A stretch of 64,000 nt of DNA from Pirellulales bacterium (lineage in GTDB: Bacteria; Planctomycetota; Planctomycetia; Pirellulales; PALSA-1355), in NCBI GenBank assembly GCA_963733035.1, contig CAVTBU010000006.1, positions 160,001 through 224,000 on the forward strand. Reading direction: 5' to 3'. Of this stretch, positions 1-64,000 are shown piece after piece; within the stretch, counting starts at the first letter, position 1; the number at the start of each line of letters is the position of its first letter. Under the pieces are notes generated by a model. It saw nothing but the letters and a program-made list of their open reading frames with translations, made no database searches and had not been told where the DNA came from. The position numbers and the translations under genes are program-made.

Positions 1-93
1 CCGAGTACTCGTGCCGCGGTGTTTCGCGTTGCCGTGGACTCCATGCTAGGCTTGGTTCGTAGTTAACACGTCTCAATCTGGGTCTTGGCTATC

Positions 94-1404
94 ATGAAAA
101 TTGCCGTCGTGGGCACGGGTTACGTCGGACTCGTAACGGGCACTTGTTTTGCCGAGAGCGGCAATCATGTGACGTGCGTCGATATCAATGCGGACAAGGT
201 TGCCCGGCTGAACGCCGGTGAGATCCCCATTTATGAGCCCGGCCTGACGGAAATGGTCGAGCACAACACCGAGGCCAAACGGTTATTCTTTACGACCGAA
301 TTGGCGACGGCGATCAAGTCGGCACAACTCGTCTTTCTGGCAGTCGGTACGCCCAGTTCAGACGACGGTTCGGCCGATCTTTCGGCGCTGTGGCGGGTGG
401 TCGACGATATCGCGCCCCACTTGCCGACCGATGCGATCGTGGTCACCAAAAGTACAGTGCCCGTCGGCACCAACTGCGAGATCAACGAGCGGCTGAAACA
501 ACGCACCGGCCGCGACTGCGACGTGGCCAGTAACCCGGAGTTTCTCAAGGAAGGCGCGGCGATTGACGACTTCATCAAGCCCGACCGGGTTGTCGTGGGT
601 GTCCGCCGGCCCGAAGTGGCCGAGGTGTTGCGTGAACTTTACTCGCCGTTCCTGCGCACGGAAAAGCCCTTTTTGGTCATGTCGCCCGAGAGCGCCGAGA
701 TGACGAAATACGTCGCAAACGCGCTGTTGGCCACGAAGATCAGCTTCATCAACGAAATGGCCAATCTTTGCGAGCGGACGCGTGCCGACATCAACGACGT
801 GCGCCGCGGAATCGGCCACGATAGCCGAATTGGCTTTGCGTTCCTTTTTCCCGGCGCGGGATACGGCGGCAGTTGTTTCCCCAAGGACGTACGGGCGCTG
901 GCCTCGACCGCTCGAACCGCGGGGGCTGAACCGGAGATCTTGGACGTCGTCGATCGGGTGAACACGCGACAGAAGTCGATCGTGCCGGACAAAATCGAGC
1001 GGCATTTCGGCGGCAAACTGGCGGGTCGAACCGTGGCGATTTGGGGTCTGGCGTTCAAACCACGGACGGATGACATCCGCGAAGCTCCAGCCCTGGTGCT
1101 CATCGATCGGTTGCTCGCCGGAGGAGCCAAGGTGCAGGTTCACGATCCAGAGGCAATGGAAAACGTTCGGCGGATCTACGGTGACAGGATTTCCTACGCC
1201 GAACAGCCGTACGGGGCGCTTGAGGGAGCCGACGCACTAGCGATCATGACCGAGTGGAAGGAATTCTTGCAGCCAGACTTCGCTCAAATGCGATCGCTGA
1301 TGAAAGCGGCAGTGATCTTTGATGGACGAAATCTCTATAGCCCGCGGCAAATGAAGGCGGCCAAATTCGTCTACTATTCGATTGGCCGGGCCACGGTCGA
1401 GTAG
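94..1404 (+). CDS. ugd: UDP-glucose 6-dehydrogenase (UDP-glucose/GDP-mannose dehydrogenase family)
   Basis: N-terminal [13 protein letters not shown]ossmann motif, SNPEFLKEG, catalytic [26 protein letters not shown] at 94 chosen as start. Confidence 0.95.
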
Positions 1405-1409
1405 GCGCT

Positions 1410-1841
1410 TTACGAATCCGCTGCCACGCGGCGAAATTCGGCCTCGTCGAGAAGCACCGCCTCACGCGTCAGTTGAAACACCAGCGGTGTCTCGGGCCAG
1501 CCGAGGGCCGTGAGCAGTTGGTCGAACCGTTCGGCAGGGCAGGAACCATTCGCCTCGACGAACAACAAGCGGCCCCGAAGATCGTAGAGATTCCCGTCGA
1601 CTTGCCAGGCGGACTCGCCCGGGGCGGATGTCCAGACGAACGATCCATCGGGTTCGCAAAACATTTGTTCGAGCACCGACAGCCGATCGCAGGCTGCCTC
1701 GAACGTGCAGTTCATCGGCGTGGCCGCCAGCTTTGCCTGCGGGACTTCGAGCGACCGCATCCTGCGGCCGCCCACGTTGAACTCGCCGCCGATCTTGATG
1801 TCGGCGGGGCGGGCGTGGATGGTGAGGAAGAAGCGATACAT
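1410..1841 (-). CDS. Hypothetical protein (143 aa)
   Basis: Protein-like composition (FCEPDGSFVW...WQVDGNLYD); fits exactly between ugd and cutA. Confidence 0.7.
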   Translation of the reverse strand: MYRFFLTIHARPADIKIGGEFNVGGRRMRSLEVPQAKLAATPMNCTFEAACDRLSVLEQMFCEPDGSFVWTSAPGESAWQVDGNLYDLRGRLLFVEANGSCPAERFDQLLTALGWPETPLVFQLTREAVLLDEAEFRRVAADS

Positions 1842-1859
1842 GCGGCGGTGGCTCGCGTC

Positions 1860-2189
1860 CTACTGGCGGTCTTTGGAGACTTCCGCCCGCAGCCATTGGG
1901 CATAGTCGGGTGACGCTTCGACAGCCTCAAAGGCCAGGACTTCGGGCACATCATAGCTGTGCAGTTCACGGATGGCGGCTTCAATGTTTCCGTAGTCGGA
2001 GCGGAGGCTCTTGGCGACGCACAGCCATTCCTGGCCGGATTCGATTTTACCCTGCCAGTGGTAAGTGCTCGTGATGGGTCCCAACACCTGCACGCACGCG
2101 GCCAGACGCCGGGCGACGAGCTGGCCGGCCAGCCGATCGGCCTCTTCGCGACTGGAGGTCGTGGTGACGACCTGGACGATTTCTGCCAT
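1860..2189 (-). CDS. cutA: Divalent-cation tolerance protein CutA
   Basis: MAEIVQVVTTT...LAACVQV...STYHWQGKIE...LHSYDVPEV; start trimmed to ATG at 2189. Confidence 0.92.
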   Translation of the reverse strand: MAEIVQVVTTTSSREEADRLAGQLVARRLAACVQVLGPITSTYHWQGKIESGQEWLCVAKSLRSDYGNIEAAIRELHSYDVPEVLAFEAVEASPDYAQWLRAEVSKDRQ

Positions 2190-2250
2190 GGTCGATCGGT
2201 TACTGCACATGGTGGAAAGTCGAGATCGCGTGGCGGCGGCCTGGTGAGCG

Positions 2251-3441
2251 TTACTGGACTGCTGTGGCCGCGGCGGCCGAAGCGCTCTTACCCGTGTCGC
2301 CAGCCGGTCGCAGTTTTTCCAAGCTGCTTTTGACTTTGGCCAGTTCGTCGGCCAAGGCCTTGTCGTCGGGATGCGCGTCGACCATTTGTTGGCGCAGTTC
2401 GACCGCGCGCTCGTAGTTGGCGATTGCCTTGTCCGTTTGACCGTCGCGACGCTGCAAATTAGCAGCACCTACCAGAGCTTCGACCAATCGGGCTTGGAAG
2501 TCGGCATTCGATGGTTCGTCTCGTACCAGTGTCTCGAGGACGTCGCGAGCTTGAATCCAGGCGTTGAGCGCGAACGTAGCCCGGTCGGGTGCCATGGCTT
2601 GCAACGTCCCTGAAATTCGGAGCATGCCGGCCAAATCGTTGCGAAAGACTGTTGCCTGGGGATTTTTTGTGGCGAGGTCTTGAAGCGTGCCGATCGCTTG
2701 CGTAAAAGTGAACAACAAGCCGGCGATGTGCGCTTCCGTTTTGGCGTCTTTCACGAAAACCCAGTCCGTCGGCGCGGTCATCTTCAGGGCCGATTCATTC
2801 AAGCTCGGATAGCGGTCGATGTCGTAGCCGGCTTCCATCATTTTGCGCACCGCTTCCATACCGCTGCCTAAGCTGCTTACGCAAGCGCCGGCGCCAATCT
2901 TGGCCTGCAGGCCAGCCAGGTAATAAGATGCGGCTGCCGCCATGTCGAGCCTCTCGGGATCACCGTTGGTCGACTCCAGAATTTCTTGATAGCCCTTGAT
3001 CGCGGGGGCGAAGATCTCCTGACGTGCCTGGGCATTGGGCGCCCCTTTCAGCCGGCTACTATTGGCAGCCGCCAACACGGTGTCATCGAAAGCCTTGGTT
3101 GTGACCGCCAGACTCTCTTGAAGCTGGTCTCGACGCTTGATGGCCCGCGTCGCCACCATCGTCGAGCCAACGGCAATGGTAATGGCGCCGACGAACAGGA
3201 AGATGCCCAGCATGCGGTTGAGCGTTCCGCGCAGCCCGCCAATGGTTCGCTTGCTGTTCGCTTTGGTGGCCTTGGTTTGGGCTGAAGTCGCAACCTGGGC
3301 TTGGGGAACGACCGCCACGGGCGCGGCTTCGGTCATCGGCATTGCGGCCGCGGCCAGGAGGGCCCCACAGGCAGGACATGCTTCGAGGTCTTCGCCTTCG
3401 GTTTGAGGGTCGACAATGTGTTGGCAGGTCGCGCATTGCAT
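2251..3441 (-). CDS. Membrane-anchored TPR-like protein with N-terminal Zn-ribbon
   Basis: CATC...CPAC at the N-terminus, hydrophobic segment MLGIFLFVGAITIAVG, then helical TPR-like repeats (AIANYERAVELRQQMVDAHP). Confidence 0.75.
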   Translation of the reverse strand: MQCATCQHIVDPQTEGEDLEACPACGALLAAAAMPMTEAAPVAVVPQAQVATSAQTKATKANSKRTIGGLRGTLNRMLGIFLFVGAITIAVGSTMVATRAIKRRDQLQESLAVTTKAFDDTVLAAANSSRLKGAPNAQARQEIFAPAIKGYQEILESTNGDPERLDMAAAASYYLAGLQAKIGAGACVSSLGSGMEAVRKMMEAGYDIDRYPSLNESALKMTAPTDWVFVKDAKTEAHIAGLLFTFTQAIGTLQDLATKNPQATVFRNDLAGMLRISGTLQAMAPDRATFALNAWIQARDVLETLVRDEPSNADFQARLVEALVGAANLQRRDGQTDKAIANYERAVELRQQMVDAHPDDKALADELAKVKSSLEKLRPAGDTGKSASAAAATAVQ

Positions 3442-3585
3442 GATGCTTGGCTCACACGCTGGGTTTGCCCGAGAGGAATGAAGAGCATCCATTTTCCTCG
3501 GGAGGTCAGCGGCAGTCAAATGGGTTGGGACTCAGGCAGGGCGTTGGCGTGAGAATTCGGATTGGCGGCCGTAAAACGGGCGCAT

Positions 3586-4272
3586 TCAGCCTCGACGAAT
3601 CTCGTAGATCGAGACGGTCAGTCTGGCTCCGGCGTCGACCGTTGGCACGCGGGCCACGCACTCGGCTTTGAGCCCCAATGGGGTGCAATGCGCGGCAAAG
3701 TCCTCGGCCGTTCGGCGACCGGGATCGGTGACGAGCGCCCGGCCCTCGGAGGACAGGCAGCTGGCGATAACGTTGGCCACCAGAGCTGCCTGTGGCTTTT
3801 CGTAGAGCACGTCGGCGGCGAGGATGGTGTCGAAAATGCCCAGATCGTCGGGCAGTTTGCGCCAATCGACCAGCCGGGTATCGACGCCACGGATGCCGTT
3901 CCGCTCGGCGTTGACCGCGGTGAATTCGAGGGCGTCTGCGTAATAGTCCGTTGCCAGCACCTCGAAGCCGGTCGCGGCGGCCACCAGCGACGGCAGACCG
4001 ATGCCGCAACCCAACTCCAACAGCGTCTTCCCTTGGTCGTCGATCGCGGCAAGACGTTCGGCAAGAACGCGGGCGCTAGGCCAGACGTCGGCCCAGTAGG
4101 GAATCCGTTCGTCGATGGCGAAATCTTCTTCGCTGATCAGGTCGTCGACGTTGCGCGGTCGCAAGAGTCGGTACTGGCGGCCGCCAACGGTCAGTTCGGT
4201 TTGGGCCAACTCGAAGCGGCGGCGCAATGACGCGGGCGCGCTAAATTCATTGCTGGAAGAACTAGCGGGCAT
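3586..4272 (-). CDS. Class I SAM-dependent methyltransferase (lysine methyltransferase/Methyltransf_16-like)
   Basis: PYWADVWPSA, LLELGCGIGL, DTILAADVLY motifs. Confidence 0.88.
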   Translation of the reverse strand: MPASSSSNEFSAPASLRRRFELAQTELTVGGRQYRLLRPRNVDDLISEEDFAIDERIPYWADVWPSARVLAERLAAIDDQGKTLLELGCGIGLPSLVAAATGFEVLATDYYADALEFTAVNAERNGIRGVDTRLVDWRKLPDDLGIFDTILAADVLYEKPQAALVANVIASCLSSEGRALVTDPGRRTAEDFAAHCTPLGLKAECVARVPTVDAGARLTVSIYEIRRG

Positions 4273-4284
4273 CGTGCGAGCGGC

Positions 4285-4662
4285 CTATTGCTTGAGCCGG
4301 ACGGGCAACTCGTCGATTTTGGCCGCCAAAATGAAATCATTTTCGGAGAGTCCGCCAATGGCATGCGTATAAACTTCAATCCATACGTTGCGATAACCCT
4401 CCAGGTGCAAGTCGGGGTGGTGTCCCTCGTCCTCGGCCACGTCGGCCACGGCGTTAAAGAACTCCATGCCGGCCAGGAAATGTTTCACGACCCAGTCCTT
4501 GCGAATTCGCTCGCCACCGTGCGTCAAGTGCCAACCAGACAGCTTCTCTAGCTGTGCTTTGGCTTCATCGGCGGAATACTTTGGTACGCCGCCTTCGCAG
4601 GGAACGCACTTTTTCTTCGTCAGTTGTTCGGCGGTTTGGCTTTCCACGTCGGGCTCCTCCAC
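4285..4662 (-). CDS. phhB: Pterin-4-alpha-carbinolamine dehydratase
   Basis: CVPCEGG, EGHHPDLH, THAIGGLSENDFILAAKID signature. Confidence 0.92.
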   Translation of the reverse strand: MEEPDVESQTAEQLTKKKCVPCEGGVPKYSADEAKAQLEKLSGWHLTHGGERIRKDWVVKHFLAGMEFFNAVADVAEDEGHHPDLHLEGYRNVWIEVYTHAIGGLSENDFILAAKIDELPVRLKQ

Positions 4663-4818
4663 GAGCAGATCAGGATGACAAGACTTGTCGCCCCCTGTGC
4701 CGTATTATCTCGCTCGGATGCGCTGCGTCAAACCGGCGAATTTCACAAAACCGGCGCATGAAAAGCCCAGCGAAGCATCCCCCGGAGTTTTCCGAAGAAC
4801 GTTTGCTGTTGGGTTTGC

Positions 4819-5229
4819 TTAGACGGTGGTCAGATGCGGCCGGGGGGCGCGGCGAGTGCGCTCGACGAGTTCGACGAAGACCGGAGCATCGAACGGCTTG
4901 CGGAGATAATAGGTGCCGCCGGGTGTATCCGCACGGCGAATGACGTCGGGCGTTTGCATCGATGAGAGGAACATTACCGGCACGTCGTTCAGGTCGCAGC
5001 GCCGCCGCAGTTCATCGCAAAATGCCAATCCGCCGCGGCTGGCCAGGTTGGCGTCGGCAACAATCAGATCGGGCACGACCCGGCCGATGCATTCGGCCGC
5101 CTCGTCCATGTTTTGAGCCCGTTGGCAATCGTAGCCAATGCGGTGCATGATGCGGGCGATCTCGCTGAGCACCTCGGGATGGTTGTCGATGGCCAGGATA
5201 TTGATTTGCGCCGGACGATTCTCGTACAT
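4819..5229 (-). CDS. Single-domain response regulator (receiver)
   Basis: ILAIDN...PDLIVAD...PVMFLS...YLRKPFD receiver fold motifs. Confidence 0.85.
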   Translation of the reverse strand: MYENRPAQINILAIDNHPEVLSEIARIMHRIGYDCQRAQNMDEAAECIGRVVPDLIVADANLASRGGLAFCDELRRRCDLNDVPVMFLSSMQTPDVIRRADTPGGTYYLRKPFDAPVFVELVERTRRAPRPHLTTV

Positions 5230-5726
5230 GGCCTTGCCCCCTCACGGTTCCGCGGTTTTGCTCGCCTTCAAAACCCGCTCGTCCATGGCCGTCAAAGTTT
5301 GTGTTGCCGGCAGAGTGGGCTTCCTGGCATATATTCGACGCTGGCAGTCGATTTTCTTCACCGACACCGGAAAGCTTTTGCAGTCCGAGCCGCTTACCCG
5401 CGCGCCACCATCCGCCCAGCCGGTACAACCAGCTCGGCAGCAGCGCTTCGACCGAGTCGTTCGCAATGTGCGGAAGAATCGGTTTCTAGTGTTTACTACG
5501 CAGCGTGTGCGGCATCAGTGCGCGCTTGGTGTGGTTGAGAAGTGGCGGGCGAGTTACCGACTAACTGGTCGGTCGCCTGCGACACCATTGGCATCAATTG
5601 ACCCAATCGATGCGCGCGACGAAGTGGTGTAAGAGGGGCAGTCGTCCGCGAAGCAAACCACAGGTGTTGAACAAAACAGATCGGTGCCGATCCGCCTGGC
5701 GCGAACCGGCGTCCAGTGCCACCGGC

Positions 5727-7207
5727 CTACTTCCATGCGAAGTCGCCGGCGTTGACGCTGGGGAGGTTGCTGACGCCCATCAGGTGCTTGTCGACGGCTC
5801 GGGCGGCTTCGCGGCCTTCGTGGATGGCCCACACGACCAGCGACTGGCCGCGACGCATGTCTCCGGCGGCGAATACGCCGGCGACGCTCGACATGTAGTT
5901 GGCGTCACATTTCACGTTGCCGCGCGGGTCGAGCTCGAGGCCGAGCTGTTCGATCGCCCCTCGCTTTTCGGGACCGAGGAAACCCATGGCCAATAGGACG
6001 AGCTGGGCCGGCCAGACTTTCTCGCTGCCCGGCACTTCGCTGGGCGTGAGGCGGCCGTTGGCGTCCTTGTTCCACTCGACGCGAACGGTGCGGAGGCCTT
6101 GCAGGTTTCCGTCGTCATCGCCGATGAATTCCTTGGTCTCGATGCTGAACTCGCGATCGCAGCCCTCTTCGTGCGAAGTGCTAGTGCGGAAAATGACCGG
6201 CCAGTAAGGCCAGGGGCTGTTGGTCGGTCGCTCGGCAGCTCGCGGAAACTGGCCCACGTCGGGCGGGGCAGGGAACAGTTCGAATTGCGTCAGGCTGGCG
6301 CAGCCCTGGCGGTTCGAGGTGCCGGTGCAGTCGCTGCCGGTGTCGCCGCCGCCAATGACGATCACGTGCTTGCCGGTGGCCAGGATCTGGCCGTCGACCT
6401 TGTCGCCCTGGTTGACCTTGTTTTGCTGCGGCAGGAACTCCATGGCGAAGTGCACGCCCTTCAGGTCGCGACCAGGAATGGCCAGGTCGCGCGGCTGGGT
6501 CGATCCACCAGTGAGCAATAGCGCGTCGTAATTGTCGCGCAGTTCGTCGACCGAAACGTTTACTCCCACGTTGGCGCCCGTGCGGAACTCGACGCCTTCG
6601 GCCCGCATCTGGTCGATGCGACGCCAGACGCGCGATTTTTCGAGCTTGAAGTCGGGAATGCCGTACATCAACAGTCCGCCCGGACGGTCGGCCCGTTCGA
6701 ACACGGTGACCCAGTGGCCGGCGCGGTTGAGCTGTTGGGCCGCGGCCAGGCCCGAGGGCCCGCTGCCGACGATGGCGACTTTCTTGCCGGTGCGGGCCAG
6801 TGGCGGTTCGGGGGCGATCCAGCCCTCGTCCCAACTGCGATCGGCGATCGAGACTTCGATCAGTTTGATCGAAACCGGATCTTCGTTGATGCCCAGCACG
6901 CAGGCCGCTTCGCAGGGGGCCGGGCAGACGCGACCGGTGAACTCAGGAAAATTGTTCGTGGCGTGCAATCGTTCCGAAGCTTCGCGCCACTGTCCGCGAT
7001 AGACCAGGTCGTTCCAGTCCGGAATGATGTTTCCCAGCGGGCAGCCCGTGTGACAAAACGGGATGCCGCAGTCCATGCAGCGTGCCGCCTTGCGTCTGCA
7101 TTTCCTCGGGCGGAATAACGTTGAGGAATTCGTTGTAATGTTTGAGGCGTGCTTCCACGGGCTCTTTGGGCACGTAGTTGCGCGGATATTTCATGAAGCC
7201 GTTTATT

Positions 7208-7215
<8 letters not shown>
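5727..7215 (-). CDS. gltD: Glutamate synthase small subunit (one apparent frameshift at ~7086)
   Basis: [10 protein letters not shown]...TQG joins (A)[11 protein letters not shown] across an extra base; [37 protein letters not shown]. Confidence 0.95.
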
Positions 7216-11782
<4,567 letters not shown>

Positions 11783-11804
11783 GGCGGATTCCCTTACTCT
11801 TGCC

Positions 11805-12884
11805 TTACTTTGCCCTGACGCGTGCCATGCGTCGCGGCCGAGCGCTGGGGTCGTGTGATGGTTGGTTTTGCGGTTTGCTATCGGACACGGCTGCGGCGCC
11901 GTTGGTTCCATGGGGTGCATGACCGTTTGGCGCGTGCGTTGCGTTGCCGTTGGAATCAGCCACGGCCGCTCGGCACTCCTGGCACTCACTTGCCGTGCCC
12001 TGCTGCCCTTCGTTGCGCAATAGTTCGATGAAGCGGCGGGTCGTGCTACCTAGTTCTTTGCCGCGGCGATGGATGATGCCCAACGGACGCACGAGTTCAT
12101 CGCTGTCGAGCGGTACTTTAACCAGCGAGCCGGCTTCCACTTCGCGCAGCACGGTTGGCTCGGGCAGCAACGCCACGCCAGCATCGATTTCGACTGCGCG
12201 TTTGATGGTTTCGATGTTATCGAACTCCATCGCCACGCGAACCTCGACGTCGTGAAGCTGGAGGATACGATCGATCTCGCGGCGGATGGTCAAGTCGCTG
12301 TCGAAGCCGATCATCCGCTGGCCGCTAAGGTCCTTGAAGGCAATGGACTTGTAATTCCCGAGGGGATTCCCCGGAGCACAAACCAATACCATGGGCTCCT
12401 CGCGCCAGCCGATTGCTTCGATGGTGCGTGAAGCGCGAGGATAACTTACCAGCCCCAGATCGGCATGGTCCTTTTCGACCGCGTCGTAAACGCGATGCGG
12501 ATGTTGGTATTCCAGCCGGACGTTTGCCTTGGGGTATTGCGTCAAGAACTGTTGCAGGTAGCGGCTCATGTGGTGCAGGCCAACCGAATAGATCGATACG
12601 ACGCGCACCCGGCCGGCAACCTCTTCGTGCAGTGTGCGCACCTGGTCTTCGAGTGCGTCGTAGCGTTGCACGAGTTTGCGGCAGCCCTCGTAGAAAGTTT
12701 CGCCCTCGGGAGTGAGGACAAAGGGGCGCTTGGAGCGATCGATTAGCTTCACGCCCAGTCGGCGTTCCAGTTGATTGACGACCTGGCTGGCGCCGCTCTG
12801 GGAAATGCCGTTTTCGTCGGCAGCCCGGGAAAAGCTCCGCCAGCCCACGACGTCACAAAAGACCTTGAGGGATTTGAGGTGCAT
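11805..12884 (-). CDS. LysR-family transcriptional regulator
   Basis: [51 protein letters not shown] substrate-binding domain; low-complexity C-terminal tail. Confidence 0.93.
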
Positions 12885-12948
12885 AGGGGGCGGTGCCTAA
12901 TCAGAAATAGAAATAGAATGGCTTCACAGGATTTGAGGCGAACATAAT

Positions 12949-12977
12949 AAGCTAGACGTCCTGGAAAGGGGCGTCAA
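12949..12977 (-). promoter_or_regulatory. Putative sigma70 promoter of the lysR-gltB-gltD unit
   Basis: TTGACG-17 nt-TAGCTT on the minus strand in an AT-rich intergenic stretch. Confidence 0.55.
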
Positions 12978-13257
12978 GCAGTTTTTTGGGAGCCAAGTAG
13001 CTCGCGCACGGGTTGTTAGAATGCTAAATGTCGTTTGATATACGACGCGCAACATTTTTCTCCTAAATATTTTGTATCGATTTCGAAGCGGCATTGCGCG
13101 AGTGCGAATCATCAGTATTCGTTCTGCGGAGCGCAAAACATCGACAGCTCAGCTACGCGTCCGAGGGGGGCCCACGGGCGAGCTGACAGCACTCGCCGCG
13201 ACGTCGGTCGGGTAGGGCAGGTAGGGGGGTAATCTCGACCGCCGGAGGCGCAAGAAG

Positions 13258-13289
13258 CGGGCTCAGTTTCCGGGGGGAACCTGAGCCCG
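13258..13289 (-). terminator. Stem-loop downstream of the cyclophilin gene
   Basis: CGGGCTCAG..TTCC-CCCC-GGAA..CTGAGCCCG followed by CTTCTT on the minus strand. Confidence 0.45.
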
Positions 13290-13320
13290 GCGGAGAACGC
13301 TGGAACGGGCGGAGCCGCTG

Positions 13321-14424
13321 TCAATCGGGCCGCGTTACTGGCTTGTACGCGTGCGGCCGCTTAGAAACGACCGAGGCGGAAATGATCTTGTCCGGTTCGG
13401 GACGGCCCGGCACCCCCTCGGTGCGGTGAAGTTTCGAGAGTACGTCCATGCCTTCGACGACACGGCCGAACACGGTGTGTTTGCCGTCGAGGTGGCTCGT
13501 CGGCACAAAACAGAGGAAGAATTGGGATCCGCCGCTGTCGGGAGCCGCCGTCTTGGCCATGCTCAGGCTGCCACGGAAGTGTTCGCGGTGGTTACTCACT
13601 CCGACTTCGTCGGGAATGGTGTAGCCGGGGCCTCCCGAGCCGTCGCCGTTGGGGTCGCCTCCCTGAGCCATGAAGCCCGGGATGACCCGGTGGAACAGCA
13701 GTCCGTCATAGTATTTCTTGTCGACCAGGTTGACGAAATTGGCGACCGTGTTGGGTGCTTCGTTTTCGAATAGTTCGACGACGATGTCACCTTGCGAGGT
13801 GTGCAACCTGACCTTGGGGAGGTCTCCGGCAGCTTCCTCCTTTTCGCGGAGGGATTTCTCCCGAGCCCACTTTTCCTTGTACTGATCGGCCGATTCGAGG
13901 TAACGCAGTCCGTCTCGATTGATGGCGTTCTTGTCCTTGGCGGTCTGCAGGTGTTGTTTGGCGGCATCAAAGTCATTGGTGTTGAAGAATGCCACGCCTG
14001 CCAACAGGTCGAGATTCGGGTTATCGGCCTTATATTTCACGAGCGTCGTGGCGAGCTCGGAGGCCTTCTCGAAGTTGTCCGATCCGACATAGTCGGCCAG
14101 TGCCGCGACCAGGAAATCGGAGACTTCCTTGTTTTCGTTGGGTTTGGCGACGTATGCTTTTTCGGCTGCGTCCACGAGCGACGGCATCAGCTTTTTAACT
14201 TTCTCACTGAGTTCCTCGGCCTCTTGCTCGAGGGCCGTTTTGTTGGCCGATGCGTCGGTTTGATATTGCTGTCGCAATTGGACAAAACGAGCCAGATGCT
14301 GTTTCCACTGCGCAAACAACTTGGGAAAGTCCGCGGCCGTGACCGGAGCCGGCTGGTCGGCTGCCGATGCGAGCGAGCCCAACATCAGTAAGAGTGCCAA
14401 TGCAATCCAATGGCGGCGGTTCAT
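13321..14424 (-). CDS. Secreted cyclophilin-type peptidyl-prolyl cis-trans isomerase with N-terminal helical/TPR region
   Basis: Signal peptide MNRRHWIALALL...ASA; FHRVIPGFMAQGGDP, SGGSQFF, HLDGKHTVFGRV. Confidence 0.93.
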   Translation of the reverse strand: MNRRHWIALALLLMLGSLASAADQPAPVTAADFPKLFAQWKQHLARFVQLRQQYQTDASANKTALEQEAEELSEKVKKLMPSLVDAAEKAYVAKPNENKEVSDFLVAALADYVGSDNFEKASELATTLVKYKADNPNLDLLAGVAFFNTNDFDAAKQHLQTAKDKNAINRDGLRYLESADQYKEKWAREKSLREKEEAAGDLPKVRLHTSQGDIVVELFENEAPNTVANFVNLVDKKYYDGLLFHRVIPGFMAQGGDPNGDGSGGPGYTIPDEVGVSNHREHFRGSLSMAKTAAPDSGGSQFFLCFVPTSHLDGKHTVFGRVVEGMDVLSKLHRTEGVPGRPEPDKIISASVVSKRPHAYKPVTRPD

Positions 14425-14578
14425 GAGAAGTCCTGACAGGGGGTTCAGTTGGAGGGACGAAAAGCGTAACAATCAGATATATTTAGCATAACAGAATTTG
14501 CGGCACTGACAGCGGGGCCCGGCAGGACACGCCTCCTGGGAATTCGCCGCGGCCGTTCGTGATTTTTGAGGGCAGATC

Positions 14579-15209
14579 TTGGCGCGTCACCGGAAAAATC
14601 CCGCCGATCAACACGATCGCCATGCGCGGGGCGAGGCACCTAATTCTCTGCGGATCATCGGCGGCCAATTCCGCGGTCGCAAACTCATCTATACTGGTGA
14701 TCTACGCACGCGGCCGATGAAAGATCGCGTCCGGGAGGCAGTTTTTAATCTCGTCGGCACGGACGCCGCCGGAAAGCACGCTATCGATTTGTTCGCCGGA
14801 ACGGGCGCGCTCGGACTGGAGGCCCTCAGTCGCGGGGCCGCTCAAGCCACCTTCGTCGAGCAACACTTTCCCACGGCACGCGTGGTGCGGCAAAATGCCG
14901 CGCTCCTCGACGTCGCCGATCGCTGCCAGGTCGATGCCGGCAATGTCTTTTTATGGGTGCGGGGAGCGGAAATCGACGCCAGCCGACCGTGGCTCGTCTT
15001 TTGTTCGCCGCCGTTTTCGTTCTACGTCGAACGGCAACCAGAAATTCTGTCGCTTATCGGAGCATTGGTCGAAACGCGCACCCTCGGAAAGCGTGTTTGT
15101 CGTGGAATCCGACTCCCGATTCGATAACAACTTGTTGCCCGCAAGCCTGTCGTGGGACGTTCGACCCTATCCGCCCGCAGTCGTGGCGGTCGGTCGCAAG
15201 CAAAGCTAA
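14579..15209 (+). CDS. rsmD: 16S rRNA m2G966 methyltransferase RsmD-like (frameshift at ~15073)
   Basis: LRIIGGQFRGRKL, TRPMKDRVREAVFN, DLFAGTGALGLEALSRGA; C-terminus (RAPSESVFVVES...YPPAVVAV) continues in another frame. Confidence 0.88.
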
Positions 15210-15276
15210 CGGCCCCGGACAAATTCGGCGGGCTATCGCGAAAGTGCCGCGGTCGAAAACCTGACGAGGGGGAAAA

Positions 15277-15642
15277 ATGGACATCCAGAATCGAGACCGA
15301 GTTCCAAGCTTCACGACGAAAGACGGGTCCGAGATCCGCGAGCTGCTGGCACATCGAAATTCGTGCATCGCAAAGCAAAGTCTCGCCGAGGCACGGCTAC
15401 CGGCTGGCGGCAGTACGACGCCACACTACCACCCCTTGACCGAAGAGATTTACTACATCCTCAGTGGCCAGGGCCGGATGCGGATTGGCGCGGAGGTAGA
15501 AGAAGTTGGACCCGGTGATGCCATTGCCATTCCACCTGGTCAACAGCATCAGATCACCAACACCGGGATGGAGACGTTGGTATTTCTCTGCTGCTGTGCA
15601 CCGGCGTACGAGCACGCCGACACCGTGCTGGTGGAAGCTTGA
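15277..15642 (+). CDS. Cupin domain protein
   Basis: PHYHPLTEEIYYILSGQG and AIPPGQQHQI cupin motifs; GAGGGGG RBS. Confidence 0.9.
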   Translation: MDIQNRDRVPSFTTKDGSEIRELLAHRNSCIAKQSLAEARLPAGGSTTPHYHPLTEEIYYILSGQGRMRIGAEVEEVGPGDAIAIPPGQQHQITNTGMETLVFLCCCAPAYEHADTVLVEA

Positions 15643-15676
15643 GCCACCGCCGCGCCTGCCGATTCGCGAGACCCGA

Positions 15677-17062
15677 TCAAGGTTCGTCTGCGTTGCCGGC
15701 CAGTTTTTTGCGGAGCGTGGCCCGGTGAATGCCGAGCATGTCGGCCGCCGCGGCCCGATTGCCCGAGGTGCGGGCGAGCACGGTTTCGAACAGCGACGGC
15801 TCGACGCTGGTGAGAAACGCCTGATAAATCCGGCCAGCCGTGGAACCTTCGGTCAATTGCTGGCGTGCCCAAGTACGTACGGCATCGTGCAGCTCGACGC
15901 ATGGCGAAGGCTCGGGCTGCGTCGGCAGCGCCGGCGGCAGATGCTCGACATTGATCGCTCCGCCGCGGGCCAACAGCCTGCCGTGTTCGACGGCGTGCCG
16001 CAACTGGCGGACGTTCCCAGGCCAGGGGCGTCGGCAGAGTTCCTTCATCGCCTCGGAAGTGAAGTCGGGCGTTACTTGTGAATCTCGTGCGCGACGCAAG
16101 AACGCATTCGCGAGGAGCGGAATATCCTCGACGCGCTGCCTCAGCGGCGGCAGTTGGATTTCAAACGCCGCCAGGCGGAAGTACAAGTCGCGGCGAATTG
16201 TCCCATCGCCGTCGGAGTGCAGCTGACGGTTGGTAGCCGCGATCACACGAAACGACGTTGCGCGAGCCCGGGCACTGCCGACGGGCGTAACTTCATGTTG
16301 TTCGAGTACCCGCAAGAGTTTCACTTGCACGGCCGGTGGAATGTCGCCAGCCTCATCGAAGAACACAGTGGCTTCGTTGGCCAACTCCAACAGGCCCTGC
16401 CGCGCTTCCTCGGCGCCGGTAAACGCGCCGCGGACGTGACCAAACAATTCACTTTCGACGAGCGTGGGACTGAGCGATGCCAGATGGATGGGGACAAATG
16501 GTCGGCCGGCGCAACGAATGTCGATGAATAGCGCGGGCGACCAGTTCCTTGCCGGTACCGCTTTCGCCGACGATCAGTACCGAGGCGTCGGAGGGCGCGA
16601 CCAGCGCGATCCGCTTGAAGACTTCTTGCATGGCGGGACTCTTGCCCAGCAGTTCCTCGTGCGCGGGCGACGTTTCTTCCGTCCGGTGCTGCGGGGGCGT
16701 TTTTCCCTGCGCAAGGCGCGATCGATCACGCCAGCCGCCTGCTCGAGATCGAACGGCTTGGAGAGGTAGTCGAACGCACCGTTGCGCATGGCCGTCACCG
16801 CCACGTCCAGGTTGCCGAATGCGGTGATCACGACAATCGGCACTGGCCCGGCCCGCCGTTGCAAGTGGTCCATCGCCGTCAAGCCATCCATGCCAGGCAA
16901 ACGTACGTCGAGCACGATCAGGTCGGGCGATTTTCGCTCGGCTGTCTCGATCGCTGCCTCGGCGCTCGAGGCGAGGCTCACCTCGTGACCCGTCTCGGTC
17001 AGCAGGCGCTCAAGTCCCCAGCAGATGCTTTCTTCGTCATCGACGATTAACACATGACTCAT
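15677..17062 (-). CDS. Sigma54-dependent NtrC-like response regulator (frameshifts at ~16700 and ~16508)
   Basis: Receiver ([18 protein letters not shown]), Walker [32 protein letters not shown] and Fis HTH, spread over three frames. Confidence 0.92.
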
Positions 17063-18495
17063 GGCTGCTTCTCGTATGCCTGCTCTGAAATGTCCGCGCC
17101 GCTTGTGAAGGAGTTGTCAGGTGTGGCATTCAATCGGGGGCTGTCCACGCCGGCCGGCAGTGTCAACTCAAAACATGTTGCCCCTTGTCGAATGTAACGA
17201 ATCGTACCGCCGTGCGCCTCGGCAATCTGGCGGACGACCGTCAGCCCGAGCCCGATGCCCTCGGGTTTGCCGGTCACGAACGGTTCGAAAAGCTTGCCAG
17301 CGACGTGTTGCTCGGGACCCGGACCGCTATCGAACACGCGCATGATGACCGAGCCATTGCTGCGCGCGGTCTCGACGCGAACCCAGCCGCCGGGCCCAGC
17401 CGCCTCGATGCCGTTGAGCACCAGGTTCATGAGCAATTGCCGCAGCAGTTCGGCGTCGGCGGAAAGGGCATGCCGCGCATCGTCCGCGCTCGGAAGTTGA
17501 AGGTCGACGTTGCGGTGTTTGCAAGCCGGTGTCACGAGGCCCTCGACGTCGGTGATGATCCCGGCGAGATCGCAAGGCGCCCGGCGCGGCGCGGTAGGTT
17601 GCCCGGCAGTTAGAAATCGTTGCAAGTGTGCTTCGGTCATGGACAATTGTCGTAGCGCGACCTGCAAGCTATCGTCATCCGCTGCCTGGCATCGTCGCCG
17701 GTGCAATTGCATGGCGATCCGCGCGCCGGTGACCGTGTTGCGCAATTGATGGGCAAGTCCGCCGCTGAGTTGTCCCAACAGAGACAATCGTTCGGAGCGT
17801 TTGATTACGCGGCGTAGTTCGGAAAGTTGATCGCCGAGGGAATTGACCGATCCGATCAGATCGCGCAGTTCGTCGTTCCGCTGCGGCAGGGGCAGTGGTT
17901 GAAAGTCGCCCTGGACGAGCCGGCCTAGTTGCCGCCGCAACTCGAGGATCGGTCGGCTCAACCTGCCGGCGATCGCGAATGCCAGCCCGCCCACGACCAG
18001 CAGCAACCCGCCGCCCACGACGAGCGGCGGGTAGGCGGCTTCCCAGCGTGCCAGGCGTAAGTTGTCCTGCGGATAGAAGATGTGCAGCAACAGGGTCTCG
18101 GTGGTCGTGCCGCGTGGCGCGATCTCCACCGTGGAATGCAGATATTCACGGTTCGCCAAGCGGACGGGTTGGCCAAGGTGAAATCCTTTGCCGCCATTTG
18201 CGGGGGGGATCGCCCGATCGCTGACGCCCGACAAGCTAGCAGCGCGAAGCTTTCCGTTCGTGTCGGTAAGGAGAAACTCAGCCCCGGAGAGACCCCGGGT
18301 TTGCTTGAGCACCGAATCGGTGAGCGGGAAAGTGGCTTCCTGAAGCGTGTGGGCCACTTCGCGCAATTGGTGTTCGATTTGCCGTTGACTGCGCCGGGCC
18401 GCCAGCACGGCATCGATCAGACTCACTCCCGCCACCACAGCCAGCATCACGCCGGCAAAAGGGAACAGGATTTGGTAGCGCAACGGCCAACGCAT
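17059..18495 (-). CDS. Membrane sensor histidine kinase (HAMP, HisKA, HATPase)
   Basis: Two TM segments, H-box GLAHQLRN, NLVLNGIEA, DSGPG, GIGLGL; overlaps the start of the regulator. Confidence 0.93.
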   Translation of the reverse strand: MRWPLRYQILFPFAGVMLAVVAGVSLIDAVLAARRSQRQIEHQLREVAHTLQEATFPLTDSVLKQTRGLSGAEFLLTDTNGKLRAASLSGVSDRAIPPANGGKGFHLGQPVRLANREYLHSTVEIAPRGTTTETLLLHIFYPQDNLRLARWEAAYPPLVVGGGLLLVVGGLAFAIAGRLSRPILELRRQLGRLVQGDFQPLPLPQRNDELRDLIGSVNSLGDQLSELRRVIKRSERLSLLGQLSGGLAHQLRNTVTGARIAMQLHRRRCQAADDDSLQVALRQLSMTEAHLQRFLTAGQPTAPRRAPCDLAGIITDVEGLVTPACKHRNVDLQLPSADDARHALSADAELLRQLLMNLVLNGIEAAGPGGWVRVETARSNGSVIMRVFDSGPGPEQHVAGKLFEPFVTGKPEGIGLGLTVVRQIAEAHGGTIRYIRQGATCFELTLPAGVDSPRLNATPDNSFTSGADISEQAYEKQP

Positions 18496-18917
18496 AGGCA
18501 CGTCCAATCGAGGGTGAAAAGTCGACGCGTATCACCCATCTTAGGGTGCGGCACGACACGCTTCAATCGAGCACAGCGGCCCCTGTGAACGTAGCCACCG
18601 GGGCCGATTGGGTCCGGCCAGATCGATAAAGTCTTGCCAAGCTGCCGGCTTGCGACTCCATTTTGGCCAATGCATGCATCGGCCGCGTCTCGGGGCAACG
18701 CTTCCTTGAAAACAAACTTCCACTCGATCGCCTCGGCATACCGATCCTAGGGAAGTGGAAGGTCATGGGGTCATGTTGCGCCGGGCGGTTCCGGACCAGT
18801 TTTATCCCCGCGGTTGCAGGTTTGTTCGGGGCGACAACAGGCGGGCGGTTTTCAGGCCGGCAGGGGCTCAAAAGGATGTGAGCCTTTCGAGGGCTGCCCG
18901 CGAAAGGAGTGCGGCGC

Positions 18918-21485
18918 ATGAGGAAGAAGCGAAAAAAGAGTCCGATCTGGCCCTATTTGGGCATCCTGGCGTGCCTGTTTCTGCTGAGCTTGACGGCGCC
19001 TCGGGCCTGGGATCGCCATGCCCGTCGCGAGCTGCCAGCCAGGACGGTTTGCGAAACGCCGCGTACGGCACCGATCGTCAATCGCGTGCCACGATTGCCT
19101 GCCGCGCCGGTGGTTCTTGAGTGTGAGGATGAATCGGAACTGACGCCGCGAGCGCCCGAATTCGATTTTGGCGGACCGCTCGAATCGCCGCCGTCCAAAT
19201 CGGAACCATCCGCCTCAATCGTGCCGCCGGCGCCGCAGTATGCCGAGGAAGTGCGCGAGGAGGCGGAAGTTGCCCGACTGCCGACGATGCTTGAATTGCC
19301 GCGGACCAAACCAACTGCCGAAGAGGCAGCCCCGGAACCGCCGCTACCTGCAGCCGAACCGACGTTGTCGCTTGACGAGCCTGAACAGCCGCGGCCGGAA
19401 TCACCGATTCAACCGAACACCGACCCGGATCCCCAAGAATCGACCGAGGCACACGAGCCAGCGCCGCCTGCGATTGTAAACGTTTGGCCTTTGCCGCGAA
19501 CGCTGCTCGAACAACTGACGAATCTCGTGCACGAGGACTCTCAACTCGTGTGGTCGCGTCTCGCGATACAGCGCGTGCACGAGCTGTGCCGCGACAGCAA
19601 TCCGCAAAGCCAGCGCGCGACGCTTGCCGAACTTCGCGCGGTGGTTGTCCACGATGCCCAGGTTCCGGCTGCCGATCCGGCGCTCCAACCGCAACTTGCT
19701 CGCGCCCGCTACGCCCTGACACGATGGCTCGACGTCTGGGATGCGGCGGTCGAACTTGACCCCTTGCCGCTGGACGTGCGGTCGGGGGCGACGTCAGCGG
19801 CGAAGGTGCGGGCTTGTCTGGACGATTTCGAAGCGATCGCCCGGCGGAATCCGGCTGGTCGCGTCTGGCGTGAGTACCTGAAATTAGACGAACTGCGCGG
19901 CGCCCTGGCGGATGATGCCAGCGAAGTGGAACGTCGTCAGGCGGCACGCGCGGTGCTCGATCGCCTGACGTCGCCGAAGCTATCACCCGCCCAACGGGAG
20001 TTTGTCAAACGGGGGTCGCTGGCAGCACTGCGCGATGCGTTGCGGTCGTGGGCCGTCGAACCGGTAGCAGTTGGCCAGGTGCTAGCGCATCTCGAACAGT
20101 TTGAATACAGCGGGCTTGGCAGCGACGCTCAGATGGTGGCCGAGGATTACCGCAATCTCGCTTGGTCGCCCGCGGAAGAGGCGAAATCGCTCGGGCAGCA
20201 TTTAGACACGCACTTTCGAAACGCCAATCTGCGCGTGGCCGTGAGCGGCGAACTGGCCAATCGGCTGGTTCCCCAACCAGAGCGAATTGACGCGCCCGTC
20301 CGCGACACCGTGGTGAATGTGCCCGTCCGGGGGTACAGCAGTACGTTCACGAAACTTTCGGTCCTATTTGTGCCAGACAACAAGCGGATTCGTATCGGGC
20401 TGGAAGCCCACGGCGTCGTCGATGCCAATACGATTTCGGATGCCGGTCCGGCGACCTTCCGCAACCGGGGGCAATCGACGTTCCTGGTGCGCAAGCTATT
20501 CGTACTCGGCCCACGTGGTCTGCATGTGTGGCCGGCGATTGCCGAGGCGGAGAACAACTTCAACTACCTGGTCTCGCTCGAAACCGACTACGACGGCGTG
20601 CCGTTGGTGGGTTCGCTGGTGCGAAATATCGCCCGCAGCCAGCACGATGAAATGCGTCAGCAGGCTCGCCGCCAGACCGAACAGAAAGTGGCCGTGCGGG
20701 CGCTTCATCAGCTCGATTCGGAAGTCGACACGCGGCTAGCTGAGGCCGAGCGGAAGATGCAGGAGAGTCAAGGTGCCACGCTCAGGCGTATGGGTCTGGA
20801 ACTGGTGCCCATCTCGCTGGCCACGACCGAAGAGCGCGTGGTCGCGCGAGTTCGCGTGGCAAGCGGCGAGCAGTTGGGGGCCCATACGCCTCGGCCGCGT
20901 GCCCCGTCCGATAGCTGGTTCAGCCTGCAAGTGCATCAATCGGCACTCAACAACGCCTTGGAGAACTTGGACCTCGAGGGGCGAACGTTTGAACTCTCGG
21001 AGCTGTTTACCTGGGTCGCTGACAAGCTGGGTCGACCGGAGCTGGCCGAGCAAGAGGAACTGCCCGAGGACGTGCGAATCACGTTTGCCGACCACGACGC
21101 CGTTCGGCTGAAATGCGTGGAAGATCGGCTCGAGGTCACTTTCTCACTGGCGGAGCTAAAGCACGCGGGAAGCCGCTGGCATGACTTTCAGGTTCGCACC
21201 CACTACGCTCCCGAGGCCGACGGCCTGTCGCCGCGCTTCACGCGCATCGACACGATTCATCTGGCTGGCGAGAGCCTGCGCGGCAAAATCGAGTTCAAGT
21301 TGCGGGCGATCTTTTCAAAAGTACTGTCGAAGAACCGCGACTTGCGACTGTTGGCCGATTCGGTGACGGGCGATCCTCGGTTCAAGGAGCTGCAGGTGAC
21401 GCAGTTTAAGCTCGAGGACGGCTGGGTCGCACTGGCGTATAGCCCCCGTCGCGTGTCGAGCAATGTGGCGCGGCGACCCAAGTAG
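18918..21485 (+). CDS. Large exported/membrane-anchored hypothetical protein
   Basis: Basic N-terminus plus hydrophobic segment, Pro/Glu-rich linker, helical middle, beta-rich C-terminal half; AAGGAG RBS before ATG 18918. Confidence 0.85.
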   Translation: MRKKRKKSPIWPYLGILACLFLLSLTAPRAWDRHARRELPARTVCETPRTAPIVNRVPRLPAAPVVLECEDESELTPRAPEFDFGGPLESPPSKSEPSASIVPPAPQYAEEVREEAEVARLPTMLELPRTKPTAEEAAPEPPLPAAEPTLSLDEPEQPRPESPIQPNTDPDPQESTEAHEPAPPAIVNVWPLPRTLLEQLTNLVHEDSQLVWSRLAIQRVHELCRDSNPQSQRATLAELRAVVVHDAQVPAADPALQPQLARARYALTRWLDVWDAAVELDPLPLDVRSGATSAAKVRACLDDFEAIARRNPAGRVWREYLKLDELRGALADDASEVERRQAARAVLDRLTSPKLSPAQREFVKRGSLAALRDALRSWAVEPVAVGQVLAHLEQFEYSGLGSDAQMVAEDYRNLAWSPAEEAKSLGQHLDTHFRNANLRVAVSGELANRLVPQPERIDAPVRDTVVNVPVRGYSSTFTKLSVLFVPDNKRIRIGLEAHGVVDANTISDAGPATFRNRGQSTFLVRKLFVLGPRGLHVWPAIAEAENNFNYLVSLETDYDGVPLVGSLVRNIARSQHDEMRQQARRQTEQKVAVRALHQLDSEVDTRLAEAERKMQESQGATLRRMGLELVPISLATTEERVVARVRVASGEQLGAHTPRPRAPSDSWFSLQVHQSALNNALENLDLEGRTFELSELFTWVADKLGRPELAEQEELPEDVRITFADHDAVRLKCVEDRLEVTFSLAELKHAGSRWHDFQVRTHYAPEADGLSPRFTRIDTIHLAGESLRGKIEFKLRAIFSKVLSKNRDLRLLADSVTGDPRFKELQVTQFKLEDGWVALAYSPRRVSSNVARRPK

Positions 21486-21764
21486 GCGAACGCCGCATCC
21501 CATTGCCGCCATGTCGGCTGTCGACGCGCGAGCAGGCCGGAGCCCTTCTTTTTCGGCGAGGCGACCGCAGGTTGGATCCAAGCTGTAGGCCGCGCGCGAC
21601 TTGACGTGCTATCACGCACCCCGCTGTCCGCCTCGACGGGGTGGAAAACTTCGCATTCGGAGAAATCAACACAAGCGGAATCGGTGAGTTGGCCGATAAC
21701 GCCGATAAGCACGGTTTAGTACCGCTGTAGGGACGGCGGTAGAAATTCCTGCAAGCAAAGGAGT

Positions 21765-23066
21765 GTGGGCATGCTTCGCGCCACGAATTGGATCACCTCG
21801 TTGACGATCGGCCTTGCGGTGGCTTGTGAAGCATCGTTGCTCTTCGCGGCCGGCCAACCCCAGGAGCACGAGCCGACCCCTGCCGAAGCCAAGGCTTCGC
21901 GCCCGGTCGACTACGTCGCCGACCTGCCGGCGGATGACGAGTCACATACGGATGGTAGCTACAACTCGGACTTGTACGCCGCGCCGCAGCCGCTGGAAAC
22001 CGAGGCCGACGTTGCCCCTGGGGCCGGCGAGGGTGCCGTCGCCGACGACGAAATTGAAACGATCAAGGAACGCTTTCCCAACGGCTCGGTTCGCATCGAG
22101 CGACAGGTTACCCAGGACGCACTGGGCAACTATCTGAACCACGGCACCTGGAAGATGTGGGATGAGCGTGGCAACCTGCTCGCTCAGGGACAATACGAAT
22201 ACGGGAACCGCACCGGCGAGTGGATTCGCTGGTATCGCAGCCCATCGGAAGCCAGCATCCTGACGAAACCACCGTACGCGCAATTTGCCGGCCCGTTTAT
22301 CTCGCAGGCGACGTTCAAAAACGATCAACTCGACGGACACTGGACGATCTACGACGGCAAAACGCACAAGATCAGCCAGTGGACGTTCGAGGACGGCAAA
22401 CGCAACGGACCGTCGGTCTGGTGGTATGCCAACGGCAAGAAGATGCGCAAAGCGCAGTTCGTGAATGGTGACATGGATGGCGCGTACCTGGAATGGGCGC
22501 CGGACGGGTCTCTCAAGGTCAAGGAATCGTACGAATCCGGCCGCCGCTTGGCAATCAAAACCGCTTACCACAAAGGCAACGTGAAAAAGAGCGAAGGCAT
22601 GTACCTGTTTGCCAAGGACGTCGAACACGCTCCGGACGACTGGTGGAATTGCAAGCTCGTGACGACGGTCAAGACCGGCAAGGATGAGAAACACGGCGCC
22701 TGGACCAGTTGGTTTCCCAGCGGTCAGAAGCAACTCGAAGGTGCCTATGAACACGATCTGCAAGTCGGCAAGTTCACCTGGTGGCACTCGAACGGTCAGC
22801 GGGCGCTCGAGGGGAAATTCACTGCCGGCAAACAGGACGGCGAATGGACCTGGTGGCACGCGAACGGCCAGAAATCCATTCAGGGCGAATATGCTCACGG
22901 CAATCCGACCGGACGCTGGACCTGGTGGAAAGAGGACGGGCACGTCGTGCAGTCGGCCGACTTGTCGCAATCCGAGGGCGTCGTGATCGAAACGCCGCGG
23001 CAACTTGAAACGCCGCAAGTTCCTCGCCTCAGCACGCCGACCCGACGACAGCCGGTGAAACGCTAA
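21765..23066 (+). CDS. Secreted MORN-variant (YwqK-like) repeat protein
   Basis: Signal peptide; many repeats of the type GxWxWWHxNGQKxxEGxYxxG. Confidence 0.88.
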   Translation: MGMLRATNWITSLTIGLAVACEASLLFAAGQPQEHEPTPAEAKASRPVDYVADLPADDESHTDGSYNSDLYAAPQPLETEADVAPGAGEGAVADDEIETIKERFPNGSVRIERQVTQDALGNYLNHGTWKMWDERGNLLAQGQYEYGNRTGEWIRWYRSPSEASILTKPPYAQFAGPFISQATFKNDQLDGHWTIYDGKTHKISQWTFEDGKRNGPSVWWYANGKKMRKAQFVNGDMDGAYLEWAPDGSLKVKESYESGRRLAIKTAYHKGNVKKSEGMYLFAKDVEHAPDDWWNCKLVTTVKTGKDEKHGAWTSWFPSGQKQLEGAYEHDLQVGKFTWWHSNGQRALEGKFTAGKQDGEWTWWHANGQKSIQGEYAHGNPTGRWTWWKEDGHVVQSADLSQSEGVVIETPRQLETPQVPRLSTPTRRQPVKR

Positions 23067-23093
23067 CGGGCGCGATCGTCAAATTGACTTCAT

Positions 23094-23127
23094 CAGCAGC
23101 CTGGGAAATTCATTTCCCAGGCTGCTG
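23094..23127. terminator. Perfect 16-bp inverted repeat, likely terminator of the MORN gene
   Basis: CAGCAGCCTGGGAAAT-TC-ATTTCCCAGGCTGCTG followed by TCATTTT. Confidence 0.65.
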
Positions 23128-23192
23128 TCATTTTGGGGAGAAGTGGCGGAAAGCCTCGCAAAACACGGGATAATTGCGATGCGAAACCGCCC

Positions 23193-23221
23193 TTGACCCG
23201 GAAAAACGATTCCCCTATTCT
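23193..23221 (+). promoter_or_regulatory. Putative sigma70 promoter
   Basis: TTGACC-17 nt-TATTCT. Confidence 0.6.
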
Positions 23222-23226
23222 CCCGC

Positions 23227-23543
23227 CTCACGTCGGGGACATGACCGCGAGCCGCCGCAGGCTGAACGCCAAATGTGTCCGTCATGAATCGCGAACCAGA
23301 CAATCCATGTGGATGGGTCCGCACGGGAAACGACGCTCGACGGGGTGGCGTTTCTGCGGGCCGCGAAGCGGATTCCGTTGGCATGGATGCCGGCGGTTCG
23401 CTTCGAATACAGCGCGGCAAATGTCGCAAACCGAGGCCGTCCGCGAAGACCACGCGGTGGGCTGACTGCCGTCCAATCGCTCCCGGAAAAGGTTGCTGTC
23501 CTCTGCCCCCCTGGGACACAGCCTTTCCGGGGGCCTTTTTTTT
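23227..23543 (+). ncRNA. Candidate structured small RNA (~320 nt), family not recognised
   Basis: Own promoter upstream; consecutive long hairpins with G.U pairs on the + strand (about 23318-23360 and 23364-23405); terminal stem plus T8; no convincing ORF. Confidence 0.5.
23481..23543 (+). terminator. Rho-independent terminator with C-rich loop
   Basis: CCCGGAAAAGGTTG.TGTCC-(TCTGCCCCCCTG)-GGACA.CAGCCTTTCCGGG, then GGCC and TTTTTTTT. Confidence 0.75.
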
Positions 23544-23647
23544 GCGCTCAGCTAGCCTGCTGCATGGGGCGCATGCAAATCTCACCTTCGCGCGGAAGGT
23601 TCGGTTTGCACCGCCGCAGCCAACACCGTGGCTCGACCGACCGCAGT

Positions 23648-24904
23648 CTAACGGTGCAGAGCTTCGGGCTCGATGAAATGATCGACGCCGTCGGCCTTGG
23701 CAATGACGACGACTCCGCCGTCGCTGACGGTGAAGCCGCGGGCCCGGTCATGTTCGTGATCGAACCCGATTTCGGTGCCTGGGGGGATATGCACGTGCTT
23801 GTCGATGATGGCCCGCCGCACGCGGGCATGACGTCCGATGTCGACGCCATCGAGCAGAATTGAATCTTGCACGTGGGCAAAGCTGTTGACGCGAGTATTG
23901 GTCCCGAGCAGCGATCGTTCGACGGTGCCGCCGGAGATGATGGAACCCTGGCAGACGATGCTGTCGAGGGCCTGACCCCGGCGCGCGTTGAAGCCCTCCT
24001 CGGCAAACACCGACTTGGGCGGCGGAAAGTTCGGCAGGTAGGTACGGATCGGCCAATGCTCGTCGTACATATTAAGCTGGGGATCGACCGATACGAGGTC
24101 CATGTTGGCTTCGAAATAGGCATCGAGCGTGCCCACGTCGCGCCAATAGGCATCCTGTTTGCGGTTTTCGTCGCGGAACGGAAAGGCAAACACGCGGTGT
24201 GTACCGATGACGGCCGGAATGATGTTGTGGCCGAAATCGTGGCGGCTGCCGGGCCGCGTCGCATCCAGGCAGAGCTGCTCGAACAGGAATCGGGCCGTGA
24301 AAACGTAGATTCCCATCGAGGCGAAGATGTGATCTGGATCGCCTGGAATCGTCGCTGGTTCGGCCGGTTTTTCCTGAAAGCCGTGGATACGCTGATCGCT
24401 GTCGGTTTGAATGACGCCGAAATGGCGGGATTCGCTGGCCGGGGCGCGCAGGGCCCCGACCGTCAGATCGGCTGCGTTTTCTTTGTGGTATTCGACCAGT
24501 CGGCCGTAGTCCATTTTGTAAATGTGATCGCCGGCCAGGATGACGACGTATTCGGGACGCTCTTTCTCGAGCGTGTAGATATTCTGGTAGACGGCGTCAG
24601 CCGTGCCCTGGTACCAGTGCTCGTCGATGCGTTGCTGGGGGGGCACCACGTCGATCCATTCGCCCAGTTCGCGGCAGAGCAGCCTTTGCCAGCCGAGGTT
24701 GATGTGTCGGTCGAGGCTCATCGCCTTGTACTGCGTGAGCACCAACATCTTGCGGAGTCCGCTGTTGAGGCAGTTCGACAGCGTGAAGTCGATAATCCGG
24801 TACGCTCCGCCGAACGGCACGGCCGGCTTGGCCCGATCTCGCGTGAGGGGCTCCAGACGTTCTCCCTTGCCTCCCGCCAAGACCACTGCCAAGACGTTTT
24901 TCAT
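23648..24904 (-). CDS. glgC: Glucose-1-phosphate adenylyltransferase
   Basis: LAGGKGERLEPLTRDRAKPAVPFGG, WYQGTADAV, ASMGIYVF, YWRDVGT. Confidence 0.97.
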   Translation of the reverse strand: MKNVLAVVLAGGKGERLEPLTRDRAKPAVPFGGAYRIIDFTLSNCLNSGLRKMLVLTQYKAMSLDRHINLGWQRLLCRELGEWIDVVPPQQRIDEHWYQGTADAVYQNIYTLEKERPEYVVILAGDHIYKMDYGRLVEYHKENAADLTVGALRAPASESRHFGVIQTDSDQRIHGFQEKPAEPATIPGDPDHIFASMGIYVFTARFLFEQLCLDATRPGSRHDFGHNIIPAVIGTHRVFAFPFRDENRKQDAYWRDVGTLDAYFEANMDLVSVDPQLNMYDEHWPIRTYLPNFPPPKSVFAEEGFNARRGQALDSIVCQGSIISGGTVERSLLGTNTRVNSFAHVQDSILLDGVDIGRHARVRRAIIDKHVHIPPGTEIGFDHEHDRARGFTVSDGGVVVIAKADGVDHFIEPEALHR

Positions 24905-25025
24905 CCCGCTGCTCCTCGCAAAGGTGCTCGATGGATCTGCCGATGCGCCGATCGATGCATCTTATCCATTCGGCAAGGCCTACCCAAGAGCTTTGCCGTC
25001 GGACAGAGGGATCGCTCTTTCCCTG

Positions 25026-26991
25026 CTATGCCGGTTTTTCGGCCGCGGCTGAGGCCGACAATGCCGGTGGCGCATGGCCGTCGATCCATTGCCGGTGCCA
25101 CAGTTCGAACACGAGCAACCCCCACAAGCGATACCCGTGGTCGATTGCTCCGCTTTGGTGCTCGTCGAGCAGCTGCTCAACCGCCCCACGGCGGAAGTAG
25201 CCACGCGCGGCAGATTGCTGATCGAGGAGTACATCACGTGCATAGTCCTTGAGCTCGCCCCGAAACCACGCGGCCAGCGGCACGCCGAAGCCCATTTTGG
25301 GGCGCCGGGCGACCTCACGAGGCAACAGGTCGGGAAAGGCCCGTCGGAGAATCGCTTTTCCTCGCCCGCGATGGAATTTGTATCGCAACGGCATTCCGAT
25401 GGCCAGTTCGACCACCCGGGGGTCAAGCAGCGGTGCGCGGCACTCCAGGCCGTTGGCCATTGAAGCAATGTCCACTTTCGTCATCAGGTCGCACGGCAAA
25501 TAGGTTACCAGGTCGACCAAGCTGGCCGCCGTCACCGCATCGCGATGCCGCACGCGGTCGAAGGCATTGGCCAGGAATTCGAAGGGGTCGTGGTTCGGCA
25601 ACCGGCTCAGGAAATCCTCGCTATACAGTTCCGCCCGACGGGCTTCGTTGAACATCGAAACCCATTCGAAATAGCGACGTTGAGGTCCGAACTGGAGCGC
25701 CTCGCCAAAACGGGCCAATCGACGCAGCATGGATCGGGGCGGCTGCCTCTGACCGATACGCTGAAGTCGGCGACTGTCGAGCGCGAACTTCGACCAACCG
25801 GGCATGTGGTCGAGCCAGGCCGCCAGCCGCACCGCCCGATAGCGGTCGTAGCCGGCGAAGAGTTCATCGCCGCCGTCGCCGGTGAGCGCCACCGTGACAT
25901 ATTGGCGACTCAGTTTCGACACGTAGTATGTGGGAATGGCCGAACTATCAGCGAAGGGTTCGTCATAATGCCAGACGAGCTTGCCCAGCACTTCGACCGC
26001 GCTGGGTTCGACACGGAACTCGTGATGCTCGGTGCCCAAGCGGGCGGCCACGCGCCGGGCGTAGGCCGACTCGTCAAAGGCCTGTACCGGGAAACCGATG
26101 GAAAAGGTCTTTACCCGCTCGCGCGACAGCCGCTGCATGAGCCCCACGATTAACGACGAGTCGACGCCACCGGAAAGGAACGCGCCAAGCGGCACTTCGG
26201 CCTCGAGCCGCACTCGCACCGCCGAGGTGACGAGTTCGCGGAGCTCTTCGACGTAGTCGTCGAGCGGGCGATCAACCTGTCGGTCGAGGTCGGGATTCCA
26301 ATAGCGGTGCGTCGAGAGCCGGCCGTCGCAAAAGACCGCATGATGGCCGGGCGGCAGCTTGCAAAAGCCCTCAAAAATCGTGCGCGGGTGTGGTACGTAT
26401 TGGAGCGTTAGATACTCGTCGAGCGCCTGCGGATCGATTTTGCGCGCTAGCCCAGGTACTTCCAGCAAGCTCTTGAGCTCGCTGGCAAACAGCAGTCGAC
26501 CGGCATCGATGCGATAGTAAAGTGGCTTCTTGCCAAGTCGATCGCGCGAGGACGAGACGCCGTTGCCGCGAGTCCCAGATGGCCACGGCGAACATGCCGT
26601 TGAGGTGCGTGGCAAAATCGAGCCCCTCGTCCTCGTAGAGATGCACGATCACCTCGGTGTCGCTGCCAGTGCGGAAGCAATGGCCGGAGCCTTCCAGTCG
26701 CTTGCGAAGCTCGTGGTGGTTATAGATCTCGCCGTTGAAGACGATCCAGATCGAACCATCTTCGTTGGACATGGGTTGGTGACCGCCCGCCACGTCGATG
26801 ATCGACAAGCGGCGATGTCCGAGGGCGATGCCTGGCGTTTGACCCTGGGCGGAGTTGAGTTTCAGATCGCACGCGTAGCTACCGGCGTCGTCCGGCCCGC
26901 GATGCGCGAGCACGCCGGTCATGCGGCTAAGAACCTGGGCGTCAATTGCCGCCAGCGGGTCGGTCCAAATCGCTCCGGTGATGCCGCACAT
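25026..26991 (-). CDS. asnB: Asparagine synthase (glutamine-hydrolysing)-type amidotransferase (frameshift at ~26546)
   Basis: MCGITG, HRGPD, RRLSIID, NGEIYN; LA(R)DRLGKKPLYY across the shift; FLSGGVDSS, LTGDGGDELFAGY. Confidence 0.92.
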
Positions 26992-27053
26992 GCCAGGCCC
27001 AGCGAGACAGGGCCGCTCCAGCGCGACCCGAGGAAGTGTACTACACCATTATT

Positions 27054-28163
27054 TCACGCCAGCAACTGGCGGTACAGTTGCACATGTTTGGCGACCATTT
27101 TCTCCGCGCTGAAGTCCGTCAGAACTCGGTGGCGGCCGGCTGCGCCGAGCCGGCGGCGTAGCGCTGGATCCTCCATGATTTTGTAGGCATAACGCGCCAG
27201 TCCGGCCCGATCGCCCAGGGGTACGAGAAATCCACCTTGGTCGCGCGTCACCAAATCCCGTGTACCGGGGATATCGGTGGCTACAACAGGAACCTCCGAG
27301 ACCATGGCTTCCATGACGACATTCGGAAGTCCTTCGCAACTACTGGCCAGCCAGAGCAGGTCGAAATGCGGCATCAGGCGCATGACGTCGTTTCGCTGGC
27401 CGAGAAAATGAACTTTATCCTCGATCAGACAGTTGTCCCGAAATCGCTCCAGGTTTTCGCGCTGCGGTCCGTCGCCAATGATCAGCAGGTGCACGTCGTT
27501 GCGAATGACCTTAAGCAGGTCGGCCGCCCAGATCAGATCCTTGATCCGCTTTCGGTGGCACAGCCGGCCGACGGCGCCGATCAGCCGCGACCCGCGCGGC
27601 ACCCCCAATTCGTCGCACAACTGGCCGTGCGTGACGTTGCTGGGCGGCGGCGGGTTGATCCCATTTTCGATGAGGCGCAGTTTCGATACGGGCATGCCCT
27701 GCTGGCGATACAATTCCTCGACGCCGTGGCAATTGACGACGATGGCATCGGAATTCCGAGCCAGCCGGCGATCGATCGCCACGTGATGCCATGACTTCCA
27801 CGGGTCGACACAAAGTTCGCTGGCCACGAGGTGCCTTACTCCAGCCGCTCGGGCCGCCGTTCGGCCGTAGGTATTGGCCGTGAACTTCCAGCTGTGCACC
27901 AGATCGGGTTGCAAGCGAGCGATGTGCCGTCGCAGTTGCCACCAGGCAAGCGGATCGTACTTCCACTGTTTGCCAATCACGGTGAGGGGGATCTGGGCGG
28001 CGCGCAAGTCCTCGACAATCGGTCCGCCGCGCGTTAGCGCGCAAACGTGAACGTCGAACTCGTCGCGCGGCAGAGCCGCGGTAAGCAATGCGAGTTGTTT
28101 CTCAGCGCCGCCTCGTGCGAGAGTGGCGATGACGTGTAGAACGCGCCGCCTCATACCGGTCAC
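27054..28163 (-). CDS. Glycosyltransferase family 4
   Basis: GGAEKQL, VGRL, EGLPNVVMEAM GT-B motif. Confidence 0.92.
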   Translation of the reverse strand: MTGMRRRVLHVIATLARGGAEKQLALLTAALPRDEFDVHVCALTRGGPIVEDLRAAQIPLTVIGKQWKYDPLAWWQLRRHIARLQPDLVHSWKFTANTYGRTAARAAGVRHLVASELCVDPWKSWHHVAIDRRLARNSDAIVVNCHGVEELYRQQGMPVSKLRLIENGINPPPPSNVTHGQLCDELGVPRGSRLIGAVGRLCHRKRIKDLIWAADLLKVIRNDVHLLIIGDGPQRENLERFRDNCLIEDKVHFLGQRNDVMRLMPHFDLLWLASSCEGLPNVVMEAMVSEVPVVATDIPGTRDLVTRDQGGFLVPLGDRAGLARYAYKIMEDPALRRRLGAAGRHRVLTDFSAEKMVAKHVQLYRQLLA

Positions 28164-28717
28164 TCCATCTTACCTTCGCCCGCCGCGGCCTGGGGGGCCG
28201 CCAGATCCGCGTCTTCGAGTTGGGCAAGATAGGGCAGGTTTCGATAGGCATCCTGATAGTCGAGACCGTAGCCGACGACAAAGGCGTCTGGAATATCGAA
28301 GGCGACGTGATCGGGCCGCATGGCAACTTCCTGACGTCCCTGCTTCACCAGCAGCACGGCCGAGCGGATCGATCTCGGCTCGAGCAATTTCAGTTGTTCG
28401 ACAAGCGCCGCCAACGTGCGGCCGGTATCGAAGATGTCGTCGACCAGCAGCACGTCGCGACGCTTGATCTCGGGGAGCATCGTGTCGTTGATCTGCAGCT
28501 GGCCGGGTCGGGTTGCTCCGCCGCGGTAACTGCGAGTTTGAATCACGCCCACTTGGAGAGGCATCGACAACTGCCGGATCAGATCGGCGACCAGCACCAG
28601 GCTGCCGGTCAACACACCCAGGATCGTGAGTGGTCGACCGTCGTAATAACTGTTGACCTCCTTGGCGAGCGCTTGGACGCCGATGCGGATTTCATCTTCG
28701 CTCAACAGCGGTTTCAC
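28160..28717 (-). CDS. hpt: Hypoxanthine phosphoribosyltransferase
   Basis: VLLVDDIFDTGRTL PRPP motif, FVVGYGLDY..YRNLP. Confidence 0.93.
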   Translation of the reverse strand: MKPLLSEDEIRIGVQALAKEVNSYYDGRPLTILGVLTGSLVLVADLIRQLSMPLQVGVIQTRSYRGGATRPGQLQINDTMLPEIKRRDVLLVDDIFDTGRTLAALVEQLKLLEPRSIRSAVLLVKQGRQEVAMRPDHVAFDIPDAFVVGYGLDYQDAYRNLPYLAQLEDADLAAPQAAAGEGKME

Positions 28718-28975
28718 AGTGACGACTTCCCCTCAAGGCTCGCGATTCAGTATCAAACGCGGCCCATTGTAAGACTCGGCATCGGCACCGAACAGGCGAG
28801 AAACGACGCGTTTACCTGCAATTGTCGAGCACCGGCCGATTCACGCCCTCGGACTGACCGTGTTGGCGGCAGCCCGATCGGCTGCCTATAATCGGGGACC
28901 GACGCGGTGGTTTTTCACCGGGGCTAACCGCCACGCGACCCCGAGCCCGAACGGGCTTACGAATCGGAGCGGCAC

Positions 28976-29425
28976 GTGCAAGCGAAATTAGTTGTCGTGG
29001 GTGGCGAAGACCCGGCGCGGCAGTTCGAGCTGCGCTTGCCGGCCGTCATCGGCCGCAGCCGCAGCACCGACGTGACACTGGGCAATCCGCTGATCAGCCG
29101 CCATCACTGCGAAGTATTCGAAGCCGACGGTCTCTTGATGCTTCGCGATCTCGGCTCGCTCAACGGTACGTATGTTGGCGAGACGCGCTTGTCCGCCGAA
29201 CCGATTGCTCTGGAGCCCGGCGGACAGTTTTCCATCGGGCCCATTACGCTCAAGGCCGAATACCAAACTCACGAAGTGCGGAAGAAGGACGCTGGCTGGC
29301 AATCGGGTGGTCCGACAGTCGATTCGCCGCTTTCGAGCGTGCGCGAAGGAGCCGTCGGCCCACGTCCGGATTCGGGCGATGCACCGCGGTGCGAGAGCAA
29401 GCGTCTGCCCGGCTCGAACGAATGA
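28976..29425 (+). CDS. FHA domain protein
   Basis: [23 protein letters not shown] signature. Confidence 0.88.
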
Positions 29426-29469
29426 CTTGCTGCGCTCACTGGTGCTCTTGGCGGAAAGGATGCAAGGAC

Positions 29470-31482
29470 GTGCGGTTTATTCCAACTGTTCGCACTACCT
29501 CGACAGCAATTCTTTGCTGGTCGCTGATCTTTTCCACGGTGGTTTGCGCGGCCGAACCAGCGTCGGCGCCCCAGACCGCGGCCGAAAGTTCCACGCCGAA
29601 GCACACGAATCGGTTGGCGAAGGAAACAAGTCCCTATCTGCTGTTACATGCGCATAATCCAGTCGATTGGTATCCCTGGGGCGAAGAGGCACTGGCCCGA
29701 GCGAAGCGCGAGAAGAAGCCGATCTTCCTGTCGATCGGCTATTCAAGCTGTTATTGGTGCCATGTGATGGAACGCGAGTCGTTCATGGACGAAGAGATTG
29801 CTCGCAAGCTCAACGAGAACTTCGTGTGCATCAAAGTTGATCGCGAGGAGCGTCCGGACATCGATGAGATTTACATGCAGTCGTTGCATGTCTATCTGCA
29901 GCTGGTGGGCTCGAAGCAGGGGGGTGGCTGGCCGCTGTCGATGTTTTTGACGCCCGATGCCAAGCCGTTGATGGGTGGCACCTATTTTCCGCCGCACGAG
30001 AAGAACGGCATGCTCGGTTTTGGCACCGTGCTCGACCGTGTAAATGAGGCCTGGAACGCCGACCCCGAGAAATGGCAACGGACGGGCGATTCGCTGGCCG
30101 AATACGTGGCCGACAATCTTCGCCAGCGGCCCCTGTTGCGGGTGGTCAAATTCAACAAGGCGCTGCTCGACACGGTGCTGCGGGCAATGTCGGGGCAGTT
30201 CGACGACATTTATGGTGGGTTTGGTTTCGCGCCGACCAATCCGAAGCTGGCCAAATTTCCGGAACCGCCGAACCTGCGGTTTCTGATCGACTATGCCCGG
30301 CGAGCCAACGGTGGGCCGGCCGAGAAGATGCTTGCCCTGACGCTGGCGAAGATTTCTCAAGGAGGTATTCGAGATCACGTCGGGGGCGGATTTCACCGCT
30401 ACAGCACCGATCGCTACTGGCGCGTGCCGCATTTCGAAAAAATGCTCTACGACAACGGCCAGTTGCTTACCGTGTATGCACTGGCTTACGAGCTATCGCC
30501 GCGCGACGACTTTCGCCGCGTCGTCGAGGAAACGGTCGAGTTCGTGCTCCGCGAGATGACCGACGCCGGCGGTGCGTTTTACTCGGCCATTGATGCTGAA
30601 ACGAACGCCGAGGAAGGACGCTACTACGTCTGGGGTCGGGAGGAAGTCAAAAAGGTCCTGACGCCCGCTGAGTACGAACTGTGGGCGGCGGTGTACGGAA
30701 TTGTCGCCGAGCCGAACTTCGAGGGACACTATATTCCGTTGTTGGCAGCGCCGCTGGCCGCAACCGCCAAACAACGCAAGCTCTCCGAGGCCGAACTCGA
30801 CGCCAAGCTGCAGCCGATTCGAGCCAAGCTGCTCGTCGCGCGCAACGCTCGCCCTCGGCCGCTGACCGATACGAAGATCCTTACCGCCTGGAACGGCCTG
30901 ATGATCAGCGGGCTGGCCGAAGCGGGGCGGGTTCTCAAGCGGCCCGAATACGTCGCCGCGGCCGGTAAGGCGGCGGATTTCCTGCTCAACCACGCGCGTG
31001 ACGATGACGGTCGTCTAATGCGAACCTACGCGGCCGGAGCAGCCAAGATTCCCGCGTATCTGGATGACTATGCGTTCCTGGTTGACGGGCTGATCGCTTT
31101 GCACCGCGCGACTGGAGAGAATCGTTGGCTCGAAGCTGCTCGGAAGTTGACGGACGAACAGATCGATTTGTTCGCCGACGAGGCGGTCGGGGGCTTTTTC
31201 TTCACTTCCAAGCTGCACGACGAGCTCTTCGCCCGCAGCAAAGTGCCGACCGACACGGTGATGCCAGCGGGCAACTCGGTGTCGGCGAGCAACCTGCTGT
31301 ACCTGGCCGAGGCATTGGATCGGCCAGAGTATGATTCGGCTGCCGAAGGCTGCCTGCGAGCGGGGAGCCCGCTGCTCGACGAACATCCGGCCGCCGTACC
31401 GCAGCTGGCCGTGGCGCTCGCGCGTTGGCTCGAGCGGCATCCTGGCGATGGGGCGAAGCGGAACGAAAAGCCCGCCAAGTGA
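29470..31482 (+). CDS. YyaL/DUF255-type thioredoxin-domain protein with (alpha/alpha)6 barrel
   Basis: [48 protein letters not shown]; signal peptide after GTG 29470. Confidence 0.93.
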
Positions 31483-31504
31483 TGCCCGCAGGCAGATTTC
31501 CAGC

Positions 31505-31891
31505 ATGCTGCTTTTCAAGAAGAAGTTCCTGGAGGCAATTCGGGCCGGCGAAAAGACGCAGACGATTCGGCTTTGGAAACACCGCCGGATGAGAGCAGGG
31601 CAGCGAAGCTATATACCCGGCGCCGGATACATTCGCGTGCTCGCCGTCGAGCCCATCGACATCCAGCGATTGACCGACGACGACGCGCGACCGGATGGAT
31701 TCGCATCCGCCGAGTTGTTGCGCGCGGAGTTGCATGCTCTGTACGCAGAGCAGCTCGCCGCGGGAGATCGAGTTTATCGCGTCCGCTTCAAGCTGTTCTC
31801 GCCCGAGGAACAACTACGGGCGCGGGCTGAACGGCAGGCGGCCAAGCCATCGGTGGAACGGCGGCAAAAGAAACGCGCGAAGTCGTCGTGA
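31505..31891 (+). CDS. ASCH domain protein
   Basis: FLEAIRAGEKTQTIR (GxKxxxxR), LTDDDARPDGF. Confidence 0.82.
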   Translation: MLLFKKKFLEAIRAGEKTQTIRLWKHRRMRAGQRSYIPGAGYIRVLAVEPIDIQRLTDDDARPDGFASAELLRAELHALYAEQLAAGDRVYRVRFKLFSPEEQLRARAERQAAKPSVERRQKKRAKSS

Positions 31892-31896
31892 GATCG

Positions 31897-32547
31897 CTAC
31901 GGATGCAGCATCCGCTCGATCCCCTGGGCAATCGTTTGCGGATCGTCGACGACCCAAAAAGCGAGCCCGGCCAGCATCATGGCGCCTGTGAGCAGCATCC
32001 AGAAGCCGTGGGCCTGCACGGGCACGGTCGTTTCGCGCAGCGTTTCGCGCAGGCAGAATTCCAGCCGCCGCCAGCCGCCCAGACTTTGCTCGTCGCCAGT
32101 GGCCAACAGCGCCACGTTACCGAGCGGCGGGAAACTCTCGACGTGCAAGTGGACCCGTACCAGCGGCAGGCTGAGCGCCTTGCCGGCCCACACCGCTTCG
32201 GCGTCGATCCGGCGGGCCGCCTTGTCGAGGGCCAGGCGAAGTTCGTCCGCCGAGATGTTATAGGCGATCAGACGCGGCCGGCTGAGCATAATCAGCAGCG
32301 TCAGGCACAGAATGTAAAACCCCAACAGCAACAGCCACACAAATTCGCCGAAACGCACCGCTGCTTCCTGCGGCATGAAGAGTTGCATTGGGCCGACCAC
32401 GACCAGTCCCATCAGCGCCAGCCCCAGCGACAGGGATTCACGCGTGCCGCTGATGAGCAGCGGCCGGCGGGAGAGATTGATCGATCCCAGCAGTATCAGG
32501 TAGATGGCCAGCGGACCGAATGCCAGGCAGGCCGAGAATGTATCCAT
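31897..32547 (-). CDS. Hypothetical integral membrane protein
   Basis: MDTFSACLAFGPLAIY...; four hydrophobic segments; GGAGGGAG RBS. Confidence 0.8.
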   Translation of the reverse strand: MDTFSACLAFGPLAIYLILLGSINLSRRPLLISGTRESLSLGLALMGLVVVGPMQLFMPQEAAVRFGEFVWLLLLGFYILCLTLLIMLSRPRLIAYNISADELRLALDKAARRIDAEAVWAGKALSLPLVRVHLHVESFPPLGNVALLATGDEQSLGGWRRLEFCLRETLRETTVPVQAHGFWMLLTGAMMLAGLAFWVVDDPQTIAQGIERMLHP

Positions 32548-32573
32548 AAGGGCGCTCCCTCCGTCGCGGCGAA

Positions 32574-33591
32574 CTACTTCCGCGTGGCCCCCTTGAGCCA
32601 TTCCTGAATAACCCAACCAACTTTGGCCAGCGTCAGTGCCGAGCAATTGCTCGGTACGTCCGCTTCGGTGTGCCAATAGGGATAGTTGAAGTCGATCAGA
32701 TCGCAACAGGCGATGCCGCCAATGTCGTGCAACTTGATGTGGTCGTCCAGAATGTCGTAGCGGCGCTCGGTCGAGAACTCGCTGACGCCGAGGCGGCGGG
32801 CGGTGCCCCAGATTTGCTGGACGAGGGGTCGCGTGTCGGGCCAACTGAGGCTGTGGCGATCCGGGTAGAGCTGCAGATCGGCATCTCCCACCAGATCGAG
32901 CAGCACGCCCCAGCGGTACCGATGGTTTGGCTTTTGATTGGCATAGTCGGCAGCGAAGTACTCAGACCCGATAAAATACGGGTCCCCCTCCTGAAAGACG
33001 AACTCCTCCCCGTCAAAAAGAACGAAATCGACGCCCAGGTCGCCTGGCAACGCCGCCATTTGGTGTGCCAGCTCCATCAAGATTGCCGTGCCGCTGGCCC
33101 CGTCGTTGGCACCGACGAACGTGCCGCGCGGATTGCGGCGATCGCGGTCGGGATAGGGGCGCGTATCGTAGTGCGCAGAGGAGAATCCGCTCGCGGCGTT
33201 CGGGATGCCACTCGACGATCAGGTTGGCCATCGACACCGGCTCGCCCGTATGTGGATGCCTGACGCGAAACTCCTGGCGGCGGACGTTGGCTCCCAGCTT
33301 TTCGAAGTGATCGGTGAGGTGTTTTTGCTGTTCGCTCATCGCGGCCGAACCGCTGGGGCGCGGCCCCAGGGCGCACAACGACTGCAGGTATTGGTAGGCC
33401 CGCTCTCCGTTGAAGGGAATTTGCGAGAGCGTCAGCCGGCTCTTGATGGCAGCGGTGGGTGCCTCGGAACGGCCGTCATAGAACAGCACCACGTAGCCCA
33501 ACAGCAATATGCTGCCGGCAATCACCGCGCCCAGTAACAAGTTTTGGCCGCTGCGCTTGCTGGAAACGACATGGGCAGTGGTCGTGGTCAT
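32574..33591 (-). CDS. M28 family peptidase / glutaminyl cyclase-like (frameshift at ~33174)
   Basis: LGPRPSGS, ILLC(A)HYDTR across the shift, GANDGASG, FDGEE, LLDLVG, DDH, YWHT. Confidence 0.9.
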
Positions 33592-33650
33592 GATCTTATT
33601 CTAGGCCGCCGGCGTCGACGGGCCTAGATCAACGCCCGGGCGAAGCGTTC

Positions 33651-33679
33651 TTGTGAGCTTGCGCCCCGAGCGATAGAAT
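33651..33679 (+). promoter_or_regulatory. Putative sigma70 promoter of the DUF4254 gene
   Basis: TTGTGA-17 nt-TAGAAT. Confidence 0.45.
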
Positions 33680-33736
33680 CGCGGCACTCGTCATTTTCAG
33701 AGAATTCTTGACGCCTTTCACCGCGATTTTGCCACC

Positions 33737-34339
33737 ATGATCAACGTCCAGGAAATCACCGAGTTGCAGGCTCAGACCGTCGCTTTGTGGCACACGCAGG
33801 AGGTGGCCAATCCATATACGGGATTGTTGCAATTGGTCTGCCAGCAACACGCTTACAACTACCTGTTGTGGCACGAGGAAGACATCGCTCGCAGCCCCGA
33901 CGTGGGAGACGTCCGAATCGCGCAGGTGAAGCGGGCCATCGACGGCTACAACCAGCAGCGCAACGACGGCATCGAGCGGCTGGATGCCCATTTCTTGCAG
34001 ATGCTCGCGGATCAGAAGATCGAGCCCCAGAGCGGAGCACGGCAGAATACCGAGACGCCGGGAAGCGCCATCGACCGGCTGTCGATTCTGTCGCTCCGGC
34101 GTTATCACATGCAGGAGCAAGCCGATCGCACCGACGCGAGTGACGAGCATCGTCAGAAGGCGCGTCAGCGGCTGACCGTGATCGACGAACAACATCGAGA
34201 TCTGTCGCGGTCGCTGTCCGAACTGTTGGAAGACATCTTTGCCGGGCGCAAGCGGCTGAAGGTTTACTTTCAATTCAAGATGTACAACGACCCGAGCATG
34301 AATCCCTATCTATATGCCAAAGGGGAGACGAAACCTTAG
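33737..34339 (+). CDS. DUF4254 domain protein
   Basis: LWHEEDIAR, KRAIDGYNQQRND, NTETPGSAIDRLSIL, KVYFQFKMYNDP. Confidence 0.88.
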   Translation: MINVQEITELQAQTVALWHTQEVANPYTGLLQLVCQQHAYNYLLWHEEDIARSPDVGDVRIAQVKRAIDGYNQQRNDGIERLDAHFLQMLADQKIEPQSGARQNTETPGSAIDRLSILSLRRYHMQEQADRTDASDEHRQKARQRLTVIDEQHRDLSRSLSELLEDIFAGRKRLKVYFQFKMYNDPSMNPYLYAKGETKP

Positions 34340-35397
34340 GCCGTCCGTCGGATTGCCGCCTGGCGGCCTAGAATCTGATCGCAGGCGGCGCAGCAGTCCT
34401 CGATCGAGATGGCTTCCATCGATTCGGGTCCGGCGCCGCGGCGCTCGCGGCTGGTGCCCGTCAGGCACATTTTTTGGACCGGAACGTGCAGCGGACCATA
34501 AGGTCCGTTGCGCTCGGCGGGCATGGGACCGAACATACCGACGCTCGGCGTGTCGACGGCCACGGCCAGGTGTAGCGGGCCCGTGTCCGAGCCGACGAAG
34601 AGCGACGCCCGGCGCGTGATGGCCGCCAGCTCGCGCAGCGAAGTCTTGGGAGCGAGAATTCCAAAGCCGGCCGAACCGGCCACGATTTCCTCGGCCCAGG
34701 CGTGTTCTTGGTTGCCGGCCCAGACGACGAGCGAACGCATCGCGTAGCGCTCGCCGAGGTAGCGAGCCACGGCTCCGTAGCGCTCGGCAGGCCAAACTTT
34801 TGAAGGCCAACCGGCCCCGGGATTGATGACGGCGAAACGCGGCTGCAGTTGGAGCGCGGCAATGACCTCCCGGGCCTTGGCCAGATCCGGCGGCGTGTCG
34901 TCGAGATCAAAGCGCACGCGAGGTTTCGAGATACCCAATGGCGCGAGCAGTTCCAGATTGCGGTCGACAACGTGTGTGCCGGCCGGCTCGACTAGTTTGT
35001 TGTTGAGTACGCGGCTCAATTCGCGTCCGTCGTGTCCGTCGTATCCGATGCGCAACGGAGCACCAGAAAGTCGGGCGGCCACGGCGCTCTTCGTGAGGCC
35101 CTGTAAGTCGATGGCGACGTCGAAGCGCAGCGTTCGCAGTTGCCGCCTGAGGCCGAGAACCGTGCGAGGAGATTTGAGCCACTTGCGCGGCACCGATATC
35201 AACTCGTCGAGCGCTCGGTGGTGTCGCAAGAGCTGCGCGGAAACGCCTTCAACGACCCAGCCAATGAAGGCTTGGGGGAGCGCTTCGCGGAGGGCGCATA
35301 GCACCGGCAGGCCGTGCAGCACGTCACCGATAGCACTCAAACGGACGATCAGAATTCGTGGATGCGGTTTTGGCGGCAAGGCGGATTGATGCGGCAC
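34336..35397 (-). CDS. Glycosyltransferase family 9 (LPS heptosyltransferase-like)
   Basis: RILIVRLSAIGDV, DLQGLTKS, NPGAGWPSKVW, GSDTGPLHLA; start approximate (GTG). Confidence 0.92.
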   Translation of the reverse strand: MPHQSALPPKPHPRILIVRLSAIGDVLHGLPVLCALREALPQAFIGWVVEGVSAQLLRHHRALDELISVPRKWLKSPRTVLGLRRQLRTLRFDVAIDLQGLTKSAVAARLSGAPLRIGYDGHDGRELSRVLNNKLVEPAGTHVVDRNLELLAPLGISKPRVRFDLDDTPPDLAKAREVIAALQLQPRFAVINPGAGWPSKVWPAERYGAVARYLGERYAMRSLVVWAGNQEHAWAEEIVAGSAGFGILAPKTSLRELAAITRRASLFVGSDTGPLHLAVAVDTPSVGMFGPMPAERNGPYGPLHVPVQKMCLTGTSRERRGAGPESMEAISIEDCCAACDQILGRQAAIRRTA

Positions 35398-35477
35398 GGT
35401 CGATCGACCCGAATGAGAAAGTGGACAAAACTGAGTTTGGGATCTTAGCGGCACCCTACCGCCGGCCCCAATAGCGA

Positions 35478-36281
35478 TTAGGCCCGCGGCAGCACGCTTC
35501 GGGCGGAGATCCAATCGACCAGTTTCGGCGCCAGCAACTGGCCCCAGCGAGCCCAGGCCGAGCGTTCGGAGGTCAGCACCAGCCGCTTGCGGCGCTGCAT
35601 GCCACGTACGATTTGCCGGGCGCATTTTTCGGCAGTGAGCAATTTTCGCTGGTCGAGTGGACTGCTATTGAGGGGCCGTCCTGCCGCGTCGACGGCGCGC
35701 TTGAGGATCTCCGACTGCACGAAGTCGGGTGCGATGATCGTGACGCCAACGCCACTCGTGGACAGTTCAATTCGTAGCGACTCGAAGAATCCGACGACAG
35801 CGTGCTTGCTAGCGGAGTAACCGCTAAGCATTGGCACGCCGATCAATCCGGAGATGCTGGCCATCGCCACGATCAGGCCCCTCGATTGCTTGAGGTGGGG
35901 CAGGGCTGCGTGCGTGCAGGCGACACCCCCCAGATAGTTGACCCGAATGAGTTGATCGATGACGCCGATGTCTGTCAGTTCATCAAACCGCGACCACATC
36001 GCGGCGCCGGCGTTATTAATCAGCACGTCGATGGCGCCGAACTTGTCGACGGCTGCCGCGACCATCGCCCCGCATTGCCGGGGATCGGTGACATCCGTCG
36101 GCACAACGTGCACTTGCGCTCCCCGCTGCCGGCAATTCACGGCCGCCTGTTCGAGCCGAGACGCATCTCGGGCGGCCAGCACCAGGCGCGGATTCTGTGG
36201 TGCAAGTTCCACGGCGAGCGCTCGACCAATGCCGCTCGACGCGCCCGTGATCACGATTACTCGGTCGGCAAACGCCGCCAT
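35478..36281 (-). CDS. Short-chain dehydrogenase/reductase
   Basis: TGASSGIG, NNAG, YSASK catalytic motif. Confidence 0.93.
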   Translation of the reverse strand: MAAFADRVIVITGASSGIGRALAVELAPQNPRLVLAARDASRLEQAAVNCRQRGAQVHVVPTDVTDPRQCGAMVAAAVDKFGAIDVLINNAGAAMWSRFDELTDIGVIDQLIRVNYLGGVACTHAALPHLKQSRGLIVAMASISGLIGVPMLSGYSASKHAVVGFFESLRIELSTSGVGVTIIAPDFVQSEILKRAVDAAGRPLNSSPLDQRKLLTAEKCARQIVRGMQRRKRLVLTSERSAWARWGQLLAPKLVDWISARSVLPRA

Positions 36282-36317
36282 GCGCCGGTCATCCCTGAGA
36301 CGCCAAGTGTTTTGGTT

Positions 36318-38009
36318 CTAGACGCGCTTGCTTAGCTTTTCGGTGAGCCGCTCGAGCGACTGGCTGTGATCCGCCTTGTCGAGCACGACGTGGATCAGAC
36401 TGACATTGCTGGTGTCGGCCCAGGCCGACTTGAGGGCCTGATCGAATTCACCCTCGGTGCGAACCAGGTAGCCGCGTCCGCCGCCATAGACTTCCGGCAG
36501 CTTGTGATAAGCCCAGGGTTGAATTTCGTTGAATTCAAACTTCCCGGGATGCAGGAACCGCTCGGTGCCGTAGCCGCCGTTGTCGAGCACGATGACGATC
36601 GCGGGGAACTTGTGCCGCACTAGCGTGGAGAGTTCTGTGCCGGTCATTTGAAATGCGCCGTCTCCGACGAGTACCACGGTGCGCAAATCGGGTCGGGCCA
36701 TTTGCGAGCCCAATGCTGCCGGCACCGAAAAGCCCATCGAAGTGTAATAGGCGGGGCTGATGAACTCGGTCCGACCGCGAATCACCAACTCGCTGGCCGA
36801 GAACAGAGCGTCGCCGATGTCGGCAATCACGATCGTTTCGTCGTTCAACGTTTCGTTCAAGCGCGCGATCATCCGTGAAATGCGGATCGGTTCCTCCGCA
36901 TTGATAATGAACTTTTCAACGCGATGCGGCAGGTCTGGTAGCTTGCGCTGGGGCGGTTGTGGACGCCGCGCGGCCAGCTCGCGGATGAAGTCCGGCAGCA
37001 GCACGTTATGGAAGTGATGGTGCCGAATTCGCAATTGCTCGCTCGTGGCGTAAATGCATTTGCTTGGATCGAGATTGGCGGTGTAAATCCCCAGGTTAAT
37101 GTCGGTCATGAACGTGCCGAGCAATAGCACGCAATCGCTGTCCTCGATAAACTTCGTCACGGCGTCGTTGCCCATCGCCCCTTCGTACAGGCCGACGAAC
37201 AACGGGTGCGTCTCGGAAATGATGCTCTTGCCGAGCACGGTCGTCGTAATTGGAATCTGCGATCCCTCGGCCAGGGCGAGCAATTCGTCCTGGAGAGCGA
37301 AGCGATGGATCTCGACGCCGCCGACGATCGCCGCCCGCTGGCAACTGTTCAGCCACCGCTCGGCTTCGGAGACCGCCTCGGCCAGGGCCTCGGGGTCGCT
37401 CACCAGGTGTGTATCCTGGAACCGATGCGGCATCTCAGGCACCACGCCCACCATGTCGCGCGGAATTTCGATGTAGACCGGTCGCTTGTAGCGAGCCGCG
37501 GCATGCAATACGCGGTCAATTTCTTGAAACGCCGTCTGCGGGTCGGTCAGTTCCGTACCGGCAATGCACAGCTTTTCGAAGACGTCGTACTGCGTGCGAA
37601 AGTCGCGCACCCGGTGGTGCAATAGCGGATTGTTGTGCCGTTCTTTCAGGCCGGGCGAGCCGGTGATTACGACCACCGGAGATTTTTCGGCATAGGCACC
37701 GGCAACGCTGTTGCACAGGCTCAACCCGCCCACGCAGTACGTAACACAAAGTGCACCCATACCATGAACGCGGGCATAGGCATCGGCGGCGAAGCCTGCA
37801 CAGTCCTCGCGCGTCGTTGTCACGACCTCGAGTGGGCTGCGATCGAGCATTGAATAGAACTGCAGAACATAATCTCCCGGAATGCCAAACACATGGCCGA
37901 TGCCATAGTCCTGAAGGCGGCGAATCAGGTAGTCGCCAATCGACAGACCCGTGACAGCCGCCGGAGGCGCCGGACGCAAGGGACGGACGGCAGTGATTTC
38001 TGTTGCCAT
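36318..38009 (-). CDS. ThDP-dependent alpha-keto acid decarboxylase (pyruvate/indolepyruvate decarboxylase family)
   Basis: FGIPGDY, AADAYAR, LLHH, GDGAFQMTG...NGGYGTER ThDP motif; start MATEIT after GAGGA. Confidence 0.92.
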   Translation of the reverse strand: MATEITAVRPLRPAPPAAVTGLSIGDYLIRRLQDYGIGHVFGIPGDYVLQFYSMLDRSPLEVVTTTREDCAGFAADAYARVHGMGALCVTYCVGGLSLCNSVAGAYAEKSPVVVITGSPGLKERHNNPLLHHRVRDFRTQYDVFEKLCIAGTELTDPQTAFQEIDRVLHAAARYKRPVYIEIPRDMVGVVPEMPHRFQDTHLVSDPEALAEAVSEAERWLNSCQRAAIVGGVEIHRFALQDELLALAEGSQIPITTTVLGKSIISETHPLFVGLYEGAMGNDAVTKFIEDSDCVLLLGTFMTDINLGIYTANLDPSKCIYATSEQLRIRHHHFHNVLLPDFIRELAARRPQPPQRKLPDLPHRVEKFIINAEEPIRISRMIARLNETLNDETIVIADIGDALFSASELVIRGRTEFISPAYYTSMGFSVPAALGSQMARPDLRTVVLVGDGAFQMTGTELSTLVRHKFPAIVIVLDNGGYGTERFLHPGKFEFNEIQPWAYHKLPEVYGGGRGYLVRTEGEFDQALKSAWADTSNVSLIHVVLDKADHSQSLERLTEKLSKRV

Positions 38010-38108
38010 GACACTCTTCCTCTGTTGCTCTAGGCGAGTTGGCACGCGGTGATGGGGAGTTGGCACGTCGTCGTCGGCTGCACTATGAACCAACGGCGGC
38101 GCGGCGAA

Positions 38109-38117
38109 TTATCCACA
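38109..38117 (+). promoter_or_regulatory. Single perfect DnaA box
   Basis: TTATCCACA in the intergenic region upstream of the decarboxylase; function not established. Confidence 0.3.
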
Positions 38118-38360
38118 AATCAAGGATATGGAACAATTCGGATCTACGGTTTCTTCTACGTAATGAAATCCGCGAGGGGTCGCACGTCGATTGCGAATCA
38201 CGTGAGCGCAAGACCTGTTGCAGACGCGTGTTCGAGCGGGTCGTGCCGCGCGAAATTCGAGCGTTGGAACGCCTCGTCTCGAGCGTCTACCCTGCCACGA
38301 CAGTTGGCGGTTGTGACTTACCGAGCGGTCGGCGCAACAAACGCCCGTGAAAACGACTCT

Positions 38361-38570
38361 TTAGGAACGCCGGTTCGGTTTTTGCGATCGCAAGAGCAGG
38401 GCCCAGAAGCCCAAAAAGATGCCGACGCAGACCAGGACGATCAGGGCACCGAGGGGATTCAGTCCATACCAAAGCACGCCGCCGGCAATATAGAGCCCCC
38501 ATAGCAGCAACCCCGCGAAGATCAGGGTCAGGATCGTTCGTGGCGACATCGGCTGACGAGTGTCGGTCAT
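38361..38570 (-). CDS. Small two-TM membrane protein
   Basis: Two long hydrophobic helices and a basic C-terminus. Confidence 0.7.
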   Translation of the reverse strand: MTDTRQPMSPRTILTLIFAGLLLWGLYIAGGVLWYGLNPLGALIVLVCVGIFLGFWALLLRSQKPNRRS

Positions 38571-38806
38571 GGTAACGCGGGCCGCAGGAGGGTGATGAGA
38601 TTCAGGCCACAAACGACCCGACTGTTACAACCATAGCTTTTTGCCCCGCCGAAACAAGGGCCGAGAAAGTACCCGAAATCAGGCGTCCGTCCGGAGAATT
38701 CGCACCAACCGGTATTCGCGGATGTCCCTGGTGATAGAATGCAAAATCGCCTCGTCGGCGTTCACTTTGGACGTCGCTTTGCCCGCACTTCAATTCGCGT
38801 CCTACC

Positions 38807-40833
38807 ATGTCCATCCGCAAGGGAAATTCGAAGCCGATGCCGCCCGTTCTCGGGCGAACCGGGGAGGGCGGTTTGCCGGTGGTGGAAGTGCGCCCGCGTC
38901 CCACGCCGCCGTTGCCAATGAGCCGCGCCGAAATGGACGAGCGCGGCTGGGACGAAGTGGACGTGGTGTTCGTGACCGGGGATGCGTATGTCGATCACCC
39001 GAGTTTTGCGATGGCACTGTTGGGGCGGTTGCTCGAAAGTGAGGGCTTTCGGGTGGCAATTCTGAGCCAGCCCGACTGGCGCAATTGCCAGGCTTGGCGG
39101 ACGTTTGGTCGGCCGCGGCTGTTCTTTGCCGTCAGTGCCGGCAACATGGACTCGATGATCAACCACTACACAGCGAATCGCAAGGTGCGCAACGACGACG
39201 CCTATAGTCCCGACGGCGCGATCGGTCGCCGCCCGGATCGGGCCACGCTCGCCTATTGCCAGCGTTCGCGAGAGGCGTACCCTGGTGTGCCCGTGGTGGC
39301 AGGCGGCGTGGAGGCCAGCTTGCGGCGGATCGCGCACTACGACTACTGGAGCGACAAGGTCCGTCGTTCGATTCTGCTCGATTGCAAGGCCGACCTACTG
39401 GTGTTCGGCATGGGGGAGCGGGGGATCCTCGAAATTGCGCGGCGGCTGCGCGACGGCCAAACCGTGCGCGATTTGCGCGACATGCGCGGTGTGGCGTATC
39501 GACTAGGCGCAAGGAAACTCCACCTACGGAAAAGACTCTCGAGCTTCCCAGCTACGAGCAGGTGTCGAGCGACAGGTGGGCTTTCGCCGAGATGACGAAG
39601 ATCGCTCACAATGAAACGAATCCCCATAACGCCAGGCGGCTTGCGCAGTATCACGACCGTGAATGCGTGGTGACCAATCCGCCGGCCTTGCCCCTTTCGC
39701 AAGCGGAGATGGACCGCGTCTATGGGTTGCCCTTTACGCGCAAGCCTCACCCCAGCTACGGCAAGCGTCGGATTCCGGCCTACGAGGTGGTGAGGGATTC
39801 GGTGCAGATCATGCGGGGATGTTTCGGCGGCTGCACCTTCTGTTCGATCACGGCACACGAGGGCCGCATCATCCAAAGCCGCAGCCAGGCATCGATTTTG
39901 GGTGAGATCCGCCAGATGGCGGCCGACCCGCAGTTCAAGGGTGTCGTCAGCGACATTGGTGGGCCGACGGCCAACATGTATGAGATGCGTTGCACGCGAC
40001 CCGACGTGGAGGCCAAATGCCGCCGGCTGAGTTGCGTGCATCCGACGATATGCAAACTGCTCGGTACCGATCATGGGCCGCTCGTACAGCTGATGAAGGC
40101 GGCCCGTCAGGAGCCGGGTGTCAAAAAAGTGCTGGTGGCTTCGGGCATCCGCATGGATCTCGCGCGGCGAAGCCCCGAGTACATGCGCGAACTGGCCGAG
40201 CATCACGTGGGAGGACATTTAAAGGTCGCTCCCGAGCATACCGATGCCAACGTGTTGGCGCTGATGAAAAAACCGGCGACCGAGGACTTCGAGAAATTTG
40301 ACCACGAGTTCAAGCAGGCATCGCGACGGGCTGGAAAGACACAGTTTCTGGTTCCGTATTTCATCGCCAGTCATCCGGGCAGCACGCTTGATTCGATGAT
40401 CGAACTGGCCTTGTTCCTCAAAAGGAACCACTATGAGCCGGACCAGGTGCAGGATTTTATTCCCAGCCCGTTCGACATCGCGGCCTGCATGTACTACGCG
40501 GGGCTCGATCCTTTCTCAAAGAAACCGGTCTATATCGCTCGGCATTTGCGCGACCGGAAGTTGCAGCGGGCTCTGATGCAGTTCTTCAAGCCGGAGAACT
40601 ACTTTGAGGTTCGCCGCGCCTTGGAGCAGGCCGGGCGGCAAGATTTGATCGGCAGCGGCTGCGACTGTTTGATTCCCGAGCGGCCACCCTCGGCCGCGCT
40701 CGACCGGCGGCGAAACCGGGCCAATCGGCAGCTTCGCGAACAAACCAGCGGCGATCACATTCGTGGTGGTCCGGCGGCTGGCTATCGGCCGAAGCGGAAG
40801 ACGGCCGCCAAGCGCAATCGTCGTCGCGACTAA
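38807..40833 (+). CDS. YgiQ (UPF0313) family radical SAM protein (frameshift at ~39511)
   Basis: [33 protein letters not shown] (CxxxCxxC), [23 protein letters not shown]. Confidence 0.93.
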
Positions 40834-40858
40834 CTTTGCCGTCATCCCATCGCATTCC

Positions 40859-41714
40859 ATGTTTTCCAGCGACGCCTACGAATTGCTCGATTTCGGCAAC
40901 GGCCGCAAACTCGAGCGTTTCGGCACGTATGTTCTCGATCGTCCGTCGCCGGCGGCCGAGGGACTCGAACGACGACGGCCGGAACTTTGGAGCGCAGCGG
41001 CCGCGCGTTTCCAACGCATCGACGGAGGCGCAGGTTCGTGGGCTTGTCGCGGTTCATTGGCAGCCCCCTGGACGGTGCGGTTTGGCGGAGTCACCCTCGA
41101 GCTTAAGCTCACGGACTTCGGACATCTCGGCATTTTTCCCGAACAGGCTGAGAATTGGGAGTGGATTGCGGAGCAGGTTCGGCAGGCTGGCCGACCCAAG
41201 GTGCTTAACTTGTTTGCCTACACGGGAGCCAGCTCACTGGTTGCGGCGGCGGCTGGGGCCGAAGTAGTGCACGTGGACGCGGCCGCGAATGTCGTCGCTT
41301 GGGCGCGGCGCAATGCCGAGGCGTCGGGTCTGGCCGACGCACCGGTTCGCTGGATCGTCGAAGACGCGACGAAATTCGTCCGTCGAGAGCTTAGACGCAA
41401 GCAGACCTACGATGCCGTGTTGTTGGATCCGCCTGCCTATGGTCACGGCCCCGGCAGTCAGCACTGGAAATTGGACGAGCATTTGGAAGGATTGTTGGCC
41501 ATGTGTTTCGAGTTGTGCCGGGAGCGACGACAATTCATGCTGTTCTCGTGTCACACGGGCGATTTGGCCACGGCCAAGGGCCTGTTGCGGTTCGTTCGAA
41601 GGCAGCATGGTTCTGAAGACGGATGGGTCTCGCGCCAGTGACATGGAACTGGTCACCGCGGCCGGTGACCGGCTGCACGCGGGCGCGGCGGTGCGATGGA
41701 GTCACGACGCGTAA
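40859..41714 (+). CDS. Class I SAM-dependent (RlmI/RlmK-like) methyltransferase (frameshift at ~41630)
   Basis: YELLDFGNGRKLERFG, GHLGIFPEQ, LNLFAYTG, LDPPAYG; C-terminus in a second frame. Confidence 0.87.
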
Positions 41715-41731
41715 AACGTCATGGCGGCTTT

Positions 41732-42535
41732 ATGGCGGATCAAACCATTACGAGTTTGCAGAACCCGCGGGTCAAAGAGGCCATTCGCTTGCGCTCTGCG
41801 CGGCATCGTAAGAAGCAGCAGCGATTCCTGATCGACGGCGCAAGGGAACTCTTGCGGGCCATCACGGCTGGTATGCCGCTCTGTGAAGCGTTCATTTGTG
41901 AATCGCTGTGCGCGTCGCCCGACAGTCGTCAGGCGGTGCAACTCTTGCATCAGGGGCGAACCGAGTGTTGGCACGTCAGCGCGGAGGTATTCGCCAAGCT
42001 GTCGTTTGGCGAGCGGCAGGAAGGGGTGCTGGCAATCGCTCACACGCCGAGGCAAGAGTTAGCGACACTTGAAACGAGGGGTTCGGGGCCGATCATCGTG
42101 ATCGAAGGGGTCGAGAAGCCCGGCAACGTCGGGGCAATTTTACGTAGCTCCGATGCGGCGGGAGTTTCGGCCGTGATCGTGGCGGAACCGGCGACGGACC
42201 TACTTAACCCCAATTGTATTCGGGCCAGTTTGGGGGCTGTGTTTACGGTGCCGACTTGTACGACAACCTCCGTGGCGGCGCTTGATTGGTTGCGGCAACG
42301 CGGGGCGAAGATGTTCGCCGCCCGGGTGGATGGTCGAGTAAATTATACCGACTCGGACCTGAGGGGGAGGTGTGCGATCATCTTGGGAAGCGAAGCAGAA
42401 GGACTGTCGACGGTTTGGCAGGCCGCGGACGTGACGGCGATTCACCTGCCGATGTATGGGGTGGTCGACAGTCTAAACGTTGCTGCCGCGGCGAGCGTGT
42501 TGTTATACGAGGCACTTCGACAGCGAGCGGACTAA
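41732..42535 (+). CDS. TrmH/SpoU family RNA methyltransferase
   Basis: ITSLQNPRVK, EKPGNVGAILRS, GSEAEGL, LPMYGVVDSLNVA SPOUT motifs. Confidence 0.93.
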   Translation: MADQTITSLQNPRVKEAIRLRSARHRKKQQRFLIDGARELLRAITAGMPLCEAFICESLCASPDSRQAVQLLHQGRTECWHVSAEVFAKLSFGERQEGVLAIAHTPRQELATLETRGSGPIIVIEGVEKPGNVGAILRSSDAAGVSAVIVAEPATDLLNPNCIRASLGAVFTVPTCTTTSVAALDWLRQRGAKMFAARVDGRVNYTDSDLRGRCAIILGSEAEGLSTVWQAADVTAIHLPMYGVVDSLNVAAAASVLLYEALRQRAD

Positions 42536-44484
42536 TCGAGCAGCCATTGAGTCATCTCGGACAACCAAGCAAGGTCGAGCGACTCGACAATCTCACTCAG
42601 CGGCTGGCCGATCGACGCATCTTCGAGCATCTGGGCGAGGACCAGGTCGCGAGAACGCACATCCGATGATTGACGTGCCACCAACTGCCAGTCGGGGTCA
42701 AGCTGGATTGCAGTGGATTCGTTGTCGATGCGAATGCGCGGTCGTTGACTGCCGATGCCGAAGCCAACGGCGTTGAGTTCTGACGTGGGGACCGCGACTG
42801 GGGCCGCGGCACTCGTGCTGACGTCGATCAGCGCTAGAAAACCGGTCGATAGGCGAGCAATAATCTGGTCATTTGCATTGACCAGTTGATCGCGATTGAA
42901 GTCGTACGGGCTTGTGATCGGTTCGTCAAAACCAGGATTGAGGCGAACCGCGATTTCGTCGCTGGCATTGGTCACAGCGAGGCCGGCGGGGTCGAATCCG
43001 GCGTCGCCGATACGGTTTCCGAAATAGAACACGTCGGAGGCGGATAGACCGGTATTGGTATCGGAGCCGCCTATCGCGTCATTTCCTTTCAACGTAACTT
43101 CGAGCCAAGTGTTGGAGATGGCGCCATCCGGCCAGGTGATTTCAATCCGGTCGCTGCCACCCACGCCCGCGCCGGATCGCACGGAGATCGATGCGGGGGC
43201 CGGAGCGGTGGCCCAAGTGCCGGGCGAATTGCTGGTGCCGACCTTGAAAGCGAAGTCGCTGGCCGTGATCGTGCCGTGCGTGCTGGCCAGATCAACCATG
43301 ATGCCGTTAATTCCGCGCACGTAATTGGTCACGCTGGCCAAGGTGGCCGAGCCGCTGTCGGGCAAATAGGCCGTCTTGTCCGTGGCGATGGCAAGATCGT
43401 CGGAGGCGTTGATGCTGCTGTTGTTGCCGTCGAAATTCGAGTTGTTGTAAAACACTTGCTGATCAGCCACGCCAATGGTCGAAAGGATTTCATTTCGATA
43501 GGCGGATAAATCGATCATGAGTGTGAAGTTGCCGTAGAGCGCCGTATTGCTCGGCTGACCGCTCAACGGACCACTAATCGCGATCATGAGCCCCGACAAA
43601 ACCCATTTTCCATTGACGAAAGAGAAGACGGCGCCGCCCGAATCGCCGTTGCTGCCTTGCGCTTCATTGGGGAGACCCACCTGCCCGGTAAACGGCAAGT
43701 AGTCGAACTGGGTCGTAAAGCCCGTGATCGTGAGGCTGCCGGCCGTGACGGACAACCCGGTTAGGTCGACGTTGTTTTCTCCCCAACGGACGGCGTGCGC
43801 GCCGGTGATGGAGACGCCTGCGTAGTTGTTGCTGTTCGGATGGGCCGGCTCGGAGATCTCGGTCCAGACCCACGGCGACTGCGTCTTATTCACGCTCCAG
43901 AATAACTGTTGGTTGCGCGTGAGGCCGTTGCCGATCATGAACACGTGACCGCTGGGCGCCGTCGTCGCGATATATGACGAGAGAAGCTCGGGCACTTGCG
44001 GCTCGCCCTCGACGCGAAACATTTTTAGGTCGGTAAGGCTATTGTCAGCGTTGTGAAGTTGATGCACCGACGACATGTCGACGGTGTAGCTCGTGCCGCC
44101 AAAATTAATCGACGACGTCAGCGCCACGTGGCTGGCGGTGATCGCCCATCCGGCCCCCAGGTAGACCACCGTGCCGTAGTTGCCGCTGCTGCTGACGTTG
44201 GCAAAACCCGGCAAGCTCGGATCTCCCGGGCCGCCGGCGGCCAGCAAGCTGGCCGCGTCGGTATTGTCGTTGCCCGCCGCAACCAAGACAGCCGGGTCGG
44301 CAACCGGCGGCGAACTGTCGCCTTGCTGGGTCGCCGATTGGTCGAGGTCAACCAACGGCACCCATGGCGACGTTGTGGAAAGAACGCGACGTTCCTCCAG
44401 TGGTTCGAGGCTCAACGAAACTGCGTTACGAATAGGTGGAGTGCCCAAACGTCGTCGCGCCCACGACAATTGGTTTCGCTTCAT
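42532..44484 (-). CDS. Planctomycete extracellular protein with trypsin-like serine protease and dockerin/EF-hand-like C-terminal region
   Basis: N-terminal LEPLEERRVLS motif; triad ITASH / TDL / GDSGG; FYNNSNFDGN...DDLAIATDK module; DFNRDQLVNAND Ca-binding-like motif. Confidence 0.85.
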   Translation of the reverse strand: MKRNQLSWARRRLGTPPIRNAVSLSLEPLEERRVLSTTSPWVPLVDLDQSATQQGDSSPPVADPAVLVAAGNDNTDAASLLAAGGPGDPSLPGFANVSSSGNYGTVVYLGAGWAITASHVALTSSINFGGTSYTVDMSSVHQLHNADNSLTDLKMFRVEGEPQVPELLSSYIATTAPSGHVFMIGNGLTRNQQLFWSVNKTQSPWVWTEISEPAHPNSNNYAGVSITGAHAVRWGENNVDLTGLSVTAGSLTITGFTTQFDYLPFTGQVGLPNEAQGSNGDSGGAVFSFVNGKWVLSGLMIAISGPLSGQPSNTALYGNFTLMIDLSAYRNEILSTIGVADQQVFYNNSNFDGNNSSINASDDLAIATDKTAYLPDSGSATLASVTNYVRGINGIMVDLASTHGTITASDFAFKVGTSNSPGTWATAPAPASISVRSGAGVGGSDRIEITWPDGAISNTWLEVTLKGNDAIGGSDTNTGLSASDVFYFGNRIGDAGFDPAGLAVTNASDEIAVRLNPGFDEPITSPYDFNRDQLVNANDQIIARLSTGFLALIDVSTSAAAPVAVPTSELNAVGFGIGSQRPRIRIDNESTAIQLDPDWQLVARQSSDVRSRDLVLAQMLEDASIGQPLSEIVESLDLAWLSEMTQWLLD

Positions 44485-45045
44485 TGCGATCCGACTTGCT
44501 AGGGGTAGTGGTTTAGTTTGCCGCCAGCGCACGTCGGAGAGTGGAATTTGCGCGGCGGTCGATGGAAATGGTTTGCGAGTCCGCCGCGGCCCCTGCGGAT
44601 CGGACCTAATAGATCGGTATCAGAAATGCCGCGCCATCCATCTTTGCCAATAAAATACCGTAAACTCGTTTGACAGGGCAAGCGAATTCTTCGGCCACCG
44701 GAAAGTTTGTGTGAGCGTCTGGAATGTGGGTGGAAAATCGTGGCGGTTGGTAAGCTGTCGAGTGGGGTTACCTATTTTCCGTGCAGTGGAGGCATCACGA
44801 TGGACCGGCCGATTCGGGGTGAGGCGGTGCTGAACGAGGACGAACGTCGGATTTTTGAGCGATTAAGGGCCGTTATTTGAGCAGGAGCGACTACGGATGG
44901 CTCCGACGCCGTCTGCCACCAACGCGCCCTGTACCTGAGCCAGCCCGGCGAGCGGGAATCCTGCTGGAAAAACCACCCAAACGAACCACGATCGTGACGC
45001 TCGCACGAATTGACGAATGCTCCCGCCAGCGCTGGCGACAGTGGC

Positions 45046-45261
45046 TCAGGTTGTGCGGTAGGGAGGTCGGGCGCTTCGTCGGAAACGTCCGGCAAGCAAA
45101 ACACCGGCGGGGAGCGATGCGATGGAGAGCGCCCAACTCGACGGCTCCGGAATCTGTGCGATCCATGCTTCCGTCTGTCCGTTCGGGTTGAATCCAGTGC
45201 CGGTAATCGTGTGTCCGTCGGCCGAGACTCCCCAGGCGATAGTCAGCTCCCAATGACTCAG
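45046..45261 (-). pseudogene. Orphan C-terminal fragment of a PEP-CTERM (exosortase-target) protein
   Basis: WELTIAWGVSADGHTITGTGFNPNGQTEAWIAQ-IPEPSS, hydrophobic stretch, RFRR; no start or RBS of its own. Confidence 0.75.
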
Positions 45262-45290
45262 CGCGATCGCCCTCGCGAGCGGTGCAGCAG

Positions 45291-48200
45291 TTATCGGTTG
45301 AACAGGAACGCAGGGCTGTTGATCAGTGCCCACGCAAGATCCTGCGCCGGTCAACCGGACGTTCTTTTGTTGCTCGGCGGCACTCGTGACGGCGTCGCGG
45401 AGGCGAACCCACTGGGTATCGAGCGAGCGGTGATATTCGGTCACCTGGGCTCGCAAGTCCGCTCCACGCTCCTCGGGTTTGATGGCCAGAATCTGCGCAA
45501 TGTTCTCCGGCAGGCTCGATGCGCCCGCGGGCGACGGACTGGCCGAGACTGCGAAGCGAAACTTGCCGATCGTGTGCGTTTCGTCGTACTGATGGTCGAG
45601 CGTGACGACCAATAGCGAGGGCGCATCCAAGTTTAGCGGCTCTTTGAACTCAAACACCGCGGAGTGGTTCTTGCCGAACTCGGGAGCGACAGCCCAGCCC
45701 GTACCGGGGTTTCCGTCGACGGCTCCGGCCACGGCGTAACCCTCCTGCGAGAAATCGGCCATGTTGGCGCCGAACTCGACCGGCTTGGTCTGGCTTGCAT
45801 CGGACGCCGGAGCGATGGTGGCTTTCAATTCCGAAAGCACGAGATTGCCATTGGTGGCGCGTCCCGGACCATGCGCGGGTAGTTTGTCGTCGGCGAGCAG
45901 CTCGAGTCGGAGCCCCGTCAACGGACCGGCCGGCACGGGCAGCGTGACCGTGTAGGTGCCCTTGCCGTTGCTCCCCTCGACGAGCACCGAATGATCCGCC
46001 TGTTTTGCGAAGGTGGCGTTCATGCTGGATTGCATTGCGCCGGGCTTGAGCGTGGTCCAGGTGGGAGCGACTTGGGTCGATTCCCACGCGGCCTGCTTCT
46101 CGTCGAGTTGCTTCTGGTGGGCGTTCAGTTTGCTCTGCAGTTCAAGCACTTCGCCGGCGCTGGCATGCAGGGCCGCAATGCCGGTGGTGATCTCCTCCGG
46201 CTTGGCGGGCCGATTGAGAATCCTGAGGAATAACTCGTTGACCACCTTCGCGTCGTCCGACTCGGCGGCGACAAGTTTGGTGATCGCATTCTCGGGGTTG
46301 GCAATGGCATCGGCGATGGTCGGGCCGTTGACGAGCGTCATCACGGGGCCCAGCATCATGCCGCTCGAGCGTTCACATTCGCACGCGCTTTCACGCGCCG
46401 GCCGTCCGAAGACTTCGAAGAAGCCGCTGGGGAGCGACAGTCCGACGTCGGGAAGTTGTGTGGCCCGATAACCGACTGGTACACCCGGCAAGCTGCTCTG
46501 CGAACCGGTGACTCGCTGGATCGTGTCGTATAGCACTTCGGCCGGCAGGCGGCGGGCCACGGCGTGCGAATAGTTGATCGTGTCGTCTTCATTCCAGCGG
46601 TTCGTCTCAAGCGAAAGCTGATAGGTGCGCGACTTGCAGATCAGCTTCAACACGTGTTGCATGTCGAAACCGCTATCGACAAATTCGCGGGTCAGGTAGT
46701 CGAGCAGTTCCGGATTCGTCGGCGGGTTGCCAGCGCGGATGTCGTCGATCGGTTCGATGATGCCGCGGCCGAACAGATAGCCCCATAGCCGATTGACGTA
46801 GCTTTTGGCGAAGTACTGGTTTTCCTTGGACGTGACCCAGCGGGCCAGTTGTTCGCGGCGCGACGCCTCCTGGCTCACGGCATCCGGGAGTTCATAAGGG
46901 AACTTGGGCGCTGCCGGCTGGCCGGTGCCTCCGTGAGTGACTTCGCCCGAACCGGTGTCGAAAATATCCTCAACCAGTGGGGCGCCACCTTCTACTGCGG
47001 TCTGACCGATGGTCTTGCCGTCGGCGGCGGGGTCGGCCTTGCGACCAACCTGGGCAAAGTACGCGGCCAAATGAAAATACTGCCCCTGCGTCCAGCGTTC
47101 GAAGGGATGATCGTGGCAGTGGTTGCAGTTGAAACGCACGCCAAGGAACAACTGCGTCGTGTTTTCCATCAGCTCTTCGGGCGTGCGAAGCACTTTGTAG
47201 TAGGCTGCCGGTGGATTCTCGAGCGTGGAGCCGCTGGCCGTGAGGATGGTGTACACGAACTTGTCGTACGGCATGTTCTGCGAAACGGCCTGCTTGATCC
47301 AGCCGCGCAGAGCGAATGCGCCTTCCTCGCCCAGGAATTTGCGATTCACCTGCAGCAGGTCGCTCCACTTGTTCGTCCACAACTCGACGTAGTCGCCGCT
47401 GCCCACGAGCTGGTCGACCAGTTCATCGCGTTTGACCTTCGCGTCGCGCTCGTCGGCGACAAAGGCTTGCACCTCGTCAATCGTGGGGGGCAGGCCAACC
47501 AGGTCGAGCGAAACGCGGCGAATGAATTCGGCGTCGGTGCACAACTCGCTTGGCATCGACTTCACTCGCTTGAGTTTGTTGTCGACCAGTTCGTCGACTG
47601 GATTGTTGACCGGCACGTCCTGCCACTCGTAGCCGCTGCGGTCGCCCATAATGGTAAGCGTGCTGGCGGTGTAGGCGCCCTCGAAGCGGGCTAGCACCGG
47701 GGCCTCGCCGCGGCGAATGGCTGTGATCAGTCCCGACTTGTTCGGTTCGGCCACTTCGGTGTTGCCACTCTCGATGAAGGCTTCCAGCGTTACGTCGCGC
47801 ACCGAGCCGTCGCTGTAACTGGCCAGTACGCTCATCTGCTGGGTCATCTCCGGCAGCGGCACGATCGGGTTCTTGGGGAAAATTTCGATCGACGTCACCC
47901 GGGGGCTGTCGAGGTCGAGCTTCAGACCGTCGGCAATCCAGGCGCGGATGGTCTCGTAGTAGGGTTCGCCGGGCTGAGTGAGCACGCCGCCGACGTGCGG
48001 GATGACGCCCGACGGCTTCAGCAGCATCAGGCTTTGATCGGGGGCGGCCCGATTGATGCGCCGGCCGGCCACGTCGTCGGTCAGTGCACGATGATCGAAC
48101 AGCGGGTCGTAACCGCGCAGCGAGAGCTTGAAGCCCCCCTTGCCGGCCAGCGAGCCGTGGCAGGTGCCGGCGTTGCAGCCGAGCTTGGACAGCACGGGCA

Positions 48201-48603
48201 TCACGTCGCGCACGAAGCTCGGCTGGAACTTGGTTGTCTGGCCGGCTACGGTCAGCGGCACGGCAATGGATTTGTCGCCGAGCGAAAAGGTGACTTTTCC
48301 TGCGCCGTCTGTTTTGGGGCGAACCAGTAGCGACGGCGAGACCGAGGCCAGATCATTTTCGACCGTCGACTCGACCATTCGCGTCGCGTCAAGCGAAGAG
48401 CCATCGGACAACTTGGCCGTGATGAGGACCTGCGAGTAGGCGTACTTGTGGTCGAGATTGAGCGCCGCGGGTTGGGCTTCCAACGAAACGACCTGCGCGC
48501 CTGCGGGCAGGTGCTCGGTGGGAGCGGCCACAACGGAACTGCTCACCAGCGACGACATCCCCACGACCAGAACGATTGCCAGCCAGTTTCGCTTCATACC
48601 CAT
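45291..48603 (-). CDS. DUF1549/DUF1553 (PSCyt2/PSD1) planctomycete cytochrome c-type protein with Ig-like domains (frameshift at ~45345)
   Basis: Signal peptide; CNAGTCH, GFKLSLRG, CNHCHDHPF, ACECERS; canonical end (A)QDLAWALINSPAFLFNR* in the shifted frame. Confidence 0.92.
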
Positions 48604-48660
48604 GATCTTCCTTATATTGCCCGAGGGCGGTTAGTCCTGGATTGCCTGGGAGCAAGGGTG

Positions 48661-50091
48661 TCACTTGTTGGCGGCCACTTCGGCCGAGCCGAGCGGCACG
48701 GGCGAAAACTCCTTGATGAGCTTGCCGCTGGCGGCGTCGTTGAGCCGCACCATGCCATCAAAGCCGGCTGACGCCACGACGTTGCCGGCTGTGTTGAAGC
48801 AGACGGCATAAATGCCGCCGTGTTGTGCTTCCATCTTCGCCAGCAGCTTGCCGCTGTCGGTTTCGTAGACGCGCACTTCGCCGCTGCCGTCGAGGCTGCT
48901 GCCAACCACGAAGCGGCTGCCGTCGGTATTGAATCGCACGTCGTAGATTCGCCCGGGAGCTGCTTCGTAGGCTTTGATCAGGTTAAAGTCGTCGCCGATC
49001 TTGCGGTCCTTGGTTCGCAGCATCTGGTAGGTTTTTGGCACGCCGTCGGCCCCGCCAATCAGCAACTCGTCCTTCTGCGGGTGGCGATCGACGGCGTTCA
49101 AGCCCCCTTTAAGGGCGCCGGGCGTGATGCTCGTGATGTTATCGACGAACCGCTGGGTGGCCACCTCGACGAGCTTCATCGAGCGGTCACGGCTCACCGA
49201 GATCAGGTAGTTGCCTTCCTTCGAGAAGACCGTGTCGAGCACCCAGTCGTTGTGAGCGCCCTGGTAGAGCACCTGCTTGCCGGTGGCGGCATCGACCGCC
49301 CGCAAGGTGTTGTCGGCGCAGCCGAAGGCGATCTTGGTTCCGTCAGACGACCAACTGGCGCCGTAGATCGTGTCGTAGGTGACGGGTAAGGCGTATTTCA
49401 ATGCGTGCGTGTCGACGTCCCATACTTGCAACTCACCCAGCCGGCCGGGCGATCCGCCGGCCACCGCCAGCAGCTTGCCGTCCGGCGAGAAGGCAACCGC
49501 TTCGATCCGCTCGGCCTGGCCAACCAGGCGGGCGACCAGTCCGGAACCGTCTGCCTTGTGTAGCAGCGTTTCGTGGTAGCCGCTGACGGCCAGCAGTGTG
49601 TCGTCGGGTGAGAAGTCCAAGGCCGTCAGTACCGGCGGCGCTTCGTAGACCGGCGGATGTTCGGCGTCTATCGTGTCGCGCACCGATGCGGGCGTATCGT
49701 CAACCGCTCCCTCGGCGATCCACTGGGTGATCTTCTTGACGTCGGTGTCGGCCAGCGGAGGTTTGTCCTTGGGCATCGAAGCCTTGCCCTCGGCCGGCGT
49801 GATCTGTTCGATCAGATAGCTTTCGTCCGGCTTGCCCGGAACGATGGCGGCCAGTTCGCTTTCGCCCCCTTTGAGCAGCCCGTCGCGATTGGTCATCACG
49901 TAGTCGCCTTCCGCCTTGGCTGGCTGGTGGCAGCCCTGGCAATTCGCTTGCAACAGCGGGCGGACATCGCGGAAGTAGCTGACCTTGCCACCGGCAGCCG
50001 CGGGCTTGGCATCCTCCGCCGAGGCAGAGCCAATGGCGCTGAGGCAACAAGCCGAAAAGAGGAGCGCCGCACGTGCAACGGATCGGGTCAT
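48661..50091 (-). CDS. Planctomycete cytochrome c (PSCyt1) plus WD40-repeat protein
   Basis: Signal peptide; RDVRPLLQANCQGCH...MP...WIAEGA; WD40 repeats (AVAFSPDG, AHNDWVLD, ASAGFDGMVRL). Confidence 0.92.
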   Translation of the reverse strand: MTRSVARAALLFSACCLSAIGSASAEDAKPAAAGGKVSYFRDVRPLLQANCQGCHQPAKAEGDYVMTNRDGLLKGGESELAAIVPGKPDESYLIEQITPAEGKASMPKDKPPLADTDVKKITQWIAEGAVDDTPASVRDTIDAEHPPVYEAPPVLTALDFSPDDTLLAVSGYHETLLHKADGSGLVARLVGQAERIEAVAFSPDGKLLAVAGGSPGRLGELQVWDVDTHALKYALPVTYDTIYGASWSSDGTKIAFGCADNTLRAVDAATGKQVLYQGAHNDWVLDTVFSKEGNYLISVSRDRSMKLVEVATQRFVDNITSITPGALKGGLNAVDRHPQKDELLIGGADGVPKTYQMLRTKDRKIGDDFNLIKAYEAAPGRIYDVRFNTDGSRFVVGSSLDGSGEVRVYETDSGKLLAKMEAQHGGIYAVCFNTAGNVVASAGFDGMVRLNDAASGKLIKEFSPVPLGSAEVAANK

Positions 50092-50253
50092 AAAAGCACC
50101 CAGGTCGAGCCGGAGGTTGGAGGTTCAGGCGGGGGAGGGCGCGTGGAAACACCCAGGATCCGAATATACACACCCCAGGGGCCGGTTGGCAAGAAAATGG
50201 GTAGTGGGTCAGTCTAATCCAGGATTCTCGGAAATAGCTTCCCAGGTCGTGAT

Positions 50254-50463
50254 TTACCGGCGTATCGAGTTGCCTATGACTGCTCCGCCGATCATCAGCA
50301 CGACAAATTGCACTAAACTGGCAAGCACTGCCGCAACGATGGTCAGTTCACTATAGGATGACGCCCATCGCACTAAAAGCATGCCGGCGGAGAGCCCCAG
50401 AATCATGCCCAATGCAGCACCAGCCGATTCGAAAACTGCATTGCTCTTGGGGGGCTTGCTCAT
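50254..50463 (-). CDS. Small membrane protein
   Basis: 69 aa with two hydrophobic segments. Confidence 0.55.
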   Translation of the reverse strand: MSKPPKSNAVFESAGAALGMILGLSAGMLLVRWASSYSELTIVAAVLASLVQFVVLMIGGAVIGNSIRR

Positions 50464-50563
50464 ACGGCCAGTATAGCCGGGGAGAGAGCGGGTCTTCTAC
50501 AAAGAAGGCTTACGAAGAGTCTTTGCTTTGCGTGTTGATCGCAAGTGACGCAGGCAATTCAAA

Positions 50564-50887
50564 CTAACCCTTGCACTTCTTGCAGTTCAATTGCTCGTCG
50601 GGGATCAGCAGGTCTTCCAGCACGCGGCCGCCGAGGATGGTTTCTTCGATGATTCGCGGTACGTCGTCGGGCGTGACGTGGCCGTACCAGATCGCTTGTG
50701 GGTAGATAACCACGGTGGGGCCAAGGTCGCACTGGTCGAGGCAGCCGGCCGAGTTGGCCCGCACCAGGGGCGTGAGGCCGCGCCGCTTGAGTTCCTTTTT
50801 GAACGTGCTGCGGAGCTTCTCCTTGCCGTCGCGGTCACAACTGCCGGATTTGCAACAGACGAAGATATGGCTCGTGAACTTCGGCAT
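50564..50887 (-). CDS. Thioredoxin-like [2Fe-2S] ferredoxin
   Basis: HIFVCC...C...AGCLDQCDLGPTVVIYP..IWY. Confidence 0.9.
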   Translation of the reverse strand: MPKFTSHIFVCCKSGSCDRDGKEKLRSTFKKELKRRGLTPLVRANSAGCLDQCDLGPTVVIYPQAIWYGHVTPDDVPRIIEETILGGRVLEDLLIPDEQLNCKKCKG

Positions 50888-50916
50888 CGGTTGCGGGTGC
50901 CCTTAGAGGTGAAAAC

Positions 50917-51180
50917 TCACGATGGAGCGAGCGCCGGCCACTGTGGATCGAATTTGATCATCGGCGGTGCGTTCGACTGGGGCGAGATCGGGGCGGCTCG
51001 GCCGGCCGGTGCGAACGGCGGAAACCCAAGCGACATGAAATGCTCGTGCACTTGCCGCTGCCGCCTGCTGGCTTGCTGGTGCTGCACGCAAACCGCGATC
51101 ACGAGCGTCAGCCAGGTGATCGCGGCCAACAGGGTGCGTAGTCGAAACTGGTGCCGTCGGGTGGCCTTGCGGTGCGTCAT
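50917..51180 (-). CDS. Small planctomycete-type membrane protein
   Basis: QFRLRTLLAAITWLTLVIAV resembles the common planctomycete N-terminal 'FSLRTLL' anchor; start uncertain. Confidence 0.55.
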   Translation of the reverse strand: MTHRKATRRHQFRLRTLLAAITWLTLVIAVCVQHQQASRRQRQVHEHFMSLGFPPFAPAGRAAPISPQSNAPPMIKFDPQWPALAPS

Positions 51181-51287
51181 ATGCACCATCATACCGCCCC
51201 GGTCCAGCTGAGACTGGTCCAGATAGACCACCCGATGGGTCCCGGCGTGGGCAGGGATTCAAACCTCCCAGGCCGCGATGTTCGTTT

Positions 51288-51851
51288 TCACAAATGCGCA
51301 TGGCGACCGACAAGCTTCACCGTGCTCGCCTGAGGGCCCTTTTCGCCCAGTTCCTCGACATAGGTCACTTCGGTTCCCACGACAAGTCGGGCAAACTCGC
51401 CGTTGACCAGGCTATTGGCATGGAAGTAAATCTCCCGACCGTCGGGCGTGAGGATGAAGCCGTAGTGGCTGCCGGCAAACAGTCGCGCGACGCGGGCATG
51501 AGGAAGCGGCTGATGATGCTTAACCCGCGCCTTGCGCTGGCGAACGAAGTCTTCCAATTGCCGGGCCGCGGCATCGAAGGCATGTGCCAGGGCGACGTTC
51601 AGATCTGCGTGTTCCGGCTGTTGAGAGGGTTCGCGGTTGACGACGATTTCGCGTCCCGGAACCGTCAGATCGATTCGGACCTGGTACAGGTTGCCGGTTG
51701 CGTGCTGCCGATGCGGCATGTCGAGCACCACGCGGCAGGCAACGATCCGATCGTAGAGACTCTCGAGACGGGCCAGATGCTGTTCGACGTTTTTGGCGGT
51801 TTTGTTGGAATGGGGCACACTGCGAAACGCGATTTGCAGCGGAGTTTGCAT
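51288..51851 (-). CDS. HPF/RaiA (S30EA) domain fused to a cold-shock domain
   Basis: MQTPLQIAFR...IVACRVVL...VRIDLTVPG...AFDAAARQL; YGFILTPDGREIYFH...GEKGPQAS. Confidence 0.9.
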   Translation of the reverse strand: MQTPLQIAFRSVPHSNKTAKNVEQHLARLESLYDRIVACRVVLDMPHRQHATGNLYQVRIDLTVPGREIVVNREPSQQPEHADLNVALAHAFDAAARQLEDFVRQRKARVKHHQPLPHARVARLFAGSHYGFILTPDGREIYFHANSLVNGEFARLVVGTEVTYVEELGEKGPQASTVKLVGRHAHL

Positions 51852-52043
51852 GACGGCTCCTGAACAGGGCGCGATGGGAAGTAGCCGGGGCGAGAATTGA
51901 TCGCGGCCAAAGCCCCGCAAGCGCGCCCCGCTACGGATCTCGCGGCAATGGCGAGACCACCTTATATTCTAGGGCAGCCGCACGGCGGATAGCGGCCCGG
52001 TTGTTCAACTCGCTCTGGCTTGAGAAACGAAAGGGGGAGAACC

Positions 52044-52625
52044 GTGGCGGTTACACCGAAGATACTGGCCTTTGCCGGCAGCACCCGGCGAGGGTCCTGG
52101 AACCGCAGCTTGATTCGGATCGCCGCGGCCGGCGCCCGGGAGGCAGGGGCCGAAGTCACGCTGATCGAGTTGGAGGACTATTCGCTGCCGCTGTTCAACC
52201 AGGATGATGAAGCGGCCAAGGGTCTGCCGCCCGCGGGCCGCAAGCTGAAGGATCTGTTCCTTTCGCATCAGGGATTGTTGATTGCTTCGCCCGAGTACAA
52301 CAGTTCGGTCACGGCCCTGCTCAAGAACACGATCGACTGGGTCTCGCGCCCCGTGGAAGGACAACCCCCGTTGGCCGAGTTTGCCGACAAGTCCGCCGTC
52401 ATCATGAGCGCGTCGCCCGGAAGCCTGGGAGGCCTGCGTGGGCTGGTTCACTTGCGGGCCATCCTGGGGAACATTGGCGTGATCGTTCTGCCGGCCACGC
52501 TTTCGATTTCGGGCGCCCATCAGGCGTTTGCCGACGACGAAACCCTGGTCGACCCGAAACAGCATGCACGTGCTGGCAGCCTGGGGGCCACGCTGGCAAA
52601 ATACCTGGCCCGGCTCGGCAGCTGA
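52044..52625 (+). CDS. NAD(P)H-dependent FMN reductase (ChrR/SsuE-like)
   Basis: FAGSTRRGSWN, ASPEYNSS..LLKNTIDWVSR, SASPGSLGGLRG. Confidence 0.93.
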   Translation: MAVTPKILAFAGSTRRGSWNRSLIRIAAAGAREAGAEVTLIELEDYSLPLFNQDDEAAKGLPPAGRKLKDLFLSHQGLLIASPEYNSSVTALLKNTIDWVSRPVEGQPPLAEFADKSAVIMSASPGSLGGLRGLVHLRAILGNIGVIVLPATLSISGAHQAFADDETLVDPKQHARAGSLGATLAKYLARLGS

Positions 52626-52743
52626 GCCGCTTTACGGCGGTGTGTACTTGCTTCAACCGACTTGGCGGATGAAAATACATCCCGGCTGGCCGCGCTCATC
52701 AGTTTCCGCGCGCGAAAGCGAATTTGCCGAAGGACGATCACCC

Positions 52744-53363
52744 GTGTTCGACGCCGACGCTTCCCTCTCGGACACCGATTTGATGGCCCGCGTGCAACGC
52801 GGCGAGACGGAATTGTTCGCCCAACTCGTCGCGCGTTACGAGGCGCCGTTGCGCCGGTGGCGCGCAGTCGGCTGGGACGTGCGGACTGGGCGGACGACGT
52901 CGTGCAGGAGACGTTTTTGGCGGCGTTCAAGTCGCGAAGGACGTACGACGCACGTTTCAGCTTTCGCACCTGGATGTGGACGATTTTGCTTCGTCAGTGC
53001 CACGGGCACTATCAACGCCGGCAGCGCAGCATTTTGGTCGAGCCTCACTGGCCCGAAGATCACGAGCTTGCCAAGAACAGTGGAGCCGACGGCACGCCGC
53101 TTGCTCAACTGTTGGCGAAGGAGCGGTCGGCGCAGCTTGAGCTGCTGCTCAAGCAACTGCCGCTTTCGCAGGCCGACGCTCTCCGGCTACGTTTTTTTGG
53201 GGAACTGAAATTTCACGAAATCGCCGATGCCATGCAGTGCAGTCTGAACACGGCCAAGAACCGCGTTCGCTCGGGGCTGATACGCATGGCGGAGCTACTT
53301 GAGTCGACCAGCCTGTCTGGAGTGCGGGGTGGGTCGCATCAGCAGGAGTCTGCCGAGTCATGA
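52744..53363 (+). CDS. ECF-type RNA polymerase sigma factor (frameshift at ~52858)
   Basis: DTDLMARV...FAQLVARY; ADDVVQETFL, FRTWMWTI (region 2); LPLSQADALRLRFF.ELKFHEIA...TAKNRV (region 4); start approximate. Confidence 0.9.
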
Positions 53364-54070
53364 ATTGTGATCAGGTTTTCGACATCCTTACCCGCGGCCC
53401 GTTTCCCACCGGCACCTCGTGCGACGTTCACGTTGAGGCTCATTTGAGCGAGTGCCCCGAGTGTCACCGTCTTGCCGAGGCATTGCGGCCGGCGGTGGAG
53501 TTGTTTCAAGAAGCCGTGGATCCGGAGGAGAGCCGCGACCTGCCGGGATATTGGTGCGCCGTTTCCACCGAGCGGCAGAGTCCCGCGCTGTCGTATGCGC
53601 GCGAAGTCGAGTCCCATGCAGTTGCGCCACAAGTGGAGACCAATGCACCGGCGCGGCATTTGTCGGCGCTGAACATGTGGCGCATGGCCGCCATGTTGGC
53701 GATTGGCATCACGACCGGAACGCTGTTGGCCACGGGCGGCTTGAACGGCTACTGGCCGCCCAAGAGCCTCAGCGGGGCGCTCGCGCCCGCCGCGCCCAAT
53801 GACCAAACGCCGCGCGTGACGCGCGCCGATTGGATGGAGTTGGCCTCGTTGCCGGCGGCCTGTTATCGGCACAAGCCCGACCGCACCGCTCGATATCGGT
53901 TGCGAGACGATCAGTTGCTGGCCAGCGCAAACTTGGAGAACCTTAGTTGTTGCTCGGGCTGCCACAATGCGGCGTCCGATAAGGTGCCCAGTTCGGCAAC
54001 GGTGAAAGTCTCGCGTAGTTGTCAGCATTGTCACGCGGAAGCGACCGAGCACCTGATCTCCGCCCGCTAG
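53360..54070 (+). CDS. Anti-sigma factor: ZAS/zf-HC2 domain, TM helix, C-terminal domain with two CxxCH motifs
   Basis: MNC...HLSECPEC (HxxxCxxC); TM MAAMLAIGITTGTLLA; CSGCH and CQHCH; ATGA overlap with the sigma gene stop. Confidence 0.85.
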   Translation: MNCDQVFDILTRGPFPTGTSCDVHVEAHLSECPECHRLAEALRPAVELFQEAVDPEESRDLPGYWCAVSTERQSPALSYAREVESHAVAPQVETNAPARHLSALNMWRMAAMLAIGITTGTLLATGGLNGYWPPKSLSGALAPAAPNDQTPRVTRADWMELASLPAACYRHKPDRTARYRLRDDQLLASANLENLSCCSGCHNAASDKVPSSATVKVSRSCQHCHAEATEHLISAR

Positions 54071-54246
54071 CCGTCCTGCCTTGCGAGTCGGCATTTCGCC
54101 CGCGTTCTGGCGAGGGCAGCATTTACAGCCGCGCGTCGTGTAGCCACACTGGTAGCTCGCTCGGCGGCCGTGCATCGGTTGGCACCGGCGCGAGCGATAC
54201 GACACTTTGAGATTTGCTTCCTAAGAAGAAACGCGGGAGACACACC

Positions 54247-54912
54247 ATGAAGAAATTGTTCACACCAGCGGCCATGCTATTGGCGATCGCAGCGCTGGCC
54301 GTATCGACCAGTTCGGCTCTGGCCGATGATGAAGGAGCGGGCTGGATCAGCTTATTCGACGGCAAGTCCCTCAGGGGCTGGCAAGCCAACGAAAACTCCC
54401 AGCAGTGGAAGGTCGAAGACGGCAAGATCGTGGCCTCCGGCCCGCGCAGCCACCTGTTTTACGTTGGCGATGATCCCGACCATCCGCCGCAGTTCGAGAG
54501 TTTCCACTTCAAGGCCGACGTAATGACCACGCCAGGTAGCAACTCGGGCATCTATTTCCATACCGATTGGAACGAGGAAAAGAAGCACCACCGATTCCCG
54601 CAGACCGGCTTTGAGGCGCAGGTCAACAATTCGCACACCGACCCAGTGCGGACGGCCAGCATCTACCACCTGAAGAAGAACTTTGTGCCGCCGGCCAAGG
54701 ACAACGAGTGGTTTACCGAGGAGATTGTCGTCGACGCCAAGCAGAAGACGATCAAAACATACGTGAACGGCAAGCTGATCGAGGAGTATCACGAGCCGCC
54801 AGGCAAGACCGGTGCGCTGGAAGTCCTCGGCAAGGGAACATTCGCCTTCCAAGCCCACGACCCCAAGAGCACGACGTACTACAAGAATATTCGCGTCAAG
54901 AAGTTGGATTAG
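54247..54912 (+). CDS. DUF1080 (3-keto-disaccharide hydrolase-like) secreted protein
   Basis: Signal peptide; GWISLFDGKSLRGW, NSGIYFH, FEAQV, AFQAHD...YKNIRVK. Confidence 0.9.
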   Translation: MKKLFTPAAMLLAIAALAVSTSSALADDEGAGWISLFDGKSLRGWQANENSQQWKVEDGKIVASGPRSHLFYVGDDPDHPPQFESFHFKADVMTTPGSNSGIYFHTDWNEEKKHHRFPQTGFEAQVNNSHTDPVRTASIYHLKKNFVPPAKDNEWFTEEIVVDAKQKTIKTYVNGKLIEEYHEPPGKTGALEVLGKGTFAFQAHDPKSTTYYKNIRVKKLD

Positions 54913-55256
54913 CGTGCAGTTCGCCAGCGCAATTCGTGCTCTTCTTTATCTTCTGATTCAGCCCAGGGGTTGCAGCGGGCCGGGTCCCAGGCGGTGCCAT
55001 GGTCCATTGTCGTCTGCCAGGAAACACCTCGGTTGGCGGCTCGCATTCTTACCGGATTGCGTGGCCGAAAATGTGCCTTGCCGGCGGAAAACCCAGACCA
55101 GGGCAGGACGTTTTCCCGGGCTTTTCCTTGCAAAGGGAAAACTGGGTAAGTAGCATGTGTTTCTTGTTATAATGCATTATGCGCGGGGTTGGCTAAAGGT
55201 TTGCCAGCCCTGGTTTTTCGGCAGAGATTCCCCGCAGAGAAGAAGAGTCGTTCGCC

Positions 55257-56015
55257 ATGCTGAACAAAGTTGTATGCATCGTCGGAGGTGTGTTGGCAAT
55301 CGGCTGTTGGGGCTCCTCGGCCTCGGCCCAACAGGCCGTGATGGATGAGTTTTATGGCACCGGCGTCCACAATTTCTACGACCGTGACTTTTTTCAGGCG
55401 ATGCAGAATCTGTCGGTTGCCATCGACGGCGGCTCGCAGGACCCCAGGGCCTACTACTATCGCGGCCTGGCGCGGATGCGGTCAGGGGATGTGCAAGGTG
55501 CCCATGCCGACCTGCAAAAGGGATCGGCCCTGGAAACGGCCGACGTCGACCAATTTTACCCGGTGGCCAAATCGCTCGAACGGATCCAAGGTTCGGAGCG
55601 CAGCACGTTGGAACGCTATCGGGCGCTCGCGCGAGCGCAAGCACGTCAGCGCCAATTGCGCCGCGACGCGGTGCGTTATGAAGAACGTCGCCGCCATGAG
55701 GCACAGGTCTTGCGTTCGGTACCGGTAGGACCACCGCCTGCCGCGCTTGGTGTCGCTCCGGCCACCGCCGTTGAAGCTCCGGCACCGGCAGACGCGGCGC
55801 CGGCCGCGGCTCCCGCCGCCGCTGCGACGCCGATGCCCCCAGCGGCTGGCTCGCCGTTTGACGCCCCGGCCGGCGCACCTGCCGAAGCGCCCACCGACGA
55901 CCCGTTCGCACCTGCGGCGGATGCTCCGGCCGCGGCTGACGACCCGTTTGGCGCGACGATGCCCGCCGACGATCCGGCAGCCGCGGAGGATCCGTTCACC
56001 GACGATCCGAACTAG
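55257..56015 (+). CDS. Secreted TPR protein with Pro/Ala-rich tail and DDPF repeats
   Basis: Signal peptide; DPRAYYYRGLA TPR; tail with SPFD/DDPF/EDPF motifs. Confidence 0.85.
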   Translation: MLNKVVCIVGGVLAIGCWGSSASAQQAVMDEFYGTGVHNFYDRDFFQAMQNLSVAIDGGSQDPRAYYYRGLARMRSGDVQGAHADLQKGSALETADVDQFYPVAKSLERIQGSERSTLERYRALARAQARQRQLRRDAVRYEERRRHEAQVLRSVPVGPPPAALGVAPATAVEAPAPADAAPAAAPAAAATPMPPAAGSPFDAPAGAPAEAPTDDPFAPAADAPAAADDPFGATMPADDPAAAEDPFTDDPN

Positions 56016-56211
56016 CCCAGGACAAGATTGCCGCGACAACCAACCAAACCAAGATTCACGCCTCGAGGCTTTTCCCGACGAGTCGATACGCTGGCGAACG
56101 GGGAAAGCCACCGGCCGCATTGGCAGCCTTAGTGAACAGGTGGCCGGCGCGGTTGCCCGCCGCCTACGGTTTAGCCTGAACCATCGAGTAACCTCCTGGA
56201 GACGTCACACC

Positions 56212-59092
56212 ATGCTCCGGCACCTGGTGCGTTTCGGTCGTCCCGCGCTAGTTGCGGCGGCCTTCTGGATGATGGCCGCGATTGCCTGGTCGGCACCGCG
56301 CATTGATCGACTTTCGCTGCGGGGCCTGCAAGCCGGTGGGATCACGACCCTGGTGATTGAAGGGGCTGACTTGCTTCCCGAGCCGAAGTTGCATCTCACG
56401 GCTCCGGGCGTCAGCTACCAACTGAAGGATGGCGCCACGCCGCAGCGGCTGGAGGCCGAGTTTACCGTCGACGGCGGTTGCCCGGCCGGAATCTATCTGT
56501 TGCGCGCGGCGTCGGCCAGCGGCATTTCCGAGGCTGCCGCTTTGGGAATTGACAATTTGCCGCAGCTCCCGTTCGCACCGCAGGTGAGCGTGCCGAGCAT
56601 TGCGCTATCGGGCGCTCTGTCCGGAAACCAGGTCTTGTCGACGACGGTCGAGGGAAAGAAGGATCAAAGGCTCTTGGTCGAGGTCGAAGCCCGGCGGCTG
56701 GGATCGAAGCTCGATCCGGTGATTCACGTGTACGACAATCGCCACACGCAGTTGATCTGGAGCGGAGGCCTACCGGCCATTGGCGACGATGCCCGTTGCG
56801 AGGTGACGTTGCCGTCCGATGGCCAGTACACCATTGAGCTGCACGACGCGCTATTTCGCGGCGCCAGCCCCGGCTTCTTTCGTCTGAAGATTGGCGACTT
56901 TCGCTATGCCGATTTGGTGTATCCACTGGCCGTGCAGCAGGGCGTGGCAGCCAAGTTCGAATTCCTCGAGACCAACTTGCCCGCCGACGCGCGAGCCGAC
57001 GCCACGTTGACCCTGGGTGACGGAGTGCCATCGGACGTTCTTCCCGCACCTTGGCCAGCCGAAACTCCTTTGCTGTCCGGAACGCGACCGGCGGTCATCG
57101 TGAGCGATCACGCGGAGATCGTTGAGGCTGCTCCGGCCGACAAAATACAGGAAATTGTAGTGGCGCCCGTGGCGATCAACGGCCGGATTGGCGTTAAGGG
57201 AGAACAAGACCGCTATCGGCTGGCCGTGACGCCGGGACAACAACTGCGATTTGACGTCCTGGCGCGTCGCGCGGGCTCAGCGCTAGATGGCGTGCTCTCG
57301 ATCCAGAAGGAAGACGGAGCCGAACTAGCCACGAACGACGATCGACCCGGCACGAGCGATCCGGGACTCGACTTCAAAGTTCCGGACGGCGTTAGCGCCG
57401 TTGTGGTGGCGCTGCGCGATTTGTATGGCAACGGAGGTGCCGAACACGTGTATCGCATCGCCATCGACGTGGCCGGTTCGCCGGACTTTACCCTGTCCAT
57501 TGCCAGCGATCGCGCTTTGGTGCCGAAAGACGGCTCGGCGCTCGTTCGCGTGCTCGTCAAACGCGCCGGCTATCCGGGACCGATCGATCTCAAGTTTCCC
57601 AATCTTCCGCCGAGCGTTTCGATTACGGGCAATCAGATTCCCGCTCGGGCCAGCGAAGCACTAGTGACGCTGAGTGCGCCAGGACTCGCTCCGGTTCAGT
57701 CCGTGACGTCCGTGGTGGGAGCGAACGCGGGCGAGAAGGTATCCATCCATCGGCGCGGAGGTGCCCGGGGGCGAGGTTGCCAAGGACCAACCGTGGCTTG
57801 GCGACTCATTGGCGGTCGCCGTGACGGTGCCCAGCCCGATCCAGCTCACCTGGGATCTGTTGGCCAGCGACGCCAAACTGATGCAGGGCTCGAAGCTCGC
57901 GAACAAGGTGCGCCTGCAACGTGCCGAGGGAGTGAAGGGGGCGGTGCGGCTCTCGCTGCTCACGACGCAAAAAATGCCGCGCAAGAAGATTAAGGAGAAC
58001 AATCAGGAGCGCGAGGTCGACGACGTGGAGCGAGCCTTGCGATTTGACGGGGCACCGACGATTGCCGCCGATCAAGCGGAGGCGGCACCCGCGATCACCG
58101 TGCCCGGTGATTTGCCGCGCATCGACTATGACCTGGCCATTCAGGCCGAACTACTGGGAGAAGATAACAAGACCGTATTGGCGACGGTTGTCACTCCGGC
58201 CCGACGCTTGACGACGATTCCGCCGGTCACGGTGGAACTGGCAAGTAAGGCTCTCGAGGCCCGCGCCGGCGCCGGCCCCACGGGCCGCGTCACCGGCAAG
58301 ATCGTGCGGGAGCCTGGTTTTGCGCTGCCGGTTAATGTTACGCTTGCCGGCCTGCCGGAGGGGCTGACGGCTCCGACCGTCACCTTGGCGGCGGATCAAT
58401 CGGAGTTTGATTTCCCCGTTAACTTTCCCTATGGAACCGCGGCGGGTGAACTCAAGAACGTGAAGATGTCGGCCATCTGTCTCAACGATCCGGCGGATCC
58501 GAAGACGGTCGTCTTCACCGCGGCGTTGGATCTGCCGGTGACGGTCGTGCCCGGCAGCAAACCACCCGAGCAGCCGATGGTAATCTTTGAGGATCAACCG
58601 GAGTTCGTGGCCAACCTTAATCAGGGAGGCGGCCAGGCCTCGCTTGATAGCGAGCAGAAGTACTCCGGCACGGCCAGCGTAAAGGTGACACCCGACCAGC
58701 GATTCAATCCGGCGCTGCCCGGCTTGGGCATCAAGATCCGAGAGAATCCCGGGGCGGGCGAATATCGCTATTTGCGTTTCGCGTGGCGGAAGCAGGGAGG
58801 ACAGGCAATTTGTTTGCAACTCAATCACGATGGCCAGTGGGGGCCGACTGACGGCAAATCTGCCAGCTTCCGCTACCACGCCGGACCAGCCGGACCGTGC
58901 TTCGGCGCTTCGCTGGCGATCGATGCCGCGGTGCCCGAAGAGTTCGACGTGGTGACACGCGATCTGTTCGCCGATTTTGGCGAATTCACGCTGACCGGGA
59001 TCGCACTATCCCCGGTCGACGGCGATTTCGGCCTGTTCGACCATATATACCTGGGCAGCAGCGTCGACGATTTCAAGCTGGTGAAGCCGTAG
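56212..59092 (+). CDS. Secreted planctomycete PPC (pre-peptidase C-terminal) repeat protein (frameshift at ~57758)
   Basis: Signal peptide; EVEARRLGSKLDP, INGRI...DRYRL, ARRAGSALD...NDD..DP; RR(A)EVPGG joins the two frames. Confidence 0.88.
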
Positions 59093-59103
59093 ACGGCGCG
59101 CAT

Positions 59104-59820
59104 CTAGCCGTCGCCGTCGGCCACGAAACGATAGCCGGTGCCTCGGACGCTGAGAAAGTGGCGGGGATTGGCGGGGTCTTCCTCAAAGTATTTCCGCAGG
59201 TTGACGATGAAGTTGTCGACCGTGCGCGTGGTCGGCATGTGCGACAAGCCCCATACGTGTTCGAGTAGCTCCGCGCGGGTGACGACCGAGCCTTCGTTCT
59301 CGACGAAGTACCGCAGCAGTTTCATTTCCGTGTGCGTAAGCCGAACGGGTTCGTCGCCTACCATAACTTGGAAGGTGTCGAAATTGACTTGGGCGCGGCC
59401 GAAATTGTAAACCGGGTCGATCTCCCTGGGCTTGGCTGCCGGCAGCGATGCTGGACGCCGGGCAAGCAGATTCCGGGTCATGCTCAGCAGCTCTTCCAGC
59501 TCGAACGGCTTTTGCAGGTATTGGTCGGCACCCACGTCATAGCCTCGCACGCGATCCTCGACCAACGTTCGTGCACTGAGTATGAGCACCGGCACGTTGT
59601 TTCCCTTTTGCCGAACGGCCTCGCAGACGGCATAACCACTCATGCCCGGCAGCATCAGGTCGAGAATTACCAGGTCGGCAGGGTGATCGCCGTTTTCGAG
59701 CAGCTTAAGGGCCGAGGGACCGTCGCCGGCTGTGGTGACTTCATATCCCTCGGCTTCCAGGTTGTATTTAATGCCGAAGGCCAAGTGCTCTTCGTCTTCG
59801 ACGACGAGGATGTGTTTCAT
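59104..59820 (-). CDS. OmpR/PhoB-family response regulator
   Basis: VVEDE, LDLMLPG, KPF, winged helix TRTVDNFIVNLRK...VRGTGYRF. Confidence 0.95.
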   Translation of the reverse strand: MKHILVVEDEEHLAFGIKYNLEAEGYEVTTAGDGPSALKLLENGDHPADLVILDLMLPGMSGYAVCEAVRQKGNNVPVLILSARTLVEDRVRGYDVGADQYLQKPFELEELLSMTRNLLARRPASLPAAKPREIDPVYNFGRAQVNFDTFQVMVGDEPVRLTHTEMKLLRYFVENEGSVVTRAELLEHVWGLSHMPTTRTVDNFIVNLRKYFEEDPANPRHFLSVRGTGYRFVADGDG

Positions 59821-59858
59821 CGTTAGGCATCTGGCGAGGGGAACAAAACGCGGCGCGA

Positions 59859-60842
59859 TCACGTGGCGCCGGCATCTATTCTATCGCTTGCCGCCGCTTG
59901 CGAAACGTCGGCTGCGGACGTCAAGGACGACGGCGGTTTGCTACCGGCCGGTCGCCGGGCCGGCAATTCCACCTCGAAGATTGTGCCGCTGCCCTGCGGC
60001 CGCTCGCGTACGGTGATCTTGCCGTGCAGTCGCTTGACCAGCGTGCGGACGATGAACAGTCCCAAGCCGGTTCCCATTTGAGAGCGTTCAAGCTCACTGC
60101 CGAGCCGGACGAAACGGCCGAAGATCTTCCGCCGCAATTTCGCGGGAATGCCACGGCCGTTGTCGGCGATGCGGGTCACGATTCTGTCATCGGCGGCGAA
60201 TTGCGAATCGATTTGTACTTCCGGCGAGGCACCACCGTATTTGACCGCGTTGTCGACCAGGTTGCGAAACAAGATTTCCAGATCGATCGGTCTGGCTCGC
60301 ACGATGGCCTCACTGGCGGCTAGCCGCACGGTTTCGAGCGGCAGGTGATAGCGCAGGCAGACTGTCTCGGCGCAACTGGCCAGCACGGCGGACAGGTCGA
60401 CGTCGATCAGGTCCGTTTCGACTGGTTGCTGGTCGAGTCGCGCGGCGTCGAGCATGTGATTAATGAGCGTGTCGAGTCGTTGCACGTCCTCGAGCATGAA
60501 CCGATAGAAATCTCCCCGCTGCTCGTCGGTGACGGTTCGTCGCGACAACGTCTGAAGGTAGAGCTTGAGTGAGGCGATCGGACTTTTCAGTTCGTGGCTC
60601 ACGCTATCGATGAAGTTGCTCTGGCGCTGCGAGAGACGGATCCCCTTGATCGAGATGAACAGGTACAGCACGACCCCCACCAACACGAGCCCCAGGAAGC
60701 TTGGTCCCAGCACCGCCACCGTCCAAAACAGGCCGGTGTTTTCGATTTCGACCGAGAGAATGACCCAACCCACGATAAGCGCGACGACTAGCGCGCTCAT
60801 GACGATTGCTAGCGTGATGGGCCATCCGTAAGAAGGTCGCAT
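59859..60842 (-). CDS. Intramembrane-sensing-type histidine kinase
   Basis: Two TMs with a very short loop; SHELKSP, NLVDNAVKY, DNGRGI, GTGLGL. Confidence 0.92.
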   Translation of the reverse strand: MRPSYGWPITLAIVMSALVVALIVGWVILSVEIENTGLFWTVAVLGPSFLGLVLVGVVLYLFISIKGIRLSQRQSNFIDSVSHELKSPIASLKLYLQTLSRRTVTDEQRGDFYRFMLEDVQRLDTLINHMLDAARLDQQPVETDLIDVDLSAVLASCAETVCLRYHLPLETVRLAASEAIVRARPIDLEILFRNLVDNAVKYGGASPEVQIDSQFAADDRIVTRIADNGRGIPAKLRRKIFGRFVRLGSELERSQMGTGLGLFIVRTLVKRLHGKITVRERPQGSGTIFEVELPARRPAGSKPPSSLTSAADVSQAAASDRIDAGAT

Positions 60843-60961
60843 GCGAGTGCTCGTGCCTATTTGCAAGCAGGGGAATCGGGGATATGCCACGCACGGGCGA
60901 CAACATTGGGCAGCGTTGCCTGCGCACCAATGTACCACAATCGCCGACAGGTTTTTGCCAC

Positions 60962-60978
60962 TTGGCATGCCGGCTGCA
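60962..60978 (+). promoter_or_regulatory. Putative sigma54 (-24/-12) promoter
   Basis: TTGGCATG-CCGG-CTGCA, with GG and GC separated by exactly 10 nt. Confidence 0.5.
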
Positions 60979-61089
60979 CTAGGGCAGATGCCGCCCATAC
61001 CGGGGCGGGCGAATTCTTTTGTCTGCTAGCAAATCGATTCGCCGCCGCACGCAAGACTTACGCGTGTAGCCGGTGGGCCTGACCGGGGC

Positions 61090-61438
61090 CGCGGCAGGAA
61101 ACTGCGATTGTAAGATTTGGAACCTCGGGACAAGATGTTGCACAGCCTTGGCCATGGAACGGCCGGGCCCTGACGTTGTGTCCCGCCGTCGCGTCGCTTC
61201 TAGCGGCATTGGCAGGAGGCCGAATGCCGATCGCGAACGCGACCCCATCGCCGCGCTGTTCAACACGGAGGTTGCTCAAGCGATCCTTTTTCAGGCGCTC
61301 GTCGATTCTACGCGCCTGTTGCCCGCCATCGCCGGGTTGGACGCTCCGGGCTGCCGCTGCGCTGATCGCATCGGGCGACACAGAGTACGACTCGCCGACA
61401 GGGATGTTGGCACGATTGAATTTTCCATGGAGGGAAAA
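61090..61438 (+). promoter_or_regulatory. Leader or sRNA with six A(N)GGA-loop hairpins (CsrA/RsmA-type binding sites)
   Basis: Loops CAGGAAA, ATGGAAC, AGGAG, ACGGAG, AGGGAT and ATGGAG, each closed by a stem; the last overlaps the RBS. Confidence 0.6.
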
Positions 61439-62867
61439 ATGGTCTCGGTGCAGATAGCGGCCCTGGTCGCGGCTTTATCGGCCTCGGGTGATACCGTACT
61501 CTTGGATTTTCATGCGGCTTGGTGCGGACCCTGCCAGGCGATGAAAGGAACGATCGACGGACTGGAGCGTGCGGGTTACCCGGTGCGCCGCGTGAACGTC
61601 GATCAAGAGCGCCACCTGGCCCAGCAATACAATGTCCACAACATTCCCTGCTTCGTGCTGTTGGTTGACGGCCAAGAAGCCGGGCGCGTGACCGGCGCAG
61701 TCAGCCAGGCGGAACTCGCCTCGATGTTTGCCCGTGCGGGAGTCGGCCGCAGCGCACAAGTCCAGCCGACGGTTCGCGCTCAATCGCCGGACGCACCACT
61801 TGCTAGGTTTTCACTACCAGGACGCCCCGCCCGCGTGGCGGCACGCGATGCGCGGCTAAATCCGAAACCCCAGCCGATCCCGCCGCGAGGCATTGAAACC
61901 AGCGGCCGGGCGGATGCCGTTTCGCCGCAGGATCTGGTTGAGTCGAGCGTCAGGCTCACCATCAGCGATCCGACCGGCGCGTCCTACGGATCCGGGACCT
62001 TGATCGATGCCCGAGCCGGCGAAGCCTTGGTGCTCACGTGTGGCCATATTTTTCGCGACTCACAAGGGAAAGGACAAGTCACCATCGACCTGCTCGGTCC
62101 GGCGCTCCGCAGAAGCTACCGGGTAGAGTAGTCAGCTACGATCTGAAGACCGATGTTGGCCTGGTAAGTTTCAAGCCGGGCGTGCCGGTGCGCGTGGCGC
62201 CGCTTGCGCCCGGGGCTACACGGCCGCCAAGGGAGACCGCGTGGTCACGGTGGGCTGCAACAACGGTGGTCCGGCCACGGCTGAACAAACGACGGTAACG
62301 GCGATTAACAAGTTTCTCGGCCCGCCAAACCTGCAAGTGGCCGGCCTGCCGGTGCAGGGGCGAAGCGGCGGCGGTCTATTTACGTCCGATGGGCGCGTGA
62401 TCGGCGTGTGCAACGCGGCTGATCCGACCGACAACGAAGGGCTCTACGCGGCGTTGGCGGTCATTCAACAGGAGCTCGATGAAGTGGGCCTCACGGCCAT
62501 CTATCAACAGCCCGCGCCTGCGGCACAGCCGGCCGCGAGTCCAGCGGCGATTGCACCCCAGGTTGCCGTGGCCGCGCTAAATCAATTGCCGGGGCCGGTG
62601 CCGCAGCAAGTTGCCGAACAGGCGCTAGAGGGCCTGGAACCGGCGGCTCTGGCCGAACTGCGCAAAGCCGGCTCGGGCGCCGAAGTGATTTGCATCGTTC
62701 GCCCACTTTCCGACCCACGGGCGAAGAGCGAGGTGATCATGCTCGATCGCGCGTCGCCTGCCTTCTTGCAGCAGTTGGCGGTTGATCGGGAAGCACAACA
62801 ATCACGACATCTCACGTCGCTCAACGTGCCCGCCCAGGCTCGCGAGAGCAAGCAAACGCGTCGTTAG
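61439..62867 (+). CDS. Thioredoxin plus trypsin-like peptidase fusion (frameshifts at ~62100 and ~62210)
   Basis: DFHAAWCGPC; protease motifs LTCGH, TDVGL, QGRSGGG over three frames. Confidence 0.85.
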
Positions 62868-63004
62868 GATTCGCACGGTTCGAGGCAAACTGGAAACATT
62901 ATGGCCACTTCGGCCCCCTGGGGTTGAAGTGGCCTCTATTTTTGGCGACATTTCGGCTGGTATCAAGTATGTTCACCGCGGCGCGCGAGGAGTCGGACCA
63001 CACG

Positions 63005-63623
63005 ATGAAGCTGTATTGCGTGCGCCACGGCGAGACCACCTACAACCTGGACCATCGCATCCAGGGACAATTCGACAGCGAGCTCTCTGAATTGGGGCGC
63101 CGGCAGTGCCAAGCCGTGGCCGAGAGGCTGGGAAGCATGCCCTGCGATTCCGTGATTTCCAGTCCGCTCCGCCGCGCGCGAAAGCGCCCGATACATTGCC
63201 GACAAGCTCGGCATGGAGGTCAAGCTGGAACCGCGACTGATGGAGATCAACGCCGGCATTTTTCAGGGACACAACTGGGCCGAACTCGAAGAGAAGTATC
63301 CCGAGGAGACCGCGCGGTGGCGGAGCCACGACGCTGACTATCGGATTCCCGGCGGAGAGTCACGCCGCGACCTGATGCAGCGGAGCGGTGCAGCCTTTCG
63401 CGCCATTCGCGAGTTGGGTTATGCCAGCGTGATCGTGGTGGCGCACGGCGGGTCGCTGGGCGCGGCTTTCAAAAGCCTGCTTGGAGTGCCACCGGCGCGC
63501 AGCCCGTTTGAACTTGGCAACGGCTCGATCAGCACGGTGCACTGGGAAGCGGAGTTCAAATTGCTGACGCTAAACGAGACGACGCATTTGCATGGGTTGG
63601 ATTCCGGTGGGGGCGATTTGTAG
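63005..63623 (+). CDS. Histidine phosphatase (phosphoglycerate mutase) family protein (frameshift at ~63180)
   Basis: VRHGET, SSPLRRA, L.EI..G, PGGES, VAHGG. Confidence 0.92.
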
Positions 63624-63659
63624 CGAGCACTAGGTTCTGCGCGAAGTGGCCCGCCATTC

Positions 63660-63692
63660 CGCGCCTCTCTCCCGAAGTCGGAGAGAGGTGCG
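63660..63692. terminator. Hairpin between convergent genes
   Basis: GCGCCTCTCTC...GAGAGAGGTGC inverted repeat. Confidence 0.5.
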
Positions 63693-63727
63693 ACGTGGAA
63701 TAAAAACAAATCAGTCACACATGGCAA

Positions 63728-64000
63728 TCAAGACTTGCCCTGCGAATCCAGCCAGGTTTGGTCGAGTTCGAAAATGGCCTCGATCTCGGTGGTGATGTTC
63801 CCCGGGAGCGAGCCCATGCCGACGGCGCTGCGCGCTCCGACGCCGGCATCGTCGCCCCACACATCGCGGAACAGTTCGCTGCAGCCGTTGATCACGCGCG
63901 GGTGATCGGTGAAATCCGGGGCCGCGTTGACCATACCAAGTACCTTGACCACTTTCGTCACGTGATCGAGACTGCCGAGATACTCGCGCAGGGTCGAGAG
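63728..64000 (-). CDS. RidA/YjgF family protein (partial, runs off the window)
   Basis: KVLGMVNAAPDFTDHPRVINGCSEL...GARSAVG..SLP.NITTEIEAIF. Confidence 0.88.
   Translation of the reverse strand, partial: LSTLREYLGSLDHVTKVVKVLGMVNAAPDFTDHPRVINGCSELFRDVWGDDAGVGARSAVGMGSLPGNITTEIEAIFELDQTWLDSQGKS

Follow-up and report, generated by a model that had tools for sequence, protein, structure and literature searches.

The RNA gene considered here lies within a window of 64,000 nucleotides, the term we use for the whole stretch of DNA analysed. It occupies an intergenic region that separates a MORN-repeat gene from a convergent gene for a GlgC-like protein (Table 1). A perfect 16-nt inverted repeat with a T-rich tail is found just past the stop codon of the MORN-repeat gene, a position that identifies it as the terminator of that gene; the repeat delimits the unit on its 5′ side and lies outside the RNA itself. 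A first-pass annotation of the window had depicted the unit as insulated upstream by this repeat and convergent with glgC. Both features are borne out, the second by the domain matches of the GlgC-like product.

The promoter proposed in the same annotation, TTGACC-17-TATTCT, is present at the head of the unit as a sigma-70-type promoter, and the block that contains it is kept among relatives, aligning in 53 of 57 loci (nhmmer). Between positions 22500 and 24200, promoter-like sites number 2, as against 0.4 expected from shuffled sequences. A GC-rich element follows the -10 box, and transcription is predicted, by inference, to start around 23228-23230. The composite pattern TTGAC-N17-TAnnnT-CCCGCC occurs 7 times in the source genome; no Rfam RNA lies downstream of these 7 sites, a result that is uninformative on regulation. 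The terminal stem, with its CCCCCC loop and T8 tail, is likewise found as annotated. The predicted ends, ~23230 and ~23543, define an RNA of ~315 nt.

Table 1. Features of the RNA gene and its surroundings (positions in the window).
Feature	Position	Strand	Remarks
MORN-repeat gene	21765-23066	+	upstream neighbour
Intergenic region	23067-23647		holds the RNA gene; between + strand MORN-repeat gene and convergent GlgC-like gene
Inverted repeat	23094-23127	+	perfect, 16 nt, then TCATTTT; intrinsic terminator of MORN-repeat gene
Promoter block	23184-23221	+	A-rich/CGCCC upstream element, -35, spacer, -10; consensus scan, alignment
RNA gene unit	23193-23543	+	promoter to terminator
-35 box, TTGACC	23193-23198	+	followed by 17-nt spacer
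-10 box, TATTCT	23216-23221	+
CCCGCC element	23222-23230	+	GC-rich, past -10 box; conserved in alignments
H0	23228-23287	+	5′ hairpin, variable in sequence and length; minimum-energy fold, many length differences in relatives
74-aa ORF	23241-23465	+	inside the RNA; judged non-coding
H1	23303-23314	+	small hairpin AUCC-AUGU-GGAU; weakly supported
H2	23316-23362	+	conserved outer helix (GGUCCGCA / UGCGGGCC) around covarying inner hairpin
H3	23364-23405	+	long hairpin, invariant GGA tip; candidate CsrA docking site
CAUGGAUG	23382-23389	+	H3 tip
H3 loop, UGGA	23384-23387	+
H4	23406-23470	+	variable region, here two small hairpins
GUCCAAUCGC	23471-23480	+	nearly invariant stretch before terminator hairpin
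H5	23479-23534	+	three-part terminator hairpin, invariant C-rich tip
H5 loop	23503-23512	+
C6 run (CCCCCC)	23506-23511	+	in H5 loop
U8 tract (T8)	23536-23543	+	expected RNA 3′ end
GlgC-like gene	23648-24904	-	ADP-glucose pyrophosphorylase type, convergent; NTP_transferase 1.4e-60, LbH_GLGC

Conservation of the unit was assessed by BLAST, with positions 23180-23560 as the query, in 60 relatives from 29 families of the same order. In 55 of the 60, each genome gave one good match (best E-value at most 1.4e-5), and a further genome, G049, was recovered by a profile search, on a short contig. In the source genome the locus is single copy. Over the last 78 nt, identity is 79-97% for 53 of the 55 relatives with a BLAST match, the remaining two showing 73% and 80% over a shorter stretch. 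Conservation is concentrated in three blocks, namely the promoter together with the CCCGCCUCAC behind it, the middle domain and the last 78 nt. When 57 loci were searched with profile HMMs, all 57 yielded the terminator block, 53 yielded that of the promoter and 49 that of the middle domain. Promoter and terminator are 246-540 nt apart in this first locus set. Conservation in dozens of genomes places the unit far beyond chance.

A covariance model of the 3′ domain (R1; 80 positions, 22 pairs) was used to search more widely. Among 150 genomes taken phylum-wide, convincing matches at E <=0.001 were found only in family f30 (6/6); the other four matches cover just the outer stem and resemble plain terminators. 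In 150 genomes of the class, R1 matched at E <=1e-4 in 34 of 35 genomes of the same order, 28 of 35 of f30, the single genome of f108 and one of the two of f113; elsewhere the counts were 1/35 in f109, 1/30 in f110, 0/5 in f111, 0/2 in f112 and 0/5 in f114. A second model (R2), built from a 98-sequence alignment and applied to the same class sample at E <=1e-3, gave 34/35 for the same order, 30/35 for f30, 1/1 for f108, 1/2 for f113, 3/5 (weak) for f114, 2/35 for f109 and 2/30 for f110. The matches in f109 and f110 are mostly short and terminator-like, with one, in G333, that appears real; the RNA was not found in most of the searched genomes of the sister families f109, f110, f111 and f112. 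These counts indicate that the RNA family marks two large lineages of the class, the order of the source genome and f30, and is sporadic elsewhere.

The first-pass annotation had proposed a structured RNA on the + strand, with long hairpins back to back and a GGA at one apex. The + strand folds better than its shuffled versions (-150.1 kcal/mol, z -2.47, 0/100 shuffles as good), whereas the fold of the - strand is not outstanding (z -0.39, 34/100 shuffles as good). The minimum-energy fold contains the two hairpins, H2 and H3, with CAUGGAUG at the tip of the latter, and RNAalifold predicts the same two from a middle-domain alignment of 50 RNAs. This alignment comprises 50 of the 53 RNAs with both ends defined; L052, L066 and L073 were dropped, their middle part being unalignable. 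In the model combining H1, H2 and H3 (34 pairs), 91.0% of the alignment cells are paired, compared to no more than 42% when the partners are slid. Changes on both sides affect 22 of the 34 pairs (shuffled expectation 12.3 +/- 1.6) and 117 cells (shuffled expectation 40), values that not one of 500 shuffles attains. H3 contributes 12 of its 16 stem pairs, its GGA tip being identical in all 50 aligned RNAs, and H2 contributes 8 of 14, with 97% and 86% of cells paired. The weakest helix of the middle domain is H1, in which 84% of cells pair and two-sided changes affect 2 of 4 pairs.

A similar picture was obtained for the 3′ domain. In 53 RNAs, 10 of its 22 pairs have changed on both sides (4.4 +/- 1.1 in shuffles) and 91.2% of the cells are paired (at most 60% with slid partners). 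An alignment of 98 RNAs from both orders yields 15 of 22 pairs (8.5 in shuffles) and 133 changed cells (39.3 in shuffles), figures that lean towards the model since this alignment was fitted to R1. Compensatory base changes thus support the predicted helices H2, H3 and H5, all of them contained in the minimum-energy fold of the RNA from the window. The C6 loop of H5 is invariant across the two orders while the stems beneath it covary. Immediately before H5, the first eight bases of GUCCAAUCGC are single-stranded in the model and the last two (23479-23480) open the terminator stem. A long-range pairing of GUCCAAUCGC with the UGGAU of H1 or H3 was considered; inspection of the few variants revealed no compensating changes.

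Members from f30 are compact, with just 76-315 nt from the TTGAC-N17-TAnnnT promoter to the U tract, bringing the length range across the family to 76-540 nt. Eight members measure ~115 nt and consist of a 5′ hairpin and the 3′ domain; the shortest of all, L089 (76 nt), is made of a short leader and the 3′ domain. Kept in all members are AUCGC, then CCCCGGAA ... GUCCnnnGCCCCCCUGGGAC ... UUCCGGG, and then the U tract, within a 3′ module that has hardly changed between the two orders over ~45 nt. To judge from these alignments, the core common to the family is a single-stranded AUCGC followed by a terminator hairpin whose C6 loop does not vary.

No known RNA accounts for the locus. At the gathering score, Rfam 15 has 0 matches in the 64-kb window, and at E <=10 the interval 22950-23750 gives 8 weak, unrelated matches, the best of which scores 19.5 bits against a cut-off of 45. 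Signatures of tmRNA, RNase P, SRP or 6S RNA had not been seen in the initial inspection; in agreement with this, the first three RNAs are encoded at other loci of the genome (tmRNA, RF00023, at C3:1-347; RNase P RNA, RF00010, at C5:577748; SRP RNA, RF00169, at C5:806302), and the 6S model, RF00013, finds no match here. The source assembly yields no 6S RNA at all, either with RF00013 at E <=10 or by blastn with the 6S sequences of six relatives. This vacancy is what would speak for the RNA being a diverged, RNA polymerase-binding form of 6S RNA. The idea is contradicted by the relatives: 11 of 41 genomes of the same order have a full-length 6S match elsewhere (3 above cut-off), unrelated in sequence, and two of them, G004 and G019, carry both RNAs. 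Moreover, the fold supported by covariation consists of successive hairpins and not of a rod with a central bubble. Since relatives own a separate 6S RNA, we reject this identity, whose likelihood we place close to nil. The only earlier proposed planctomycete RNA motif found in the literature is the Rhodopirellula-1 motif, which is listed as cis-regulatory, also occurs in Proteobacteria and has been flagged for overlap with a transposase-related motif (Weinberg et al. 2010, PMC2864571). The sequences of its alignment are unrelated to the RNA described here. No description of this RNA family was found among open-access papers and preprints; the family is uncatalogued in Rfam.

The window also contains two open reading frames that might be taken for a small protein gene, one of 74 aa on the + strand within the RNA and one of 168 aa on the - strand. 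Neither has a Pfam match. In 65 homologues, the longest complete + strand frame has a median length of 45 aa, with extremes of 0 and 120 aa; when either peptide is used in tblastn, its matches switch frame inside single homologues, and the variable regions between the conserved blocks differ in length by non-multiples of three. Conservation, in turn, tracks base pairing. The 74-aa frame, singled out at first for a test of coding potential, thus exists and is not conserved, and we see virtually no chance that either frame accounts for the locus. With its own promoter, an intrinsic terminator, a conserved structure and no conserved reading frame, the unit has the attributes of an independent sRNA gene. 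The original reading, a new stand-alone structured RNA of ~320 nt on the + strand, came through the comparisons with Rfam families, dispersed repeats and conserved frames: the locus is single copy, promoter and terminator are kept and compensatory changes have accumulated. We consider it practically certain that 23193-23543 (+) is a real stand-alone non-coding RNA gene.

Transcription is weakly documented. The window's own sequence appears in none of the sequencing runs, the best run containing 5 of 35 sampled words. In the metatranscriptomes X4, X6 and X8, and in run X1, which is probably DNA, the contigs that match come from relatives and fall mostly within the conserved 3′ domain. Word depths over this domain reach 62 in the three metatranscriptomes, and one relative's contig ends at 23545; since contigs are uninformative about ends or levels and may derive from carried-over DNA, no conclusion on expression is drawn from them.

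The GGA at the tip of H3 recalls the binding sites of CsrA. The overall density of GGA had been judged not obviously above chance, and this applies to the RNA from the window, which has 7 GGA in its 326-nt unit compared to ~6.7 in shuffles. It does not apply to the family: 65 units from the same order contain 568 GGA, against 438 +/- 18 in shuffles, and 25 units from f30, f108 and f113 contain 112, against 87 +/- 7. Hairpin tips of the form CA-NGGA-NG, the preference reported for CsrA (PMC4347634), are found in 64 of the 65 RNAs of the same order, and CANGGANG occurs 86 times in these 65 units as opposed to 7.5 +/- 3.0 (maximum 17) in dinucleotide shuffles, the counts being drawn from related sequences that are not independent. 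A second CANGGANG is present in 22 of the 65, in H0 or H4 depending on the lineage (in some relatives H4 bears a second CA-NGGA-NG hairpin), and in 13 of these 22 it tips a stem of at least 3 pairs, such as GCGUCA-AGGA-UGACGC. In the 25 units of f30, f108 and f113, CANGGANG occurs 16 times (1.3 +/- 1.0 in shuffles), with 0-2 per RNA; 13 of the 25 have none, and such hairpins are missing from the short forms (76-133 nt), indicating that the core of the family can do without them. The hairpins vary in position and number, which argues for repeated gain in spite of the kinship of the sequences. On this comparison, the GGA hairpins are a modular feature of the family.

The correspondence with known CsrA sites is partial. 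A review (PMC4347634) gives the SELEX consensus of CsrA as RUACARGGAUGU, with GGA in hairpin loops. Exact ACARGGAUGU is found in 6 of the 65 RNAs of the same order, and most H3 tips read GCA instead of ACA. In the source genome, 14 CsrA matches exceed the Pfam cut-off, and there is one FliW, adjoining one of the CsrA genes; Hfq (PF17209) and ProQ (PF04352) have no match at E <=0.01 in its assembly (92% complete), so that the chaperone expected for an Hfq- or ProQ-dependent sRNA was not detected there. A search for a Flagellin_N match, intended for comparison with a native CsrA site, gave none in this genome. CsrA is encoded in all 151 genomes of the class sample, in 2-16 copies each. Genomes of f109 have 6-11 CsrA genes, with the RNA detected in just 1-2 of 35 and the matches resembling plain terminators. 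CsrA is thus multicopy also where the RNA was not found, and the co-occurrence of the two is not specific.

Comparison with characterized systems places the RNA apart from each of them. Like CsrB/CsrC and RsmX/Y/Z of Gammaproteobacteria, it is stand-alone and non-coding, has a promoter and an intrinsic terminator, exposes GGA at the tips of hairpins in a CA...UG context and is carried by genomes that encode CsrA. Sponges of the CsrB/RsmZ type are recognized by their many GGA motifs (~4 to 20), located for the most part in hairpin loops; the RNA from the window has one apical GGA hairpin (H3) and the family has 0-2 CANGGANG per RNA. PMC4347634 assigns 18 CsrA sites to CsrB and 9 to CsrC, hence 9-18 GGA hairpins versus 0-2 here. 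In addition, CsrB/CsrC and RsmX/Y/Z are without the C-rich terminator hairpin, belong to another phylum and show no match in sequence or model.

McaS of E. coli depends on Hfq and is about one third as long as the RNA described here. It both base-pairs and binds CsrA, and the resemblance lies in having about two GGA hairpin sites together with potential pairing elements; PMC4347634 lists it among CsrA-binding sRNAs, with at least two sites. The differences are that Hfq is undetected in the source genome and that the sequences bear no similarity. RsaE/RoxS of Firmicutes are C-rich sRNAs, which base-pair to ribosome-binding sites rich in G. They share with our RNA an invariant run of C exposed in a hairpin loop and conserved well past the genus, and differ from it in having several C-rich motifs versus a single C6 loop. 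The new RNA has no Rfam match that would link it to them, and its one invariant unpaired C6 loop has no convincing targets in the source genome.

Our preferred but tentative interpretation, which we hold to be possible without putting it beyond an even bet, is that the RNA is regulatory and interacts with CsrA. The RNA would act post-transcriptionally within an enlarged CsrA network, one or two CA-NGGA-NG-tipped hairpins (H3 in the window) docking a CsrA dimer, and would either titrate a CsrA paralogue or be loaded by it. The single-stranded AUCGC and the C6-loop terminator hairpin would provide a second contact surface, with which G-rich mRNA sites or another factor could engage. The elements on which these ideas rest, the GGA of H3 and the C6 loop, are by the alignments those under the strongest selection. 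Several observations run against a CsrA mechanism. Most members have one or two GGA hairpins, far below CsrB/CsrC, and the C6 loop, the most conserved element, is left unexplained. The copy number of CsrA does not follow the presence of the RNA, the H3 tips mostly depart from the SELEX consensus, a CANGGANG is missing from about half of the f30 set (the 13 of 25 mentioned above), and no csrA gene adjoins the RNA in the 57 loci examined.

Alternatively, the RNA could act purely by base-pairing, the C6 loop and the single strand before the terminator serving as seeds for G-rich mRNA sites and the GGA hairpins being accessory or a chaperone handle, much as in an RsaE/RoxS-like RNA. The shared core consists of exactly these two elements, kept even in the 76-nt L089, and the loop is invariant above a covarying stem. 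According to a review (PMC9029176), CsrA can promote the pairing of the sRNA SR1 with its target in B. subtilis; Hfq and ProQ, as noted, are undetected in the source genome. On the other side, pairing of the C-rich loop with G-rich ribosome-binding sites, envisaged at the outset, did not materialize in the target search: no complementary site stands out in the source genome. The complement of the loop, CCAGGGGGGC, has 26 exact 10-mer occurrences there, one of them the opposite strand of the RNA gene; several of the remaining sites lie antisense to a repeated coding motif, and not one is at an obvious gene start. G5 is barely commoner than C5 upstream of ORF starts (125 versus 98 of 13,606), counts made uninformative by a crude ORF set that is mostly spurious. 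Conservation over two orders is also unusual for seed-type sRNAs, and we rate a purely base-pairing RNA as unlikely. That same conservation, with ~45 nt near-invariant, is seen more often in RNAs that are catalytic or bound by protein, and together with a strong, conserved promoter preceded by an A-rich element and a single copy per genome, it would suit an RNA with some other ribonucleoprotein or housekeeping function, whose 3′ module binds a dedicated protein other than CsrA. Such a function is hard to reconcile with a length varying from 76 to 540 nt, with the want of a conserved neighbouring protein gene other than glgC among the loci examined and with the failure to find the RNA in most genomes of f109, f110, f111 and f112, which argues against an essential role. 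We deem it quite unlikely, a shade more so than base-pairing.

The proximity of glgC raises the further possibility of a local control, convergent transcription or antisense pairing serving to tune glycogen synthesis. A convergent GlgC gene lies directly downstream of the RNA in 16 of 104 loci (by clustering), with four additional partial cases. The linked loci come from six or more families of the same order (f1, f4, f7, f11, f19 and f28) and from one genus of f30 (g46), and no - strand terminator-like site that could serve glgC was found between 23548 and 23648. However, the linkage is missing in more than 80% of the loci, where the RNA is still conserved, the terminator of the RNA is strong and one-directional, and the glgC leader is without complementarity to the conserved elements. 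Control of glgC in this manner appears very improbable. GlgC is, for all that, the only neighbour recurring across both orders in the 104 loci, a recurrence suggesting that the tail-to-tail arrangement of RNA and glgC is probably ancestral and was lost in most genomes.

Returning to the interaction with CsrA, the source genome combines many CsrA genes with a single FliW antagonist and no detected Hfq or ProQ. The RNA could be the long-missing partner of the planctomycete CsrA expansion and the first CsrA-titrating or CsrA-loaded RNA outside Proteobacteria, ancestrally placed tail-to-tail with glgC; in this full form we find the proposal rather doubtful. If true, carbon storage would be coupled to CsrA control through the GGA hairpins, with the C6-loop module available for a second partner. 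Almost no regulatory RNAs are known in planctomycetes, and a review (PMC9029176) credits the PVC group with 8 annotated sRNA families in total. The present family provides a concrete candidate, conserved, single-copy, probably strongly expressed and equipped with CsrA-type hairpins, and is a well-supported addition to RNA catalogues.

Apart from glgC, the genes next to the RNA differ from lineage to lineage. Neighbours seen in a single lineage, as named by reading the translations and not by a scan, include genes for a GGDEF protein, a histidine kinase, a mechanosensitive channel and sulfatases.

CsrA is encoded at 14 loci in the genome that carries this RNA gene (for example, C8:224484 and C5:401551; coordinates preceded by C refer to contigs of the assembly). 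A single FliW gene adjoins the CsrA copy at C5:1429754. The imbalance between 14 CsrA paralogues and one FliW implies that the majority of the CsrA copies are without a known antagonist. Searches of the same genome for Hfq, ProQ and Flagellin_N returned no match. Elsewhere in the window, a leader contains several hairpins with NGGA tips (e.g., GGCCAUGGAACGGCC and CCGACAGGGAUGUUGG), of the same type as H3, the hairpin of the RNA gene with a GGA tip.

Short forms of the RNA occur in f30, a second family of the same class. In these forms, a GCUCAUC segment immediately 5′ of the 3′ domain (the terminator hairpin and the AUCGC stretch preceding it) has its complement in GAUGAGC, the loop sequence of the 5′ hairpin. 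Judging from this complementarity, the two segments could pair to form a pseudoknot; the changes seen among the short forms are only one-sided (G-U).

The 10-mer CCAGGGGGGC is found at 26 sites in the genome (including C2:59859, C5:333381 and C6:85156). In a paralogous gene family, a coding motif (...MPPW...) is repeated, and the 10-mer recurs as its opposite strand. These sites were rejected as targets of the RNA because their sense is that of the RNA loop.

Promoter-like sites resembling that of the RNA gene (TTGAC-N17-TAnnnT directly followed by CCCGCC) lie at C5:929565 (-), C6:430689 (-), C7:304815 (-) and four more positions in the genome. The C5 site further has TATTCTCCCGCC in common with the RNA gene. 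No Rfam RNA was found downstream of any of these sites. As for the RNA-gene region itself, its sole weak Rfam matches were spurious and came from the inverted repeat in the terminator of the upstream MORN-repeat gene.

A divergent 6S RNA of approximately 200–220 nt is present in the order, with matches in 11 of 41 genomes, 3 of them exceeding the Rfam cut-off; neither the model nor blastn found it in the assembly under study. The tmRNA gene is truncated by the end of contig C3.

Positions of the features discussed (L, loci in relatives; G, their genomes)
Feature	Location	Description
Terminator of MORN-repeat gene	23094-23127	Perfect 16-nt inverted repeat and T-rich tail
Leader with NGGA hairpins	60962-61441	
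FliW gene	C5:1429167-1429511	
tmRNA gene	C3:1-347	
Short RNA forms, f30	L085, L086, L131, L132, L136, L137, L139, L140	~115 nt from promoter to U tract
6S RNA loci in relatives (examples)	L154-L159 (G037, G004, G048, G045, G022, G019)

Follow-up and report, generated by a model that had tools for sequence, protein, structure and literature searches.

Pairs of an ECF sigma factor and its anti-sigma factor are a major route of bacterial signalling in which the signal of most pairs is unknown, and planctomycetes have particularly many ECF sigmas whose input is unknown. The described systems closest to the pair reported here are the zinc-type (ZAS, class I) anti-sigma factors ChrR of Rhodobacter sphaeroides, RsrA, RslA and RsiW. 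These have in common with the family described below an HxxxCxxC motif whose fourth ligand (here C3) precedes it by about 25 residues, a short N-domain, which is predicted to be helical in the family, and a gene that lies directly after the ECF sigma gene and overlaps it; RsiW and RslA also have the same single-pass topology. At the same time, none of the solved anti-sigma domains is matched significantly by the family, either in sequence or in fold, and its N-domain is nearly invariant over residues 1-65, which is unusual for ZAS class I domains. The sensor parts differ as well: ChrR carries a cupin, RsrA uses cytoplasmic thiols and RsiW has a protease-trimmed ectodomain, while the sensor part here is a module with two CxxCH motifs. 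Judging from the sequence, and with slightly more confidence than doubt, we read the locus as an ECF sigma/anti-sigma pair in which a ZAS-type N-domain and one helix are joined to a two-haem outer tail that acts as the sensor.

The window, that is, the whole 64,000-nt stretch of Pirellulales DNA that was analysed, carries this pair together with several conserved neighbours (Table 1). An earlier note on the same DNA had proposed an ECF sigma factor coupled to a ZAS anti-sigma factor with an outer di-haem tail. This proposal holds up in part: a conserved ZAS-type N-domain, one helix and two outer CxxCH motifs are indeed coupled to an ECF sigma, but the frame of that sigma is broken, which the note had missed. 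The anti-sigma gene and every motif claimed for it (HxxxCxxC, one membrane helix, CCxxCH, CxxCH and a lone Cys) were found where expected, and the ATGA overlap is real, with the sigma stop and the anti-sigma start sharing 53360-53363. In the outer tail of about 100 residues the order is C, about 29 residues, CCxxCH, 18 residues, CxxCH.

Table 1. Features of the sigma/anti-sigma locus and its conserved neighbours, in coordinates of the window
Feature	Position	Strand	Basis
Sigma-70-like promoter candidate (CTTGCTTC, 16-17 nt, GAAAAT), between FMN reductase gene and sigma start	52647..52676	+	consensus match only
ECF sigma 5' piece, residues 1-38, region 2.1, GTG start	52744..52857	+	profile matches
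Frame break, one G absent from G run	52855..52857	.	relatives read ..LRR VARSRLG.. in single frame
ECF sigma 3' piece: rest of sigma-2, linker, sigma-4	52857..53363	+	Pfam, TIGR02937, family profile
Anti-sigma factor candidate, 236 aa, single-pass	53360..54070	+	ORF and family alignments
Putative ZAS zinc site C3, H28, C32, C35	53366..53464	+	HxxxCxxC (HLSECPEC) at 53441-53464
Transmembrane helix, residues ~103-128	53666..53743	+	AF2 and hydrophobicity
Lone Cys C168, predicted periplasmic, L-P-x-x-C context	53861..53863	+	conservation
CCxxCH: extra Cys C197 and first haem-c attachment motif C198, C201, H202	53948..53965	+	invariant; CSGCH = 53951-53965
Second CxxCH (CQHCH; C221, C224, H225), close to C-terminus	54020..54034	+	invariant in alignments
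Secreted 3-keto-disaccharide hydrolase (DUF1080) domain protein	54214..54912	+	Pfam E 2.2e-36; downstream in 19/49 loci
TPR-like secreted protein, furthest-persisting neighbour	55257..56015	+	weak TPR matches; downstream in 23/49 loci
Large PPC-domain protein, two frames	56179..58891	+	PPC domain E 6.8e-6; in 19/49 loci

The sigma gene spans 52744-53363. The sigma domains are matched over this interval, but not in one open frame: residues 1-38 are read from the GTG at 52744, whereas the remainder shares the frame of 52857-53363. The GTG stands 12 codons ahead of an LMARV motif, as does the start in 8 of 11 relatives, and the 5' piece corresponds to positions 5-36 of NF009166 and positions 2-39 of the family profile. 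For the 3' piece we obtained matches to Sigma70_r2 (E 5e-12) and Sigma70_r4_2 (E 7.8e-9) in Pfam, to TIGR02937 (72.7 bits against a cut-off of 42.9) and to the family profile (300 bits over positions 32-204). With sigma-2 and sigma-4 domains only, and with orthologues of 201-214 aa, the sigma fits the ECF (group 4) sigma-70 factors; none of the NCBIfam subfamily or equivalog cut-offs is reached by it (best NF009166, 102 bits against 206).

The frame break is most likely an assembly error in the G run, considering that another frame break is seen at a distance of 5 kb, that a metagenome contig carries the missing G and that this sigma has no second copy in the genome. The second break falls near 57750-57773, in the gene for the large PPC-domain protein, another conserved gene, where a single ORF of a related locus (L013) matches 56179-57750 in frame 1 and continues over 57773-58891 in frame 2. 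The contig, 266 nt long and from a soil metagenome (run X3; the comparison was made by contigs, each covering part of the stretch), has a G inserted behind 52855. Moreover, the genome is 92% complete in 10 contigs, a pattern expected from indel errors. Alternatively, the one-base deletion may be real, in which case the pair would be inactive in this strain and the anti-sigma a leftover of a decaying pseudogene pair. The break is present both in the window and in the whole assembly, the genome holds no second copy of this sigma (the next best match reaches 76 bits), and the intact form is seen in only the one contig, which has a depth of 2.7, is 98% identical with 5 mismatches, and possibly derives from another strain. 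On the other hand, the break amounts to a missing G in a run of Gs, and apart from it the anti-sigma and the two sigma pieces are undamaged, with 63-74% identity to close relatives and no further stops, and we regard decay of the pair as improbable. Programmed frameshifting at 52855 was also considered and rejected, as relatives use one frame and the near-identical contig has the extra G.

Among relatives the coupling to an ECF sigma is consistent. All 11 close loci examined have an intact sigma gene immediately upstream, as do 44 of 49 more distant loci with two CxxCH motifs, and at one further distant locus sigma and anti-sigma lie within one open frame. The anti-sigma proteins themselves form a large, unnamed family in Pirellulales, with 905 matches and 592 clusters at 50% identity. 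The counts given below refer to 264 fetched members, to 242 full-length members, to sets of 124 and 33 aligned relatives, and to 123 distant representatives.

At the N-terminus, HxxxCxxC is present in 263 of the 264 fetched members, and the 124 aligned sequences show H28, C32 and C35 without exception and C3 in at least 90% of cases. Weak matches to zf-HC2 (PF13490) were seen for 51 of 124 members (best E 6.2e-4), though not for the window protein at E≤1 in Pfam. AF2 places helices at residues 3-12, 20-31, 33-42 and 46-50 of the N-domain with pLDDT 81-93. Fold searches with the whole model returned nothing at E≤0.001 with Foldseek, where the best row was ChrR (2z2s_D, E 3.1), and nothing at Z≥5 with VIA, where all rows were at Z≤3.7 and RsiW, RslA and MucA stood among tied rows at Z 3.4-3.5. 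A short, tail-anchored paralogue of the N-domain, 135-138 aa long, occurs at 25 loci away from any sigma gene, and in five of the genomes bearing it we found no sigma orthologous to the adjacent ones (best matches 70-81 bits, compared with 223-376 bits for adjacent sigmas), suggesting that the N-domain may have a partner other than this sigma.

Topology agrees with the proposed placement of the CxxCH motifs outside the membrane. All 242 full-length members have a single hydrophobic segment, with a KD19 value of at least 1.6 in 198 of them, and the second-best segment never reaches 1.6. K+R is 2.75 before the helix and 1.29 after it, a positive-inside bias that, together with the single segment, predicts an N-in/C-out orientation. 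In the AF2 model the membrane helix spans residues 103-124 (pLDDT 91-96).

Conservation of the CxxCH motifs among homologues, which the note had left to be checked, is high. Two C-terminal outer CxxCH motifs are found in 244 of 264 fetched members; no exception at C198, C201, H202, C221, C224 or H225 occurs among the aligned relatives (33 of 33 and 124 of 124), and 205 of 242 members have the two motifs spaced by 23-24 residues. Because they are conserved, the motifs lie far beyond what chance would give. Two further Cys belong to the same pattern: C168 is present in 98% of the 123 distant representatives, and C168 and C197 are both present in 238 of 242 full-length members. A search for the module in other architectures, in which residues 150-236 were compared with proteins 414-2000 aa long, gave none at E≤0.01, which is weak evidence.

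The six Cys and two His of the outer module could instead form a haem-free metal site (Zn, Cu or Fe, perhaps zinc-ribbon-like) or disulfides, so that the module would sense periplasmic metals or thiol oxidation in the manner of Cys-based anti-sigma factors. The arrangement of CxxC, about 19 residues and CxxC does fit a zinc-ribbon pattern, there is a faint match to the FmdB zinc ribbon (E 0.79), and DnaJ_CXXCXGXG and Zn_ribbon_ACC are each matched by 2 of 124 members. Moreover, at one locus (L080) both extra Cys are absent together, as a disulfide pair predicts. Two other points lean the same way, namely that a distal haem ligand is not conserved and that the cytochrome matches, like those to zf-HC2, are all under the Pfam cut-offs across the family. 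The window protein scores 18.4 against 24.8 for Cytochrome_C7 and 14.2 against 20.6 for Paired_CXXCH_1, and the weak matches among 124 members number 48 for Cytochrome_C7 (best E 1.8e-4) and 33 for Paired_CXXCH_1 (best E 8.8e-4). However, the His directly after both CxxC motifs is invariant in all aligned members, and this His is required for haem c attachment but not for a Cys4 ribbon. Both motifs are also predicted to lie within helices (AF2, in the whole model and with the outer domain alone) rather than in knuckle turns, and the predicted topology puts the module on the outer side, which is where CxxCH is processed by CcsBA. Finally, neighbours by profile and by language model are all c-type cytochromes: a PDB profile search returned c-type cytochromes only (best E 5e-4), and the nearest named Atlas clusters to residues 140-236 were NapB, c3, c7 and NrfB-like cytochromes, with scores of 0.75-0.77. 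A haem-free module is, in our estimation, unlikely.

If the module does carry two haems, their ligation would be atypical. In the 123 distant representatives, conservation of any further His or Met column of the outer part stays below 30%, and 24 of 242 members carry at most one other His or Met beyond residue 125, so that bis-His or His/Met ligation cannot be general. Considering this lack of a conserved distal His or Met and the presence of two extra Cys, the haems are probably His/Cys-ligated or five-coordinate, a chemistry that suits a sensor rather than an electron carrier.

These features lead us to the following mechanism. Cytoplasmic residues 1-70 would form the zinc-type anti-sigma domain that holds the sigma, residues ~103-128 would span the membrane once, and the outer module would most likely receive two c-type haems from CcsBA; contig C10 encodes this cytochrome c synthase in fused form, in one 1227-aa open frame (ResB 45.5 bits, CcsA 96.2 bits). 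Sensing might proceed via redox-linked ligand switching or via a small ligand such as NO, CO, O2 or sulfide, and the resulting change in the haem domain might, more speculatively, free the sigma either via the helix or by regulated proteolysis through M50 site-2 proteases, a family (Peptidase_M50) that is encoded in the genome. More tentatively, and with greater doubt than hope, we propose that the two invariant extra Cys give each haem a His/Cys(thiolate) ligation, and that a ligation switch, triggered by reduction or by attack of sulfide, NO or oxidants on the thiolates, unfolds the ~60-residue module and releases the ECF sigma. If true, no c-type haem anti-sigma factor would precede this one, and it would represent a new class of redox/gas sensor outside the cytoplasm, widespread in Pirellulales.

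A haem-bearing tail need not report an external signal, and could instead report haem supply or cytochrome c maturation. A haem-free tail would then be unfolded and degraded, the anti-sigma cleaved and the sigma freed, with the regulon turned on by iron or haem shortage or by damage to the maturation pathway. The module is minimal, with about 29 residues per haem, and the protein often ends at the second CxxCH (no more than two residues past it in 114 of 242 members). It is also poorly folded in AF2 (pLDDT 63-70; 63.2 when modelled alone), and the lack of a confident fold without cofactor suggests that stability of the module should depend on haem. The outer domain alone matched no solved fold, but a fold that depends on haem would not be expected to model well when the haem is missing, so that the weak fold searches are silent on whether the fold is new. 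Both CcsBA and M50 proteases are encoded. At the same time, no haem, iron or cytochrome-biogenesis gene was found among the conserved neighbours in the 49 loci, and reporting on supply leaves the two invariant extra Cys unexplained. We rate this possibility low, and retain direct sensing by the two-haem tail as the preferred reading.

The neighbourhood says less about the signal than had been thought. The surrounding genes had been described as redox proteins, and Pfam confirms their identities: FMN_red (E 4.5e-41), a thioredoxin-like 2Fe-2S ferredoxin (E 3e-6), a PSCyt1 and WD40 protein and a PSCyt2/PSD1 protein. As an argument for a redox signal this is weak, however: of the 49 loci, 14 have the FMN reductase next to the pair and 20 the ferredoxin. 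The neighbours that persist into distant loci are the TPR-like secreted protein and the large PPC-domain protein; a link between the DUF1080 protein and the sigma factor is one that we only infer.

The promoter candidate upstream of the sigma gene has counterparts of like arrangement in close loci, and its regular expression matches 17 of the 24 loci where the N-motif of the sigma could be placed. In its strict form the pattern has just two occurrences in the genome, and looser patterns fall mostly on a 5-copy intergenic repeat. Neither the regions upstream of sigma in relatives nor the genome pattern scan gave an ECF-type autoregulated promoter, a regulon or a target set. The candidate looks like a housekeeping-type promoter, which counts against the reading of the pair proposed here.

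Our literature search found no paper describing a haem-c anti-sigma factor. Likewise, no ECF group with such a tail is described in the texts searched, including the main text and supplement of the 2021 reclassification. The entries for planctomycetal ECF subgroups in the Casas-Pastor 2021 supplement (e.g. ECF276s8, ECF213s4/s7) list one-helix/zinc-finger anti-sigmas and do not mention haem. Taken from sequence, the conserved outer haem sites suggest a previously undescribed coupling of extracellular redox or gas sensing to gene expression. To our knowledge, haem-c sensing has so far been seen with chemoreceptor and kinase outputs, and a haem-loaded anti-sigma factor, if true, would extend it to direct control of a sigma factor. 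It would also supply a concrete input (redox, gas/sulfide or haem supply) for hundreds of clusters from soil and water Pirellulales, and a module that fits two haems into about 60 residues and offers no candidate distal ligand but Cys should be of interest to haem-protein chemists.

The closest parallels on the sensing side are the periplasmic PAS-type haem-c sensors of Geobacter, a genus whose chemotaxis has been reviewed (PMC8396549), and the Cache_haem receptors, among them an NO-binding one described in a preprint (bioRxiv 10.64898/2026.05.25.727664). In such receptors an outer covalent c-type haem on a single- or two-pass signalling protein senses redox state or gases, as we propose here, but the receptors have PAS or Cache folds, one haem each, and MCP, HAMP or kinase outputs. 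The family described here has a ~60-residue module with two CxxCH motifs, two extra Cys and no recognisable fold, and an anti-sigma output. On the output side, SigF/NrsF likewise has an ECF sigma held by a membrane anti-sigma factor whose outer part senses oxidants or metals, but NrsF, a DUF1109 protein (PF06532), crosses the membrane several times and has neither a ZAS motif nor CxxCH. PMC3884062 was considered as a precedent and rejected, the CXXCH motif that it reports being in another protein than its NrsF anti-sigma factor.

A second, unrelated joining of an anti-sigma domain to a c-type haem may exist in an Acidobacteriota Atlas cluster (79 members, score 0.82) that combines Cytochrome_P460 with zf-HC2, and for which our literature search found no paper. 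We treat it as a lead only: it differs in its phylum, in its P460 domain of about 150 residues with one haem, and in that zf-HC2 is found on only 53% of members. The small multihaem cytochromes (NapB, c7/c3, Paired_CXXCH_1) resemble the outer module in having two CxxCH motifs 23-24 residues apart in a tiny outer domain, with matches that stay below cut-off. In these cytochromes a distal His gives bis-His ligation; in the family described here that His is not conserved, and conservation outside the CxxCH motifs is limited to the two invariant Cys, which stand in its place.

Translation of the ORF that follows the sigma gene places the candidate metal- or haem-binding motifs where the earlier note had put them (Table), and its start codon shares ATGA (53360-53363) with the sigma stop. 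The observation of a candidate anti-sigma factor was confirmed, and the protein proved strongly conserved across relatives. We found 905 relatives at E≤0.001 in a clustered protein collection, where those with a name are all annotated as hypothetical and no precomputed Pfam domain is recorded for any of them. An exhaustive search with HMMER brought up 592 clusters (50% identity), of which 452 reached E≤1e-10. A genome scan yielded 127 loci, all from Planctomycetota MAGs (Pirellulales, Lacipirellulaceae, Pirellulaceae) apart from one bin labelled Chloroflexia; among related genomes, 31 of 41, the source genome included, have a match.

Alignments of 33 and 124 members showed H28, C32, C35, C198, C201, H202, C221, C224 and H225 to be invariant and C3, C168 and C197 to be kept in at least 90%, with residues 1-65 almost unchanged throughout. 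HxxxCxxC is present in 263/264 fetched members and both C-terminal CxxCH motifs in 244/264, the remaining 20 being mostly short or C-terminally divergent, so the proposed conservation of both motifs was borne out. The 242 full-length members mostly keep both extra cysteines (238) and a spacing of 23-24 residues between the CxxCH motifs (205), and 114 of them end no more than two residues after the second motif. In the outer-domain alignment, the leading cysteine of the CC pair is missing from two distant members, L080 and L092. L080 has lost the lone Cys as well, a joint loss that would fit the extra cysteines acting as a pair.

Features in the window (plain coordinates), in a related locus (L049) and on contigs of the source genome (C4 to C10)
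Feature	Location	Strand	Remarks
PSCyt2/PSD1 ORF	45046-48603	-	PEP-CTERM-like tail
S30AE-CSD ORF	51288-51920	-	210 aa
Conserved promoter-like site	52647-52676		upstream of sigma; housekeeping-type look, rare in genome
Anti-sigma candidate ORF	53360-54070	+	236 aa
HLSECPEC (H28, C32, C35)	53441-53464	+	anti-sigma candidate
Single hydrophobic stretch	~residues 103-128	+	anti-sigma candidate
Lone Cys	C168		anti-sigma candidate
CCSGCH	53948-53965	+	anti-sigma candidate
CQHCH	54020-54034	+	anti-sigma candidate
Large secreted PPC-domain protein	56179-58891		two frames, break near 57750-57773
135-138 aa paralogue	L049:4001-4408		about 24 others, e.g. L037, L042, L052, L056, L088
~170-nt intergenic repeat	C4:356536, C5:2628715, C6:921716, C6:937895, C10:190475		five near-identical copies, outside window

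The upstream gene encodes an ECF sigma factor, with Pfam matches to Sigma70_r2 (E 5e-12) and Sigma70_r4_2 (E 7.8e-9) and a TIGR02937 score of 72.7 bits (cut-off 42.9). It is not, as had been assumed, one open frame in the window: residues 1-38 lie in the frame of the GTG at 52744 and the remainder in the frame ending at 53363. The NF009166 profile covers both pieces in order (positions 5-36, then 43-189), and the ..LRR VARSRLG.. stretch is read in one frame in 11/11 loci from related genomes. At 52855-52857 a G run is one G short. Among contigs from four soil-metagenome runs aligned to the window, a 266-nt contig over 52630-52894 (five mismatches, depth 2.7) had an extra G behind 52855, the exact base that restores the sigma frame. 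This sigma is single-copy in the genome: its profile scores 300 bits at the window locus, and the runner-up reaches 76 bits. The strain may have acquired this deletion recently, but the conserved gene of the PPC-domain protein, 5 kb further downstream, is likewise in two frames, a single ORF of the related locus L013 aligning to 56179-57750 (frame 1) and 57773-58891 (frame 2). Two breaks within 5 kb suggest assembly indel errors, and an assembly indel is the probable cause of the sigma break.

Linkage was counted among the best 80 genome loci, of which 49 have the double CxxCH form. The family sigma is directly upstream on the same strand in 44 of these 49, and in L039 sigma and anti-sigma share one open frame, upholding the proposed gene linkage; L082 begins at a contig end, and no sigma was detected at the other three (family sigma profile, E<1e-5). 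AlphaFold2 models the N-domain as four short helices (pLDDT 81-93). ChrR is the top Foldseek row for the anti-sigma model, weak at E 3.1, and RsiW, RslA and MucA are among many tied fold-search rows (Z 3.4-3.5); model and rows are consistent with an anti-sigma domain, though they do not prove one. Weak zf-HC2 matches occur in 51/124 members, with none in Pfam for the window protein.

The same N-domain occurs at 25 loci in a short protein of 135-138 aa (69-77% identity over residues 1-65) that has a membrane anchor at its C-terminus but lacks the outer tail; its flanks are free of sigma genes for 4 kb. In L049 it adjoins rsfS and argS. Five genomes with this paralogue have no orthologous sigma, their best profile matches being 70-81 bits, where sigmas adjacent to the anti-sigma gene score 223-376 bits. 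A partner besides the adjacent sigma is therefore conceivable, and the conserved N-domain may have one, which calls for caution with a simple sigma/anti-sigma model.

Exactly one hydrophobic segment was found in 242/242 full-length members; its KD19 is 1.6 or higher in 198 of these proteins, a value that no second-best segment attains. Mean Lys+Arg in the 15 flanking residues is 2.75 before the segment vs 1.29 after, and AlphaFold2 places a helix at residues 103-124 (pLDDT >90). Since the N-domain would have to contact its sigma in the cytoplasm, the tail is predicted to lie outside the membrane, in agreement with the earlier topology. A single open frame of 1227 aa elsewhere in the genome holds both a ResB and a CcsA domain, the make-up of a System II cytochrome c synthase; such synthases attach haem to exported CxxCH motifs.

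We regard haem attachment at the predicted outer tail as fairly likely, because the His after both CxxC is invariant, the motifs are predicted to be helical and outside the membrane, the genome encodes the ResB + CcsA synthase, and the weak neighbours from family, PDB-profile and language-model searches are small c-type cytochromes throughout. At the same time, all those cytochrome matches fall under curated cut-offs, the outer domain models poorly (pLDDT 63-70), fold searches with this poor model gave no match to solved folds, and CxxC, ~19 residues, CxxC would also fit a zinc ribbon pattern. The earlier interpretation, a sigma factor paired with a ZAS anti-sigma whose outer di-haem tail would act as a transducer, is partly supported: the domain architecture stands, and the haem chemistry and sensing role are proposals. 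The family alignment has no further conserved His or Met column in the outer part, and 24/242 full-length members offer at most one additional His or Met in that region. Should haem be bound, the two invariant extra Cys and the lack of a conserved distal His/Met would suggest five-coordinate or His/Cys ligation. Low potentials and labile ligands characterise proteins with His/Cys haems (TsdA, SoxAX and DsrJ, for instance), so that by analogy a haem-binding tail would be better fitted to sensing than to carrying electrons.

The genome codes for M50 site-2 proteases, making the usual regulated proteolysis of the anti-sigma a possible route of sigma release. In a variant reading the tail would report haem supply or cytochrome c maturation, since folding of such a minimal module is expected to depend on its haems. 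A search of the genome for a conserved sigma-upstream site found no regulon. Within 4-kb flanks of the 49 loci, counts limited by flank length and contig ends, the pair has as neighbours a TPR-like secreted protein (23), a 2Fe-2S ferredoxin (20), the PPC-domain protein (19), a DUF1080 protein (19) and an FMN reductase (14). TPR-like and PPC-domain proteins persist into distant loci, the DUF1080 protein less often, and FMN reductase and ferredoxin are restricted to closer relatives; because shared gene order among close relatives reflects common ancestry, these associations say little about function.

Three other features were seen. One ORF (Table) fuses Ribosomal_S30AE (E 4.7e-9), the domain of ribosome hibernation factors, with a cold-shock domain (CSD, E 3.4e-9). 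The tail of the PSCyt2/PSD1 ORF follows an odd low-complexity stretch, which may reflect another disrupted frame or a genuine fusion. The ~170-nt repeat has hairpin-forming stretches and a sigma-70-like motif (TTGCTT, 17 nt, GAAAAA(T)); it may represent a small mobile element or a family of small-RNA genes.

Full-text literature searches returned no description of a haem-c anti-sigma factor; haem-c sensor domains have been described on chemoreceptors and related receptors. The 2021 ECF reclassification (PMC7826278) has planctomycetal subgroups ECF213s4/s7 and ECF276s8 with one-helix or zinc-finger anti-sigma factors, and neither its main text nor any of the 23 mentions of Planctomycetes in the part of its supplement text covered here places a haem domain or a cytochrome c domain on such a factor. 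In the Atlas, Cytochrome_P460 is recorded on 100% and zf-HC2 on 53% of an Acidobacteriota cluster of 79 proteins (~280 aa each). This may be a further haem-c anti-sigma architecture and hints, as a lead only, that such fusions arose more than once. The likeness of the sensor part to small multihaem cytochromes is one of motif spacing only, while the pair, known here from sequence, resembles class I ZAS anti-sigma systems in its predicted working, with a membrane anchor in addition.

Follow-up and report, generated by a model that had tools for sequence, protein, structure and literature searches.

In Escherichia coli, the CsrA-repressed leaders of pgaA and glgC contain six and four CsrA sites, respectively, while the hag leader of Bacillus subtilis contains two and belongs to a system in which FliW and CsrA engage in partner switching. 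A CsrA dimer is said to bridge sites that lie 10 to 63 nt apart, a range reportedly given by Mercante and colleagues in 2009. The RNAs CsrB/CsrC and RsmX/Y/Z are sponges, in which GGA-loop hairpins are repeated on one RNA. As outlined in sections of PMC4347634, CsrA recognizes GGA in a hairpin loop, and ACA and GGA are invariant in the ligands obtained by SELEX; these sections cite Dubey et al. (2005) for the SELEX ligand RUACARGGAUGU. For RsmE-hcnA, an excerpt of PMC6849547 cites Schubert et al. (2007) and gives the consensus A/UCANGGANGU/A. According to a portion of PMC13443453, CsrA is common in Planctomycetota, with up to 15 copies per genome, and a literature search of limited extent returned no description of any RNA targeted by CsrA in this phylum.

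Here, we describe a leader found in the window, which is the whole 64,000-nt stretch of DNA from a Pirellulales bacterium that was analyzed (contig CAVTBU010000006.1, positions 160,001 to 224,000). The leader precedes a gene for a fusion of thioredoxin with a trypsin-like protease, and we favor reading it, with moderate confidence, as a CsrA-repressed mRNA leader and a candidate CsrA target.

As in E. coli pgaA and glgC, several GGA motifs occur in the leader, several of them in the loops of hairpins and the last one overlapping the Shine-Dalgarno (SD) sequence; two site pairs (27 and 52 nt) also have a spacing that would suit bridging by one dimer. Unlike pgaA and glgC, this leader comes from another phylum, is much longer (~450 nt), follows a sigma54-type promoter, includes an extra conserved 5' domain, and would face 14 possible CsrA paralogues. 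The pairing of an upstream site with a site at the SD sequence is shared with B. subtilis hag, as is a fliW-csrA pair in the host, although the gene here is not flagellar and 13 of the csrA loci lack a neighboring fliW. With CsrB/CsrC and RsmX/Y/Z, the leader shares the repetition of GGA-loop hairpins on a single RNA. In contrast to those sponges, the leader has no Rfam match, fewer conserved sites, and no conserved terminator, and it is joined to an open reading frame (ORF).

The gene, its predicted leader, and a putative promoter

The leader lies in an intergenic gap of 597 nt (60843-61438) between a divergent kinase/regulator pair and the thioredoxin-protease fusion gene. The pair consists of a histidine kinase (59859..60842, minus strand; Pfam HisKA/HATPase_c) followed by an OmpR-type response regulator (59104-59862; Pfam Response_reg/Trans_reg_C), and it is retained upstream in 15 of 30 loci (loci L011-L037). 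The fusion gene (61439..62867, plus strand) was assigned as a thioredoxin joined to a trypsin-like (Trypsin_2) serine protease by Pfam searches of pieces of the window and of intact orthologues, which are 478 to 501 aa long and contain the domains Thioredoxin and Trypsin_2. Its start codon is at 61439-61441 (MVSVQIAAL...), and the same start is conserved across 30 orthologous loci. The fusion protein is present in 41/41 near relatives and in 116 of the 141 genomes sampled from the order, and the closest protein clusters are mostly from Planctomycetota. When genome contigs were searched with a thioredoxin alignment, the matches were generic thioredoxins, uninformative on the leader.

In the assembly, the fusion ORF (61439-62867) is broken into three frames. 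An otherwise identical contig from a short-read metagenome has an extra G after 62100 and an extra C after 62208, which makes assembly indels, and not gene decay, the probable cause of the breaks. The same metagenome runs also match the leader from 60900 to 61369 without any difference, with a gap in coverage at 61370-61521. Downstream of the fusion gene, a PGAM-like gene is retained in 13/30 loci. In the window, this histidine-phosphatase gene (62924-63623) is split between two frames that overlap (62924..63337 and 63213..63623), probably by another indel.

The predicted 5' leader, of ~450 nt, extends over 60989..61438 on the plus strand and is regarded as noncoding on the basis of frame closure in orthologues and the lack of any Pfam or Rfam family. 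In the source genome, the frame upstream of the conserved ATG stays open for 122 codons, and a Pfam scan of this 122-aa extension gave no match. In 13/30 orthologous loci, the corresponding frame is closed after at most 22 codons, which argues that the gap is noncoding despite the 122 open codons.

A sigma54-type element, TGGCAT-N5-CTGCA (TGGCATGCCGGCTGCA), is located at 60963-60978 on the plus strand, with its GG at 60964-65 and its GC at 60976-77. It satisfies the GG-N10-GC rule and is close to TGGCAC-N5-TTGCA, the genome encodes rpoN, and the position of the element predicts a transcription start near 60988-60990. Both the GGCA and the TGC of the element are invariant in A1, a sequence-only MAFFT alignment of 17 rows. 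Moreover, when orthologous leaders were searched with the strict pattern TGG[CT]A[CT]-N5-NTGC[ATC], 30/86 had a match on the plus (coding) strand versus 3/86 on the minus strand, and 21 of the 30 coding-strand matches sit 438 to 505 nt ahead of the ATG. On this evidence, conservation of the promoter-like element and the ~450-nt leader extends across the family and into parts of the order. Both a sigma54-like promoter and a leader of this length had been proposed in the original prediction.

Many sigma54 promoters, some of them at csrA genes, are predicted in Planctomycetia by PMC12316311. The regulator adjacent to the leader is of the OmpR type and is not an AAA+ activator. A sigma70 scan yielded no promoter; TTGTAA-17-CAAGAT, which lies within a conserved AU-rich block and was considered as a sigma70 promoter, fails the rule of the scan.

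GGA-loop hairpins in the leader

Six hairpins with GGA in the loop had been drawn in the original prediction. A mechanical search (stem of at least 4 bp, G-U allowed, loop of 4 to 9 nt, GGA inside the loop) recovers all six where they had been placed, together with a seventh, on the plus strand, and finds one on the minus strand. Conservation was scored site by site among 16 family-level relatives. Four of the six hairpins, here termed A, B, C, and D (nos. 3 to 6 in the earlier numbering), are conserved, while hairpins 1 and 2 are kept as GGA sites in only 1/16 and 4/16 relatives, respectively. The coordinates that follow all refer to the plus strand.

Hairpin A (CGGCATTGGC-AGGAG-GCCGAATGCCG; 61204..61229, GGA at 61215) is a candidate CsrA site that recurs in 14/16 relatives. 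Folded alone, it reaches -15.2 kcal/mol (z -3.97) and beats all 200 shuffles. Hairpin B (CAAC-ACGGAG-GTTG; 61261..61274, GGA at 61267) is a second candidate site, for which 14/16 relatives have the GGA and 10/16 the GGA-loop hairpin. Hairpin C (GCCGAC-AGGGAT-GTTGGC; 61394..61411, GGA at 61402), the third candidate, is found in 10/16 relatives; alone, it folds at -10.8 kcal/mol (z -4.19), again beating all 200 shuffles. It overlaps ACAGGGATGT (61398-61407), a sequence that had been quoted as matching the core of the E. coli high-affinity consensus RUACARGGAUGU; the sequence is present as quoted, and the consensus is confirmed by parts of PMC4347634 and PMC6849547. Hairpin D (TTTTCC-ATGGAG-GGAAAA; 61421..61438), which is found in 15/16 relatives, lies just before the ATG and holds the SD sequence GGAGG (61429-61433, its GGA at 61429) 5 nt ahead of the start codon. 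When each is folded alone, hairpins B and D, as well as hairpin 2, form as drawn with unremarkable energies.

The best fold of hairpin 1 (61090..61106, GGA at 61097) is GCAG-GAAA-CUGC with a GAAA tetraloop, so its GGA straddles the stem; this hairpin is probably incidental. At the site of hairpin 2 (61147..61167, GGA at 61156), the stem-loop is retained, but GGA is in the loop in close relatives only. In other genera, this site shows a stem with an A-rich loop, as judged by eye, that is not called by RNAalifold. The seventh hairpin (61332-61349, GGA at 61339) occurs as a GGA-loop hairpin in 4/16 relatives.

As a plain count, such hairpins are close to random expectation. The leader has 10 GGA motifs versus 9.2 expected and 7 GGA-loop hairpins versus 3.5 +/- 1.7 in 2000 shuffles (P 0.049), and among 132,826 windows of 461 nt from the genome, 1.45% reach 7. 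The top genome windows by this loose count fall almost entirely within open frames of >160 aa (34/35 regions), so the loose count gives no lead to sponge RNAs. The whole leader does not fold unusually well either (z -1.34), with a minimum free energy that is significant on neither strand. Hairpin number against shuffled sequence (P about 0.05) and whole-leader folding, both of which had been suggested as ways to check the idea, come out close to chance.

The sequence motif is more discriminating. The CsrA/RsmE core known from the literature, CANGGANG, occurs 0.25 times per kb per strand in the genome, and three sites in the source-genome leader (B, C, and D) match it. Only 14 regions of the 6.6-Mb genome, the leader among them, have three CANGGANG motifs within 300 nt; the other 13 are open frames of 171 to 544 aa in which the stems are mostly ≤3 bp. 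In a test that was chosen after the sequences had been seen, the leader is the only place in the 6.6-Mb genome where 300 nt contain three CANGGANG motifs that are each in a hairpin of at least 4 bp. With stems of at least 5 bp, no genome region has three CANGGANG hairpins, and the leader has two.

Conservation and covariation among relatives

To a broader set of 90 orthologous upstream regions, a start with an SD sequence could be assigned in 87 cases. GGA-loop hairpins with a stem of at least 5 bp occur in these 87 leaders at a mean of 2.31 per 323 nt, versus 0.61 for the reverse complement and 0.77 for shuffles, and three or more are present in 39/87 leaders versus 0/87 on the reverse strand. 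Across the same leaders, the hairpins cluster at about -15, -45, -90, -170, and -230 from the ATG.

Compensatory changes are found in the stems of A, B, C, and D, which is the covariation upstream of orthologues that the original prediction called for. On A1, 81.8% of cells in the four helices pair versus 74.3 +/- 1.1 in shuffles (0/500), and 11 of 21 pairs are altered on both sides, while slid controls reach at most 53% paired. Hairpin C contributes 4/6 pairs altered on both sides on this alignment. For hairpin D, 81 distinct orthologous sequences were anchored on GGAGG, which gave a covariation of 0.236 versus 0.133 in shuffles (0/500). In these sequences, the inner UCC/GGA is nearly invariant and the outer pairs co-vary; TCCAnGGAGGGA is near-universal.

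Models of the other two sites were also searched. R1, the model of hairpin B, matches 27 loci at E<1e-3, of which 21 are its own seeds, and against the whole source genome it finds the leader locus alone at E<0.01. R2, the model of hairpin A, is weak, with 20 matches at E<=0.1 and a best E of 0.0014. In the alignments based on these models (A6 and A7), which are fitted to the models and therefore biased towards them, and whose relatives are not independent, 92.9% of cells are paired for hairpin B, with 5/6 pairs altered on both sides, and 95% for hairpin A, with 3/5 pairs altered on both sides. Of the 90 orthologous loci, only around a third have B (27) and A (at most 19) in their specific forms. 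With the crude alignment of 17 rows, and likewise with the 5' domain, RNAalifold called nothing beyond portions of A and D.

Proposed control by CsrA and the rival readings

In the source genome, PF02599 matches above the cutoff identify 14 csrA loci, so the presence of csrA paralogues on which the prediction depended is established. All 61 genomes sampled from the order (61/61) have csrA, with 2 to 17 matches each. One csrA directly follows the genome's single fliW (C5:1429167-1429909). No csrA adjoins the leader locus, and the nearest is ~67 kb away.

The loops themselves bear on which protein might read them. GGA is kept in the loops of A (20/20), B (34/35), and D (81/81), and CANGGANG is found in 34/35 B matches and 72/81 D sequences. 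In D, the position just ahead of GGA is free to vary, and CCA is retained. In a comparison with the RsmE-hcnA and SELEX consensus, ACANGGANGU is matched by both B (ACACGGAGGU) and C (ACAGGGAUGU), whose flanks close a stem, and D fits CANGGANG at the SD sequence, a likeness of sequence only; hairpin A differs in its loop of five bases, AGGAG, where CA and GGA adjoin directly. Any SD sequence contains GGA, so site D alone cannot tell CsrA from plain ribosome binding. Taken as a pattern, the conservation of the loops is the signature expected of CsrA/RsmE ligands and would go beyond the needs of ribosome binding.

We propose the following mechanism for a CsrA-repressed leader. The mRNA would probably be transcribed from the sigma54-dependent promoter ~450 nt upstream, and at least one of the 14 CsrA paralogues may then bind the loops of A to D in the 3' half of the leader. 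A CsrA dimer bridging C and D, whose GGA motifs are 27 nt apart, would occlude the ribosome-binding site and repress translation, and A and B, 52 nt apart, might act as extra high-affinity entry sites. The original prediction had left a choice between a CsrA-controlled leader and a CsrB-like sponge. The first half of it fits the 14 csrA loci, the four conserved and covarying hairpins, one of which covers the SD sequence, and the three CANGGANG matches; the sponge half has no separate support, as evidenced by the lack of an Rfam match and of a conserved terminator and by the joining of the four conserved sites to an ORF.

The rival that survives best, although we consider it unlikely, is a structured leader that is read by something other than CsrA. 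The reader might be another RNA-binding protein or an sRNA, the GGAGG loops might serve as ribosome standby or enhancer sites, or D might tune the accessibility of the SD sequence. Such a reading draws on the GGAGG that A, B, and D all carry in the source genome, the one in D being the SD sequence itself. Across relatives, however, it is GGA that is conserved and not the anti-SD complement GGAGG, which is kept in 11/20 A loops and 20/35 B loops and in none of the listed C loops, and the conserved flanks (ACA..GU and CCA-N-GGA) exceed what pairing with the anti-SD would involve. An upstream ORF (uORF) beginning after hairpin A was rejected: its ATG is not conserved, which means that A does not serve as the SD sequence of a conserved uORF.

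The 5' half of the leader also speaks for a reader other than CsrA, in that it shows further constraints that are unrelated to CsrA. An AU-rich block of 47 nt (AAACTGCGATTGTAAGAnTTGGAAA..CGGGnCAAGATGTTGCAC; 61097..61143, plus strand) is the most conserved stretch of A1. It is found only in a single family (f1), and in the genome it has a single nhmmer match (E 5e-14), with exact patterns that are unique. An ATG inside the block (61135-61137) is conserved in 15/16 rows, and the short ORF that it opens varies in length and sequence; a uORF from this ATG was set aside, given a conserved ATG and a peptide that is not. The conserved 5' half is left unexplained by the model of a CsrA-repressed leader.

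More doubtful still is a sponge or dual-function leader, in which an abundant sigma54-induced leader, or a processed or prematurely terminated fragment of it, would draw CsrA off other mRNAs in the manner of CsrB and RsmY/Z, besides or instead of being regulated. The source-genome leader has seven GGA-loop hairpins and the genome's sole cluster of three consensus hairpins, and with 14 CsrA paralogues and a single FliW, other antagonists are to be expected. Also, a terminator-like stem at 61270-61285, followed by the U-run CTTTTTC, could free a fragment of ~300 nt. The count of such stems is within shuffle expectation (1 versus 0.8), and because some bases of the stem also belong to the 3' arm of hairpin B, the two folds are mutually exclusive. 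Against a sponge, just four sites are conserved, the U-run is missing from the relatives in A1, and the last site is the SD sequence of a conserved ORF, as it would be in a target. Moreover, an Rfam scan of 60000-62500 at E<=10 found no Csr/Rsm sRNA family and no other family. A segment at 61150-61169, considered as a Glutamine-II riboswitch, matches that model only partially, over 20 nt from the 3' part (12.9 bits versus a gathering score of 33; E 6.1) and was taken as chance. We therefore hold a sponge to be less likely than a CsrA-repressed leader.

That the hairpins are chance products of a GC-rich intergenic region and have no regulatory role is highly improbable, since the near-random loose count and the poor conservation of hairpins 1 and 2 are set against order-wide conservation, strand bias, and covariation.

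If the leader is a CsrA-repressed target, the mechanism itself would be textbook, and the value of the locus therefore lies in opening an unstudied system and not in a new principle. Few phyla are as rich in CsrA as Planctomycetota, and the leader provides a concrete, testable RNA from soil planctomycetes. It is conserved order-wide, backed by covariation, and unique in the genome, which makes it suited to testing which paralogues bind what, and it allows sigma54 transcription to be studied in combination with translational control by CsrA. A bolder version, to which we assign only a small chance, is that the leader, besides being a target of CsrA, serves as the chief RNA antagonist for some of the many CsrA paralogues of Pirellulales; the induced hairpin cluster would soak up CsrA and couple a sigma54 stress signal to the wider CsrA regulon. 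If true, the phylum would have its first Csr-type titration circuit outside the sRNA and FliW paradigms, and a second input would come from the conserved 5' domain.

GGA is present in the SD region of every csrA gene of the genome, which is not discriminating because any SD sequence would contain it. Two csrA paralogues, C6:290873(-) and C5:2653814(-), have SD regions (CCACGGAGGGAA and TTACGGAGGGAA, respectively) that are much like hairpin D, and these may reflect autoregulation. Finally, the second and only other TCCANGGAGGGA in the genome, at C6:1005564(+), is positioned 10 nt ahead of an ATG and could mark a second target.
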